Below are positions 1 to 64,000 of a stretch of 64,000 bases of DNA, one piece after another. The notes beneath the pieces are model-generated. The model saw only the letters and a program-made list of their open reading frames with translations. It was not told the DNA's origin and did no database searches. Position 1 is the stretch's first letter. Every line of letters starts with the position of its first letter. Source of the stretch: Utricularia gibba (lineage: Eukaryota > Plantae > Magnoliophyta). The stretch lies in contig NEEC01000007.1 in NCBI GenBank assembly GCA_002189035.1, positions 868,001 through 932,000 on the forward strand, written 5' to 3'. A program made the translations under genes and the position numbers.

Positions 1-36
1 CTTTGAAGTAATGAGTTTCAAGATCATTTGTTTCAG

Positions 37-715
37 TGGACAAGGAACCATTTCTCTAGAGCTTTTGGAGCAGATTTCTTCAGTGGATGCCATAATCGTT
101 CCCATCAGTGGTATAATTTAGTCTGTGGATTGGTGCAAGATTCGATTTTTAGTCCTCCAACATTTAATCAAACGTTGTTGTGTTCATCTTTGCATTTCCC
201 ATCGCAGGAGGCGGTTTGATTTCCGGGGTGGCAATAGCAGCCAAATCCATCAACCCCTCGATCAGAGTATTAGCTGCAGAACCAAAAGGCGCAGATGATG
301 CTGCTCGGTCCAAACAAGCTGGCCGCATAGTAATTCAACCTGAGGTCAAGACCATTGCTGATGGCCTTCGAGGTTCTCTTGGATCCTTAACATGGTAACC
401 ACCGCTTCATCTCTTTACCCACTAACACATCAGATTAACAAACCCTTTTCGCCTTCTACCAGGCCTGTAGTACGGGACTTGGTTGACGACATCATAGTTG
501 TCCATGACAAGGAAATCATATATGCCATGCGACTTTGCTATCAAGTTCTGAAGGTAGCAGTGGAGCCAAGTGGTGCCATTGGTCTTGCTGCTGTTCTCTC
601 GGATGGTTTCAAGGGCGACCCTCGTTGGAAGAACTGCAACCATGTTGCCATTATACTCTCCGGGGGCAATGTGGACATGGATGTCTTCTGGGAATCTCTG
701 AATCAACTTGCCTGA
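37..715 (+). CDS. SR: Serine racemase / threonine dehydratase-like PLP enzyme, 3' part (gene begins upstream of window)
   Basis: Exons 37-110, 208-394 and 463-715 with GT-AG introns give ...GQGTISLELLEQ...IIVPISGGGLISG...IADGL...EPSGAIGLAAVL...ILSGGNVD, the typical fold-type II PLP motifs. Confidence 0.92.
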
Positions 716-1076
716 GGAATGATCCTCGCCCTCTCCGGTAGAAGAACAGCAGCAAAATCAACCCAAGAAGCAATATTTTGATGATATGTACTCGTTGCTG
801 TTCCTTCAAGCAATGTTTTGATGATATCGAAAAATTGGCGGCTCCGAGGCGCCGAGCAGATTCATGTTGGGATATTGAAATTTCAAACAATTCTAGGAAG
901 AAAAGAAATTTAAAGAAGTTAATACGTGGCTTTGAAATTGCGAGAAGTTTTGAGGTGTAACTGATATTTCCGAACACTTTGGGGGCTTTATGTTTCAGGG
1001 GGAACCTACATAAGTACATAACTCGTCTTGCTTCCATCCTCCGCCGTCAACCTGCTTAGGGTTCTTCCGTCGAGGT

Positions 1077-3321
1077 ATGGAGGTGGAGACTCCTGCTCCG
1101 GGCTTGTCGTCTTGGAAGGATGCATTGACCAATCTGAGAGATACGCCGCAACAAGAAAGCCAGAAAATCGATCTCTTTCCCGCCGCCGCGGCTCCTGCGA
1201 GCGACGGCCGTGTACTGGTGGGGAGCTGCACGTCATCGAAGGGAATTTCGGTGGCTGTGGTTGACGCTAACGCTATAATACATGGTGGGGAGAAACTTTT
1301 TCACTCTGCTGACCGATTCGTCTCCATTTCGGAAGTCATCAGCGAAATCCGCGACTCGCGTTCTCGCCACGCCCTCAATTTCTTGCCTTTTGATGTTGAT
1401 ATACTTGAGCCGTCGCCTGAGGCGTTGAAGAAAGGTATTCTTATCTCTTCAGCCGTAAGTGTTTTCCGTTGTATCTTTTTGGTTGTTGTTACTTGCCCTA
1501 GACTAGATGTTTGCAACCCTCATGTCTAGAAGGTGATCATTGACTTGGCGGCATCCATCTGGGGTTATTTTTCTCAGTAACACGTTCTCGTGTATACTTA
1601 ATTTTGCAGTGATCAGCTTCGCGAAAGCCACAGGTGATTTCCGAACGCTTTCCGATGTGGATTTAAAGCTAATTGCTTTAACTTATATGTTCGAGGTTCA
1701 ACTGCATGGGACACAGCATCTCAGAGAAAATCCGCCTCCCATTCAAGCAGTTAATGTTAAAAGGCTTCCTGAGAAGGATTTACCCGGCTGGGGTTCGAAT
1801 GTGCCGAATATAGAGGAATGGGAAGCACTGGACCGTGCAGATGAGGATATATCAAATCAAAAATCCCGGATTTTACCTCTTCAAAATCTGAGCTTTGATA
1901 CCTTCGATACTCATTCTCCTGATCAACATCTTCCAGGGGATGCTTCAAAGGGAGATGGAATGGACTCAGAGGCCCCAAATCTTCCGGATGTTGATGATGC
2001 CCCTAAAAAGCCACATCGATCCCCCATCAAGAAAAGAGAGGTGAAAATTGATGGCAAAAAGATGGTGGCTGCAGGGATTGATGCATCACAGGGTCAGGAT
2101 GTGGATGATTCGGATGATTGGCGTCCTGCTGTGAGTCGAAGTACTCATAGAAGGTTTTTAAGGAGAAAAGCCAGACGTGAAATGAGTCAGGCGTCATCTG
2201 AGCTGGACAGCCATCATGAAACACCGGATGTTATGGTGAAGGACGATGTAGATGATTCTGCTTGTCCCGGACTTCTGATTGATGAGGCTAATGATGAAGA
2301 TGGAGGTATCTCATCTTCTTTAAATGGGATGAAACTCATTGAAGAAAGCCTGGATTGCTTAGATGTTATGCCAGAGAAAATTGAATCCAATGGCGTTGAC
2401 ACAACAGATTCTCCTGATAATTTACCACAGGATCATGTTAGTGATCATGAACTGGGGATATCAGAGACATGTAGCCAGAAATTTGAAACTAGAGATGATG
2501 TAAGTAGCGAACAGAGCTGGACACTCAGGTCCCTGTCGGAGTCTAGTGTGGCTTGCGTAACTAGTGACTTTGCCATGCAAAATGTGATCCTTCAGATGGG
2601 ATTGCGCCTTCTGGCTCCAGGAGGAATGCAGATACGTGAGCTTCATCGGTATGATGTTCGCAAAGAGAGTTGGATGATTTCTTTTCTTTATGAACTATAA
2701 ATTTGAACCTTTTCTAGGTGGGTGCTGAAATGCCATGCTTGCTTTAAAGTCACCACAGAGATTGATAGGATATTCTGCCCATCGTGTGGGAATGGTGGTA
2801 CGCTTCGCAAAGTAGCTGTGACTGTTAATGAGAATGGGGCCGTAATCGCATCTCGCCGATCTAGGATATCCCTGCGTGGGACAAAGGTGCCCCTGTGACT
2901 CCATTTTCGTGCCTCTTAATCCTCAGGATACAATAAAGTTCATTAAAGTATTTTTTTTTACAGTTCTCACTTCCATTGCCCCAAGGCGGTAGGGATGCGG
3001 TTACCGTGAATCCTATTTTACGCGAAGATCAACTTCCTCAGAAATTTTTGTATCCTAAGACAAAGAAAAAGAATAAACAGGTTGGTTGCTACATTCCAAA
3101 GATATTTCTCTGATTAGGTTGAGCTCTTTTATTATCTCAACTTTTCTAAGCGGTTGGGGCAATGATCTCTACAGGAAGATGACTTCTTTATTCCAGATGA
3201 CATTTTCCGACATCATGGTGGAAAGAAATCTTCTAACCAACCTCCATTAAGGAAAGCAGTTTCAATATTCAGTGGAAGAAGGAATCCCAACGACAACCAT
3301 TTTGCCCCTCCGAAACGATAA
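1077..3321 (+). CDS. NOB1: NOB1 20S pre-rRNA endonuclease (PIN domain + Zn ribbon)
   Basis: Exons 1077-1434, 1610-2648, 2718-2886, 2964-3080 and 3175-3321. PIN motifs VVDANAII, LSDVDLKLIAL and TSDFAMQNVILQMG; Zn ribbon KCHAC...FCPSCGN; TAA at 3319-3321. Confidence 0.95.
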
Positions 3322-3426
3322 GTTGTGGCTCTCCATGTTCAGCATCATTCAGCATGGATTTGCTACTCTACTTATTCCTATGGTTCACCCAAAAATTTTT
3401 TCTCTTATATATCTCATCTGTTCCGG

Positions 3427-6400
3427 TCAACTGATGTAATCCAATATACGCGGCGATTTTGTCAGTGCAATGAACATAGTGGATTTCTGCGAGATGTTTA
3501 ATTGTAATTTCAACATGAGTAGCACTATGGTTGGTGATATTTTACAGGACTTCCAGACAATCAACGCAGAAGGGCAACGTATACTTTTCTGTGTTATTTT
3601 TGTCTGAATGGTGCTTCGAGTCAACATGGGGGCTGCGGTTGTTAAGATGAATTCTGTGCATACACGAGCTTGCGAACTTGTAGAAAGTTGTTGCCTCTTC
3701 CCCTCAACTTTTGCAAGCATGAGACTTGTTTCTGAATATGTCTCCTGCAATTTCCTTGAGTTTAGTTTCCATTAACTTGTTCCTCTTCTTGGGTTGCACC
3801 ATCTCGGCAGTATCTCCCTGCGGTTTTTCTTGCAGCATGATAAACCTTCTGTTTGGACAGTGAATCGAGATTCAGATAGCAGCACCTCTGCCTTCAAGGT
3901 ATTCTTGTCAACTTGAAACTAGTAAATAAGCTCAAAACTAGTGTATGCGTCGTAGAAGTATTCTACCTGTTGGGAGCTTGTGACCCGTGATCAGTTACCT
4001 GTATGATTTGTAGAAACCGTTAGAAACTCATGACACTGAATAAATTTATCCAAAGCAGATCGTAGTGTTTAAAGCTTGTCTTCATATATAATCATCCCCT
4101 AGAATCCATCATCTATGTTTAGAGTTATGTTCTTACGTGAATGAGTTGAGTAGGCCCTTCCGTTACTTCTTTTCTTTTAGAATCTTTACGTTCTAAAAGA
4201 CTCAACCAACCTTTTGGGTTTCATTGCCACTATGATGGTTCCTGTGTTGTCTAGGAGCACAACTTGTTCCTTCTGGTTCTTCGATTTTGCAGGGAATGTG
4301 CTTTTCCTTCTCCAGAAATGCCTTGCTTGGCATCTGAAGTTCCGTTTCCTTCAGTTTGCAGTTATCCTAGCGATAATGTAAGAAAAATGAGTGTCTGATG
4401 CTAAATACATGTCACAAAGAAACACAACAAAAGTTTTACCTGCAGGAACTTAATTTTCTCCTTACAATTCAGGATCCCTTCGGAATCGTGAGGAGCTGGC
4501 TTCCTTGATTTCGAAGTTGTGCCACTGCCAGTGCTATCCCCCATCTTCATTACTGTTCTGATAAACATGTCCTCTTTAATCTTCGTATCACTCTCCAACT
4601 GAACTACTTGTTTCATCTCATCCCTGAGCATCAAAATTTCATCTGACAAAAGCCTTTTAGTTTCTTCAGCAACGGCTTTCTGATGCTGGAGCAGCAGTTC
4701 TTTACCCTCAATTTGTATCTGCAGGTTCTTTATTTCGTTCTCCAAGGAATTCACTTGCTTCACCAGCTGCTCCAGTCGAATCTCATACTGATCCCTGATG
4801 GATTGCTTTTCCTCTATAGCCACCTTGATCCGTTCTTCCAAACATGCTTTCTGCAACCGCAGTTCATTAGCTTCTGTCAGTGCCTTTACAGCCAGTCTCT
4901 CGTTGGCCTCGAAGGTCGATTCCATCTGCATTGAAAGCCTTTTAACTTCCTCTTGAAGCCGGTCCGCCATAATAGCGTTCTGCAACCGTGCCTTTCTCAG
5001 TTCTTCCTCAGCTGTCCGTACCCTTTTTTCCTGGCAGCACAAAAGATGCTCAAGGTCAGCTTCCAAGCACCGGGCTTGCTTGTTACTTCCATCTTCTAAC
5101 TTGCTGATGTGATCCTCGAGCTCCCTTATTCTCTCTAACGCAGTTTCTGTTTCTTCTGATTGGCTCTCGAGTTTTATCTCAAGATTCCCTATCTGGGCTT
5201 CCAATTCTTTGCACGATGAGTATTCACACTGAATCTTCAGCTCTTCCCGGAGCTGGATATGCTGAAGATTGTTAACCATTTCGTGATTATCTTGTTTCAT
5301 GATCTCATAATCAAGTGCTAGCTGCTCCATTTGCATCTCTAACTCATCTTTATCCCGTTTATACATCTGTAACTCACTGTGCATCCGCATTATCTGCTGT
5401 TCAAGCAGATACGAATCCTTCACCTCACCAGGCTCATTCACAAGCTCTTCAAGAGCTTTCTGTTCCTTGTCATCATCTACTCCTCTGACAGTTTCCGACT
5501 TCGAGTTCTGCATCGCCTGAAGCCGAACCTGAAGACTGGAGGTAAGCTGCTTCTGATGATGCAGCTCCTGTATGAGCTCTTCCATGAAAGCTCTGCACTC
5601 ATCTCCCTCATGTGCCAGAGTTTTCCCACCTTCAACAGAGCTTGCAGACCGTTCTAAAACTCGGAGTTTTTCACATTCTAACTTCAACGAGTCCCGCTCC
5701 TCCTTCACCAGGATGAGTTCCTGGAATAGCCCTTCCCCTCTTTTGCTCTCCTTGGTGATCTGTTTGCGGAGCGTTTCAACTTCCATGTCTGATATCTGTG
5801 CTTGTCTCGACAAAGCCCTGATCTCAGATTTGAGCTTTTCTACTACAGCATCAGATTCCTCTTCCAAGTTTAGTCTCACGAAACTTTCCCCTGGTATGGT
5901 GAAAGAATCATTCCTAAGCCATTCCCAGTCTGACTTGTGCCCTTCCTCGAGAACCAAGTTGTTTGGATCCACACCACTGCACTTTGAGTCCGCCTGCCAA
6001 GGAATTTCAACGCCGGAGCTGCTGCCGGAGCTTGACATCGTCAGATCAGAGCCACTGGATGCTCGGTGTCGAGAAACTGTTGAGACTCCCTTGCTCAATG
6101 AGGTATCCTGTTGTGAACCAAAACATTGATCATATCCAAAGAAGGAAAAAGGGAGAATTCTTTTGCCAGAAGAGATGGGAAGAATACATCTGGAATGCTC
6201 TTGACAGCTTCATCGACATCTTCGCTGCTCATTCGGGACATCAAACTGCTCTCTTTGTATCTCAGTTTCGCATCCTCCGGCCGGTCATTTCCTCTATGAA
6301 ACCATGAGGAAGATCAAGCATTTACAAGATGCAGAAGGGAAGAACAAGGCAAAAGACCAACCTCTGATCATGAGAGTCTTTCATCCTCTGGATCAACACC

Positions 6401-7114
6401 TATTCGGTTTTGAAAAAAGAAAAGGAAGAAGATGAACTATGTTTCGCACAAAAACAGCAGCAAACACTAGAATCCTCATGTAACAGGTACTACTCACATT
6501 CAGTACACCTGTTTTTGAACTCTTGAGGGGAAGAGAAACCAGTGTGACCTTGAATGCTTCAACATATTTTGCAAGATCAATCGAAGCTTCTCCAATAACG
6601 CTGGATTTCGATGATCCCTGAAAGTAGAAAACATCACAAGCAGTGGTAGTTAGCTTTCAGTGGTCTCTCAATCTGCTGGCTACAGAGAAAATAAAAGAAA
6701 AACAAGCAGCTACACCGTTGCTAGAACAAAGCGGTAAGTTCTTTCATGAAATTTCCCCGATATCGGGTCTGAACTGAACTTCACAGCTTCATAAACAGGA
6801 TTATCCCAGAGAATACTCTCTTCACAAACGACTGCTTTATCAGATTTTACACTTGGTTTTCCAGTATCACCAGGAACCACAGATACTATCAAGCCTTCAT
6901 CTCCAACAGATTGAACCTAAAATTCGAATCAGGAAACCATTTCAGACTCTGCAGAACGACATACATAGAACCGGAAAATTGGTTCTTCTTCGTGTCATCA
7001 TTCCGATTAAAAACCAGAGTACAAAAAAACAAGTACCTTAGCTGCATGGAAACGCAGCTGGAATACGACTTTCACCGTATTTTTCTCAATTTTCCACCTA
7101 CCAGACCTGAACAT
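3427..7114 (-). CDS. EEIG1/EHBP1-type NT-C2 domain + long coiled-coil ('myosin heavy chain-related') protein; C-terminus degenerate
   Basis: Exon 1 7114-7037 (MFRSGRWKIEKNTVKVVFQLRFHAAK), then VVPGDTGKP...WDNPVYE and GSSKSSVIGEASIDLA exons. A large coiled-coil exon ends at 4440, followed by small 3' exons. The C-terminal motif is split by a +1 indel near 3750, so the stop is at 3704 or 3427. The 3' exon structure is uncertain. Confidence 0.8.
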
Positions 7115-10100
7115 TTTCACTTTCAACTCCTCAAAGCTTCAAAGCCAACTCATTCTTTTTCTGAAAATCGGCCTCTCAAGCTGCATAAAAGAAGTCCGAA
7201 AAGAAAACCCAGGTGGGCAAGTGGCTATTCAAAGGAGGTTCAATGCAGAGTTATAGCTCCGTTTCTTTAGACAAAAGAAATGGCGTCTTTGATTCGTTTG
7301 TGAAGTTCCCGACTCCGGTGGCTCCTACCCTTTTGTCGCTACCGCCACAACGCAAAAGTGCATCCTCTTTTGCGTATGGCGTTGCCTCCAAGTTGCTGCC
7401 ACACTCATGAAGAGTGAAGAGGAGCAAGAAGCAATAATAAAACTGTGACGCCTTCGCCCCTGTCTCTTGTAATTACTAAACATGTGTCGGCAAAATTATT
7501 TGTTTTCGCTACAGCAGGTAAATAGTCAACACAAAATAATGGAACACCACTTCTTTCTTTAAATTTCATAAATTTCCGATTTTAGATTTTTTTACTCCAA
7601 AATTTGCTCAAAGATTTCACTTTATGTATCAAATATGAAATTTTAAATTTTTCTGAAAGTTCTCCCACAAAATTTGGCATTTTCCATAAAATGAATATAA
7701 AAAGACACGTTATAAAATACAGAGAATCGATTTGTGCCTTTGAAATAAAATTCATTAACATGAAAAATTGACTGATTACCAATCCACAGTATTATAATAT
7801 TAAGAAATTCTATTTTCTTGTTTTTGAAAAAAAGGTTTGACATCAACAGCATATTAAAATAATACGTATAAATATCATGAAAAATAAGTTCATTATTCAA
7901 CGGGGTGTTCCTCATATTTTTATCACAATTGTTGTTTTTATTATTCAAATATTTACCCTATTGTCAAATGGTGCAGTTAGCCCAACCCCATGATACAAAA
8001 GCATTGTACATATGTTATGACTAACGTTTATTTTGTACGATATTGCTAAATATTTAGCAATATTATTTTTAAATGACCACACATCTTAAAATTATCTCAC
8101 TAGCATACTTAATTATGTAGTTATTACCAAGGATACTTCATCATTTTCAAAAGAAGATCTTATATAAGATTTGATTAGTTATTCTATTTAATTTCTTCAT
8201 TTACTTTCATATGTAACTGATGTTATATTCGTCTAAATTGATTCTATCATACTTCATTGAGTTTACAACATATCATCTCATACTTTAAACTATTTGAAAC
8301 CAAAGGAATAACAAACGTTTTAAATAGATCGGATACAGTTTCACTACTCCATAAATATACTTATTAATCGATTCATTAATCAAACCTGATGATCTGATCC
8401 AACCGCTGGAATGTCCATTCGGTGTGTGTGTTGTTGTGGGTGGAAAAAATCATGTGTTCCAAAAATGGCATTCTGTAGGAGCAAATAAGTTTATCTACTT
8501 TTGATGCTCCATGTTTTGTCAATTCGCATTCATTTCACCATCTGCCTTCGCTAAATTATTCAATGCCTTGTCAATAATTGGTACTCACACAGTGAAATGC
8601 CCCTCAAAACAAAAATATATAAAATTAGAACTTTGTTCTTATTTTTGATAAGCTACGTACCATCAACCTTCATTTCTTTTAGAAATACGACACACACCTG
8701 ACACGTGTGCCCTAAAAAAGATTAAATTTTTTTAGTTCTAAAAATATATGAAAATGGTGTCACGTCTGTCTGTATTGACACTTAAACCGTTGATGATGCA
8801 CCGCACGTCCGTACACACACACAATAATAGAGGAGGATTAATCTCTAAACCGATACTGGAGTAGGGGGCGGACTCCATGATCACAACAATAATTCACAAT
8901 GATTAGACCTAATCCTCAATATTTTTGGCATAACCCAAAGTATTTTGGTCATTTATTTAATTCTGAAATGAATATTTATTTTTGGAGAGGCATGTCATGA
9001 ACCACCCAGCCCTTTGCATTTATGGGATGCCTACTCACCCGAAAATGTGGGCCGCATTAATCAGGTTTGATGCTGGGTGGGGGTAACATCCTGAACCCAA
9101 AACATTATTTTACTATTCCATATAAAAATTTATATTTAAAAAATTATAAAATACTTAGGTAGTTGGATACAAAATCATTTTTTTTTAAAATGTAAAAGTT
9201 AATGTTGTATTTTAATATTATGGAATTAAATTATATCTATTTTTTAAAAAATATATATATTTGAATAAATACATATATATATACGATTAAGTGTGATAAA
9301 ATTGGTCTACTACTAATTAAATATACGATTAATACATACTATTTAATATAAAAACAAAATTTTATGTTCTACCAAAACAGTAATTTTATTTTGTTTTTGG
9401 TGAGGTACGGACACATGAAATATTTATGATATTAAAATTAAATCTTCCAAATTGGAGCGCAGCACAATAAAAAGGAAGGATATTTGTGAATATAAATGCA
9501 TTTAATTTCGATAATTGATTGGGCTTCAAGTGCATCGTTGGGAACGAGATTGATCTCATTAAATGTTTCATCAAATTTTGGTGAGGCATTAAAAAAAAGT
9601 GGCTGCAAATAATTATATTTCCCAAGTTGGATTTTCTTGCACATAAAATTCCTTTTTTGGGGGGTTTCAACGCCGATTCGTGTCTTTTTTGTTCCTAAAA
9701 GGCTTGTGGATAGCGACTCGTGGGTGAAAATTTATGAACGTCTTTTCGCATTTTTAATACGCACCCAATATTCTATGCCAATATGATATGATATGCTATG
9801 CTATGTGATGTGAGGAAGCTTTATAATGACATATATGTTGTGACATTCAATCCAGATAAGATCATTCGTTAAATAGTTATATGTATTAAATTTTGATTGA
9901 GTTAGTAATTAAATTTTAAAATTTTAATTATTTGTGTTTACTATAAGTTGTATTTTATTTTATTGTAATATTATATCGTTATATTAATATTGTTTTTTTT
10001 TTGAATTATTTATGAATAATGTTGCATTGTTTTAGTTTCTAGGTTATATGGCCCTTAAGACCTCATCAAGAAAGGATGGAAAAAGATTAGATTAATCTCA

Positions 10101-10792
10101 TATCGATTACAAAATGAGAAAAAATACAAGAAAGAGATAGAATTGATGTAGTGTAAGACAACTTAAGTTAAACGAAGATAAATAAAACGAATAAACGATC
10201 AAATGTACAGTATGTAGATAATATGTAAAGAATAAAGTATATAGAAAAAAATAAAAAGTGATAAATTGTCATAAAGTTATCTAAGAATTGAAAATCTTAA
10301 TGTCTTCGGCTTTTCCCAAAAATTCATCCTCATGTGCTACGAGTATTTTCATTACGGTCATGGTGACAAGGATATGCTCATCTAAAACCATATTCTAATT
10401 GGAACATGAAAGTTTGAGCTAGCGACTGAATTGGGTTGGGCCGGGCCCAAAGAATGAGCCTGACTCATGGACGTGCCCATATAACACGATTATTTCCTTC
10501 AATTCACGTTTTCAAATCAGCTCATATCCTTTTTTTTTTTCCCCTTTTTCATGAATTGGAGCCACAGATTTGGAATTGCAGATTTTGGTCGATGTGTATT
10601 GTTTGGATTTTGTGTTCATGATCCTCGATTTCTTGTTGAGACTGTAATTTCTCTGAGGGGAAGCGAGTTGCAATTCGAGAAGATTCGTGTTCAAAGGCAG
10701 ATAACAAAACAGAGAAATGAAGCAAGAAGTTCCGGAGTATCAGACAATCCAGCAGGAGGAAATGATTCTGTTTTTTCAGGTTTAGGGTACTT

Positions 10793-11894
10793 TCAGGTGT
10801 AAGTGCAAGTGTCCTTTTTGAACTTGATAGGCTTGTTGCTCGCTGAATCGACGGTCATGGGGCAGGAAACCTTTCTCCGATGCATTGTCCTAACTAGTGT
10901 GCCGACAATATCTCCTTTGGATATGAGTTCAAAAGTCAGTGATAATGGTACCTGAACAGGTCCCTCGGTGGATGGTAAATTTGAGCCAGCTCCGTACAGG
11001 GGAACCTTGGTTCCTGCTATTTGCACCACCACATTCTTGTGGCTTTCCCTTGGTTGAAAGTAGTGTTGGAACTGTAATAATACTAGAATCAGAACAACCA
11101 TTGTTGTTGTTTTTGTTTGAATGGATGTTGAGTTTTGTTGAAAGACGATACCTTTCCATTTGCGACAATGATGTCGGAGTAGATGAGATCCACAGAAGGT
11201 GAGCTGAGATGCATTCCGTAGAATGTGGCTGGATTATATACACTGATCCTTAGTGTTCCGTTAATGTTAAACATTTTTGTAGGAACTCCAGTGGAGTCTG
11301 CGCCGGAGCCAATGAAAAAATTGTTGACAGTAAGGCTCTGCAGAAGCCAGGAGAATTTCTGATGAATCATATGTTGAATGTGATCAATGAGCTATAGAAG
11401 CAAAATAAGGTTGGAGAGTTCGTTACCCTGACAGCAATCACAGGCTTGTAATTTCTTCCTGCACCCCATATGATCAAGCAAAAAACTGTAAACAGCAGGA
11501 CAAAGCCAAGAAAAGCCATCAGAGCTTGACATCTTCTGGTCAACCTTTTCTCCTTTTCATACTCATCATACTCCCCCTCTTCCATAATTACATCACATTC
11601 AGGCCACCCTTTATCATTTCTTTTCCGGCCACCATTTTTTCGGCCGGAAGAAGACCGAAAGATGCCGGAGAATCGGCTGGCGGATGAGTTTCTGGAATGG
11701 CGCCCGAATGAAGGGTGTGATGGAGACTCCATGGGACTATTGAAATTGGGAGTTGGTTGCATGTTGGAGGATTTGTCTCCATCATGAGAATCCCTTGAAG
11801 GGCTTTGCACATAGTATACTGGTCTCTTTGGAGATCTGGGAGGAGATGTTGTAGCTATGCTTGTGATATCAGACTCTGACTTTGTGTGCTGCAT
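10793..11894 (-). CDS. LEA_2 / NHL-type hydroxyproline-rich membrane protein
   Basis: Exons 11894-11427, 11337-11152 and 11071-10793. N-terminus MQHTKSESDITSIATTSPPRSPKRPVYYVQSPSRDSHDGDK, one TM helix, LEA_2 domain (VYNPATFYG...VPLYGAG). Confidence 0.88.
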
Positions 11895-12967
11895 TTTATC
11901 AATACAGCACAACTCGTTTCTCCAAGATTCAACTGATCAGAAAACAACATCCATTGACGCTTCTTCTCCAGAGATTACCCTGAAACACCAATACCAATGA
12001 CCGCAACACAGGAATTATTCATTTCTAATCAAGTTTCAGGAATCATGCTGCAAGCAAAAATCGTTAAACAAAAGGTCAACAAGGATGGGATTTTCATCCC
12101 ATTCCAAGAAAACCCAGAAAGGAAAAGATGCAACTTTGCTTCAATTCAGAGCAATCACAGCTGTCGAAACAAAACCCAATTGAGAAATCAAGAAAGTTTA
12201 CCAAGGAAACATCCACAGTGTGTATCTGTCGTGAACTCGCAGCGTTGTGGCGATGGAGAAGAAGCTAAGTAGAAAGAATGGTGTGGTGGTTGGTTCTTCT
12301 GGGTTGGAGTTCGGGTTCGGAGAGTGTCGGCAACAGTTAGTCCTGTCAAACACAAGATGGTGGACCTCTTTTTACACCTTACGTTTGGAATATGTAGCTG
12401 TCGACAGTCAAACTACTCTGAACTTCCACTAAATAAATTATCTGAGAGGTTGATTTCGAGTTTCTAGTAAAAAAATTCACATTTTGCATCACCACAAGAT
12501 GCTTCTTTATACATTCAAAATCTAAAAACCACCCACGATGTATTTCATACATGAAAACATCTAGGAGCTCGACTCCCAGAAGGATGACAATGTCCAGCTT
12601 CGAAGACAAACAGCGGTTGGCATCGGTGGTGCGTTGTCAGAATCAATGGGTTAGTTTCATTGTCTGCATCAAAATGGTTCGTGGAGTTCTTGACAACATG
12701 TCAATAATTTTGAAGATGACCCACAGAAAAGGGAAGGGCTACCATCCGTTTGACCCACCCTAATGCCGGAAATGAGCTGTGAAGCTTTAGAATTATTAGA
12801 CACTAGAGCTATGAAGCGGAACATGGCATTCTTTCCTACAGAAATGGTCGAGATCCGATAGCATTCTGAGCTACGACAATTCAACAAGATGCAGACATCA
12901 ACTTTTCTTCAAGTTCTTGTAAGATCCATCAAGAAATACGGCTACATCACATATGACAAGGGCTTGA

Positions 12968-14281
12968 TCAAACCACAGGGGTTAACAGGGGCTTCCCAGA
13001 AAAGTGAGCATCTAGATTCCTTAAAATCAGATCAGCCATGTCAACTTCTGTTTCCACTGTACTGGTTCCAACATGAGGCGAAAGCACAACATTTTCAAGG
13101 CTAAACAGCGCCTCTGGCACATGGGGTTCATTCTGGAAGACATCAAGGCCGGCACCCCCTAACCGCCCCTCGACCAAGGCAGAAACGAGTTCATGCTCGT
13201 CGACATGGCCACCTCTACCAACGTTGATCAAAACTCCCTCTGCACCCAACGCCTGAATCACTTCTCGATTCACAATGTGTCTGGTTTCGGGATTTAGGTC
13301 ACAGGCCACTACTAAGATGTCACAGTTTGAGGCTAGCTCTGTGATAGTTGAGTAATACTTGTAGTTTTTATTTTGTTTCTCAGATCTGGAGCTGTAGCTG
13401 ATTGGACAGCCGAACTCCTCCACTCGCTTGGCGATTGCTGAACCAACCCTTCCAAGGCCTATAATTCCCACCCTTTTACCACTCAACTGCAACACAAAGA
13501 GAATGATTAGTGTGGATACTGAAGTTAACACAGAGAACCGTTAAAAAAGAAGGTAAAAAGATCATTTATAATAATCACACTGATGAAGAATGTCCTACAG
13601 AAGCAAGCAATGAGCTTTTTTGCATGATTTCCAATTAGTTGGCTGAATCCAGTAACAGTGTAAGAGAAAAGCAATGAGCTTTTTTGCATGCTCATTGTTG
13701 ATGCAAAGTAGAACCAGTGACACTTTCAAACACTCCGATGTTAAAGGTCCAATCTTTTACCTCCCATGAGCGCGATCAATCTTTCATCTACCAATACCAG
13801 CTCCAAAGGTATTCGAATGCAATTCAGATTCAAAATCAGCATAAGGAAATTTCCAAACCTTTGTGGTCAAAGGGAATTTATGGCTCAGCCACTCCCTGTT
13901 CCTCACAAAATTGTCACAAACGCATATTCTTCTCAGAACAGCGATCATCAGAGCAATGGCTGTATCCGCAACTTCAGCACTCACTACATCAGGGGTGTTG
14001 GTAACCCTAATCCCCTTCTCCTCGCATTTCTCCAAATCAACGTAATCCACACCTACGCTGAAGCACGAAACGATTGTCAGGTTGGGTAATGCGTCAATTA
14101 ATTCAGCACCGATTTTCTCGCTGGGGACTCCAACCACAGCGTGGATAGATTCAGCGTGCCGCATGATGAAGCCTCGGGGAGTCGGCGGAGTCTCGTGTCT
14201 GAAGACTGTGAACCTCCTCCCGAGCTCCTGTTCCAAGTAGCCGTAAGATGGACCCATCATTAGAACTCCGATGGACTTCAT
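12968..14281 (-). CDS. HPPR: Hydroxyphenylpyruvate reductase / glyoxylate-hydroxypyruvate reductase (D-2-hydroxyacid dehydrogenase family)
   Basis: Exons 14281-13859 and 13486-12968. GIIGLGRVG Rossmann motif, NVGRG, DVFQNEP, SPHVG; the C-terminus [13 protein letters not shown] matches plant HPPR/HPR2. Confidence 0.9.
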
Positions 14282-14573
14282 TCTGGTCGCAGCGTTGCCG
14301 AAATTCCCGCTACAAGCGCGCGGCCGCTGGATCCGGCTAAGATAGCAGTCGCGGAGATGCCCCCCGACAAATCCGGTCAACTGAATTAGAAATGTAATCA
14401 AAGTTTTGATTTTTTTATAATTTATCGAAGTGCTTCAATGCATAGAGAAGAATTCACAGGCAAGAAAATGGGTGCCATATTCGGTTGCTCGTGTTTTCCA
14501 AAAATGGCAACCACATAGCAAAAAAGAATCAGGAAGATGATTTTGCTCCGATTTTCAGAGATGGAATTCTGAA

Positions 14574-16576
14574 ATGGTTGAAGCATCCGGGGAAGAACTT
14601 GGGACCCCGAAATCCCGCCTCGGAATCTTGAAGGGGATGATTTGGGATCGTGCAAAACGCACCCGCAGCTTCATCCTTGACAAAAGTGGCTCCTTCGCTT
14701 CACCTGGTCGTGATCATGAGAGGCTGATGTATAGAAACCACGAGAAAAATCGGTACATGGAAACTGCTCGAATAGTATCCGCCCTCGTCGGAACGGAGGA
14801 CGTCAAATCCCGGTTGGCCAACAGCCCGAATTCTGGTGGCCGCGATAAGAAACTCTCAGGCATGGATGTAACACGATCATTAATGATAGTATATTTGGGT
14901 TTATCGAATGATCAGGCTTAACATTGAGTGCTTGATTTAGATATGGAAATGATGAAGGAAAGGTTTGCCAAGTTGCTGCTAGGGGAAGACATGTCCGGTG
15001 GCGGAAAAGGCGTTTCGTCGGCGTTAGCCTTGTCGAATGCTATCACCAACATTGCTGGTTTGTACTGTTGGTTTCCATAGAAGCTAGTTCAAGTTGCATG
15101 CCTTATGCTGTTAAATGGAATCAGCTTCTGCATTTGGAGAGCAGAAGAGATTGGAGCCAATGTCAGAAGAAACTAAGGCTAGATGGAGAAAGGAGATCGA
15201 TTGGCTTCTTTCTGTTACAGACTACATTGTTGAATTAGTCCCTACGAAGCACAAGTCTAAAGATGGGAACTCCATGGAGGCAAACCTTCATCTCTTTTAC
15301 GTCATCTTTCCACCATTCCTACTGAAAGTTCACAGCTTTTTTTTTTTTTTTTTTTGCACCAGGTTATGGTGACAAAGCAGAGAAACGACCTCCACATGAA
15401 CATCCCTGCACTCAAGAAGCTAGACGCTATGCTCCTTGTTAGACTTGATTTTCCTCAAAGTTGTCACCTTTTAGATTCTTTTGTTACGACATTGACACAA
15501 TCTAATGATGCTCGACAGGATTGTCTGGAGAATTTCAAGGATCAACAGGAATTCTACTACGGAGACGATGTGTTGCATAAAAATGAGGATAAATGGTGGA
15601 TCCCCGCTCCGAGAGTTCCAGCAAATGGTTTGTCTGATGTATCAAGAAAATGGCTGCAGCATCAAAGGGATTCAGTTAACCAAGTACTGAAAGCAGCCAT
15701 GGCTATAAATGCTCAAGTCCTCGCAGAAATGGAAATCCCTGAATGTTACCTGGAAACACTTCCTAAAGTAAGAAGATTGCAAGAAAAGTTTTTTTTTTTT
15801 TTTTCCCACAGAGCATTCAGAAGTTGTATCTATGATAGAATGGAAGAGCAAGCCTTGGAGACTCTATATACAGGATCATCACGGAGGAGTTCTTCGATCC
15901 GGACTACTTGCTTTCCTCTATAGACTTGTCATCGGAGTACAAGATAGTTGAGCTCAAGAACAAGATTGAGGCATCTATGGTTATATGGAGAAGAAAGCTC
16001 ACAACCAAGGAGACCAAGTCCTGGGCCTCAACAGTAAGCTCTGAAAAGAGGGAAATATTAGAAGAAAGAGCAGAAACAATCTTGCTCATTCTCAAGCATC
16101 GGTTCCCTGGAATCAGCCAATCTGATCTTGAAATCACCAAAATCCAATACAACAGGGTAAGTTAGTAAGCAATCCAGCAAGCTAATAGCTCCAGCTTTTC
16201 ATTCCTTGATCCTGATGGATGGTTGAAGGATGTGGGGCACGCCATCCTCGAAAGCTACTCTAGAATCATCGAGAGCTTGGCGTTCAACGTGTTGTCGAAA
16301 ATACAAGATGTTATGCAAGCTGATGATGCTGCAAGAAGTCAATCAAAAGAAGCTGCGGAGAAGGAGAACGCCATAGCGATGGACAGCGAGACGCCAACGT
16401 CGAAAACACTGTTGGATTTTATGGGGTGGACGATGGATCAAGCAGATGCAGTGGAGAAGAAGGATTTGCAGGAGATTAATCAGCAGCTAAGCAAACCTGA
16501 AAATGCGGTTACGAACAAGAAGTTATCATACTTAGAGCAACTTGGTGGTACTCGAAGTCCGGCAGCAAGACACTAG
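14574..16576 (+). CDS. ROPGEF: Rop guanine nucleotide exchange factor (PRONE domain)
   Basis: Seven exons: 14574-14859, 14941-15057, 15125-15279, 15363-15437, 15519-15767, 15839-16156, 16229-16576. [50 protein letters not shown]. Introns 1 and 3 need GC donors. Confidence 0.93.
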
Positions 16577-16791
16577 CTGCTAGTGAATGTCACAAGGATG
16601 AAGGGATGTTCGAAAATAGTCTCTCATGCGACAACGGACAATATTTATCGAAGTCGTTACAAGCAAAAAAGCGTTATGGATTTAAAAAGTGTAGACAAGG
16701 AACCACGACTCTATCCAAAATAGGCGTAAATTGAGAATCAATTTCCAAACAATTCTATCTTCTAGGTTCCAAAGCTGAGGCCATTGCGAAG

Positions 16792-17238
16792 ATGGTGATT
16801 CTATCATCTTCATCGATTCTCCAATTCAAATCCCTTTCGCTCGGTAATCCTTTTCTTCATGGCACCGCCCTCCGCAGAGAGAGCCCTGCGTTGCTGTCGT
16901 CTTCATCTGGGCAGCCGTCACTGCAGATAAAGGCGATGCGTTCTTTACAAGGGAAAGTCGTTTGCTCCACCAATGACCAGACAGTGGCAGTGGAGGTCGT
17001 TCGCTTGGCTCCGCATCCGAAGTACAAGCGCCGCGTGAAGAAGAAGAAGACTTATCAGGCGCATGACCCGCTGAATCAGTTCAAAGTTGGGGATTTTGTT
17101 CGCCTCGAACAGCGCCGACCCGTCAGCAAGACTAAGACTTTCTGGGCTATCCCCGCCGGAAGAAAAACTAACGTCGAACCTCAGCCAGATGTGGATACTC
17201 CGCAGGAGCTATCCATTCCTCTGGAATCGGCAAGTTGA
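16792..17238 (+). CDS. PRPS17: Plastid 30S ribosomal protein S17, intronless
   Basis: Ser-rich transit peptide followed by MRSLQGKVVC...VAVEVVRLAPHPKYKRRV...HDP...RPVSKTKTF (S17 domain). Confidence 0.95.
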   Translation: MVILSSSSILQFKSLSLGNPFLHGTALRRESPALLSSSSGQPSLQIKAMRSLQGKVVCSTNDQTVAVEVVRLAPHPKYKRRVKKKKTYQAHDPLNQFKVGDFVRLEQRRPVSKTKTFWAIPAGRKTNVEPQPDVDTPQELSIPLESAS

Positions 17239-19267
17239 GTGTCGTTATGTGGGTTGTATTGATATTGATCTCTGTGGTGCCTGTAGCATGCAACTACTCT
17301 TTTGAATTCAACTTGTTTTGTACTTCAGTTCGGCATTTCGAATCTATGAAATTCCTGCTTATGGTACCAAAAGATTCATTCTTTGCACTGTAAATGTTTC
17401 TCTACATTCATCAGTGTGCAAGATATGACGGCTATTGATTGGAACTACCTACCCTACTAGGATTTTGGTCGAAGAAGAGATGCTGTAGGTTTGATGAATT
17501 GATAAGAGTTGAATTTCAAACTTCTTGAAATGTGGATTTAACTTCATTTGACGCCGCCCCTCATGGATCTTCGAACTTCAATCTATTTGTTTGTTTAGAT
17601 TGCATTTATAATCACATCCCCGGCCTTGGCTACTAGAATTTTATTCAATTTTTGCATCGCTTCTCCTCAGCCAGAGTGATGTGTTAAAGATTAGTTGACA
17701 AATAATTAGCTTATGGTTTTCATGTGATATGTTGTCCTCGGCTGTTTTGCATATAAGAAAATGTGGCTGCTTCAATGATCATTCATGTCACGTTAAGTCT
17801 GTCGAGTTGGTGGTACTTGGTAGCTGAACTCCCAAATAACTCTTATTTGATTTTGATATCTTCTTCCATTTGCTGTACGAGTAGAGTTGCCATATAGCTT
17901 TTTGGAACGGATCAGGCATCTATAGCGGTAATGAATGTTATACAGGGAATTTTTATTGATATTGCTGATGCAAATACATGCCTTGATAAATACTACATCT
18001 TTCAAAAGTGCCTGGATTATGGCGTTCAGCTAGTTCACAACTGTTTGAACCCTGCCATGGATCTAAAAAGTGTCCTGTATGGTGGTAAAGCCGTGAAAGA
18101 TGCAGAAATTGAGGATGATCCTGAAGATGAAACTGCTGCCAGCCATTAGGAAACTCAGTCATTTGCTGGTTCTATTCCTGTTTAAAGAACCCTCTTCCTT
18201 GGGATCACACTTTTCAGCCAACTGCAGAACATGTTTATTTCTCACCTTCATGTTTGGAAACGTTTTAAAGTGTGTTAGTTGGAAGTGCTTCGTGAAGACA
18301 TGGTGGAAATGAAGAAGACGCACACAAGGCGACTGAATCAACCAATGGACAAGGAAGCAAACATAGCTTCTTCAAAGGAACAAAGATTTGTCTTCACTGA
18401 TGAAATTGATGCAGCTATTGATCAGAGGACTGGCTTCTTCTGCTGCTGCTGTTTTACCAAGAGGCAACTAAATCATGTATGCGCCTCTACATTTTTCTTG
18501 GAGAGCTTCATAAGAATATCAATGGATGCCAGGGGATCAATCACTAAACCTCCCATTGAGTTGTATTTTTTTTTCTAGAAATAATTTATGTAAATCATAA
18601 ATATATTTGTTTTTTCAAATATGAAATAATTAACTCCATTTGCATTCCTTTGAGCCCAATGATATGGTGGGATGAACCCGCGAGGGCCCAGATACGAGAA
18701 TTGGGCCAGCGGGTTGGCCCACGATGACGACCTGCCTGGAGAAAACTCCGCATAGCAGCAGGTCGAGAGGTTTTTCGCCATCTTTCACTACGAGGAAGAG
18801 ACCAAATCGTTCCTTGTGATGAATCAATGTTCCGGTGGAAGGAGATAAATCTGTTCTTCACCTGTTTTTAGGGTAAGATGCCCTGTTTCTGTTATTTTTT
18901 TAATATTTAAGACATGTCAATTTGGAACATCTTTTCGCTCGCACTGCCCTGAATTTTGGGGGAGTTTTTCAGCATTGTATATTGTTGGTTAAAAATGGGC
19001 ACCCTTCATTTTCATGATTAGGTTGCAATATTTTTTAGTAACAGATGGGTTTCCTGTGCTAGTATGATCGAGCAGTTTTTCGGTTTCCTAAAGAATTCAG
19101 CAATTCTGAGCCTTGGCTATTATTACTTTTCACTCCATACTACTAGAGAGGATTTCTTTAATCTACTGTGAGGTTTTTTTTCCTGCTTGAGAAATTATTC
19201 AATATCCTGTCTTTACTGGGTTTTTCTGTGGCATGGATGGGCATGCAGGTTTGGGGAAAAAAGACAT

Positions 19268-20110
19268 ATGGAGAACAAGGAGGACGCGGTTAAGCAAGAG
19301 CGATTGGTGGAAGCACGGGCAAGAAACATAAGTCACAATGTGAGATGTACTGAATGTGGTAGTCAGTCCATAGAAGATTCTCAGGCTGATATAGCAATTC
19401 TCCTCCGCAAGGTACTGATATTGTATATCCATCTTCCTCTTGTTTCTAAACCAAAAACGTAACTACCTTTTAAATGCAAAGATGATGATGAATTCAGTGC
19501 TATTAACGTTGTTGATGCTATTACTGCCTTCAAGTACGATTATATATTTGCTACGGTATTATTATATGTGGTGCTGATTGTCATCCTTCTTCATTGCATT
19601 TTGGCTCGACCTTTTTCTATGCACTTACATAGTTGTTTGTGGAGCTTTTCTGTTGCTCATGGATGAAAAAATTCGCTCGGGTTAATTTGATCCCCGTTTC
19701 CTTTAGCTTATCCGAGACCAAATTCGTTCTGGGAAAAGCGATAAGGAGATTTTCAAGAAGCTGGAGGAAGATTTTGGTGAGACTGTACTTTACACACCAA
19801 AATTTGATATGCAAACTGCTGCTCTTTGGCTTTCTCCGGTTAGTAAAATATCTACAACACTTCCTCCATCCATTTCTCTGTTATTTTTTACCATATAAGT
19901 ATGAAACTATGTTGGCAGCTTATTGTTGCTGGTGCTGCTGGGGGAATATGGGCATACAATAGATACAGAAGAAAAACTAACGTCCATATTATGGTACTAG
20001 ACCTGATCAGAGGAATCCCACTTACACCCAAGGAGAAGGAGACTGTGCTAGATCTTCTAACCCCACCTACATCTCGACCAGCATCCTCTTGGTGGAGAAG
20101 ATCCAGCTGA
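19268..20110 (+). CDS. CCMH: Mitochondrial cytochrome c maturation protein CcmH
   Basis: Exons 19268-19411, 19707-19838 and 19919-20110. RCTECGSQSIEDS (CxxC), FGETVLYTPKFD, TM helix; probable 5'UTR exon ending near 18872. Confidence 0.95.
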
Positions 20111-22646
20111 GTTACATCTCCTCTCAAGGTATACACCATTTAGTGTGTTACTGTGGAGCTTGTTCAAATTTTCTCAGGCCCCCTGGTAGCTAGAAAATTA
20201 ATCCATCCAACTGCTGAAAGTGTAGACTATTTACTTACAAACTGATGGAACTATTTTTCACCTTGGACACCACACATGCTGTAACATGCCTTGTTTTAGG
20301 GAAAACAACACGTCACTAGATCGCCAAGACTTGTGGGATCCGGTTACTGATCAATGGACCAGAAACCCAGAAACATTTACAGCAATGACAACCCAACAAT
20401 CTTCCCTTTAAAAGACAATCCGTAAATTCCCCTCTGGTGAAATGTTCAAGTTCCGACATGGAGACATACATGTACTTGACTAACGAGGCTGCGCGCATAC
20501 ATGCATCGTGAATCCACGTCAGTGCACTTGCACCATCGCATTTATGTGATGCATGAAAATTAACATGCATCATGTACACGTTGCTGAACCATGCTCTAAA
20601 CATAAATAATCCAAGTTTCAATGCTCATATCCACTCCGATCAACTTGTTTCACTTGAATTGAAAATCCCATGGACCGAAAACCGAATCATGAATGGATAT
20701 AAACCCTAGTTGTAGTAGTGTACATTGTCTGCAGCATAAGAGCCACTAGCCCCATCAAATTGGATGCAACTTGGACTCTGCCCTTTAGAAATTATTATCC
20801 CTTTCTACAACACCATGAAATGAACGTGCGAATTGTGCACCTTTGCTTCATTATATAAAGGGTAGTTTTTTTAAAAAAAATTTACCCTTGTTGTAAAAGG
20901 TAAGAGTAAAAGACGTCAAGTGGGATCTGATGCGCTGGTGTAGGCTTTAACCATGGCCGTCGGTGGCTTCCCACGCCCCGGTCCTTGTAAGATCTACCCT
21001 ACGGTGAATGCCGACGGGAGACGACGGGAGCACTGTCACTCAAAAAAAAAAAAAAAAAGAAAATTCGAATAGGCGGCCGTTCGTGGGCTTATTTTTTTAA
21101 AATGTTATAAATACCTAATTTTTTTCTTTATTAAAATTAATTATTATAATTTATCTTCTAAAGAAAGTGGGACCAAACAAGTGTCATTAACTGTGAAAAA
21201 AGGGGCAATTTGTGTTTATTAATTATAATTTGACATAGGAAAAAAAAACATGAAATTTAATTTTGTGCACCTGTCCAGAAAGGCAATAGGGCCCTCTCAT
21301 GAAAAATATAGGCAAGGACAGAATGAGTACACGTCGTGTCCCCCGACGTGTCCCAATATGCTACTGTATTTCTAACATTTTGTCGCGAGGCCTTAACGGA
21401 CACGTGTCATTCCCGGAGTGGCCGATATTCTTAATAAGTGAATTGTGTTAGATTCGGCCTAATTTGCTGAACTCGATCCTAATCGAACAGCAACGCATCG
21501 TTCTGTTAGGGCATTTTCGCGTAAACCGAGGAAGGGCAAACAAGAGAAAGACAACATGGGACACGAATTTTCTCCATTTTTTTAATTCTGAGTTTATTCC
21601 TTTTGCGTTCTCTTTTCACCTAATCGATTCTCTTACTTCTCAAGGAATCATGTGGGAAGTGTAAAGGCGAGTGACACGCCCCTTGACCCGGTCATCGTCA
21701 TGGCTACAGTTTTTTTTCCTTTTTTTAAAAAAAAAAAATCGGAGGAGGAGGAGGGGTTCCCTATGCATATTATTAATTATAAGTTTAAATTATTACTAAT
21801 ATCCTTAAAAAGATATTGATTTATATTTATATTTAAAGATCGTAGTTAAAAACCAGTCGTCCATGTTTTTACTTTTACCCTGATTGGATGACATGGCAGC
21901 GGCGGTAACTAACTAACTTAACTTATACAGTGACGTCAGCTGGGCAGTGTTTGCTGTAGTGGGGATGGGGTGTTCATTATTGTATTCATATATTACAAAA
22001 TATACTTGTAAGTTGTAATATTGAATAATTTCTGTGTTTCAAAAAATCATAAATTTTTATAACTAAAATATGGGGAATACTTTTTGTTCATTTTCTAAGC
22101 TAATGAGATTTACCCCACAGTAATTTCCCCGGGGACAATGAAGAAAGGGGTGCAAACTCTTCCTAGAATACACTACAAGATCCTGCTATTCTGATGGGTG
22201 CATTGAATTTTTACCAAAATGACAGCAGGCAAAGTGATTTATTGTAGAGTGGTGTTTGTTCTTGCCCCTAGACACTCCACTGTTGGCGGTGTGCATTTGA
22301 CTGGAATAATTGCTTTCTGCTGCTTAACGTTTTTACTGCTGCTTTATCAACTTTAGGAAAATTAACCCCTCTACACCTACCACGCAGAGTGAAAATAAAC
22401 AAAAGAGAGCAACAGAAAGGCCAAAGAAGCTTCTTTTTCTGTATCACCAAAGCCCTTTTTGGGGGCACTCTGTGGCATTCAACCCACTGCATCCAACAAT
22501 AAAGAAGAAAGCAAAGGAAAGGGAAAGTTCCCTCTGTGTCTGTCCCTCTCTCTCTCCCACTCAATCCCTGTGGCGAATCCTCGCTTTCTTCCTTGTTTGA
22601 CTCTGTGCTCTGTCAATATCACACGCTCTTGATTGTAGTTCTCTCC

Positions 22647-23833
22647 ATGTCTGCATCTCAAGAGCAAGTTTACATAAGCTTGTTATCACTGCCTTGTTCA
22701 GCAGCCGTTATCTCAAATCATGAGATGAAAGATGTCTCCAATCTTAAGGGAACCGAGCTGAGGCTGGGGTTGCCGGGTTATGAGTCACCGGAGAGAAAGA
22801 ATGGAGGAGGAGAGTTTCTGAAGCTTTGGAAGGATACCAAGGAGGTCTTTCATAGTCCTTCCAAGAGCCCTGTATCGGGTTCTAAGAGGGGCTTGTGTGA
22901 TGACATTAATGATTCTGATAACTGGGGTTTACGTGTTCATGGAGCTGATTTGAGGAAAGCTGAGGCTTTTTTATCCACCACAGATTCCGAATGTAGCAGG
23001 GAAGACATGTACCGCTCTGTAAAGCTTGCAGAGAACAACAATGAAGATGTAAATATTCCACCAGCTTCCAAGTAAGCTTCTATCCCCTGCTTTTCATAAG
23101 CTTCTGCGAGTCTTTTTTTTGTCCAATCTTCGCACCCGATGAGTTCTAACAACTTGCTGATTTCAGGGCACCCATAGTTGGATGGCCACCAGTGAGATCT
23201 TTTTGGAAGAATACGACAGTCACTAATTCATCTCAAACTAACTGCATTCCTACAAACAGTGCTTACAGTTTTTATGTGAAAGTGAGCATGGATGGCGCTC
23301 CGTACTTGAGAAAGATAGACTTGAATGCTTACTCCCACTACACAGAACTCTCATCAGCCCTTGAGAAGATGTTTGGTTGCTTCATTATTGGTAAACATCG
23401 TGTTCTTTCATTCTGGACCTTCTCATCCCGAAACTTCTCCTGTTAAGTACTGAATCATCTCTGCTCAGGGAAACAAGAAGTCCCAAGCGAGAGGCGATTG
23501 ATGGATCTCCTCCACGGCTCCGAATATGTCATGACTTATGAAGACAAGGATGGCGATTGGATGCTCGTTGGAGATGTTCCTTGGGAGTATGCACTCTTGT
23601 GTCCTTGAAAAGCCTTTGAAATGGGTGTTCTTGTTTCCTAAAACCCTTTTTGTATGATTTCAGAATGTTCATGGATTCATGCAAGCGACTGCGAATCACC
23701 AAGGGATCTGAAGCAGTTGGACTTGGTAACTACTTTCTCTGTGCTCCTGCTCCAAATGGATAAAAACATTACCATCCTTTTAACCATTGTTGCAGCTCCG
23801 AGGAGTCTCCACACAAGTCCAAGGTCCAAATAA
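22647..23833 (+). CDS. IAA: Aux/IAA transcriptional repressor (IAA27/IAA8-like)
   Basis: Exons 22647-23071, 23167-23390, 23469-23586, 23664-23725 and 23796-23833. Domain [57 protein letters not shown]. Confidence 0.95.
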
Positions 23834-26800
23834 TATGATCCTCTAAAGAAATCAAACAAACCTACCCTCATAAACCAACGACCTGTGTTCTCCTGTCTAT
23901 GTTCACTGTGCCTGCAGTCTGCCCGCTATGGATGCAGCAGTTCACTGACTTTTGATAATGGCATTTCTGAGTCAATGTATTCCTATTGGTTTTTTTACCT
24001 CCAGAAACGCATAAATGCTGAAAACAATCAAACACAGTAACACAGATCTAAGCACTAAGCTAACCGACCACGACAAAAATCAAAATTTGTTGCTACCCAC
24101 CACTCCATCACTAACCCATTTGACAGTAGACAGACGCATGTTTCGTTTTCTGGGGTGGTGGTGATCAGTAAGTTTGTTGTATTGTACCTTAATCTCAGTG
24201 AAATTGAACTGACAAACGCATCCCCACCAACGTCTGCGCGGAGCTCTACTGTCCCTGCAAATTTCGTCCATTTGTCTGTGTATTCTATTCAACCTCACTG
24301 TCCTTAGAAGCGAGCAGTGCCCACCACCTTGCCAAACAGTACCCCTCTGCAAGAGACACAGCAGGCAAAGGGTATTTATCCATCCCATATCGAGATAACC
24401 AAATCTCTTCCTGATGGAGATTGCATATTTGTCTGCAAACGGTTTTCCTTGCCGACCCTAGCAGACTAGAGAAGCTGTTTTTTTTTTTTTTTTTTTGCAT
24501 GCTAATTAAAATGAATATTAATCAAACATTAAATAAATAAATCTGCGAAAACAATTTTTGTACCTAAAATAAAAAATATTCGAAAATTTATCAACTCATC
24601 CTCTCACATGTGTAACCTCACTTCACTTCCAATAATTAAATAAAAACAAATGCTTTAAATATTATTGATATTTCGATCCAAAAATGAACAACTGCCACAA
24701 ATAAATACGACGTCGTCTTTGTGCTACGTTAGCTTATCTACTAATTGAAAAAAAACATGGGCCTAAGCCGGCCGCGTATGCCCGGCCCATCATGCCTTTT
24801 CACGGTGGGCCTGCGGTATAGTGTTCTACAATAGTGTATTCATTTAATATTAAAGGCGAATTAATTAGGTTTGATTGGATTAGCCCCGGCTCGCCTGTAT
24901 GGCCGGAAATGAAGAGGATTGGATTGAATTAAACTAATTAATTGAAAAAAAGATTAAAAAAATTAAAATGAAAATCGTATTCGATTGAAAAAATATGATT
25001 AAAACTATATTCAGATATTTTTAAAATTTGGTTTTCCATGGCACCTAGAGGTGGTTTGATACTAAAATATTGATATATTTAGATATAATGTAATTGAGTA
25101 TATTCATATATACTTAATTATATATAACGTTTAATATCTAAGAATATAAATCCGAGTATATAAGTAATATACATATAATTAGTCATCTCCTCCATTTATA
25201 TATATCAATCACATACTTAAAAAAGTAGCACATAAGTGATATAATCATACAAGATTGATATACATATATTAATTAATTAAACGATAATACATATTTAAAC
25301 TTGAATATAAACTTTCTATACTCTCTTATCAAACGCTTTATTAGGAGGAAGGCTACCATGGGAATGTCGTCCGAAGGGAGTGTTGGTCGATGTTCAAAAA
25401 CCGACTACTGGTCTTCAATTTGGAGCTGGGATCAAATTGAAAACGCACCAAACGCACTCATAGTGGTGCATTCATATTTGATGCCCTAGCCGTAGTAGGT
25501 CACATTTGAAACCATAGATCAATTCCTTAGGTGGAATTAAATTAGGGTTATTATAGTCGAAGCTTCATTGTCTCCGTGGGCGCACGCAATCAATGAGTAT
25601 ATATGTGGGTATTAAATAAAACATTTAATATTTAGGAATCATGCTACTCGCATTTGGATGAATTAAAAAAATGACTATACATTATAGATTGTGTTAAAAA
25701 ATAACCGGGAAAAAATTTATAATTTTTTTAACTCAATGTGTAAGAGAGCCACTTTTCTAAAATGACCTCTTACATTTTTGGAAATTAATTCTAACAAAAT
25801 ATAAATTATGTTTCTACAAATTTTTATAGATTTCTATTCTTTACTTGTATTTGATAACATCTATTTATAGAAGGGTGTTATTTGAAACACATACTTCATT
25901 TTCAGCATATCAAATTATGGAGGATTCTTTACTCCACACCTGAGGTGGATAGCACTATAATTACACTTGATGCATCATATTGAATGCTTCCCCAGTGGGC
26001 AATAATCAAACATGTGTGGTGAGCATGGGATGGGCTTTCAATTGGAGTTTACAAATATCTAAAGCATGGTTTTACAAGTAGAAATTATTGGGACAGGAAA
26101 CTTCTTTTTCATTCAAAGGACATTCATTTACATGTAAATAAACTAAGGTTGAGTTTGGGATCTCCAAAGCTCTTAAGGTTTTCAAATGCGGAATAACTAA
26201 AATAACGTAACTCAATTCAATTGCAAATTGGACTCACTAACCTATGTTGTAAACTAATGTTTCATGGTTTATCGCGATGGTTATTATTAATTATTTTGAT
26301 TGTCAAACGATGATAATAAAAACAATTATTTAGGCACAACTTCCAATTGATTTATCTTAAATTGTGCGGGACAAAACTTTAAAAGGATTCGATGTCACGT
26401 GTGCTCGCTTCTCTTTTAGTATAGCATAGAATACAATAATTGATTGTGTACCAAAAAACATCATTATTACAACGTACTTACGAACAACATGATAATTAAA
26501 CTAGGGGTGTCCACATTGTATAAGTAAAAAAAAAAAAATTATATTGTATTTCCACCAAGATGCAACCTTATCTAATGTTAAATAAGATACCATTTTTATC
26601 TTACCCATATTTAACCTAACGCTCAACCAATATTTTAAAAAATCACAATTGAATAATCGTTCTTAAAATAATAAAAATAAACCGTATTTCAATATTTTTT
26701 TAAAACAAAGATTCAACCACCATATAGCCGTTCGAGAGGTTTACCATTTTTTTTTTTTTGTGATTTGAAACATGTTTCTCCACCACACCCTTTTCTCTTT

Positions 26801-27245
26801 GCTCCAATTTGGAGGTATGCAACAAGTATAATGACTTGGATATTCTTTATTTGAGTTAATTAGAAAATTGGTCATTCGTAAATTTTTTCATATATTAAAT
26901 TAAAAATTTTATAATAGAGATGACTCATTTTCTCATATATTAATGAAATGATTGTCAAATTTCTAATATACCCCCTAAATGTTATGATACGAGAGATGAC
27001 AAGAAGAGATGCGTAAAAGAAGTGCGTCGAGGGAGGTGCAGGTGCAGCCGTAGGTGGCTACAGGGTAGTTGTTTGGTTGATCTTGAAGTCCTCTTTTAAT
27101 TCTACAGCTGTAAATGCTATAAATTACATGCACCTATATGATTAAATAAGTCCACAATTATGCAACTACCACTCCTCTTTTATTTTCCTTGGTGCCTCCT
27201 CTTCATAACGCTGCTGTCTCTTCCTCTTCCTCTCTTCATGACTCC

Positions 27246-28846
27246 ATGGCGTCATCTTTACAAGACGGCCCTCCAAATCCTTCCTTCGCCATCAGGGGAC
27301 CCAAACCCCTCTTCCCGCGAAGCCTGTCCACCAAAGAGTGGCCGCGCCCCGACACGCTCTGCCTCCCCCTGCCCCCGCGTCTAAGCGCCAACGCCGCCGC
27401 CACCCTTTCACTGCAGGAGCACGACTTCCACGCACCGCCCACCCCGCGCCTGAGCTTCACCCCCGAGACCTCCAACGGGGACTGCGGGGACGCCGTCGAG
27501 TACTACCGGTGCGTCTCCTCCGTGCTGAAGAAGGACGGCCAGGTTCTCTGCGTCGCCGCGTCGAATGGGATCGTGTACACGGGCTCTCAGAGCAACGTCA
27601 TTCGCGTTTGGAAGTTGCCGGAGTTTGCGGAGTTGGGGCAGATTAAGACGAAGGCTTGCATTGTGGTCGCTTTGCAGGTTGACAACGATAAGGTCTACGC
27701 CGCGTACGCGGATTGCAAGATTCGGGTCTGGCGGCGGACTAGTGACGACGGCGTGCGACACCTCAGAATCGGAACCCTTCCCACGGCGGCCAGCTTCTTC
27801 CGGGGTTACATCGGCGGCAGGGATCGAATGGTAATTTCCCTATCTAACTTGGTCACATTTTTACTTGATAAAAGGTTATTATCAGAAAGAACAGTGTGCC
27901 ACCATGGCGCGAGGAGACAACTTGAGTGCTGTCCTACAGGGTAGGACGGTAATTTCATATAGTTACTTTATTGGGCATGGTATGACATTATGTGAATTGG
28001 GCCTCGTGACTCGGGGAGAGAATCAATATGCGCTACCCTACAGGGGTACTATAGTAACTTCACTCAGTTGTTGGCCTAGCTTTGGCATAATATGCGTAGT
28101 AGTTACTACTAACGTACGAGTTTCTGTACTCATTTTCAGATCAAACATTTGGGACCGATATCATGCCTAGCAATTAACGCGGCGGAGGACATTTTGTACT
28201 CATCTTCGTTCGACAGAACGGTTAAGGTGTGGCGGGTGTCTGATTTCTGCTGCATCGAGACGATCCAGGCGCACACCGAGCCCATAAACGCCGTCGCGGT
28301 ATCGGAGGACGGGGTGCTCTACACCGCCTCCGACGACGCCACCGTTCGGGTGTGGCGGAGGAACTTTTGCTCAGGGGGCAGGGCGCATTCCCTCACCATT
28401 ACCCTGCCACGAAATACTCCCCCGTGAAAACACTCGCTTTGACTTCCGACGCCGCCGTGCTCTACGGCGGCTGCAGCGACGGGTACGTCCATTACTGGCT
28501 CAAAAGCTGGTTCTCCGGCCAGCTGCAATACGGCGGCGCGTTGGCGGGGCACACGCACGCCGTGCTCTGCCTGTCGACGGTGTCAAATTACGTGGTGAGT
28601 GGCTCCGCGGATTTGACGAGTAGAGTTTGGTCGAGGAGGATGGATGGGATTCACAGCTGTGTCGCAGTGTTGAGGGGCCACCGTGGACCAGTGCGGTGCG
28701 TCGCGGCGGTGCCATTTTCCGAGGAAATGGGAGACGAGAGCTTCACTTTCTGCACCGGAAGTTTAGACGGCGTGGTCAAGGTGTGGAGGATTAGGAACAC
28801 GGCGACCCAACAAAGTGTTGGCCAACACAAGTCCGGCGAGTACTGA
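27246..28846 (+). CDS. WD40-repeat protein (JINGUBANG-like), with a 1-nt frameshift near 28408
   Basis: Exon 1 27246-27830, exon 2 from 28140. WD repeats (LYSSSFDRTVKVW, LYTASDDATVRVW, VSGSADLTSRVW, CTGSLDGVVKVW) are split over two frames at TLP|TKYSPVKTL. Confidence 0.85.
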
Positions 28847-31019
28847 GGTCTGCAAATGGACCTTCAGCAACGTTGTGGTATTTACACTGTCATATTAGAA
28901 CAATCCAAGACGGTAATAACACCTTGTTAACTACGTAAACAAAGAAATTGCTATTTTAATTTATTCGATAAGTATGATTAATTTATATAAAATTAAATGA
29001 TTTAGTTAGATAAGAGTATATTTATAGAATGGAATTAAAAATTAACGTATGCTTTGACATAAAGGAAACTTTGGAAAAGAGCCCTTATTTTTATATTGTA
29101 CCATAATATAGACCCGGGCCTGTCTTAAAAGAGCCCAGAAGGCCCACTAGACCCGGACATCAAATAGCAGCTGCAACGCAGTAACCTGTATCATATAATG
29201 CACAATAATCAAAATCATAATTAACATAATTAAATTTATTATTATTATTATTATTATTATTACAAATATTTGTTGTTACTCACTCACCCATAACATAAAA
29301 CATTTATACTCAATACAGTACAAAATAAAATATTAATAAAACCTTTTTCAGCATAAAGGCTTTTTTTTGTTTTTACTTTAAATTTGTATGATAGAGGGGA
29401 CAATTTTGATAAGAATTTGTAAAGTAGTCCATGATTACACAACGACTCAGAGAAAAATTCAGCACGTGAGAAACGTGCTCCACCTAAATCACGCGGTCAT
29501 GTCCCAAATTGCTAACGTGGGCGTGTAATAGGAAATTATAATCTTACCCCTGATACAAGAGTCCCGGTTCTGACGCGAACCCGGCTTGTAATAGAAATAA
29601 AACGAACCAAATATATGTTTTTTTAATTAAAACATATTACACACATGTCCGTACGCAAATATATCGTTTCGGACATCATATATAAATGAAACATGTTAAA
29701 AAAAAAAAAAGCAAACTTATCTCAGTACGGAAACATCGGCTGTGTGTATATTTAAAACAAAAAGGCACTCTGCTTCCCCTCGATGGCGCAATTTATCTGC
29801 CCGAGTGGCTGCAGCCTCGGCGGCGGTCGGTGGTTGACGAGTACTTTTCAGGCCAGTCGGGTGGTGGTAGCCGGTGGGGAGTTCGAATTGCACCACGATA
29901 AGGCTTGGCGCGACCATGCGTTCTCTCTCATGTACCTAAACAAAAATTTTATGCACACATTGATCGTTTTTTTCAAATAATATATGATGCGTGGCTACTT
30001 TCGTAATTCACGCATGAGAATATTAATTGATTGACATAATTACATTTAGGTTAAGACAAGTAGTGTTAGACCAGGAGGAGATTTCGGGAATATTGTTTTT
30101 GGGGTTAGAAATTTTGATGAAATTTAAAATATGATCATATAGAACGATGTTGGTCCACGTATCCATTTGGGCAGGCGCATTGGCAAGCACCCCGTCATTC
30201 ATTAGTGAAGTGACTGTGTACACGTGTTACCCAACTCGGCTGCACTGTGGCTATATATATATGAAGAAAATACAAGCTTTACAATGACGTTTCTATCCCA
30301 ATCGTCGATCGCTGTGTAGGTAGAGTTGGTTAGAGGATACGAGGATAAACGGGTAATTAACCTGCCCAACAATGGTGATCCCTACATTCAACAATCTATC
30401 ACGTTGTGTTTTCAAACTTTTCGGCAGGAGGAGAGAATAGAAGAGCACTCCATGGCTGAATTACCGGCTGGATTTATTGTGAGAGGTAAAAAACATTGAA
30501 CAAAGTCGTCCAATAAGATGCAAGCAGTCTTCATTCAGGCGCCGTACAAACAAGCTGTGTTCTGCAAATTGCACAGTTGCTTCGGACCCTCTGGAGCTGT
30601 CCAGAAACGCAAATGTCTCCAATCAAAACGGCACTGATTTAAAAATGCTTGTCCTTCTCTCTCAGTTCTTGTCTTGATGTCACTGGTTCTGCTGCTGGTT
30701 TATGAGGCTTTCAGGGCGAATGCGTGTTTCATTACTTGGGGTGGTAATAAGGTGATGGATAATAGGAATGCGAATCCCGACGAATGAAGCTGAAACTGCT
30801 GCGTCGTGTCTGAATTGGAATGGAAGGGATGAAGCTAATATGCGCCACTCAGATACTGTAAATCTTATGGAGCTTCGCCATGTACGATTTTTTTGTTATT
30901 TTTGTGCATGAACATGAAATGGACACATCACCACCACATGTGCTTATATTATTAGTATCAGTTCTTCACACTCCATGTACAAGCAGTTCGTCTCGTCATA
31001 TAAATCTCTTTCCAACACA

Positions 31020-31664
31020 ATGGATGAGCGGCCGTGGATTCTGGGCGCCGGGGAGAGTATGGCGGGAAAAGTTACCGGGAGAAAATCGGGTTACCGGGGC
31101 GCGAGAATGAGGGTATGGGGAAAATGGGTGTCCGAGATCCGTCTCCCCAAGAAGAAGACGCGGGTGTGGCTGGGGACCTACCCTACGGAGGAGATGGCGG
31201 CGCGTGCACACGACGTGGGCGCGTTAGCCTTCAAGGGGAAATCAGCGGTTCTCAACTTCCCCCATCTCAGGGACTCTCTCCCTCGCCCAGCGTCTCTTTC
31301 TCCCAGAGACGTCCAGGCGGCGGCGGCGAAGGCGGCGGCGATGGGAGGAAGAGTGGTGCTAGGCTCTGCGCCTGATCCAGTCATGAATTCGGCCCCACCT
31401 TCTCCGCCGAGCTGGGCGCCAAACGATGCCGATTTAGAGACTGATCTCGGGGAGATAACTGATCTACCCTGCCTGGAGAGCAGCTACCATGAATCCACCA
31501 GCAGCTTCGACAACTTCGACGCGGCGGAGGAATGGATCCCCTGGGGCGCGGAGGATGACTTTTCCGATCGAGTAGGAACTGGTGTCATTATGATTAACAG
31601 CACATTCACCTTCGGGGTGAATGGATCGGATACCACATCCTTTCCACAGGTAGATTATGATTAA
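31020..31664 (+). CDS. AP2/ERF transcription factor, DREB A-4 (TINY-like), intronless
   Basis: [42 protein letters not shown]...LNFP plus the A-4 motif [13 protein letters not shown]. The start could be 31020 or 31059. Confidence 0.9.
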
Positions 31665-31720
31665 CAGCACATTCACCTTCGGGGTGAATGGATCGGATAC
31701 CACATCCTTTCCACAGGTAG
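31587..31720 (+). repeat. Exact 67-bp tandem duplication overlapping the DREB stop codon
   Basis: attatgattaacagcacattcaccttcggggtgaatggatcggataccacatcctttccacaggtag occurs at 31587-31653 and 31654-31720. Confidence 0.97.
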
Positions 31721-33894
31721 CCCCCAATCCTTATTCACTGACACGACCCACCAACTAAACCTTTCGAACATCATAACAAAAGAAAATCAATCACACATAC
31801 GACAGAAAACATTTTATTCACAATCTCGTTCTTAGTCTTTGGTAATCAATTTTGCGTCATCATAAGATGCACATCATAACCATTTTTTTTTTCTCTCTTT
31901 CTGCAGAACGAATAAGGAGATCAAAGATGCCACCGTGAGGCTGTCGCCCCATGAAGGAAGTGCAGCTCCTTGCTTTGCCTTTTAAAGCAAAGTACTATGG
32001 TGTTCTCCAAAAGAAAAAAAAAAAGAAGCACTTTACTTCCTTTATTTCTCATGTGCCTCTTTACAGGAGGAATTCAAAAATCAAATTCCAAGGAAACCAA
32101 CAAAGACGATCCATTTGACAGTAAAATCCATTAGATCGAGCATCTAGTTACATTAATCATACCCACACTTTAAATTCAATTAATTTGGTTTTAAAAATAC
32201 TTATAAGTTACATTAAAATAGGTTTCAAATTAAGAATAATTTGTGTTCTACGAGGAAACTATTACTACTTTTCAAGAATTAACAATAAGTTCCGCAACTT
32301 TCAGAGTGCATGGTTTTCAAGATCGATTAATTTTTACTTGATGATTAGCTAATATATTTCCGATCACAAAAAGCAAACTTCCGACAAGAAACCACGTCAA
32401 TCGGAGCGGGCATTAATGGTGAAAGAGAGTCGGTACGAAAGCGGGGTGCGTCTGAGATTTTTTTAAAGCAGCATCACCAACACTGTCTGATTTCCAAACA
32501 AAACCAATTTTCAATCCAGAAACCCAAGTCTCCCAAGAGTTCCACTTCGTCGTTACAAACCCAATCAACCATTTTTGGTTAGAAATCAACCGGGGTGAAT
32601 GTTCATTTCTAACACCAGAGTTATGCAAACTGCGGTCTCCTTGTTCAATGCATCAGCTGGCTTCTGAGTCAGCTGCCGGCCCTCAAACATGTTTGCCTTC
32701 GTTTCACTGAGAAACAGCCTCTGAGTTGGACCCGACACCAAGCCACCAAGTTAATGATTCTTATTAAATTAAGGAGATGAGAGTCTACACAAGTGGTTGT
32801 AATCAGCAACTTTTTCATCCCAAAAACACCATGGTCAGTGTCTAATACCGGGGTTCAGACGAGTGCCCCTCAACTGGTTTACTAGATTAGGGTTTCTAGA
32901 TCCCATACTTGGATTATGCTGAAATCATATCGGATTATGACCCATTTCACGATTCATACTTTACGAATATCATATAAAAATGCCACCATTCTCATTTTAT
33001 TTATCACATGCTATAATAACAAATTAATATAAAAAATGGTCAATTTTATTTGTAATTATGATGGTACATGAGCCTCACGTCATTTAGAAAAATGACCACA
33101 CACATATTATATTTTAAACACTAAAACAATGTTATGTAAAATTTTTGAAACATGTTTTTACTTTTCAAATTTATTTTTTAAAAAATAAAAATAAAAAATA
33201 AAAGTAATCAACTTATTACTTTTTCAAAAATAAATTTTGTAGTATTAAAATTATTCTAGAACAAAACTGTTTTTATTTATGAAAAATAAAAATATGTTAT
33301 AAAAAATTTTAAGAACATTCATTAAATTAAAAAAATTACATTATTAAGGGTCAATTTTATTACACAATATCTCACACACTGGAATAGTGTACTTCGACTT
33401 GTACAATTTTCATCCACGGAAATAGCATCAAATGGATTAAGACAAGAATAGGATTTAAAATCAGCAAGGTCCAAGAGGGCCACGTTGCAACAAATTATTA
33501 CGGGGTCCCTGTCCCCATGGGAGCAGTAGACCCTGTCTCAATGAACACTCAATAATTGCCCAAGTTGTACGTCACTCGAACCCCTCCTTTTATTTAAAGC
33601 GTCGCTTTCCACCGCACACGTTGAGATTCTAACGTACGCTGCTTTACAAAATACTGCATGCAATTCCATGTTTTTTTTCCATTCAAATAATTTAAAAATA
33701 AAAAAGGTTCAATTATTGTTTTAGTGATTTGTGGCCCATACATAATGGGCCGAGTCGCATTCAAAGCCCAATTATAGGCCCATTTATGCGGTTTGGACGT
33801 CTGTGAACCATAGATTACCTTCCATATAGAGATGACATTAATCTGTAAACGCAGATGAAGTGGGTTGAGGGTGAAACTGAGTTTCGGAACATGT

Positions 33895-34474
33895 TCATGG
33901 CAGCAATAAAAGAAGACCCAGGATGGTGTACTCCTGCAGGGATGGAAGAGATCCGGCACTCGACGGCGACGGTTGCGGTGGGTATGGATCACGGTGCTTT
34001 GACATCACCTCCACCATCAATCTCTGCCCATTTCTGCACCTCTCCTCGTCTCCACTGACGAAATACGCCGGTCCGGGCTGGTCCAAAATGATGACAGTCC
34101 TCCCGTCGTGGAAAACAGAGATGGGGTGGCTCGAGTTGCAGTGATAGTATCCCACTTTGTCCACCACTTCCACAGAATCGTTGCTGTACTTGAAGCCTGA
34201 AGAATGACATGACAATTTTCTTTTGGTAGAATTACTGCGAAAATGAGTGTGATGCAGTAAAAGGGAATAATGGTGATCGCTTACTAAGGGAATCCCCGAC
34301 GTGGAATCTCTTGCTTGAGGCCCACCGTGAGTACATTTCACCATCCTGCGGGGGAGGAAGTCGCCACCCGTCGCTGCCCCCGACCTCGATTTCCTTCGCT
34401 GCGACGGCGGCTGTCATGCAGGCGATGACCATAGCAAGGATGCAGGAGGAAAGAGTCTTACGAGGAAAAGCCAT
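33895..34474 (-). CDS. Early nodulin-like (ENODL) phytocyanin-domain protein
   Basis: Exons 34474-34285 and 34196-33895. Signal peptide, VGGSDGW...WASSKRFHVGDSL, YYHCN...FVSG...CRNGQRL, Pro/Ser stalk and hydrophobic GPI-like tail. Confidence 0.9.
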
Positions 34475-34774
34475 AACATGTGTTCTAATTTCCTCTCGGG
34501 ATATGGATGGAGTTTAAATGTATCTCAGTGACGAAGTGGGGCGAAGTGGTTATTAGCGGTTCAAAGATCGTGGGTTCCGGAAAACCTTCAGAGCCATAGT
34601 TGGGCTGTTGACATCCATTCGATTGGGCTTTGGAAATTCCTAAGCCCATTGAAGAGTACATTCTTGTTTGACATTGAACTCGAGCTCTGCAGTTGGAATA
34701 CAAATTATGTGAAATCCCTCTGAAAACTCTCGGCGAGGGAAAAAATAAAGTCACAGATTCATATGATGGATTCT

Positions 34775-36087
34775 TCAGACTCCAAACATCAAGTCCATGA
34801 CCTTGGACACCAGCGACCTTGCTGGTGTAGCAATGGTTCCGGAAGGCTGCTTCAGACTGGAAGCGCTGGTTTGGATGTATGCCGGACTAAGAGAAGCTTT
34901 AAAACCATTGGATTCAAAACCTGCCGGTGGTGGTAGTGGCAAGAACTCCGGGCTGTTGAGTCTTGAATCCAGTGCTTGTCGTTGCATCGGATCCACAGGC
35001 TTCACGCCGATGATGAGAACCCCGTTTAAGTCCATGCCATTTTTGCCTAATGCTTTGTGGGCATCGGATCGGTGCTGAAATCAAGCAGGTGGTGTTGGTG
35101 AATAATTAATGGGTCTGAGGATAAGAATCATGGAACAAGGAAAAGAAGGGAAGAAAAAGCTAACCTGATATAGAATGTGCATCCAATTCGCACTTCCTGG
35201 ACCAGGAACGTGTCTTAGGATCACCCCGCATTTTTCAAACTCCCGTAAAACAAGATTCGTGTCGGCTGGTGAAAATCTGAAGAGGAAATTTGACAGAAAA
35301 ATGCTTAGAAACAGAGAAAATGCTGGAACGTGTCATGATGGCATAGGTCCATCGGCACCAATTTTCATCAATGCAATCACAACCTCACAATATTATATAT
35401 GTGGTATCCTAGCGAAAAAGAACGTAGATGATTGATATCTTAGAGAGTCAAAAAATTATGGCACAGTATCGAGGGGATTGAACATGCATACCCGTAAACA
35501 GTAACCCATTCCTCTTCATCCGGCCCTCCAATAGGTGGGAAGCTTTTCTTTAATTCAGGCCGTGCAACCTCCCTCGGTCGAGGAACAGTTATGAGCGCAC
35601 CAGGCTGAACAACACCTTCAACAGGTGACCCTTTTCCCCTATCATCTGAATCTGCACTGCCACGACTCTTAGCAGGTGTCCATAAGCTTGAATTCAACAA
35701 AGGACTTTGTTGGGACTGCTGTAATGGCGTCTTAGTTGAGCCATCATAAGAAGAGGTTGCATCCGTCTTGCCTCTAGGAGTTGAATGTTGCCTACTAAAA
35801 CTTGATATTGGAGTCCTCGGATCCGACTTGATATCAGGTGACACTGGATGCGCCGGAATCCCCATTTCTGGGGAAGCCTGAATCTTATCATCCAGGGTAA
35901 AGACTGGAGGGGGAGGAAGATCAGAACTAGCAAAGTTTTCACGCCACATAGCTGAAACAGCAGCTGCCTGCCCTGGTGTACTAAACTTCCCGCCAGTTCG
36001 ACGAGGTGAGATGGGTGATGCTAAATCTTGATAAAATAATGATTTCCTCCCCACAGATCGAGGCAATTTCTTGATGTCAGACTGCAT
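34775..36087 (-). CDS. NUP35: Nuclear pore complex protein NUP35
   Basis: Exons 36087-35492, 35276-35165 and 35074-34775. QDLASP, GQAAAVSAMWRENF, EEEWVTVYGFSP...FEKCG...NWMHILYQ (MPPN RRM), C-terminal MDLMFGV. Confidence 0.95.
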
Positions 36088-36417
36088 TCTCTTTATCCTG
36101 GTTGGTACCTGCATTTTTAAGTGATACGTTACACTATTATCCAACCAATCGTCAAACTATCACCAAGTGAGCACAAGTCAGAGGCGCACTATCGTCAATC
36201 AATCGTATTCACATGCAACCATTCAAAATTACTATCCCCAGACAGCTAAACGCGGTGTAAAATCACAATATATGCAGCGGTTCAACCACATCACAAAATG
36301 AGTAAGATGAAAACAACACAACACAACTACGTTACAAGCTACTAAGAATATCAGGATACCTTATGATCAACTGTATCGTCACAAGCTCTCAGATTAAGCA
36401 AAAGGATATGAAGAATG

Positions 36418-36725
36418 AAACCCTAATTTCGCGGTATCCCACCCCCGAACAACCTCCTCTAGTTTCAAATCAGTGCCAAGAATAGCACCAACAATTCCGA
36501 ATACCTTACAATCAACTATATCTCCCAATCTCTCCAGTTGAAGCGACAAACCCTATTTTCCCGGAATCTCATCCCTCTGGTTTCAAATCAGAGAAAACGA
36601 ACCGGCGTGGTAAATAGTGCACGCTTAGGTATCGGGCCTTCCCTCTGGGCCGGGCCACTCCAATTTTGAAGCCGCTCAAAACATTACCACCCGGCCCATA
36701 CCCAAACAGCCCAAACTGGGCCCAA
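36418..36725. promoter_or_regulatory. Telo-box plus site II (TGGGCC/GGCCCA) cluster upstream of NUP35
   Basis: AAACCCTAA at 36418-36426 and several TGGGCC/GGCCCA motifs at about 36646-36725. This pairing is known from promoters of plant housekeeping and proliferation genes. Confidence 0.55.
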
Positions 36726-37672
36726 TTAAATCATGAATAGAAATGAGCATACTATATACAAAGTTCAAGACTTTAACCAATACCCATATCAGATACGATC
36801 CAAACCATATGATTATACAAAAAAACGCCGTAACGAGGGGCGATGGTCATCCATCCCATCATCAATAATATGAGCATGAGATGATGGGGCATACCATCGA
36901 GACAATCAGAGGAACATACGTGCATGTGTTAGGAGGGGGGAGAAATGACGAGGAGATGGAGACAAGATGAGAATAGCATTTGAAAGTGGCCGAGGGGCAT
37001 ACGCGAGAGCAAGATGCCATCCCCAGACAGGAGCAGCATACTCACAATCACCCATGTGCTCCTCCTCCCCACCTCCACATGCCCCTTTCTCTATACAAAC
37101 TTAAATGCTTTTCACCTAACCCTGATTAATTACCACTGTAAATTCTCCCTTTTTTTTACCTCCCGACAAAACCCGTAGCCCCTCACGTCATACCCCGACC
37201 CGTTGGCGTCCATGCATGCATGTAGAGTACCATTATTTACATGATCGCATAGGAGGAGGAATGTACCAGGCACAAGTACAATGTCCCATGTGCATTATGG
37301 ATGGGTGCATCCGATACATGATGACATGTATGTATGTGGGATGAATCGGATGGTCAATGGGGGTAAGGATTTGGCTACGCCTTTAAAGGGTGAACGACAA
37401 AGTGGACAACTCATCTCTGTGGCTCATGCTCGTAGACATCAACATGATGGACTTTTTTTAAAAAAATGATTATAAAAAAATACAAAAAATGGTTTGGGGA
37501 GAAAAGCACGTAATAGAGAGAGATTGTACGGTTTAATTTATTGTTAAAGGGGAGGGGAAGAGTGAGAGGGAGAGGTGAGTTTTTGGCCCGTGCCCCATTT
37601 TTTTACTTATAAGAATGGGGGATGCTGGTTTGTTTTGCTGCGTCTTGATTGCTTGGTTGTCTTTCCTCTGTG

Positions 37673-38601
37673 ATGGAGTACTTGGCTGACTTCTCGGCGG
37701 CGGACAACGGCGTGGGGGGCGCCCTTCATTTTGCGGTCGATGAATTGCTTAATTTTTCGGATGAGACGATGGCCGACACGTTCCTTGAGGTGCCCGCGGC
37801 GAATTCCGGGGATACGTCGACGCTGACACGGGTCGAGAGCTGTAATTCCTCTGTTTCCGGTGGTGGGGACGGGCATTTCGACTGGAAGAGCTTCGACGAG
37901 TGCCAGTTTGCCGGCAGCGTGCCGTACATCCAGGTGATTGGGATCAAGTTCTTACGCCAACGGATTTTCGGTTGGGGAGTGGTTTTGTGAATGTGTGAAA
38001 TTTGTAGGAGTGTGACGCGGAGCTGGAATGGCTGTCGAATTTTGTGGAGGAATCGTTCTCCAACGACGACCACCGCTTCATCCCGGCCACCGGCGCTGCA
38101 GTAAACACCGCTTCCCCGGCGCCGCCGACGGTTTTCCCTGCCGACGTCTCGGTGCCTGGAAAAGCCAGGAGCAAGCGCTCACGCGCGGCGCCCTGCGACT
38201 GGTCCTCGCGCCTCCTCCACGTGGCGCCTCCCGCTAAACAAGAGGCGTTGGTGGCGGAGACGGGTACCCCTCCCCGGAAATGCCTACACTGCGCATCGGA
38301 GAAGACCCCACAGTGGAGAACGGGCCCAATGGGCCCAAAAACACTCTGCAATGCTTGCGGTGTCCGGTACAAATCGGGGCGGTTGGTGCAGGAGTACAGA
38401 CCCGCCGCTAGCCCCACGTTTGTAGCGGCGAAGCACTCGAACTCCCACCGGAAAGTGATGGAGCTCCGGCGCCAGAAGGAGGTCCAACGGCAGCAACAAT
38501 TGAACGCCCAAGTTTCCATCTTTAAGGGGTGCGATGAATTCCTGATTCATCATCACCACACCACCCTTCTCAAAGGCCACGATTTGCGCCGCATGATCTA
38601 G
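37673..38601 (+). CDS. GATA zinc-finger transcription factor (class A)
   Basis: Exons 37673-37933 and 38008-38601. [69 protein letters not shown]. Confidence 0.93.
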
Positions 38602-40300
38602 CCTAGTGTACTTACCCCCAAGTCACAGACACGCCTGGCTGCCTGCAGCTTAGATTTCTTCTTCATTACAACTTAAGCGCCCCAAATGTGTTTTTCAACG
38701 GAGAATAAGAATCCCATGTATCATACTGTCAACTCCAAAAACCCAAGCCATTCAGTTTCAGCAGAGCTCTCCAAACCCGCTTTCTCAGACAACTGAAACC
38801 AGAAATCAATTCTAAAGAAAAGGCGCAACCTTTCCACATTGTCTTGCCATTCAAGAACACCCCATGTTTCGAAATATGAGGAGTAGGTAACTGATGGGCG
38901 TAAAGCTTTAATCGAAGGGGGCTCGATTGTACGGGACACATGATCATGTGGGGGAGACCTGCGGTGTGCCTCATTCACTCACCTTTCAATTCTCACTTCT
39001 TTGTGAATTCAATTCTCTCTCGGCTCCAATGTCCCTCAAACAACGACTCCTCATCCATTTTCCACCCCCATTTCCAACTATAAATAAAAAAGAACATTTT
39101 TTTTTTCAAACTTCATGAAGAGAGTGAGTACCATCTTCCCAATTGATTTTAATTTTAAATTTCATAGCTGATAATTTAATTTAATTAATAATATATTTAA
39201 ATACAGACACATATTTCAAAAATTTTGATAAAAAATTTGATGGGTAGGATATGTATCTTAAACATAATGACGTATTCAACCTCAAAAGACATTCTTTTTT
39301 TCTGCAATTTTTTGTGCGAAAAAAATATTGAATTTTACTAGATAAAATATTTTTCTTGCAAGCGCACAACCGCTGGGCATAATGTCGTTTGACTGGTCTT
39401 CACGGTCACCGACGCATCCCGCGCCTTTTGAACCACGAGACCTCACAACTTGTGACACATTAAAGAAAGAAAAAGTAAATATAAATAAGTTTTAAAGCTT
39501 CTTTCAAACGCTGTTAATTGCATCCTTTTTATTATTTTTTTAGAAAAAAATATATTTGTTTGTGTGAAGAATTAATGATTTAAAGACAATAACAACCCAT
39601 ATGTTTGGTAATTAAATGAGTGGTCAATTCCAATTCAGTAGACCCCATGTGCAAGTCCAACGTTTGTCCATCATCTTTTCCATAATTGCGATGCCCGGCC
39701 CCGAGATATTACAATATTACAATTCTACTACCCAGAATAATAAATAATTACATTATTTTAAATAGGATAAATATGTTTGCTTTCACTTTATTTGTTTCTT
39801 TCATAGAAAAGAACAAAAAATAAAGTGGAAACTCGAGGCGGTGCTACCTTTTTCTCAACGTGAAAATATTTAATGATTTTAAATTCGTTTGGAAATTTTT
39901 GTAAAACCATGGGCCGTTTATGGGCCGATCCGGGCCGTTTTGAAGGATTGTTCGACGACGGATCCGGGCCACCGGACTGGTACGGTTGAAATTATTAAAA
40001 ACAATTTTTTTTATTAAAAATTAAAAATTTAGAAGCATTATTTGTTTTGGGATATTGTGTTAAAATTATTAATAAATTTATTATTTTTATAGGAATATAA
40101 TAATAGTATAATGTGAAACTCTTTTTTTTTTGGGTAATTCAGACACTCTTTTATTGCAGGGTGTGTTCCTTCAAGCGTGTTCTCCTTGGTAAAACGGAGA
40201 ACCGCTGGTGAAGAAATGGACGCATACAATTGCGTTTTCCAGGAAAAAAAATTGAAAAAGGGAAAACGAAATCCGAGGAGATGAGGGTAACTGTGTTTCA

Positions 40301-40735
40301 CTATGGAGAATTCTGATGGTGCCTCAAGTCTCTGTAGAACTTCCGGATAAACTCTTCCGCGGCTTCATCTACATGAGCATCCCCTCCTTCATCCCCCACA
40401 AACGGGGAGTCCGTTACCCTCAGCTGCCTCACGAACGGCGTCCTCCCAAACCCAGGAAGCGCCGGCGACGCGGCGGCACTAACGAAATCCAGGGCGGCCC
40501 CAAACAGATCTCCATCGATCCCCGTCTTCCCATGGTAGGGGAAATCAGGGGATTTGCTACAACTGAACTGGTACTCTTTCTCACGATATGGGGTGCCGGC
40601 GGCGATCTTCGTCTTGGTCCAGAGCATCACGAGGCTGAGCTCCGCCGTGAGCCTCGCCTTGGAAATGCCTTTCCTCAGCATGAAGTAGATGGCTTTCACG
40701 CGTTTCCAGAAGCTTTTGTTGAGCCGTGGATCCAT
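40301..40735 (-). CDS. DUF761 / cotton-fibre-expressed (ACRE146-like) protein, intronless
   Basis: FMLRKGISK, EYQFSCSKSP, SPALPGFGRTP, VRQLRVTDSPF, C-terminal VDEAAEEFIRKFY. Confidence 0.85.
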   Translation of the reverse strand: MDPRLNKSFWKRVKAIYFMLRKGISKARLTAELSLVMLWTKTKIAAGTPYREKEYQFSCSKSPDFPYHGKTGIDGDLFGAALDFVSAAASPALPGFGRTPFVRQLRVTDSPFVGDEGGDAHVDEAAEEFIRKFYRDLRHHQNSP

Positions 40736-42723
40736 GTTGCTTCCAAGATGTGGCGTTGGTTTTTCAAGGTGTCCCTCCGGGGTTCCGCATATGGAGTGGG
40801 TATTTATAGAGGGATCCTAAAAGTGGGACTCTTGATGTACTTTGGAAAAAGCACTTCCATTCAATGGCACCATCCTCCGGCTTTCATAAAATAAACCCTT
40901 TAGCCCTTACCAGTCGCACATCAACTCTCTAACGTAGCGCATGTTAAGTTTTTGTAAGCAGAAGTTAAAACAGATACTCTTTCTAGAACCACGACTCTTG
41001 ATGCCAAACATCTCATTTACTTCACTTAACAGGCAAATCATGGCCCTACAGATGGCTGAAGATTATGCGTCGGATAAGTAACCTCGGTGTTGATTATTTT
41101 TGAAGTTTTATGTTTGAGGGTTAATGAAGTGATTAAGTGAATGATTAGGAAGAGTGGTTTTTGATTTCGGAGAAAAGAAAAGGAGTTTCCCAGGCGGCTG
41201 GCTCCGCTTTTTGGTAAAGGGTGTGGGGAGCTCATCTTTTTTGTATTTCAGAATTCACGTTTCTCGTCTCCACTCACTCTCCCCTTTTCTTAGCAGGAAG
41301 GGTTTGCTCAAGCAGACGTGTCCTGCTCTCATTGGCCACATTTTCCTCTCCGACTACACGCTACACCACTGGACCCCAAATGGGTAGTCTGTGGGTATTT
41401 ACTAATAGTATCGAGCACGGGAGGTTTTTGGTTCCATATAGTATGTGTTATAACAAATAATTTTATATAGTTAATTAAAATTGAAATAATTAAATATATA
41501 AAAATTATATATCACGAATAATTAATTGAATCTAGTACCATCTAATTCATGGAATTCTTAATTTTAATATTATCAAAACTCTATTAAAAAAAAGCTTAGA
41601 GAGTTACCTATCAAGTCGGTTATCTGTGTGGAAGGGTGACACAGTCCAAGGCACTCGGTATGGGCTCATGCGGAATGCATAAAGGGGAAAAAGATGGAGA
41701 TGGGCACGACAGAGAAGTGAGTGGAGTGGTCTTTTATTGGGCAGGCCAACGTTCCTCTACCTTCCAGCCGGAGAACCGCCGTGGCGTTGTTTCCGTTCCA
41801 TCGTCGCCTTTCACAAAGAAGAAGCACTTTCCTTGGAGTTTTCTATTCATCTGAATCCACTTTCACGTTGTCCCCCCATTCCATTTCAAGTGTGTGCTGG
41901 CTTCGGAACATGGACTGGGCTTCGCCGTGTACGGTCTCCGATCAACCTGAGCAAACTTCTTACAAATGGCAGGGCGTACGGGTGAACAAGAGACTGTTGA
42001 ACGGACCCAGCCCAATAAGGAAGTTTGTAAGAAGAAACTGAAAGTAGAGTTCGGCGGGCCCCATAGAAAGCCCAGACGCACCGGAAAAAGTAATGGGCCC
42101 AGTACTGGGCTACCAGTACATCCCCATCATTAGGTAGCAGATAACTTTGTGCTCATAACTGCACTTGAATTCGTAGGACGAAAGCTGGAAAGTGAGATTC
42201 CAGTTGGGGACTCGGAGTTTCTATCAGGTGCTGTTGTATCATGGATTTATTTATGAGATGAAAACAAAAAAATTAAAAAAAAGATGGAATTTTTATTTCT
42301 GGGATTCTGTTAAAATCTCTTTTTGAATTTGAAAAGGTGTGTTTTCTTATTGAGCAAAGCGGACGGGGAATAAAGATTGGATTTTTGGTAAGCATTTTTT
42401 CACTTGCCACTTTTTTCCTGGAGTTAAGGGGGATGGATTGGAGCTTCCTGCGCTGTAACATGTAGACGGTTTTGATGGGTTGGATTCAAGTTTAAATTTT
42501 TTTCAATTTTGCATTTGAAATTCGTTTGTTTCTGTGATACCCTTTTGTCCTGGAACAGTGTTCTCCACGAGGGTCTGTCAGAGCACCAAAAATTTTCAAA
42601 AGAAGTTCCTTTATTAACCATAAGCATCCAAGTGAAAGAAACTTCTGTGTGTACAAGGAGCTTCTGCTTTCTCTCTGCTGCTCATTTGGATTCTGGTTGT
42701 TGCTCTTCTTCACCCTCGGCGAA

Positions 42724-44016
42724 ATGGGAAAAGCTACCAAGTGGATTAGAGCTCTTCTTGGAATCACGAAAAGTAAGGAAAATCGTGGTGATTCTGCTAG
42801 TTCTGCTCTGAAGAAGGAGAAGAAAAGGTGGAGTTTCGCAAAGCATGCTAGAGCATCCGGCGAAATCGGGATTCCGGCGAACGAAGAAGACCCTCTCTGG
42901 CTGAAAAGTTACCTTTCCGACACACAGCAGCAAACTAAGCATGCTATTGCCGTCGCCGCTGCCACCGCCGCCGCCGCCGATGCTGCCGTAGCCGCCGCGC
43001 AGGCAGCCGTCGCCGTCGTCCGACTAACCAGCCAGAGCAGAGGAGCCTCTGTTTTCGTCGCCGGTAGAGAACTACGCGCCGCCGTAAAGATCCAAACAGT
43101 TTTCAGAAGCCATTTGGTAAGTCCTAAATCCAAAAAAAAAAATCGCCCTTGTTCATAATTATCCCCAGAATCAAACTTCGCATCTGTTTTACAGGCCCGG
43201 AAAGCTTTACGAGCGCTGAAAGGATTAGTGAAACTTCAAGCGCTTGTAAGAGGATTTCTTGTAAGGAGGAGAGCTGCTGCTACACTTCATAGCATGCAAG
43301 CTCTGTTCCGGGCACAGGCTGCAGTCAGGGCCCAAAGACACAGGGCAAGAAAGTGCATTGTAAGAGAAACAGATCATTTTCCCTTTACTTTATCCAATAC
43401 AAAACTCCATCAATGTTCATTCTCTGTATTTGCAGGAGGGCATCACGATACCCGCGGTGAATTCCCCAGCAAGAGGCTGCTTACCGGATCATACAACAAC
43501 AATCCAACAATCGAAGAAACTCCGAAGATCGTCGAGATTGATCCCGGCCGGCCTAAATCAAGGTCACGCAGAACCAATCCATCCTCCTTCCCCGAGTACT
43601 ACGACGACCCTTCCTACAATCCCCACTACATCGATGCATCATCCCCTCTCCCGTATCCAACTCCGGCGCGATTATCCGTCCCAGAGTATCAGATCAACAC
43701 CGAATTCGACTGGGGGCTCCTGAGGGAGGATTACAAATGCCCCACCTCCCAAAACACACCCCGGCTGAGTTACGCATTCTCCCCTGCAAAGAGTCTGTGT
43801 AGTGAGAGCTTCTCCAAAGCGTATCTGCATAATCCTCCGAGCTACATGGCCAATACCCACTCCTTTAATGCCAAACTGAGATCCCAAAGCGCGCCGAGAC
43901 AGCGACATGAATGGGGACTGAAGAACAGGCTTCCATTAATGGCATCAAGGAGCAGCTTCAGTGGGGTTCGGATGCACAGATCCTGTTCTCGAGTTCATGA
44001 AGACTTTGAATCCTAG
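42724..44016 (+). CDS. IQD: IQ67-domain protein (IQD26-like) with DUF4005
   Basis: [38 protein letters not shown] motif [13 protein letters not shown]|[20 protein letters not shown] (intron 43117-43194), [22 protein letters not shown]. The second intron (43360-43435) is anomalous; see findings. Confidence 0.9.
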
Positions 44017-44933
44017 AAATGCGAACGCCTCTTCACCCCCATCTTTGTGGCTGTAAATTTCGTTCCCAGTTTATCATATTTCAAATTAATTTCCACCGGA
44101 TAAACATATTGATACCTATTATAAAAATTTATAACAACAAAGTTAAATAGCAAAAAAAATTTATAATTATTTTTTATTTACACGAAAATATTTTTGTGAA
44201 TATTAATAAGATAATAGAAATGAGTGACATGCAAGTTGCAACGTCATATATTGTCTTTTTTTAAAAAAATTATTTTATTTTCAAACGTTTCTTTCCCTCC
44301 CGCGCTACCCCTGTTGCCTATTATTATTAATATTATAATATGAATTTGAAATGGTAACGCAATCCATGGTATTTTATATATCTAATTAATGCATACTCTT
44401 GTCTTTTTTAATAATTATTATAATATTCAATTGCACATACTTTTAATCAATAATTTGATATCAATTGTACGATCCACGTCCATTGGTTCCTCCTTCATTT
44501 AACTTTGGTAATTAAATAATTTTCAGGGTAAAAAATTTGTCCGTACGGACATCAGCAAAAATGAATTTGGACATATTTATAATATTAATTTGAACTGCGG
44601 GGAGAAAAAAAAACGAAGAGGAGCCCATTCTGCACAGGGACGCAGATCTGAACAGGGAGCGGTTTTAAATTATAAAATAAGAAATAGTGGGCCGAAAATA
44701 AAAACAAGAAAACAAAGATGATTGGTGATGCCATTTTTAATATTATTTATTTATAAAAAACAAGATTCTCTCTCCTTTTGATGTAATGATATTGGTATTG
44801 ATATCTCATCCCTCCGTCTGGAGATGTGTGCACAGCCACGCACAGTGAATCATGAAAACTGTGTTCGTTGTTCTTTGACTGCATCATTACAATTTCCGAT
44901 TAAACAACTTATTTTTTTTAAAAAGATTATTAT

Positions 44934-45404
44934 AAATTAAATTGAAATGTTAAAATGTTTAATAAATTAAAAATCAATATATTTAGTATAGTATTTTTTA
45001 ATGTGATTTAATTTTATTGTATACTTATATTTGCCGTAACATGTAACCCATTAACCAAAACCATGTATAGATGGAATTGAAATCATTGTGTTGTAGGATA
45101 TTTTTAAAAAAAACTATTAGAAATTAAATTGAAATGTTAAAGAATACAATATATTATATATTATTAATAATCGATTAAGTATAATCTTTTTTAATGTAAT
45201 TCATATTTATCATATATTTATATTTTACTTAATATCGATCCCATTAACTAAAAGGATGGAATCCGAATCAATGTAATGCAAGAAGAATCTTCAAATACAA
45301 TTTTTAGATCTAAGTTTTTCTAATATAATTTACGTTTATTATAATTAGTATTAACGTAACATCCAACCCATTAACCAAAACCGTGTATGGATAGAATCAG
45401 AATC
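44934..45404 (+). repeat. Degenerate AT-rich direct repeats (2-3 copies)
   Basis: aaattaaattgaaatgttaaa at 44934 and 45121; cgtaacat..aacccattaaccaaaacc.tgtat at 45035 and 45355, with a partial cccattaac at about 45240. Confidence 0.6.
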
Positions 45405-46300
45405 TTGGAAGACAACTCGTGGGGAGCTGGTTTGGGTCCGTTTGGATGGGGATGTTACCACAGCATCTTTGTTTTTTTCAACGTAAACAGTTGGTGTTTG
45501 GAGGGAGAATCGAAGAAGCTACACGAAATGCTAGAAATGGGCAACGGCAGATGACAATTTTCCGATTATGAATGCACCTGCGCTCTGGGTCTCCGGCGAG
45601 CTGCAGTTTGGCAGAGCCTCCGGGGGTAACGTTAATGCAACCTTGCTATTTATATATCAAGGAATTAACACGGAAGTCGACCTCTATTATTGGTAATCAG
45701 CATGGGGAATGGCAAAAGCGACTGTGCCTAGTGCCCACGCCATGTGCCACAATTCAATTTCTATAATAAATGGTATTTTTCGTGTCCAAAATTGTCAATT
45801 TATGGATGCCACATTTTTTTCATGTGAAATAATATATGTTTTGATAACTATGTCAATGTTGGTTGAAATAGCAATTTTCAATTATTGGTATTATCCCCTC
45901 TCATAATGATGGGTCCCATATGATAAAAAGACACATGTTGTTTTTAACATCTATTAAAATATGATATCAATGAGATGATAAATCATAGAATAAAAAAGTA
46001 CCATACCGATTTTTAAAGATGTCACATGTTTTCATATCTTAGGGGAAATGAATTCTAAATGATGGATCAACATCATATTATTATAATATTTGAAATTGTG
46101 GAAATTGGGCTTCTTACACATTGATTGGGCCGTTCGTTCTAAAGCCCATTCGAGCAACTTGACACAATTTTTGAAAACCGGCCGTACTTATTCCCAACGG
46201 TCATAAACGGTTGTTGCATTCACATTTTTCATTGCGCAACGGTTCTATTTCCAGAAACTCCTCCTTCCCCTGAAGCAAGATTTGTTATAATCCTATTTCC

Positions 46301-48460
46301 ATGGATTACTTGGAGAACAGAGGCGAATTCCCTTCCAGATGTAACGTAGTCTCCAGAAGAGGTAAGCTTCGGAGCTTTTCTTGGATAAGGACATGGAATG
46401 TTTGGATGCTGTTCTTGATCTGAAATGGGGTTTGTATGGTTGCTCTAATTTTCTTCTATTATGAACAGGAGGAGGAAATGAGAATCGGGGAGATGGTTTT
46501 CGACCCAAGTTTCAGGGTAGCCAAAGAGTTTTAATGGGTGATTCAAATCGACGGATTCTGTCTGAACGGAATGAAAATATGTACGTTTCCAATACTCAGG
46601 ATTCGTATCTAAAGATGGGAAGGAGCAACGAGTTTGGCGATTCCTTTTCTGGACATTCTTGTTCTGCTGTTGCTGAGTATAACGGTTGTATTATCCAGGA
46701 TCATGAAAACACGCCTTATGACCCTTTGTCTAACAAACTCTTACCTCGACCGAAGTACCTACGTTTCAATCCGAATAGGTGCACTGAGATTTTTAGCAGG
46801 ATGGAAAAAGATTTCGAGGAGGAGTTATCTTCCAAGATGGCTTCTACTGTCGAAGTTGCAGATGTGAATGTATCTCCGATAGAAAAGACTCATGGATTGC
46901 CTTCATTTCTTTTAAGTTGCAGCTTGGTAGAACCTTCGAATGATGAATTCATGGAGGGAGATGATGATGAAGAAGAAGTTGATTGTCTGGACGAGGATGA
47001 GGAGCTAAACAGTGCAAGGGGAGGAGGGTCGTATGTTAAAGGAATGATGAAGCCCATTTTTACCTTCATTGCTTGTGTAGTATTAACTTCATATATCTGC
47101 TCTCTGCATTCTCCAGCATCCTCGGGACCTCAAGATGCGAATTGGGAACTTGAAAATGGTGACCTCATGAGTAAGAATCTAACGCTTGAAGTTGATGTCT
47201 TCAATGTGAATATGCGTTGCAGCGAAGTTTCTATTGGAGCTGAAGCTCTAGCTAATGTTTACAGCCACGGTATGTTTGGATCGGATGTTATTCAGGAAAC
47301 TAGGGATCATATTGAGCACGTTATGGCTGAAGACAATGAAATGCAGCCAGAGAATGCAGAGATGGAAACATCATCTCAACTTATAGATACAAGCTCTGAA
47401 GAAACAGAGTCTGCAGATTCTACTTTTGAGGGGTCTGCTGATGAATCAAATCTCATTGTTCCAGCTGAAGAAATTATTGAAGAAGTGTCTGCAATGGAAC
47501 TTGAGATTGCGGATATGGACGTGCTCTCTCAACTCGCAGAAGCGTACCCTGAAGATACAGAGTTTCAAACTTCAGCAGATCCTACTAGTGAGAGATCTGC
47601 GTGTGCAGATGAATCGAATCCTGTTGTTCAAGCTGAAGAAATTCTTGATGAAGTATCTGATTTGGAACCTGAGATTTCAGAAATCGACACATTCGCTCCA
47701 CCCGTGGACGCACACCCTGAAGAAAGAGGGTCCTTTCATTTGCTTCAACATGCTGACTATACTCGCGAGGAATCAACAGACACGATGAATCTTGTGGCTC
47801 CACTTGATGAAATCCCTGTAGCAGCATGTGACGAGGCAGGCAAATCGAAAAAGGTGGGATGGGATAGATCTGATGGTGTTGGGATTTATGCAGCTGTAGC
47901 TACATTGTTATCTGCTTTGGCCTTGATTTATCAAACATATCATGCAAAAAGCAAGCTGATTCAACCACAGAAACCTCTGCAAAAGATGCCTGAAGCTGGG
48001 GACAGAGAAGCACCTGAGGAGCTTCACAATTTAGAGAAGAAAGTTGAGTTCTTCTCCAAGCCACCGGTTCCCCACCTGATAGAAGAACTCAAAATGCCCA
48101 CTCTCAATCTCAACCACCATGTTCCATCTGTAGAGCTAATCAGTGAAATCAGTATCAGCCTAGAAGGCAGGTCAGGAAACTCCAGCAACAAAAGCATAAA
48201 CACCCTTTTCAAGGGAGATGATGATACATCCTACCAATACACAACTCCTCCTCCCCAGAAAAGAAGCTCAATCCCAAAGAAAGTGGTAGTGTTTCCATCC
48301 CATCCGCCCCATGCTCAAAGCAACCAGTTTTCTAAAACTAACCATCTTTGAATGAATGGTGCAGTGCAAAAAAATTGGAGATGCTGCTGCACCCATAAGC
48401 GTAACCCCGGTTCGCCGATCCGGTCGACTACGCGGCCTTGCAGCTGCCGCAGCATCGTAA
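46301..48460 (+). CDS. Uncharacterised plant membrane protein (PYDP...PRPKYLRFNPN family, At2g16270-like)
   Basis: Exon 46301-46361 splices in frame to the 605-aa ORF at 46469. Motifs RILSERNE and PYDPLSNKLLPRPKYLRFNPNR, two hydrophobic segments. A last exon at 48365-48460 encodes VTPVRRSGRLR. Confidence 0.75.
47356..47780 (+). repeat. Internal acidic tandem repeat with ~168-bp (56-aa) period inside the CDS
   Basis: SADESNLIVPAEEIIEEVSAMELEIADMD (47434) aligns with CADESNPVVQAEEILDEVSDLEPEISEID (47602); partial units flank both sides. Confidence 0.8.
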
Positions 48461-48837
48461 AGCTGCCATGGCAAGTACTCTCAGCTCAACTCGTTGCCTA
48501 TTAGCATTACTTAGGAATCACCGTAGAGCTCTCCTACGAGATGAATTATTTCATATTCTAGAATTTGTACCACAAAATGGTTATCATTAGTATTATTTTT
48601 TTCCTTTACCATTTTATTGATTCTATATTAATAGAATCATTATAATTATTTATTTTATTACAATTTATAATTTACTTATCGATTTTATATTTCGAATCAT
48701 TTATAATTTTTCGTTCTTTACGGTTAACCATATAACTCCATATGGTTGCATTCTCAAGAATGTTCATTTCCTACGGAGAGGGATCATCAGCCTAAACACA
48801 ATGATTAAGATACGTAAATAAGCGTAATTAGATATGA

Positions 48838-49372
48838 TTAGAGGCCCTGATCAATCAGGTAATCTCCCATCTTCTCCACAACCATGTTGCATTGCCCAGG
48901 AGTCATTGGTTCTTCATATATTCCGACAATCAGAGCTTGCCCCGTTTTCTTCACAGTAATCCCTCCGGAGCCCTATACAGAAAACAAAAATCCATAACGG
49001 CCATGTCTGGCAAGGGTTCGCGAAGAAGCGATGCACCTTTTTTCCACGGATGACGGCTCCAGGCTCTCCCTGGATCACCATATACTTGGCACCGTCGAGG
49101 AAGAGTCCGGTGGGGGCCAGGAACCCCGGCTCGTCGAAGTCTTTCACAATGTTAGAAATCTCCTCGGGCTTGAACTGCACACAGAGATGCAGCAAATGAA
49201 TCGTCACGAAGGGAGCCCTCCGAGCAGAATCAAAAAATGATCATCCCACCTGAGGGAACGTGGTGCTCTTAGCCCAGACATTGCTGTCCAGTCCGATGAT
49301 CGCAGCGGCGGCGAGATGGACGCCCTCCACCTCGCACATCAAGTGATCGTTGACGTAGGTTTGCCACGACAT
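48838..49372 (-). CDS. PRF: Profilin
   Basis: Exons 49372-49250, 49174-49037 and 48972-48838. [49 protein letters not shown]. Confidence 0.97.
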
Positions 49373-50381
49373 GGAGTAGGATTCAAGGCCTTCGTTACGA
49401 TCAAACAGAAATTGCAGCTCCAATCCTTCTTTCTGCGCTTTCTCGGAATGCGCTCCACGCTGGGGAAAAAAACAAACACCGATGGGATAAATAGTGACGA
49501 TCGTCGAACAAATGAGTGGTAAAAATGTTACTACTTTCCGAATCTGAAGGTGTCAGAATTAAACCAGCGGTTTTGACGAAGTGGAGGAAGGCATTTGGGT
49601 GTTTGTCAGTGATTATAGTATTTTTAAAAATAAAATAACTAGATATAATTGACCATAATTACAAAAATTGAGTGATTTTTATCGTATATTTTTTTAAGAT
49701 ATTAAATATACTAATTATTGGTTGATATTGACTGCCTTTAAAATAGCATTATCTTGTTATTTTTTTGATCCACCAATGAAATAATTAGAATAGGGATAAA
49801 AATCTAATTATGATCATTGTCGATTGGTGATTTGTTCATAATGTGGAAGGGTCGGGCCGGGTAAATCCGGGTGACCCCGGATTTTAATGCGTGATGAAAA
49901 TTGATTTAACTTCTGATTCAAAACATGAAAATTCATATTAAAGCGAAACTCGGCAACAAAATAAAATCACACAAGATGGGATAGAAATTAGATATGCGAC
50001 AAATAAATAAAAATTTAAATAAATGTCCATTTTTGTACGGACGTGCAGTGTCTGGAAGCTTAATGTGCGTTTGGTAAGAGACGCGGATACCCACAACCGT
50101 TGGTGGTCGCCTCATCTTCTTGTCCAAAATCAAATTATTATTTTATGATTCTTTTTTTCCATATTAGGCCTGTTTTAAATTATGAAATATGTGGTTTAAT
50201 TAAAATATGGGTTTAGAAAAGAAAATAGGTTAATATTTATTCAGAGGAAGAGGAGGAGGGAGCACTCTTTATTACAAGCCCCCCGGAAAGGGGAACACAC
50301 GCAGCACCCTTATTAGTACACAGGAGCACTCACTCAGTCTTCCTCCTCCGCCTCCTCGCGACTCTTTCGTGTTTTGTGGCC

Positions 50382-51314
50382 TCAGATGTAGTACATGGGA
50401 TTGGGGACCTTGAAGGACCTCTGGGCGGGGCTCTCGGACTCGAGATCGGACCACTGGTCGCCGATGTTCCCCACGATCACGTAACCCTCGTTCACCAGAC
50501 GGGTTCGGATCTTGGCCTTGAACTCCTGGGAGCTGAGCTTGGCGTCCTCGGAGCCCCTTGATCGCAACAGAAATTGATTTTGAATACAAACTATAGAGTT
50601 TTTTCTGCGTAGAGTAGAGTTGAGCACTGGGTTTAGTTCGTTACTTGAGGATTAGCTCTTGGTAGTCGGTGTAACCAGCTTTCTCAAGATTGGCAGCTCT
50701 GGCAGCTTTCAGTGAGTCGCTCTTGCTGTCTAGGAAAACGATCTTGATTCCCAAGGACTTCACAACGTTGTAGAGATTTAGAACAGATTTGATTGCGGTG
50801 GATTCGCCCTGCTGTAGCCACTCGTAGAACGCAGCTCTGTTGTATGCCACCGCCCTGAGAAAACGATCAGAACACTTGTAAGAATTCAGATCTTAATAGT
50901 CACACAGACATCAGTGAAGAGCGTACCCGTATCTGACACTGGGGCGTCTGTAGTATTCAAGGTTGGAGAGGGCAGTCTCCTCGGTATCGAAGATAAAAAC
51001 GGCCTTACCGTTTTCGGCAACGTCGACTGAGTTGGCATGCCGGGCAGCGAGATCAGCAACGGCGGCCACGTCGCGGAGGTACTGATCACCCTCCATGTAG
51101 TTCTTGACGTAGCTTTCGCATTCGGCCGGGACAACCTTGAAGCCGTTGAGGTTATCTACCTCGGCGTTGAAGCGCCATGTGAGGCAGTCGGCGTCATTCT
51201 CGGGAGGAGGAGGTGGAGGGGGTTGTACCGGAAGTTGGCGGCGGCGCGTGCATGGGAATGGGAGAAGGAGAGGGAGAGAAGCGCGGCTACCAAGAGAACA
51301 ACTGGGAACTTCAT
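50382..51314 (-). CDS. HAD superfamily IIIB acid phosphatase / vegetative-storage-protein-like secreted protein
   Basis: Exons 51314-50927, 50854-50645 and 50556-50382. Signal peptide, CLTWRFNAEVDNL, FIFDTEETALSN, GYVIVGNIGDQWSDL, FKVPNPMYYI. Confidence 0.92.
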
Positions 51315-52485
51315 GACTACTTGGGGCTCTGAAGCTTTCTCAAGTTCAGTGGTGCGTTTCCTAACCCTAACGAGCAGGGGTTTAAATAGATGCGAAATTG
51401 TACGAAAATATGGAACATAATTGATTAAATTTATTTAATTTCATGCAGGCTCACGTGATTCACGACACCGACAGCCTTCCTGTTTTCTTTCTTTTTTTTT
51501 TTCCTGTGTATTAATCATTTTTCTTTATTTAACGTATTTTAGCATCAATATTAATTGATTTAAATACTTTTTAATAGGTGACTTGTGTATTTTTCCCAGC
51601 CGTCAATTAAATAAATTGATTTATTTACACGTGGTAGATTTTAATTCCACAAGTTGAGACGATAAACCACGTGCGAAACCAATACATTGTCTCTCCATTA
51701 TTTGGACTCGACAATATCATTAATATTTTCTATTTTATCGGAATGAAAATAAAAAAAAATGCGAAAAAACAGTGCATTGCCCTCCACTGTACGGACGAGT
51801 CGTGACTCTCGAGGGTTTCCAGTCCGAAAGAGACGCGGCACCGGACACCGTTGAAGAGCAATCCCTTATCCAGTACCTGATCCTACACTTCGTATAGATT
51901 TCCTGCGGGTTTGGGGTAGGGCCCAGAAGATTAATTGTTTATAATAATAATAAATCATCATATATTATCTCAAAGTGATGCCTTTTTTTGTAAATATTAA
52001 AGTATAAAAAATAGGATAGATATTTAAGTTTGTAGATAATCGGCGGAGTATGGAGAGTTGGGCCGGGCCTGGCCCAATTGATGGAATTGTACAGCCCATT
52101 TGTGCAGAGATTAGTGTGGACTGCGGAGAGTTGGTTTAGAACTTGGCGGTGGCTGCTGCTTTCTTCATTTGACCACTTCTTCTATTGTAGCGATATCGTT
52201 AGTTGGCGTAGGGAGAAGTCACGTTTTGCGGCTTTAAGGTTTTCAAAAATTACTTTATTGCTCTTTTGCTCCCTCCCATTTTGTGGGATGCAATTGTTCT
52301 CTTCTTTCACGTGTTGATGGCTCTTACGCTTAGTTGCTGCTTATGGATCACTTGCAGAGATTTAAGAATTGACATAGCAAAGGAATTATTGCGTTCTGTG
52401 GGGCATTGCATAAATACCATACATCATACATCCTTTATTTCTCAATCGTCACCATTTGTATTTGTATAGGAGTAGCCTGTAGGCA

Positions 52486-52804
52486 TCATGGAGACACTTC
52501 TCCGGTCTGGGACGAAGTGTGGATGGGAGGAGAAGAACAACACCTGCAGCACGCGCCTGGTGGTCCAGGTTGGCAGCAGAGGCAAGCAGGGCATATTGGA
52601 GCCCTTGTGGCCAGCTCTGGGAGAACGCAGTAATATTCATCATTGAAACATTCATGTATCTTAAGATTTAAGGGTTAGTCCACATGTATATATGAATAGA
52701 GACGTACCTTCAGTGATCAATTCACGGGAAGCATCGATGGTGCTCGGACCCTCGGAGATGAGGAGGGCGGAGATGAGGAGAGCCAAGATGAAGAATCTGG
52801 CCAT
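52486..52804 (-). CDS. Small secreted cysteine-rich peptide, copy A (75 aa)
   Basis: Exon 1 52804-52708, intron GTACGT...CCCAG, exon 2 52616-52486: MARFFILALLISALLISEGPSTIDASRELITEELATRAPICPACLCCQPGPPGACCRCCSSPPIHTSSQTGEVSP*. TATA-like TATAAG about 50 bp upstream. Confidence 0.85.
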
Positions 52805-53249
52805 GGAGATCAGCGGTTTGTGTGCATGGGGAAGGTTGGGGAAGAGGTTCTTATAAAGGGATGGCAGCATAGAAAAGTCTTGAGGCAGTAGTAAGGAAAA
52901 TTCTCGAGTCCTTCATGGCGGCGTACTTTTCTAATTCCCCAACTGTAAGGAAATGATTTGTATCACGGCTACTTTTTGAGAGCCAACCCACTACTTTTAA
53001 ATGAAGACTTTCCACACATCATTCTCCCTGGACTCATAATCCTTACCAGAGCACATAATGCCTTTGAGAGTTAACAACCCAGCAAGGTGTTGCTTCCCAG
53101 AGATTCTCCCCAATGATACGGAGTTTGGATGGGGGATTGTGCAAGACTTTTTGGGACAGAGAGCTTTTGCTCACTTCTTACACTGTCTTCAATGTTTTGT
53201 CAGGAGTTCCAATCTTCCTTCCATGGAATCATAAGAGTGACCACTATCA

Positions 53250-54862
53250 TGTCACGCCTGTTTCATCATAAACTTACTACACCCGTTTCACTCTTTCGCC
53301 GCAAGGTGGCTAACAGTCTGACTAGTTGCAATAAAACAGCAACATCACACGAGAGGGAATAAAATCACAATAAAAAGAACGTTTTCATCGAGACATTAAA
53401 GGAAGATGGTCCAGCATTTTATTTAAATAGAAGTTTGGTAATGAAAATTCCACGCTCAAGATGAGTGACATAGGGGCTGTTGGTTTCCTTAGACCGATGG
53501 ATCAGGGGTCCTCACCATCTAATGCCCCCTCCAGTGGCTCCTGCCCTGCGTGCAAAGTAAGGAATTAGGGGGTGTTTTACAAAATTTTTATGCTTAATTT
53601 TTATTTATAGAAAAGTAAAAGTTATTTTTTTCAGAATATACTTATTTTCAAAATTGCTTTTATTAGAAATACTTTTAAAATCATATAATTTTTTTTTTTT
53701 TTGTCAAAATCATAAGATGTATGCATTTCAAAGGTTTGTAAAAACTTATTCCCCAAATCCGTCGGCCAACATCATAGTTATTGAATTCAAAAATACTTTT
53801 TCTTAGAATTATTGATTACGGTATAGTGTGATTTTTTTTTTGTTTTCCAAAGTCTTGTTTTTATTTTTCCATATCTCATTCAAAAGAATGGGACGATTTT
53901 ATAATTGAGGAATTTTAATTTGAATTCTTTGAAGAAAATTTACTCTTGTACATTGCATAAAATGAGCTCAATTGATGTCTACTTTTCAATGGAATTAATC
54001 TATTTTTATGTTTGTTGTTTCAACTTTGTGCTTGGTTGGTCTACATCATGCTCTGTGATTAGATTAGATTAAATGTTCTAATATAATAAATCATTATTTT
54101 GAATATGATGAATTAAAGATAATGAATATTATTAATAATAATAAAATCATTTGAAAAGCAAAAATTTATTCATAACACTACAATCTGTTTTTGCTTTTGT
54201 TAAATTTACTTTCACTTTTGAAAAGTATTTCTACAAAAATAAAAGTAAGTTATAAAAGTTTTGTAAAACACACCTTTAGTCTGTCACATTCATAGCGATT
54301 TGGAAAATTGGAAAAAGAAGGCACATAAGCGTTAAATAACAAGGTTCGTGAATTCGTGGGAGTGGCGCCCTGGTGTCCCAGGGAATTGCATTCCGCGGCA
54401 AACATCCACGTTGCCTCTCGGGTGTTCTGTGGCCACAGAAGCCCAGACCCAAACCAAGGCAGTCCTTGATCTCAATTCTGAAAATAAAACCTGACCATGA
54501 TCGTGAGTGCGGTGGAGCAATTGGGTTTATGCTGGACTTCGTTACCCTTCGTTGATAAACTCGATCTCCCTATACAGAATTCCACCATCAATAAAACCCT
54601 TAAAACTCTTATCACATTTCGATTTTATCGTCACAGCTCCTCGATCATGCTTCTCTTCCACTATCGAATCCCCACTACTCCGTTCGCTGTCTCTCCTTTT
54701 ATAGCATATGGGGTCTCCCACCGTCAAAATACTCTCGAATTCTAGAGATCCGTAATTTTCATTTACAACACTAACTACTTCTTCTTAATAGTATCATCCC
54801 AAATATTTTCCTAATTCACCTCCTCAAAACTTTCCAAGGCCAATAGGGTCTGTAATGTTACA
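53250..54862 (-). mobile_element. Solo LTR, probably Ty3/gypsy-type (~0.9 kb plus nested MITE)
   Basis: Present only in copy A. On the minus strand it starts TGTAAC and ends GGCGTGACA (TG...CA). Flanked by a CTATCA duplication (53244-53249 and 54863-54868) that is single at the empty site in copy B (57969-57974). TATAAAA on the minus strand at 54703-54697. Confidence 0.75.
53568..54275. mobile_element. Tourist/PIF-Harbinger-like MITE nested in the solo LTR
   Basis: 24-bp TIRs GGGGGTGTTTTACAAAATTTTTAT versus revcomp AGGTGTGTTTTACAAAACTTTTAT (21/24 match); TTA on both flanks (53565-53567 and 54276-54278); AT-rich non-coding interior. Confidence 0.8.
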
Positions 54863-55010
54863 CTATCAGCACATTGGCATCCACTTGACGGGTTTCAGTC
54901 ACTGTGGACTGCTCTGCAGAGGTGCTATTCCATGATCAGAAAGGAATTTTGTTAGGAGTGTTCTCAGGTGCGTGCACTTACATGCTGCTTAGGTGTCAGT
55001 ATTCTTCTCA

Positions 55011-56579
55011 TCCAGAAAAAATCAAGGCTTGGTTCATGACCAAAGTGCTTAACCTCATAGTCTAAGACATCCAGCAGTAAACTATCTCTGCAGAATGGTT
55101 GCCACAGGCAGCAAACTGATGCATTTTCATGTTCACTTCTATCCAACTCGAACCAGGCCACGTCTTCTCGACTCCCTTCTCCTTCATCGTTGCCCTCAAC
55201 CTGGATATGTCACTCCAGCGATTTCCTTCAGCATACATGCTAATCAAGAGGTTGTAATACCCGCTGTTGTTTGGCTCCAGAATTATTAGCTTCTCTGCAG
55301 CAATTTGAGCGATTTCCACGTTTTTGTGAAGTTTACAGCCACCTAATATCGTACCCCAAATCACATTATTAGGTTTCATTTTCATGCCCTTGATCATACG
55401 CAGTGCTTCTTCCAGCAAACCAACTCGACAAAAAAGGTCAACCATGCAGACGTAGTGTTCAATCCCAGGAGGAATGGAATATTTGCTGGTCATCTCTTGG
55501 AATCTTTTTTTACCTTCCTCAACTAAACCGGAATGAGTGCATGCTGCAAGGACGCTGACAAATATAACACTGTTAGGTTCAAGCTTCGCTTCCTTCATTT
55601 TTTCAAACATTGCTAATGCTTCCTTGGCACATCCATGAAACGCGAGGCCATCAATCATGGAACTCCAGCAAAAAAGATTCTTTTTCTGCAGCTTGTAGAA
55701 AACTAAAAGCGCCTTCTCCAGCATACCACACTTAGCATACATATCAATCAATGCTGATCCTACATGAACATCGCCAGTAAATCCGTTTTGCATTGCATAC
55801 ATATGCATCTCCTTAGACTTCTCCAGCGCCCCAAGATGAGCACAAGCAGATAATACAGTTGCCATGGTCACTTCATCTGGTTAAGTGTCTGTTTTGTTTT
55901 TCATTTCATCAAAAAGTTCCAAAGCTTCTTGATACCGGTTGTGTTTGCAGTAGCACTTAATCATAGTTGTCCAAGAAATCACATCTCTTGTGCTCATTCG
56001 GTAGAACAAATGCTCCGCAGACTCCAATTCCCCAGCTTCAACATAACTGTTTATCAAGGCATTCCACGAGGCGCTCTTCTTCTCTGGCGTCTCATCGAAA
56101 ATCCTCCTGGCAGAAATCAAGTCTCCAGAACGTGCATGCGCCAAGATCATAGTAGAAAGAGAAAAATCATCTCTTTCATGCATCTCATCAAACATGTTCC
56201 TTGATTCATCAATGCTACCTAAATTCGAATAGAAATCCACCAACACTGTTTGGATATGAATGTAAATTCCAAATCCCCACTTCATAACCTGACCATGTAT
56301 ACATTCACCTAATCCTCCATAAGATGAAACCTTGCAGCTCTTTATCAATGGCGGAAAAGTGTAACTGCTCGGACTCACAGCATTCCTCATCATAAGCACG
56401 TAGAGCCATAAACAATCGGCAGGCCGCAAGGAGTTCACCAGTGCTCCGAACATTGAATTATAGACAAAAATGTTAGGATTATCAAATAATTGAAGGAAAA
56501 TGATGCAGAATCTGTGCCGCCAAAACGGGTACAAGAAGTTGTATATTGATTGATCAGAAAACAGTCTTGCGCTAAGTCG
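55011..56579 (-). pseudogene. 5'-truncated PPR pseudogene (duplicate of 58108-59781)
   Basis: Lacks the ATG and first ~35 codons. 1-bp deletion at ~56483, AAA>TAA at 55881-55883, and 1-bp deletion at ~55083 relative to copy B. Confidence 0.88.
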
Positions 56580-56618
56580 CTCGAACATGATTCCGATTTT
56601 AGTATTGAGTGTTCACGG

Positions 56619-56667
56619 TTTAGGGTTTAAGATTTAGTAATTTAGAATTTAGGTTTAGAGTCTAGAA
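56619..56667 (+). repeat. Degenerate plant telomere-like array at the duplication junction
   Basis: TTTAGGG TTTAAGA TTTAGTAA TTTAGAA TTTAGG TTTAGAG TCTAGAA. Confidence 0.65.
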
Positions 56668-56694
56668 ATTAAAATACTATGTATGCTGTTGATG

Positions 56695-59677
56695 TCAAAG
56701 TGATACCTTCTTTTGTAAATATTAAAGTATAAAAAATAGGATAGATATTTAAGTTATAGTTGTTGGCGGAGTATGGACAGTTGGGCCGGGCCGGGGCCCA
56801 GTGGATGGAATTGTACAGCCCATTTGTGCAGAGATTAGTGTGGACTGCTGGAGTTGGCTTAGAACTTGGCGGTGGCTGCTGCTGCTTTCATTTGACCACT
56901 TCTTCTATTGTGGCAATATCGTTAGTTGGCGTAGGAAGAAGTCACGTTTTGCGGCTTCTCAGTCTTCCAAAATGGCTTTATTGCTCTCTTGCTCGCTCCC
57001 ATTTTGTGGGATGCAATTGTTCTCTTCTTTCACGTTTTGATGGCTCTTACGCTTTGATGCTGCTTATGGGATTACTTGCAGAGATTTAAGAGTTGACATA
57101 GCATAGGAATTATTGCGTTCTGTGGGGCCATTGCATAAATACCAAACATCATACATCCTTTATTTCTCAATCGTCACCATTTGTATTTGTATAGGAGTAG
57201 CCTGTAGGCATCATGGAGACACTTCTCCGGTCTGGGACGAAATGCCGATGGGAGAAGAAGAACAACACCGGCAGCACGAGCCTGGTGGTGGAGGTTGGCA
57301 GCAGAGACAATGAGGGCATATTGGAGTCCTTGTGACCAGCTCTGGGAAAACGCAGTAATATTCATCATTGAAACATTCATGTATCTTAAGATTTAAGGGT
57401 TAGTCCACATGTATATATGAATAGAGACGTACCTTCAGTGATCAATTCACGGGAAGCATCGATGGTGCTCGGACCCTCGGAGATGAGGAGGGCGGAGATG
57501 AGGAGAGCCAAGATGAAGAATCTGGCCATGGAGATCAGCGGTTTGTGTGCATGGGGAAGGTTGGGGAAGAGGTTCTTATAAAGGGATGGCAGCATAGAAA
57601 AGTCTTGAGGCAGTAGTAAGGAAAATTCTCGAGTCCTTCATGGCGGCGTACTTTTCTAATTCCCCCAACTGTAAGGAAATGATTTGTATCACGGCTACTT
57701 TTTGAGAGCCAACCCACTACTTTTAAATGAAGACTTTCCACACATCATTCTCCCTGGACTCATAATCCTTACCAGAGCACATAATGCCTTTGAGAGTTAA
57801 CAACCCAGCAAGGTGTTGCTTCCCAGAGATTCTCCCCAATGATACGGAGTTTGGATGGGGGATTGTGCAAGACTTTTTGGGACAGAGAGCTTTTGCTCAC
57901 TTCTTACACTGTCTTCAATATTTTTTCAGGAGTTCCAATCTTCCATGGAATCATAAGAGTGACCACTTCTATCAGCATATTGCCAGGAGTTTCAGTCACT
58001 GTGGACTGCTCTGCAGAGCTGCTATTCCATGATTAGAAAGGAATTCTGTTAGAAGTGTTCTCCAGTGCATGCACTTACATGCTGCTTAGGTGTCAGTATC
58101 CTTCTCATCAAGAAAAATCAAGGCTTGGTTCATGACCAAAGTGCTTAACCTCATAGTCTAAGACATCCAGCAGTAAACTGATCTCTGCAGAATGGTTGCC
58201 GCAGGCAGCAAACTGATGCATTTTCATGTCCACTTCTATCCAACTCGAACCAGGCCACGTCTTCTCAACTCCCTTCTCCTTCATCGTTGCCCTCAACCTG
58301 GATATGTCACTCCAGTGATTTCCTTCAGCATACATGCTAATCAAGAGGCTGTAATACCCGCTGTTGTTTGGCTCCAGAATCATTAGCTTCTCTGCAGCAA
58401 TTTGAGCGATTTCCACGTTTTTGTGAAGTTTACAGCCACCTAATATCGTACCCCAAATCACATTATTAGGTTCCATTTTCATGTCCTTCATCATACGCAG
58501 TGCTTCTTCCAGCAAACCAACTCGACAAAAAAGGTCAACCATGCAGCCGTAGTGTTCAATCCCAGGAGGAATGGAATATTTGCTGGTCATCTCTTGGAAT
58601 CTTTTTTTACCTTCCTCAACTAAACCGGAATGAGTGCATGCTGCAAGGACGCTGACAAATATAACACTGTTAGGTTCAAGCTTCGCTTCCTTCATTTTTT
58701 CAAACATTGCTAATGCTTCCTTGGCACATCCATGAAACGCGAGGCCATCAATCATGGAACTCCAGCAAAAAAGATTCTTTTTCTGCAGCTTGTAGAAAAC
58801 TAAAAGCGCCTTCTCCAGCATACCACACTTAGCATACATATCAATCAATGCTGATCCTACATGAACATCGCCAGTAAATCCGTTTTGCATTGCATACATA
58901 TGCATCTCCTTAGACTTCTCCAGCGCCCCAAGATGAGCACAAGCAGATAATACAGTTGCCATAGTCACTTCATCTGGTTTAGTGTCTGTTTTGTTTTTCA
59001 TTTCATCAAAAAGTTCCAAAGCTTCTTGATACCGGTTGTGTTTGCAGTAGCACTTAATCATAGTTGTCCAAGAAATCACATCTCTTGTGCTCATTCGGTA
59101 GAACAAATGCTCCGCAGACTCCAATTCCCCAGCTTCAACATAACTGTTTATCAAGGCATTCCATGAGGCGCTCTTCTTCTCTGGCGTCTCATCGAAAATC
59201 CTCCTGGCAGAAATCAAGTCTCCAGAACGTGCATGCGCCAAGATCATAGTAGAAAGAGAAAAATCATCTCTTTCATGCATCTCATCAAACATGTTCCTTG
59301 ATTCATCAATGCTACCTAAATTCGAATAGAAATCCACCAACACTGTTTGGATATGAATGTAAATTCCAAATCCCCACTTCATAACCTGACCATGTATACA
59401 TGCACCTAATCCTCCATAAGATGAAACCTTGCAGCTTTTTATCAATGGTGGAAAAGTGTAACTGCTCGGACTCACAGCATTCCTCATCATAAGCACGTAG
59501 AGCCATAAACAATCGGCAGGCCGCAAGGAGTTCACCAGTGCTCCGAACATTGAATTATAGACAAAAATGTTAGGATTATCCAAATAATTGAAGGAAAATG
59601 ATGCAGAATCTATGCCGCCAAAGCGGGTACAAGAAGTTATATATTGATTGATCTGAAAACAATCTTGCGCTAAGTCG
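56695..59677. repeat. Tandem segmental duplication, copy B (no insertion)
   Basis: Begins tcaaagtgat...taaatattaaagtataaaaaataggatagatatttaagtt as at 51970; homology to copy A ends at gctaagtcg (59669-59677). Confidence 0.95.
57211..57529 (-). CDS. Small secreted cysteine-rich peptide, copy B (75 aa)
   Basis: Same exon structure as copy A (+4725). Mature exon ELVTRTPICPHCLCCQPPPPGSCCRCCSSSPIGISSQTGEVSP*. Confidence 0.85.
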
Positions 59678-59781
59678 GTCTTGAGCATAAGGCAATACCA
59701 TGATTCCAATTCCTTCAAAGTCGAGCATCTTCTCAATTTATCCGCAACAAACTTCTTAAAAAATGGAGCACATAACTGCAT
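58108..59781 (-). CDS. PLS-class E-subgroup pentatricopeptide repeat protein (At1g06143/EMB1444-like), intronless, 557 aa
   Basis: Uninterrupted ORF with P/L/S repeats (PDEVTMATVLSACAHLG, GSALIDMYAKCG, EHYGCMVDLFCRVG) and an E domain (IWGTILGGCKLH...PGSSWIE). Confidence 0.92.
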   Translation of the reverse strand: MQLCAPFFKKFVADKLRRCSTLKELESWYCLMLKTDLAQDCFQINQYITSCTRFGGIDSASFSFNYLDNPNIFVYNSMFGALVNSLRPADCLWLYVLMMRNAVSPSSYTFPPLIKSCKVSSYGGLGACIHGQVMKWGFGIYIHIQTVLVDFYSNLGSIDESRNMFDEMHERDDFSLSTMILAHARSGDLISARRIFDETPEKKSASWNALINSYVEAGELESAEHLFYRMSTRDVISWTTMIKCYCKHNRYQEALELFDEMKNKTDTKPDEVTMATVLSACAHLGALEKSKEMHMYAMQNGFTGDVHVGSALIDMYAKCGMLEKALLVFYKLQKKNLFCWSSMIDGLAFHGCAKEALAMFEKMKEAKLEPNSVIFVSVLAACTHSGLVEEGKKRFQEMTSKYSIPPGIEHYGCMVDLFCRVGLLEEALRMMKDMKMEPNNVIWGTILGGCKLHKNVEIAQIAAEKLMILEPNNSGYYSLLISMYAEGNHWSDISRLRATMKEKGVEKTWPGSSWIEVDMKMHQFAACGNHSAEISLLLDVLDYEVKHFGHEPSLDFS

Positions 59782-60296
59782 CTGATTGACTCAACAACGT
59801 TGGATTGTGTTTCAGAAAAGTTGAAAGTAACGGTATAAAACCACAAACTGTGTGAGGTTTCTGCCGACCGCATCCGCCTACGATTTCTGTCGCCGCGGCC
59901 GTAAACCACACCACTGTTCCCTCGCGGGCCGCCGCGCTCACACACGTGAACCGGCCCAGTCCGAGGGCCGTGGCTCTCCCGTGAGTCGGGCACAAGATTT
60001 TTTTTTTTGAAATTAAAATATACATGTTTTTCATTATAACCTGGAACGGGCCTAATCTGGGCTTACACCCCAGGCCTAAACAGCCTAAGTTTAAATGGGC
60101 CCATAATTTAGAATATATTCTTTTAATTTTTGTGAAATTAAATTGATGAATAATTTTATTTTGATATTTTTAAATATATAATTTTATTACAAGTTGCAGA
60201 ACGGAACGAATACAAAGAAACGAGAAAGACTCATAAACCCCATGATAAAGATGAAATCTTCCATTTTTTACTCCTAGCCCTCTGCGGTCCCTGGCT

Positions 60297-62153
60297 TCAC
60301 CATCTCAACTTGGAAGGAAAATACTGCAGATTGCAATGGAAAGTAAACAATTAATTAAGACGCCTCTTTGTTCTTCAGTTACTGCACATGTCACAAGTTC
60401 ATGCAACAAGTTTGTACCTTGTTAATCAGAGACAGGTAATATGGCTTCACTTTCTCCACATCTATGCGGACCTTGCTCTTGCTGTACAGATCGTATTTGC
60501 TGCAAAATGGATGGGATGAATCAATACGAGCAAAGATTTCTTTTGTTACGAGAGAGATGTGGTGAGATTTTACTTGAAGATTTGGAGCCACTTGAGATTT
60601 TCCTTGTCTTCCTCATTCATCAGGTACTTGTATGCCCCTGAAGTGTGCAAGGCTGCACCAGAAGAGAGTCGTTTCCCATCAGATAATAAGCCCTTTAAAA
60701 GCTACCCTGAGGTGCGGTTTAATTTGTTTACCGTAGAAAGAGTGGTATCTGACGATGAAAAGACCAGCAGAGGGCAAGGTGCTCTTATTTTCCTTTGCAA
60801 CCTTGAGGAGGAGAAGTAAAAAAGCAGTGAGATTGGGAAGCGCAAACAGTTTGAATCATGGAGTTTATCATGTAGCGAGTGTTTTACCAAATACATGTAG
60901 TCATCATGCCCCCAAGACATGAGAACATTCTCCAGCCCACAACCTTCTTCGTACACACCGAGTGTAGTGTTGTAGGCCGAGTTCTTGCTGTCAGGATTTT
61001 CACTGAAATACTGAAGAACACCAAAAACATCAGGCTAAACGCCAATAAAGTTGTCCAATGCGTCTGTTATGAAATTTGAAGTACCTTATGGTGAACTATG
61101 GACTTGTCAAAGGCGCAACCAACCGGAAACGTGTCACCTAAACACAGATTGTAAAAAAGTTACTTTTTTTTACCATCATGTAAGAATAATGAACCTGTTT
61201 TCACTTACCAACAACAGCCCATTGTGGAAGCTCCCCGAAGCTGGTATGGAGAAGAACCTTTCCGAGATCTAAAACAGAAACACTCGCTTAGGTCAACAAA
61301 GAAGAATAAAGCAGATTTTGTGTATGTCAACTCGAATCTTAAGAGGATAATTGGTATTATACCATGAATGAGACCAGTCAAGTGGAGCCAGTCCTCATCA
61401 GGATAGTCTTTCCTGATGGCCTCAGCAGTTTGCAAGAGATGCTCAATTTGTGGCTCATCCAAATCAGGGTCACTCTCATCAACAACATCGTTAAGAAGCT
61501 CACAACATTCCCAGATGCTCATCTCCACCTTGTCCAGCTTCCCATATGCGTCCCTCATTTTTCTTACCTACGTGCCACGAAAGCACACAAACAGGCTCAA
61601 AATTTACGAAACAACAGAGGTAAAAGTCAGTTTTTTGGTAAAAGAAACAGTGACTCACAAAGTTATAAGTCTGGTTAATGTGATTTCGCTTGTAAAACAT
61701 CTCCACTCCTTCCTGTCTTTCACTTTTAGCATTATCATAGTCCCTGGTTCACAATACAAATACTTGAGAAATCCATACAAAAAATCCTTGCTTGCGAGCC
61801 CAAACGAACCAAAAGCCCAACTGCATTGGGCTAAGATGCGGTTCAAAAAACCAGATTCCATGCAATCCCATCATCTAATCATTAACCGTCACTTTCAATC
61901 AAAAGAAAATGAACTAAACTTCATGTTGCAATCAAATCGAAGAATACCTGAAGTTGTGGCCAAAGGAATTAGCATGCGGCACCACGAACCCTCCATCCAG
62001 AACCAGATCAGTCTCCACAACCTCCTCCAACTTCTTCTCCTCCACCACTACAATTGCAGATTCCTAAACCCGATCAACACCAAAATCTAAGACCAAAAAA
62101 ACCAGAAATTCAAAGGAATTACCGATCTGAGGCTGCTCAATGACGATAGTCAT
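60297..62153 (-). CDS. MIOX: myo-Inositol oxygenase
   Basis: Eleven short exons from [10 protein letters not shown] (62153) to YFPSKLRW* (60297). Motifs [10 protein letters not shown]...[51 protein letters not shown]. Confidence 0.96.
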
Positions 62154-64000
62154 CTTGAATCAACGTTGAAGAGAAAGATACGGAAACCTAAGATGAGAAG
62201 ATTGCGAAGACGAGATTGCATATTTCGAGAATGTAGGTGAGGCCTATTTATAGCCGCCGGCGAGCCCTTCCCTGAGAATTCGGAAGCCGCGAGTCCTCAA
62301 TGCCAATATTTATGTCCTTCTCTGTAAAACTCAAAACTTCCGAGTCCTCCCGGTTGCTAAATCGACATATTTTCTATTTTATAACTGATTTTAAAAAAGA
62401 GATATTTCGCGTGTGCGGGGCCCATGATGACTCAGCAGCGAGCTGGAGATCATATACTCTTCTGCAACGGTAATGGCTGGCCCTGACGTGGAATTGACAA
62501 GGAGCGGGACTCATCATCTCTCACCACGTGCTCACCCTGCCGCATTTCTTTATTTTTAACCGTCCGTTTTTTTTCGTGTTAAAATTCGATGAAACTGAAA
62601 AATATCAACGGTCAGGATCTGTCCAGCTGGAAAATCAGTTTATTATATTATATTGCAACTTAATAAATTACGAGCAATTAGTAAAATATAATTATAAAAA
62701 GAATTTATGCACTGTATGATTTAAAATCCTTCTATCATTCCAAATTGATACTATTACATTTGAATTTTTTTAAATTTGAGAGTTGGGATTTGATCCTATT
62801 CAATAAATAAACAAATCGGATTGAATCAGATTCAACCCCAAATTCTAATGTTACTTGAAATATTAAAATTAATAATTCGATGAATCTAGTGAATACGTGA
62901 CTAAATTTCAAGTACATAACAAACTTTTTATCGTATCTAAAAAGCTTAGTTCCAATCAATTATTCATGATATATAAACTTTTATATATATGATCATATTA
63001 CTTTAATTTTTCGATATAGAATTGGAGTAAGTATCGATAAGTAACAAAAATCCCATGAATTGGAGTCTGAATATCTTATTGTAGGGATGGAGAATGATCG
63101 AGAATGCCCAACAACTGCCTAACAACCATTCCATAAAGCAAATGAAGTTCAACCACTATTCAATATGTATACATGTGACAGACAGCTTCAGGCAGGCCGT
63201 AGGATTCTGTGGCCTGTCCGAAAGAGGCATCCTCGTTATGGGAAAACGTGAGTGAGGGTTTGGTGGGTCTGAATTGGGTGAAAATATCAGTAATTCCGGT
63301 GCGTAGATTTTATTAATGAACATCTACGCTAATTTTGTTGCGGTTATGGTATGACAGGTGGATGTGGACTGTTCGAAATGTAATGTGCGGTGTGCACGCC
63401 TCCAGGTGTCGCCCACTCTGAGGTTGGTAACTGTTGAAATCATGTATTAATGTTGATAGTTGCTTGCTAAGCAGTAAGCCTCAAAACCAGCCCGAGCTCA
63501 TCCCGCAAATGGAACTGAAGCCATTTGCTTGGACACCACGAACAAACAATCGTACATCAGAAGATAAAAAAGAAATATAAGAAATTGTATATCAATAGTA
63601 ATTGTTTGAGTTTAATATTTTCTAATATAATTTATATTTATTATGCATTTGAATTTTATATGTGTTTGTTCTAATTATCGGATTCTTAATTTTAACGAAT
63701 AGGACTTGGAAGACGGTAGCAGAGAGCCGCATAAGGAATCTCAATGATTAGGTGTTATTGAAAAAGAGTGAAGCGTGAGACGTAGACATTTTAAGAAGGT
63801 TGAAATTAAGTATTCGACGTAATGAATAAACACACATGTAAACATTAAAAATAAGATGGGAAAAATCATGGGTGTGAAGATCAAGTATATTATAAAAATA
63901 AATTGCATTTTAAAAAATTAGACATAATTGATTTTAGTAATCTATAAGAACATCTTTATTAATATCCGGAAATACTGACCTGACATTTTTGGAAATTGAG

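Follow-up and report, generated by a model that had tools for sequence, protein, structure and literature searches.

A tandem pair of spliced genes in Utricularia gibba, probable members of an unnamed AT1G51920-like family of secreted eight-cysteine peptides

The window analysed here, a stretch of 64,000 nucleotides from Utricularia gibba (GenBank assembly GCA_002189035.1, contig NEEC01000007.1, positions 868,001 to 932,000 of the forward strand), contains two predicted two-exon genes, copies A and B, which lie on the minus strand at an offset of 4725 bp (Table 1). Each comprises 97 + 131 = 228 nt, corresponding to 75 codons plus a stop, and in both copies the product is laid out as a signal peptide, a short linker, a C-x2-C-x-CC-x7-CC-x-CC core and a Ser/Thr/Pro tail, the final residue of which is Pro. 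In both copies the phase-1 intron splits a codon, G|AG, whose first base closes exon 1. The introns are 66-67% A+T and the exons 55-60% G+C; donors read AAG|GTACGT, acceptors consist of a pyrimidine run followed by CAG, and TATAAG occurs ~50 nt upstream of the ATG. At both loci these signals fit a plant gene. No W-box is present within 600 nt upstream of either ATG, so the promoter gives no pointer to WRKY-type defence induction.

Table 1. Features of the two peptide genes and of the duplicated units that contain them (positions are those of the window)
Feature	Positions	Strand	Details
Copy A exon 1	52708-52804	-	ATG 52804-52802; codes for the start, the signal peptide (hydrophobic core, then ..IDA-SR) and the beginning of the linker
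Copy A intron	52617-52707	-	91 nt, GT..AG, phase 1, 66% A+T; donor GTACGT, acceptor TTCTCCCAG
Copy A exon 2	52486-52616	-	Remainder of linker, 19-residue 8-Cys core, Ser/Thr/Pro tail; TGA 52488-52486; tblastn E = 6e-17
Copy B exon 1	57433-57529	-	Identical to exon 1 of copy A
Copy B intron	57342-57432	-	91 nt; one base differs from copy A
Copy B exon 2	57211-57341	-	13 substitutions relative to copy A; CPHC where the family has CPAC; tblastn E = 8e-19
TATA-like element, copy A	52850-52857	-	TTTATAAG, read from the sequence; 46-53 nt upstream of ATG
TATA-like element, copy B	57575-57582	-	Same as in copy A, read from the sequence
AATAAA, copy A	52434-52439	-	46 nt downstream of stop; same signal in copy B
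Duplication unit A	51975-56579	.	Peptide gene A; A-only 1.6-kb segment 53246-54891; decayed PPR gene 55062-56588
Duplication unit B	56695-59677	.	Peptide gene B; intact 557-aa PPR gene with E motif, 58108-59781, minus strand
High-divergence block (~590 bp)	52033-52625	.	Exon 2 and ~450 nt of non-coding 3' flank; edge at exon 2/intron border

The DNA pattern for CC-x7-CC-x-CC is found only at these two sites in the window, where none would be expected by chance, and no third copy was found there. When family proteins are compared with the window by tblastn, the matches (E = 8e-19 and 6e-17) fall exactly at the two exon-2 positions. Both genes are far beyond chance. The first-pass annotation had called two spliced genes for secreted, Cys-rich products of 75 aa, and its coordinates, strand and gene model agree with ours; the Cys spacing that it gave is likewise seen in both exon-2 translations.

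For homology searches the exon 1 and exon 2 peptides were used as separate queries, not joined. A profile of the two exon-2 peptides, run exhaustively with hmmsearch against 1.84 billion proteins, yielded 20 plant matches at E <= 1e-3 (best 1.2e-7), all of ~60-180 aa and with the matching part C-terminal, and a family profile search identified 148 proteins with E down to 1e-27. The exon-1 peptide gave a weak match to one relative, P0015 (E = 0.002). The family, whose proteins are ~70-80 aa long, extends over eudicots, a monocot, Amborella and a conifer, its members including Arabidopsis AT1G51920, Medicago MTR_2g100440, Olea LOC111402684 and proteins from Amborella, Spirodela and Cryptomeria. 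Databases label them "hypothetical", "uncharacterized" or "transmembrane protein", with "Secreted protein" in some sources. Pfam holds no model for the family - neither the window peptides nor seven relatives find a match at E <= 10 - and no functional paper on AT1G51920-like proteins was found in the literature.

The profile searches, a kind of check that the first-pass annotation had suggested, found relatives across seed plants. Its statement that the peptides are not defensin, RALF, EPF, snakin, LTP or thionin is borne out by the blank Pfam result; its view that the Cys spacing fits no named family needs revision, as the spacing belongs to a family that is itself unnamed but widespread (148 profile matches, among them AT1G51920). 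We consider it highly probable that the two loci are real genes and belong to the AT1G51920-like family of secreted 8-Cys peptides; they are new members of a seed-plant family that is already known, though uncharacterised and unnamed. The nearest relative found is only 56-60% identical to the window copies, so they cannot be called orthologues of AT1G51920 specifically. Family members often occur as tandem paralogues, for example as three neighbouring genes in Manihot and as pairs in Jatropha, Rhamnella, Salvia, Quillaja and Melia. The relatives P0014 and P0011 are intron read-through models when set against the spliced P0036, and their gene models suggest that the phase-1 intron is placed alike.

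Conservation was assessed in an alignment of 107 rows (A4), residue comparisons being made with 105 relatives. All eight Cys are invariant in both sets, and conservation across the 107 rows is 90% or more for P10, V/L13, P17, P19, G21, P31 and the terminal P; P10, P17, P19 and G21 are present in both window copies. The family core can be written C-P-x-C-[VL]-C-C-x-P-x-P-x-G-x-C-C-x-C-C, a stretch of 19 residues. An A-x-R motif follows the hydrophobic core, A being found in 93% and R in 99% of family sequences at these columns, and the window copies carry ..IDASR. Across the family the Cys core is the best conserved region of the protein, whereas signal peptide and linker are variable; even where the signal peptides of two paralogues share only 40% identity, their cores are 76-100% identical. 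The divergent mature region to which the first-pass annotation drew attention therefore runs against the family pattern. Each window copy also carries one residue that is absent from all 105 relatives, His in copy B and Gly in copy A.

How, then, did the two copies come to differ as they do? A recount gave the same figures as the first-pass annotation: exon 1 is identical, while the exon-2 sequences differ by 13 substitutions, of which 11 are non-synonymous and 2 synonymous; eight residues change and 8/8 Cys are kept. Its caveat that a ratio of 11:2 is not in itself significant is sound, since pN is 0.118 and pS 0.060 (pN/pS = 1.96, Fisher p = 0.51). The exon-2 differences amount to ten mutational events, three of which are adjacent doubles at codon positions 1-2 (A/H, G/P, H/G). 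Adjacent doubles of this kind would fit positive selection too.

The peptide gene was duplicated jointly with the adjoining PPR gene, for which synonymous divergence between the units is 0.026. Divergence along the units is uneven: it is 8.4% in the high-divergence block compared with 1.5% in the remainder of the 3-kb duplicate, PPR gene included, and ~1.5-2.6% over most of the length of the units. In a maximum-likelihood segment scan the score observed for the block was matched in 0/200 permutations. Inside the block there is a 96-nt run of identity (52421-52516; permutation p = 0.004). That exon 2 has diverged and exon 1 has not is thus mainly an effect of the block and is not specific to coding sequence. 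Over the intron together with 440 nt of promoter, divergence is only 0.5%, which is under the neutral estimate and so points to homogenisation rather than constraint. We therefore lean towards a mosaic history of the duplicated units, which accounts for the exon contrast no less well than diversifying selection does. Such a mosaic could have arisen in either of two ways. First, the duplicates may be older and have been partly homogenised across promoter, exon 1, intron and PPR gene by gene conversion or unequal crossing-over. Second, a more distant paralogue may have been the source of an introduced tract. On top of the mosaic, the few tolerant core positions may have undergone some relaxed or adaptive change.

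Diversifying selection proper would mean that, after duplication, a co-evolving receptor or pathogen target pushed the mature peptide to change while the signal peptide remained fixed, a pattern with precedents in defensin-like, SCR and conotoxin genes. Several features are of the expected kind: pN in exon 2 exceeds pS and is ~4.5 times the synonymous divergence of the PPR gene, each of the three double-nucleotide changes is a radical replacement, and two replacements fall at otherwise conserved sites (in one, His replaces an Ala shared by 90% of relatives; in the other, Gly stands at a site that is Pro or Ala in 98%). A Vaccinium pair, P0048/P0057, is similar in that 31/31 signal-peptide residues are identical but only 9/15 in the tail. 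However, the excess of pN is not significant, and the 3' flank is as diverged as the exon (6.5-8%; exon 2 versus flank p = 0.25); since this flank is non-coding, selection on the peptide cannot account for it. The near-identical intron and promoter, and a core that is conserved throughout the family even between paralogues with dissimilar signal peptides, likewise argue against this explanation, which we regard as unlikely. Where the first-pass annotation saw the pattern of a diversifying peptide, the substitution counts hold but the selective reading does not follow from them, and diversifying selection on the mature peptide is not demonstrated.

It is less likely still that either copy, or both, arose recently by duplication, is not expressed and is on the way to becoming a pseudogene, with the His and Gly replacements reflecting relaxed constraint. 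The PPR gene co-duplicated with copy A has indeed decayed (two frameshifts, one in-frame stop, N-terminus missing), a 1.6-kb insertion lies 441 nt upstream of the copy A ATG, and residues unseen among the relatives together with a pN/pS near or above 1 would agree with decay; but reading frames, all four splice sites, TATA-like elements and AATAAA signals are intact in both copies, and the eight Cys and the near-invariant Pro and Gly have all been kept despite 13 substitutions within 94 nt, the probability that luck spared positions 1-2 of the Cys codons being ~0.09 as calculated from the substitution list. The best explanation for the pair is that of young tandem duplicates, probably with a mosaic history, within an old, conserved family of small secreted peptides.

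What can be said of the product? The leader would route the protein into the ER and be cut near ..IDA|SR, a cleavage site placed by eye. Signal peptidase disfavours Pro at +1, and cleavage after SEG is unfavoured because Pro would then occupy that position. If all are bonded, the eight Cys would form four disulfides around a Pro-rich PPxG turn. The result would be a compact module, resistant to proteases and poor in regular secondary structure, that would be secreted to the apoplast. An AlphaFold2 model built from the 107-sequence alignment is of low confidence (mean pLDDT 61, ~70 in the core); it has no helices and Cys14-Cys26 as its sole bridge. In charge the predicted mature peptides range from near neutral to slightly acidic, whereas antimicrobial peptides are typically cationic. 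As for activity, our guess, a tentative one that we would put somewhat below even chances, is a stress- or defence-associated ligand of phytocytokine type, with a direct antimicrobial role less likely. The link to defence comes from two tables of Arabidopsis expression data: in one, AT1G51920 shows co-expression with genes of biotic stress, among them AT1G51890, CRKs and a thaumatin-like protein (PMC3725900); in the other, downy-mildew infection sites show induction of the neighbouring AT1G51915 (PMC4498041).

A different type of product, an apoplastic metal-binding peptide with a metallothionein-like thiolate cluster or a Hyp-glycosylated wall peptide instead of a disulfide-folded ligand, seems to us improbable. 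In its favour, 42% of the core is Cys, arranged in CxxC and CC motifs, and aromatic residues are absent from it; in copy B a His is gained within CPxC, the model lacks regular secondary structure, and several relatives have S-P-P-P-P in the loop. AT1G51915, next to AT1G51920 in Arabidopsis, figures in lists of AG peptides as AtAGP42, and 20/43 residues of the copy A exon-2 product are Pro, Ala, Ser or Thr (1 AP, 1 PA, 2 SP), a composition that meets screens for calling AG peptides (PMC7769824; PMC5372829). In a comparison of composition, BrAGP42, which scores 0/2/2/0 at 30%, is similar to this product (PMC5372829). Yet AtAGP42 is a purely computational call, and membership of AT1G51915 in the 8-Cys family rests on annotation names. 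A Cys-dense core is not a trait of classical AG peptides. Furthermore, the route set by the signal peptide leads through the oxidising ER, an even and invariant Cys count is a hallmark of disulfide-folded peptides, and the Pfam metallothionein models give no match even at E <= 10.

The disulfide-folded peptides preferred here are closest to the AT1G51920-like proteins, with which they share a length of ~70-80 aa, a signal peptide followed by A-x-R, the core CPxC[VL]CCxPxPxGxCCxCC with its eight invariant Cys, a tail of the form [AS][ST]P...SP and frequent tandem duplication. They differ in having Leu, not the usual Val, between Cys2 and Cys3, and from the aligned relatives in the positions unique to each copy, His in B and Gly in A. 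A second sub-family, CPxCVCCAPAPPGxCCPCxC, is represented by the Melia 'cryptdin protein-related' and 'cell division cycle protein-like' entries, Arabis P0134 and Microthlaspi P0135, and, judging from annotation names only, probably includes Arabidopsis AT1G51915 (AtAGP42). It has the same leader, A-x-R and first half of the core and is matched by the same profile, but its last Cys pair is split (CCPCxC, against CCxCC in the window genes) and its tail is short or Pro-rich.

Among named systems, TAXIMIN (TAX1 At2g31090, TAX2 At2g20562, TbTAX) is found throughout land plants and is encoded by two-exon genes of 73-75 codons (PMC4526920), so that exon number, codon count, signal peptide and Cys-rich mature part are all alike. 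TAXIMIN peptides, however, have six conserved Cys, three conserved Pro and a strikingly hydrophobic mature peptide of 46 aa that is targeted to the plasma membrane (PMC4526920). With eight Cys and a mature part that is hydrophilic and rich in Pro, the window peptides are not TAXIMIN, of which no sequence occurs among the family search matches. EPF/EPFL, the automatic UniRef name of the Capsella and Arabis relatives, was rejected, neither the window peptides nor seven relatives having a Pfam match at E <= 10, and defensin/cryptdin, Bowman-Birk inhibitor and metallothionein, suggested by the names of or resemblances to some relatives, were rejected at the same threshold. A PDB sequence search found nothing related. 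In vertebrates, hepcidin (LEAP-1) packs eight Cys into ~20 residues after Pro-Ile-Cys; the hairpin, stapled by disulfides, serves as a hormone and is weakly antimicrobial. It belongs to another kingdom, has another Cys spacing and shows no similarity in the PDB sequence search or the fold search, and is a lead for mechanism only. The beta-ginkgotides of Ginkgo and other gymnosperms, reported from gymnosperms only, have six Cys arranged C-CC-C-CC (PMC5522442). Like the window peptides they are Cys-dense, with at least two CC pairs and without regular secondary structure, and their precursors are similarly ordered as signal peptide, pro-region, mature core and C-terminal tail (PMC5522442). Identity with them was rejected on account of the eight Cys, the other spacing, the angiosperm family and the lack of sequence similarity; by these comparisons the beta-ginkgotides are an analogue in design, not a relative.

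Copies A and B, two minus-strand genes hidden from a plain ORF listing by splicing, lie 4725 bp apart and are both of two exons. Their status as real spliced genes that such a listing overlooks, proposed in the first-pass annotation, is confirmed by exon coordinates, splice signals and family matches, and the Utricularia gibba genome gains two real genes accordingly. Exon 1 is 97 nt and exon 2 131 nt in each copy, giving 75 codons plus a stop, a length obtained by arithmetic on the coordinates, the two exons having been used separately for searches, alignments and fold prediction. Exon 1 codes for Met-Ala-Arg, a hydrophobic run of 14 residues and then ..SEGPSTIDASR.., a typical leader, while exon 2 supplies the remaining linker, a core of C-x2-C-x-CC-x7-CC-x-CC and a Ser/Thr/Pro tail; the translated exons thus agree with the earlier description of a 75-codon product with leader, short linker, Cys core and Ser/Thr tail. 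The intron is in phase 1 in both copies (split codon G/AG), with donor AAG/GTACGT and an acceptor made of a pyrimidine run followed by CAG, and its A+T content is 66-67%, against an exon G+C content of 55-60%. A TATAAG stands about 50 nt 5' of the ATG and an AATAAA 46 nt 3' of the stop. Judged from sequence, both copies show the signals of a plant gene. The promoters of copies A and B contain no W-boxes, and there is no third copy or pseudogene fragment in the window, where recurring weak matches are Pro-rich noise.

Positions of the duplicated units, peptide genes, neighbouring genes and divergence features in the window
Feature	Positions	Strand	Remarks
Unit A	~51975-53245 plus 54892-56579		
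Unit B	~56695-57967 plus 57989-59677		
Copy A	exon 1 52708-52804; intron 52617-52707; exon 2 52486-52616	minus	
Copy B	exon 1 57433-57529; intron 57342-57432; exon 2 57211-57341	minus	
PPR (E-motif) gene, unit A	55062-56588	minus	decayed
PPR (E-motif) gene, unit B	58108-59781	minus	intact, 557 aa
Unit A-only segment	53246-54891		1.6 kb
MITE-like element	53562-54281		~720 bp
High-divergence block	52033-52625		
Identical run	52421-52516		96 nt
ORF	46534-48351	plus	605 aa
ORF	4401-6098	minus	565 aa

Searched by a word index, exon 2 alone gave no protein match. When the two exon-2 peptides were made into a two-row profile, on the other hand, an exhaustive HMMER search returned 20 proteins, every one from plants, with E <= 1e-3 and the best at 1.2e-7; nearly all have 59-118 aa, and the match is invariably C-terminal. 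A second profile, built from 15 of these matches and the window peptides, returned 148 proteins with E down to 1e-27, spanning many eudicot orders, Nelumbo, Ranunculales, the monocot Spirodela, Amborella and the conifer Cryptomeria, and including Arabidopsis AT1G51920 and Medicago MTR_2g100440. The profile search across plants that had been proposed as a check therefore found a family, but an uncharacterised one, its members being named 'hypothetical', 'uncharacterized', 'transmembrane protein' or 'secreted protein' at source. Pfam has no family for either exon-2 peptide, for the exon-1 peptide or for seven relatives, nor does it support the automatic labels 'epidermal patterning factor-like', 'Bowman-Birk...', 'cryptdin protein-related' and 'cell division cycle protein-like'. 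The earlier statement that the Cys spacing could not be assigned to a named family holds in that Pfam gives no match, but the spacing belongs to a widespread unnamed family, which we call AT1G51920-like. A strongly conserved seed-plant family with an Arabidopsis member thus has neither a Pfam model nor a name.

In an alignment of 107 rows (105 relatives and both window peptides), the consensus leader ends in ..LSP..[DE]-A-A-R and is followed by a variable linker, and the consensus core and tail read R-P-I-C-P-A-C-V-C-C-x-P-P-P-P-G-S-C-C-x-C-C-A-S-P-I-x-T-Q-S-x-x-G-S-P. The eight Cys do not vary in any row, conservation of the Arg in A-x-R stands at 99%, and it reaches 90% or more at the terminal Pro and at several Pro and Gly positions. 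The window peptides agree with this consensus over their whole length, with the closest members found (Vaccinium, then Lamiales and others) only 56-60% identical. Comparison of two public gene models that read through an intron (P0011 and P0014) with a spliced relative (P0036) suggests an intron at the same point as in the window genes, and the switch of Gly for Asp there would be expected from a phase-1 GT donor; such models suggest that public annotations often get the gene structure of this family wrong. Four relatives (P0011, P0013, P0014 and P0019) are 112-177 aa long through intron read-through or fused upstream sequence. Copies A and B are very likely real members of an old seed-plant family, to which they are new, and they are probably unannotated.

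Each copy shares its duplicated unit with an E-motif PPR gene. The PPR gene of unit A carries two 1-nt frameshifts and an in-frame stop (55881-55883), and lacks its N-terminus at the duplication boundary; the PPR pair has diverged to pS = 0.026 and pN = 0.012. The 1.6-kb segment lies 441 nt 5' of the copy A start codon and contains the AT-rich MITE-like element, which is bounded by 56-nt imperfect terminal inverted repeats (GGGGGTGTTTTACAAAA...), and an 8-nt direct repeat, CACTATCA, stands on both sides of the wider segment. The two ORFs listed elsewhere in the window have no Pfam match.

What can be said of the divergence between the two copies? As first reported, exon 1 is the same in both, to which we add that the intron has one differing base, and the counts for exon 2 are correct: 13 substitutions, of which 11 are non-synonymous and 2 synonymous, and 8 altered residues, every one of the eight Cys being retained. 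Differences between the units are, however, far from evenly distributed. Divergence is 0.5% over the intron, exon 1 and a 440-nt promoter and 1.8% in the PPR block, but 9.9% in exon 2 and 6.5% (substitutions) in the non-coding 3' flank of the peptide gene. A maximum-likelihood scan finds one high-divergence block, with 8.4% against 1.5% elsewhere, a score reached in none of 200 permutations, and the right edge of this block is the border between exon 2 and the intron. Set against the 5' part, exon 2 is strongly different (p = 2e-8); set against its own non-coding flank, it is not significantly so (p = 0.25). As the non-coding flank shares the divergence, the contrast between exons is mainly the border between two blocks of different history, a pattern that partial gene conversion, unequal crossing-over among older duplicates or a tract imported from another paralogue would each yield. 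Within the block, which is about 8% diverged, the identical run is longer than expected by chance (permutation p = 0.004); it takes in the final nine codons, the stop and the proximal part of the 3' UTR with its AATAAA, and either a second conversion tract or constraint acting on the tail and 3' UTR could account for it.

The alternative is that the mature peptide itself has changed adaptively or under relaxed constraint. In exon 2, pN is 0.118 and pS 0.060 (ratio 1.96, Fisher p = 0.51), which bears out the earlier caution that 11:2 is not by itself significant evidence of positive selection. Several observations are nonetheless in favour of such change: of ten mutational events in exon 2, three altered two neighbouring bases, at codon positions 1-2; at the x of CP-x-C, copy B carries His, a position at which Ala occurs in 90% of relatives and His in none of the 105; at the x of P-x-P, copy A carries Gly, against Pro or Ala in 98% of relatives; and derived states, judged by the family consensus, occur in both copies. 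A Vaccinium darrowii pair on one contig (P0048 and P0057) resembles the window pair, with the leader identical at 31/31 positions, the core at 19/21 and the tail at 9/15, and very young Corchorus and Nelumbo pairs give a similar picture. An unchanged leader with an altered mature part may therefore recur in young duplicates of the family, and a few tolerant core positions and the tail may evolve quickly and then saturate. However, selection on the peptide cannot account for the diverged non-coding flank, and the core is the slowest-evolving part across the family: in 16 within-species paralogue pairs, core identity is 76-100% and signal-peptide identity ranges from 40 to 100%. With pN/pS not significant and the non-coding flank equally diverged, diversifying selection on the mature region is not demonstrated, and a mosaic duplication history better explains the two copies. 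A more general caution follows. Identical signal-peptide exons beside diverged mature-peptide exons are often taken as diversifying selection; where divergence reaches the non-coding flank, as here, a mosaic or gene-conversion history must first be excluded.

No relative of solved structure came up in a PDB sequence search. Given the 107-row alignment, AlphaFold2 returned a low-confidence model (mean pLDDT 61, rising to about 70 for the core) that lacks helices and has a single bridge, Cys14-Cys26; Foldseek with this model found nothing, and the ESM Atlas held unnamed streptophyte clusters only, with no named relative. The leader would bring the protein into the ER, with a cut near IDA/SR preferred because signal peptidase disfavours Pro at +1, where a cut after SEG would leave it. 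The Pro-rich turn might then be surrounded by four disulfides, Hyp or Ser modification may occur in the tail or loop, and the peptide would be secreted to the apoplast. In copy B, Ala-to-His makes the first Cys pair C-P-H-C (57309-57320, minus strand), the same four residues as in the DsbA active site; the likeness is probably a coincidence, though the change could alter redox or metal behaviour.

Full-text literature contained nothing for the core strings, and the supplements of Cys-rich-peptide surveys contained neither the genes nor the motif. Queries on the Arabidopsis gene codes, 'cryptdin protein-related' and AtAGP42 gave only expression tables and computational AGP lists, and no functional study of the family was found in the literature searched. 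AT1G51920 itself appears in co-expression tables only: in one it is listed with the biotic-stress genes AT1G51890, CRK7, CRK20 and a thaumatin-like protein (PMC3725900), and another is uninformative. Its neighbour AT1G51915 shows induction specific to downy-mildew infection sites (PMC4498041). These two hints, together with the deep conservation of the core, favour our guess that the window peptides act as ligands associated with stress or defence and have a conserved partner. An antimicrobial role of the cationic, fast-evolving kind is less likely, as the predicted mature peptides are about neutral, and a metal-binding or glycopeptide role for the family is quite improbable.

A bolder reading, which we consider unlikely, is that the family is an undescribed hyperdisulfide class of apoplastic ligands or defence peptides, older than the split of gymnosperms and angiosperms, in which young pairs are diversifying. 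If so, eight Cys in 19 residues would form a scaffold presenting only a handful of variable positions, young duplicates such as the window and Vaccinium pairs would diversify exactly these positions and the tail with the leader retained, and the window pair would represent early neofunctionalisation (CPAC to CPHC, PPPPG to PGPPG). The pair itself is of modest interest; the whole family is a reasonable target for peptide-signalling work, with Arabidopsis genetics at hand for AT1G51920 and its neighbours AT1G51915 and AT1G51913.

A second sub-family, with core CPxCVCCAPAPPGxCCPCxC, occurs in Melia, Arabis and Microthlaspi. It bears the label 'cryptdin protein-related', which TAIR also uses for AT1G51915, a gene listed as the AG peptide AtAGP42 from a composition screen (PMC7769824; PMC5372829). 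From this shared label, AtAGP42 probably belongs to the second sub-family, which we regard as a lead. With Cys at 8 of 19 residues, the family core is more Cys-dense than described classes of plant Cys-rich peptides. TAXIMIN, an initial candidate, is a different family, ruled out because TAX1 is described (PMC4526920) as a plasma-membrane peptide with six conserved Cys, whose mature part of 46 aa is very hydrophobic. The beta-ginkgotides, 'hyperdisulfide' peptides restricted to gymnosperms, with six Cys (C-CC-C-CC) and a four-part precursor (PMC5522442), were rejected as relatives and are instead an analogue: theirs is the nearest described design to the window peptides, with six Cys where the latter have eight.
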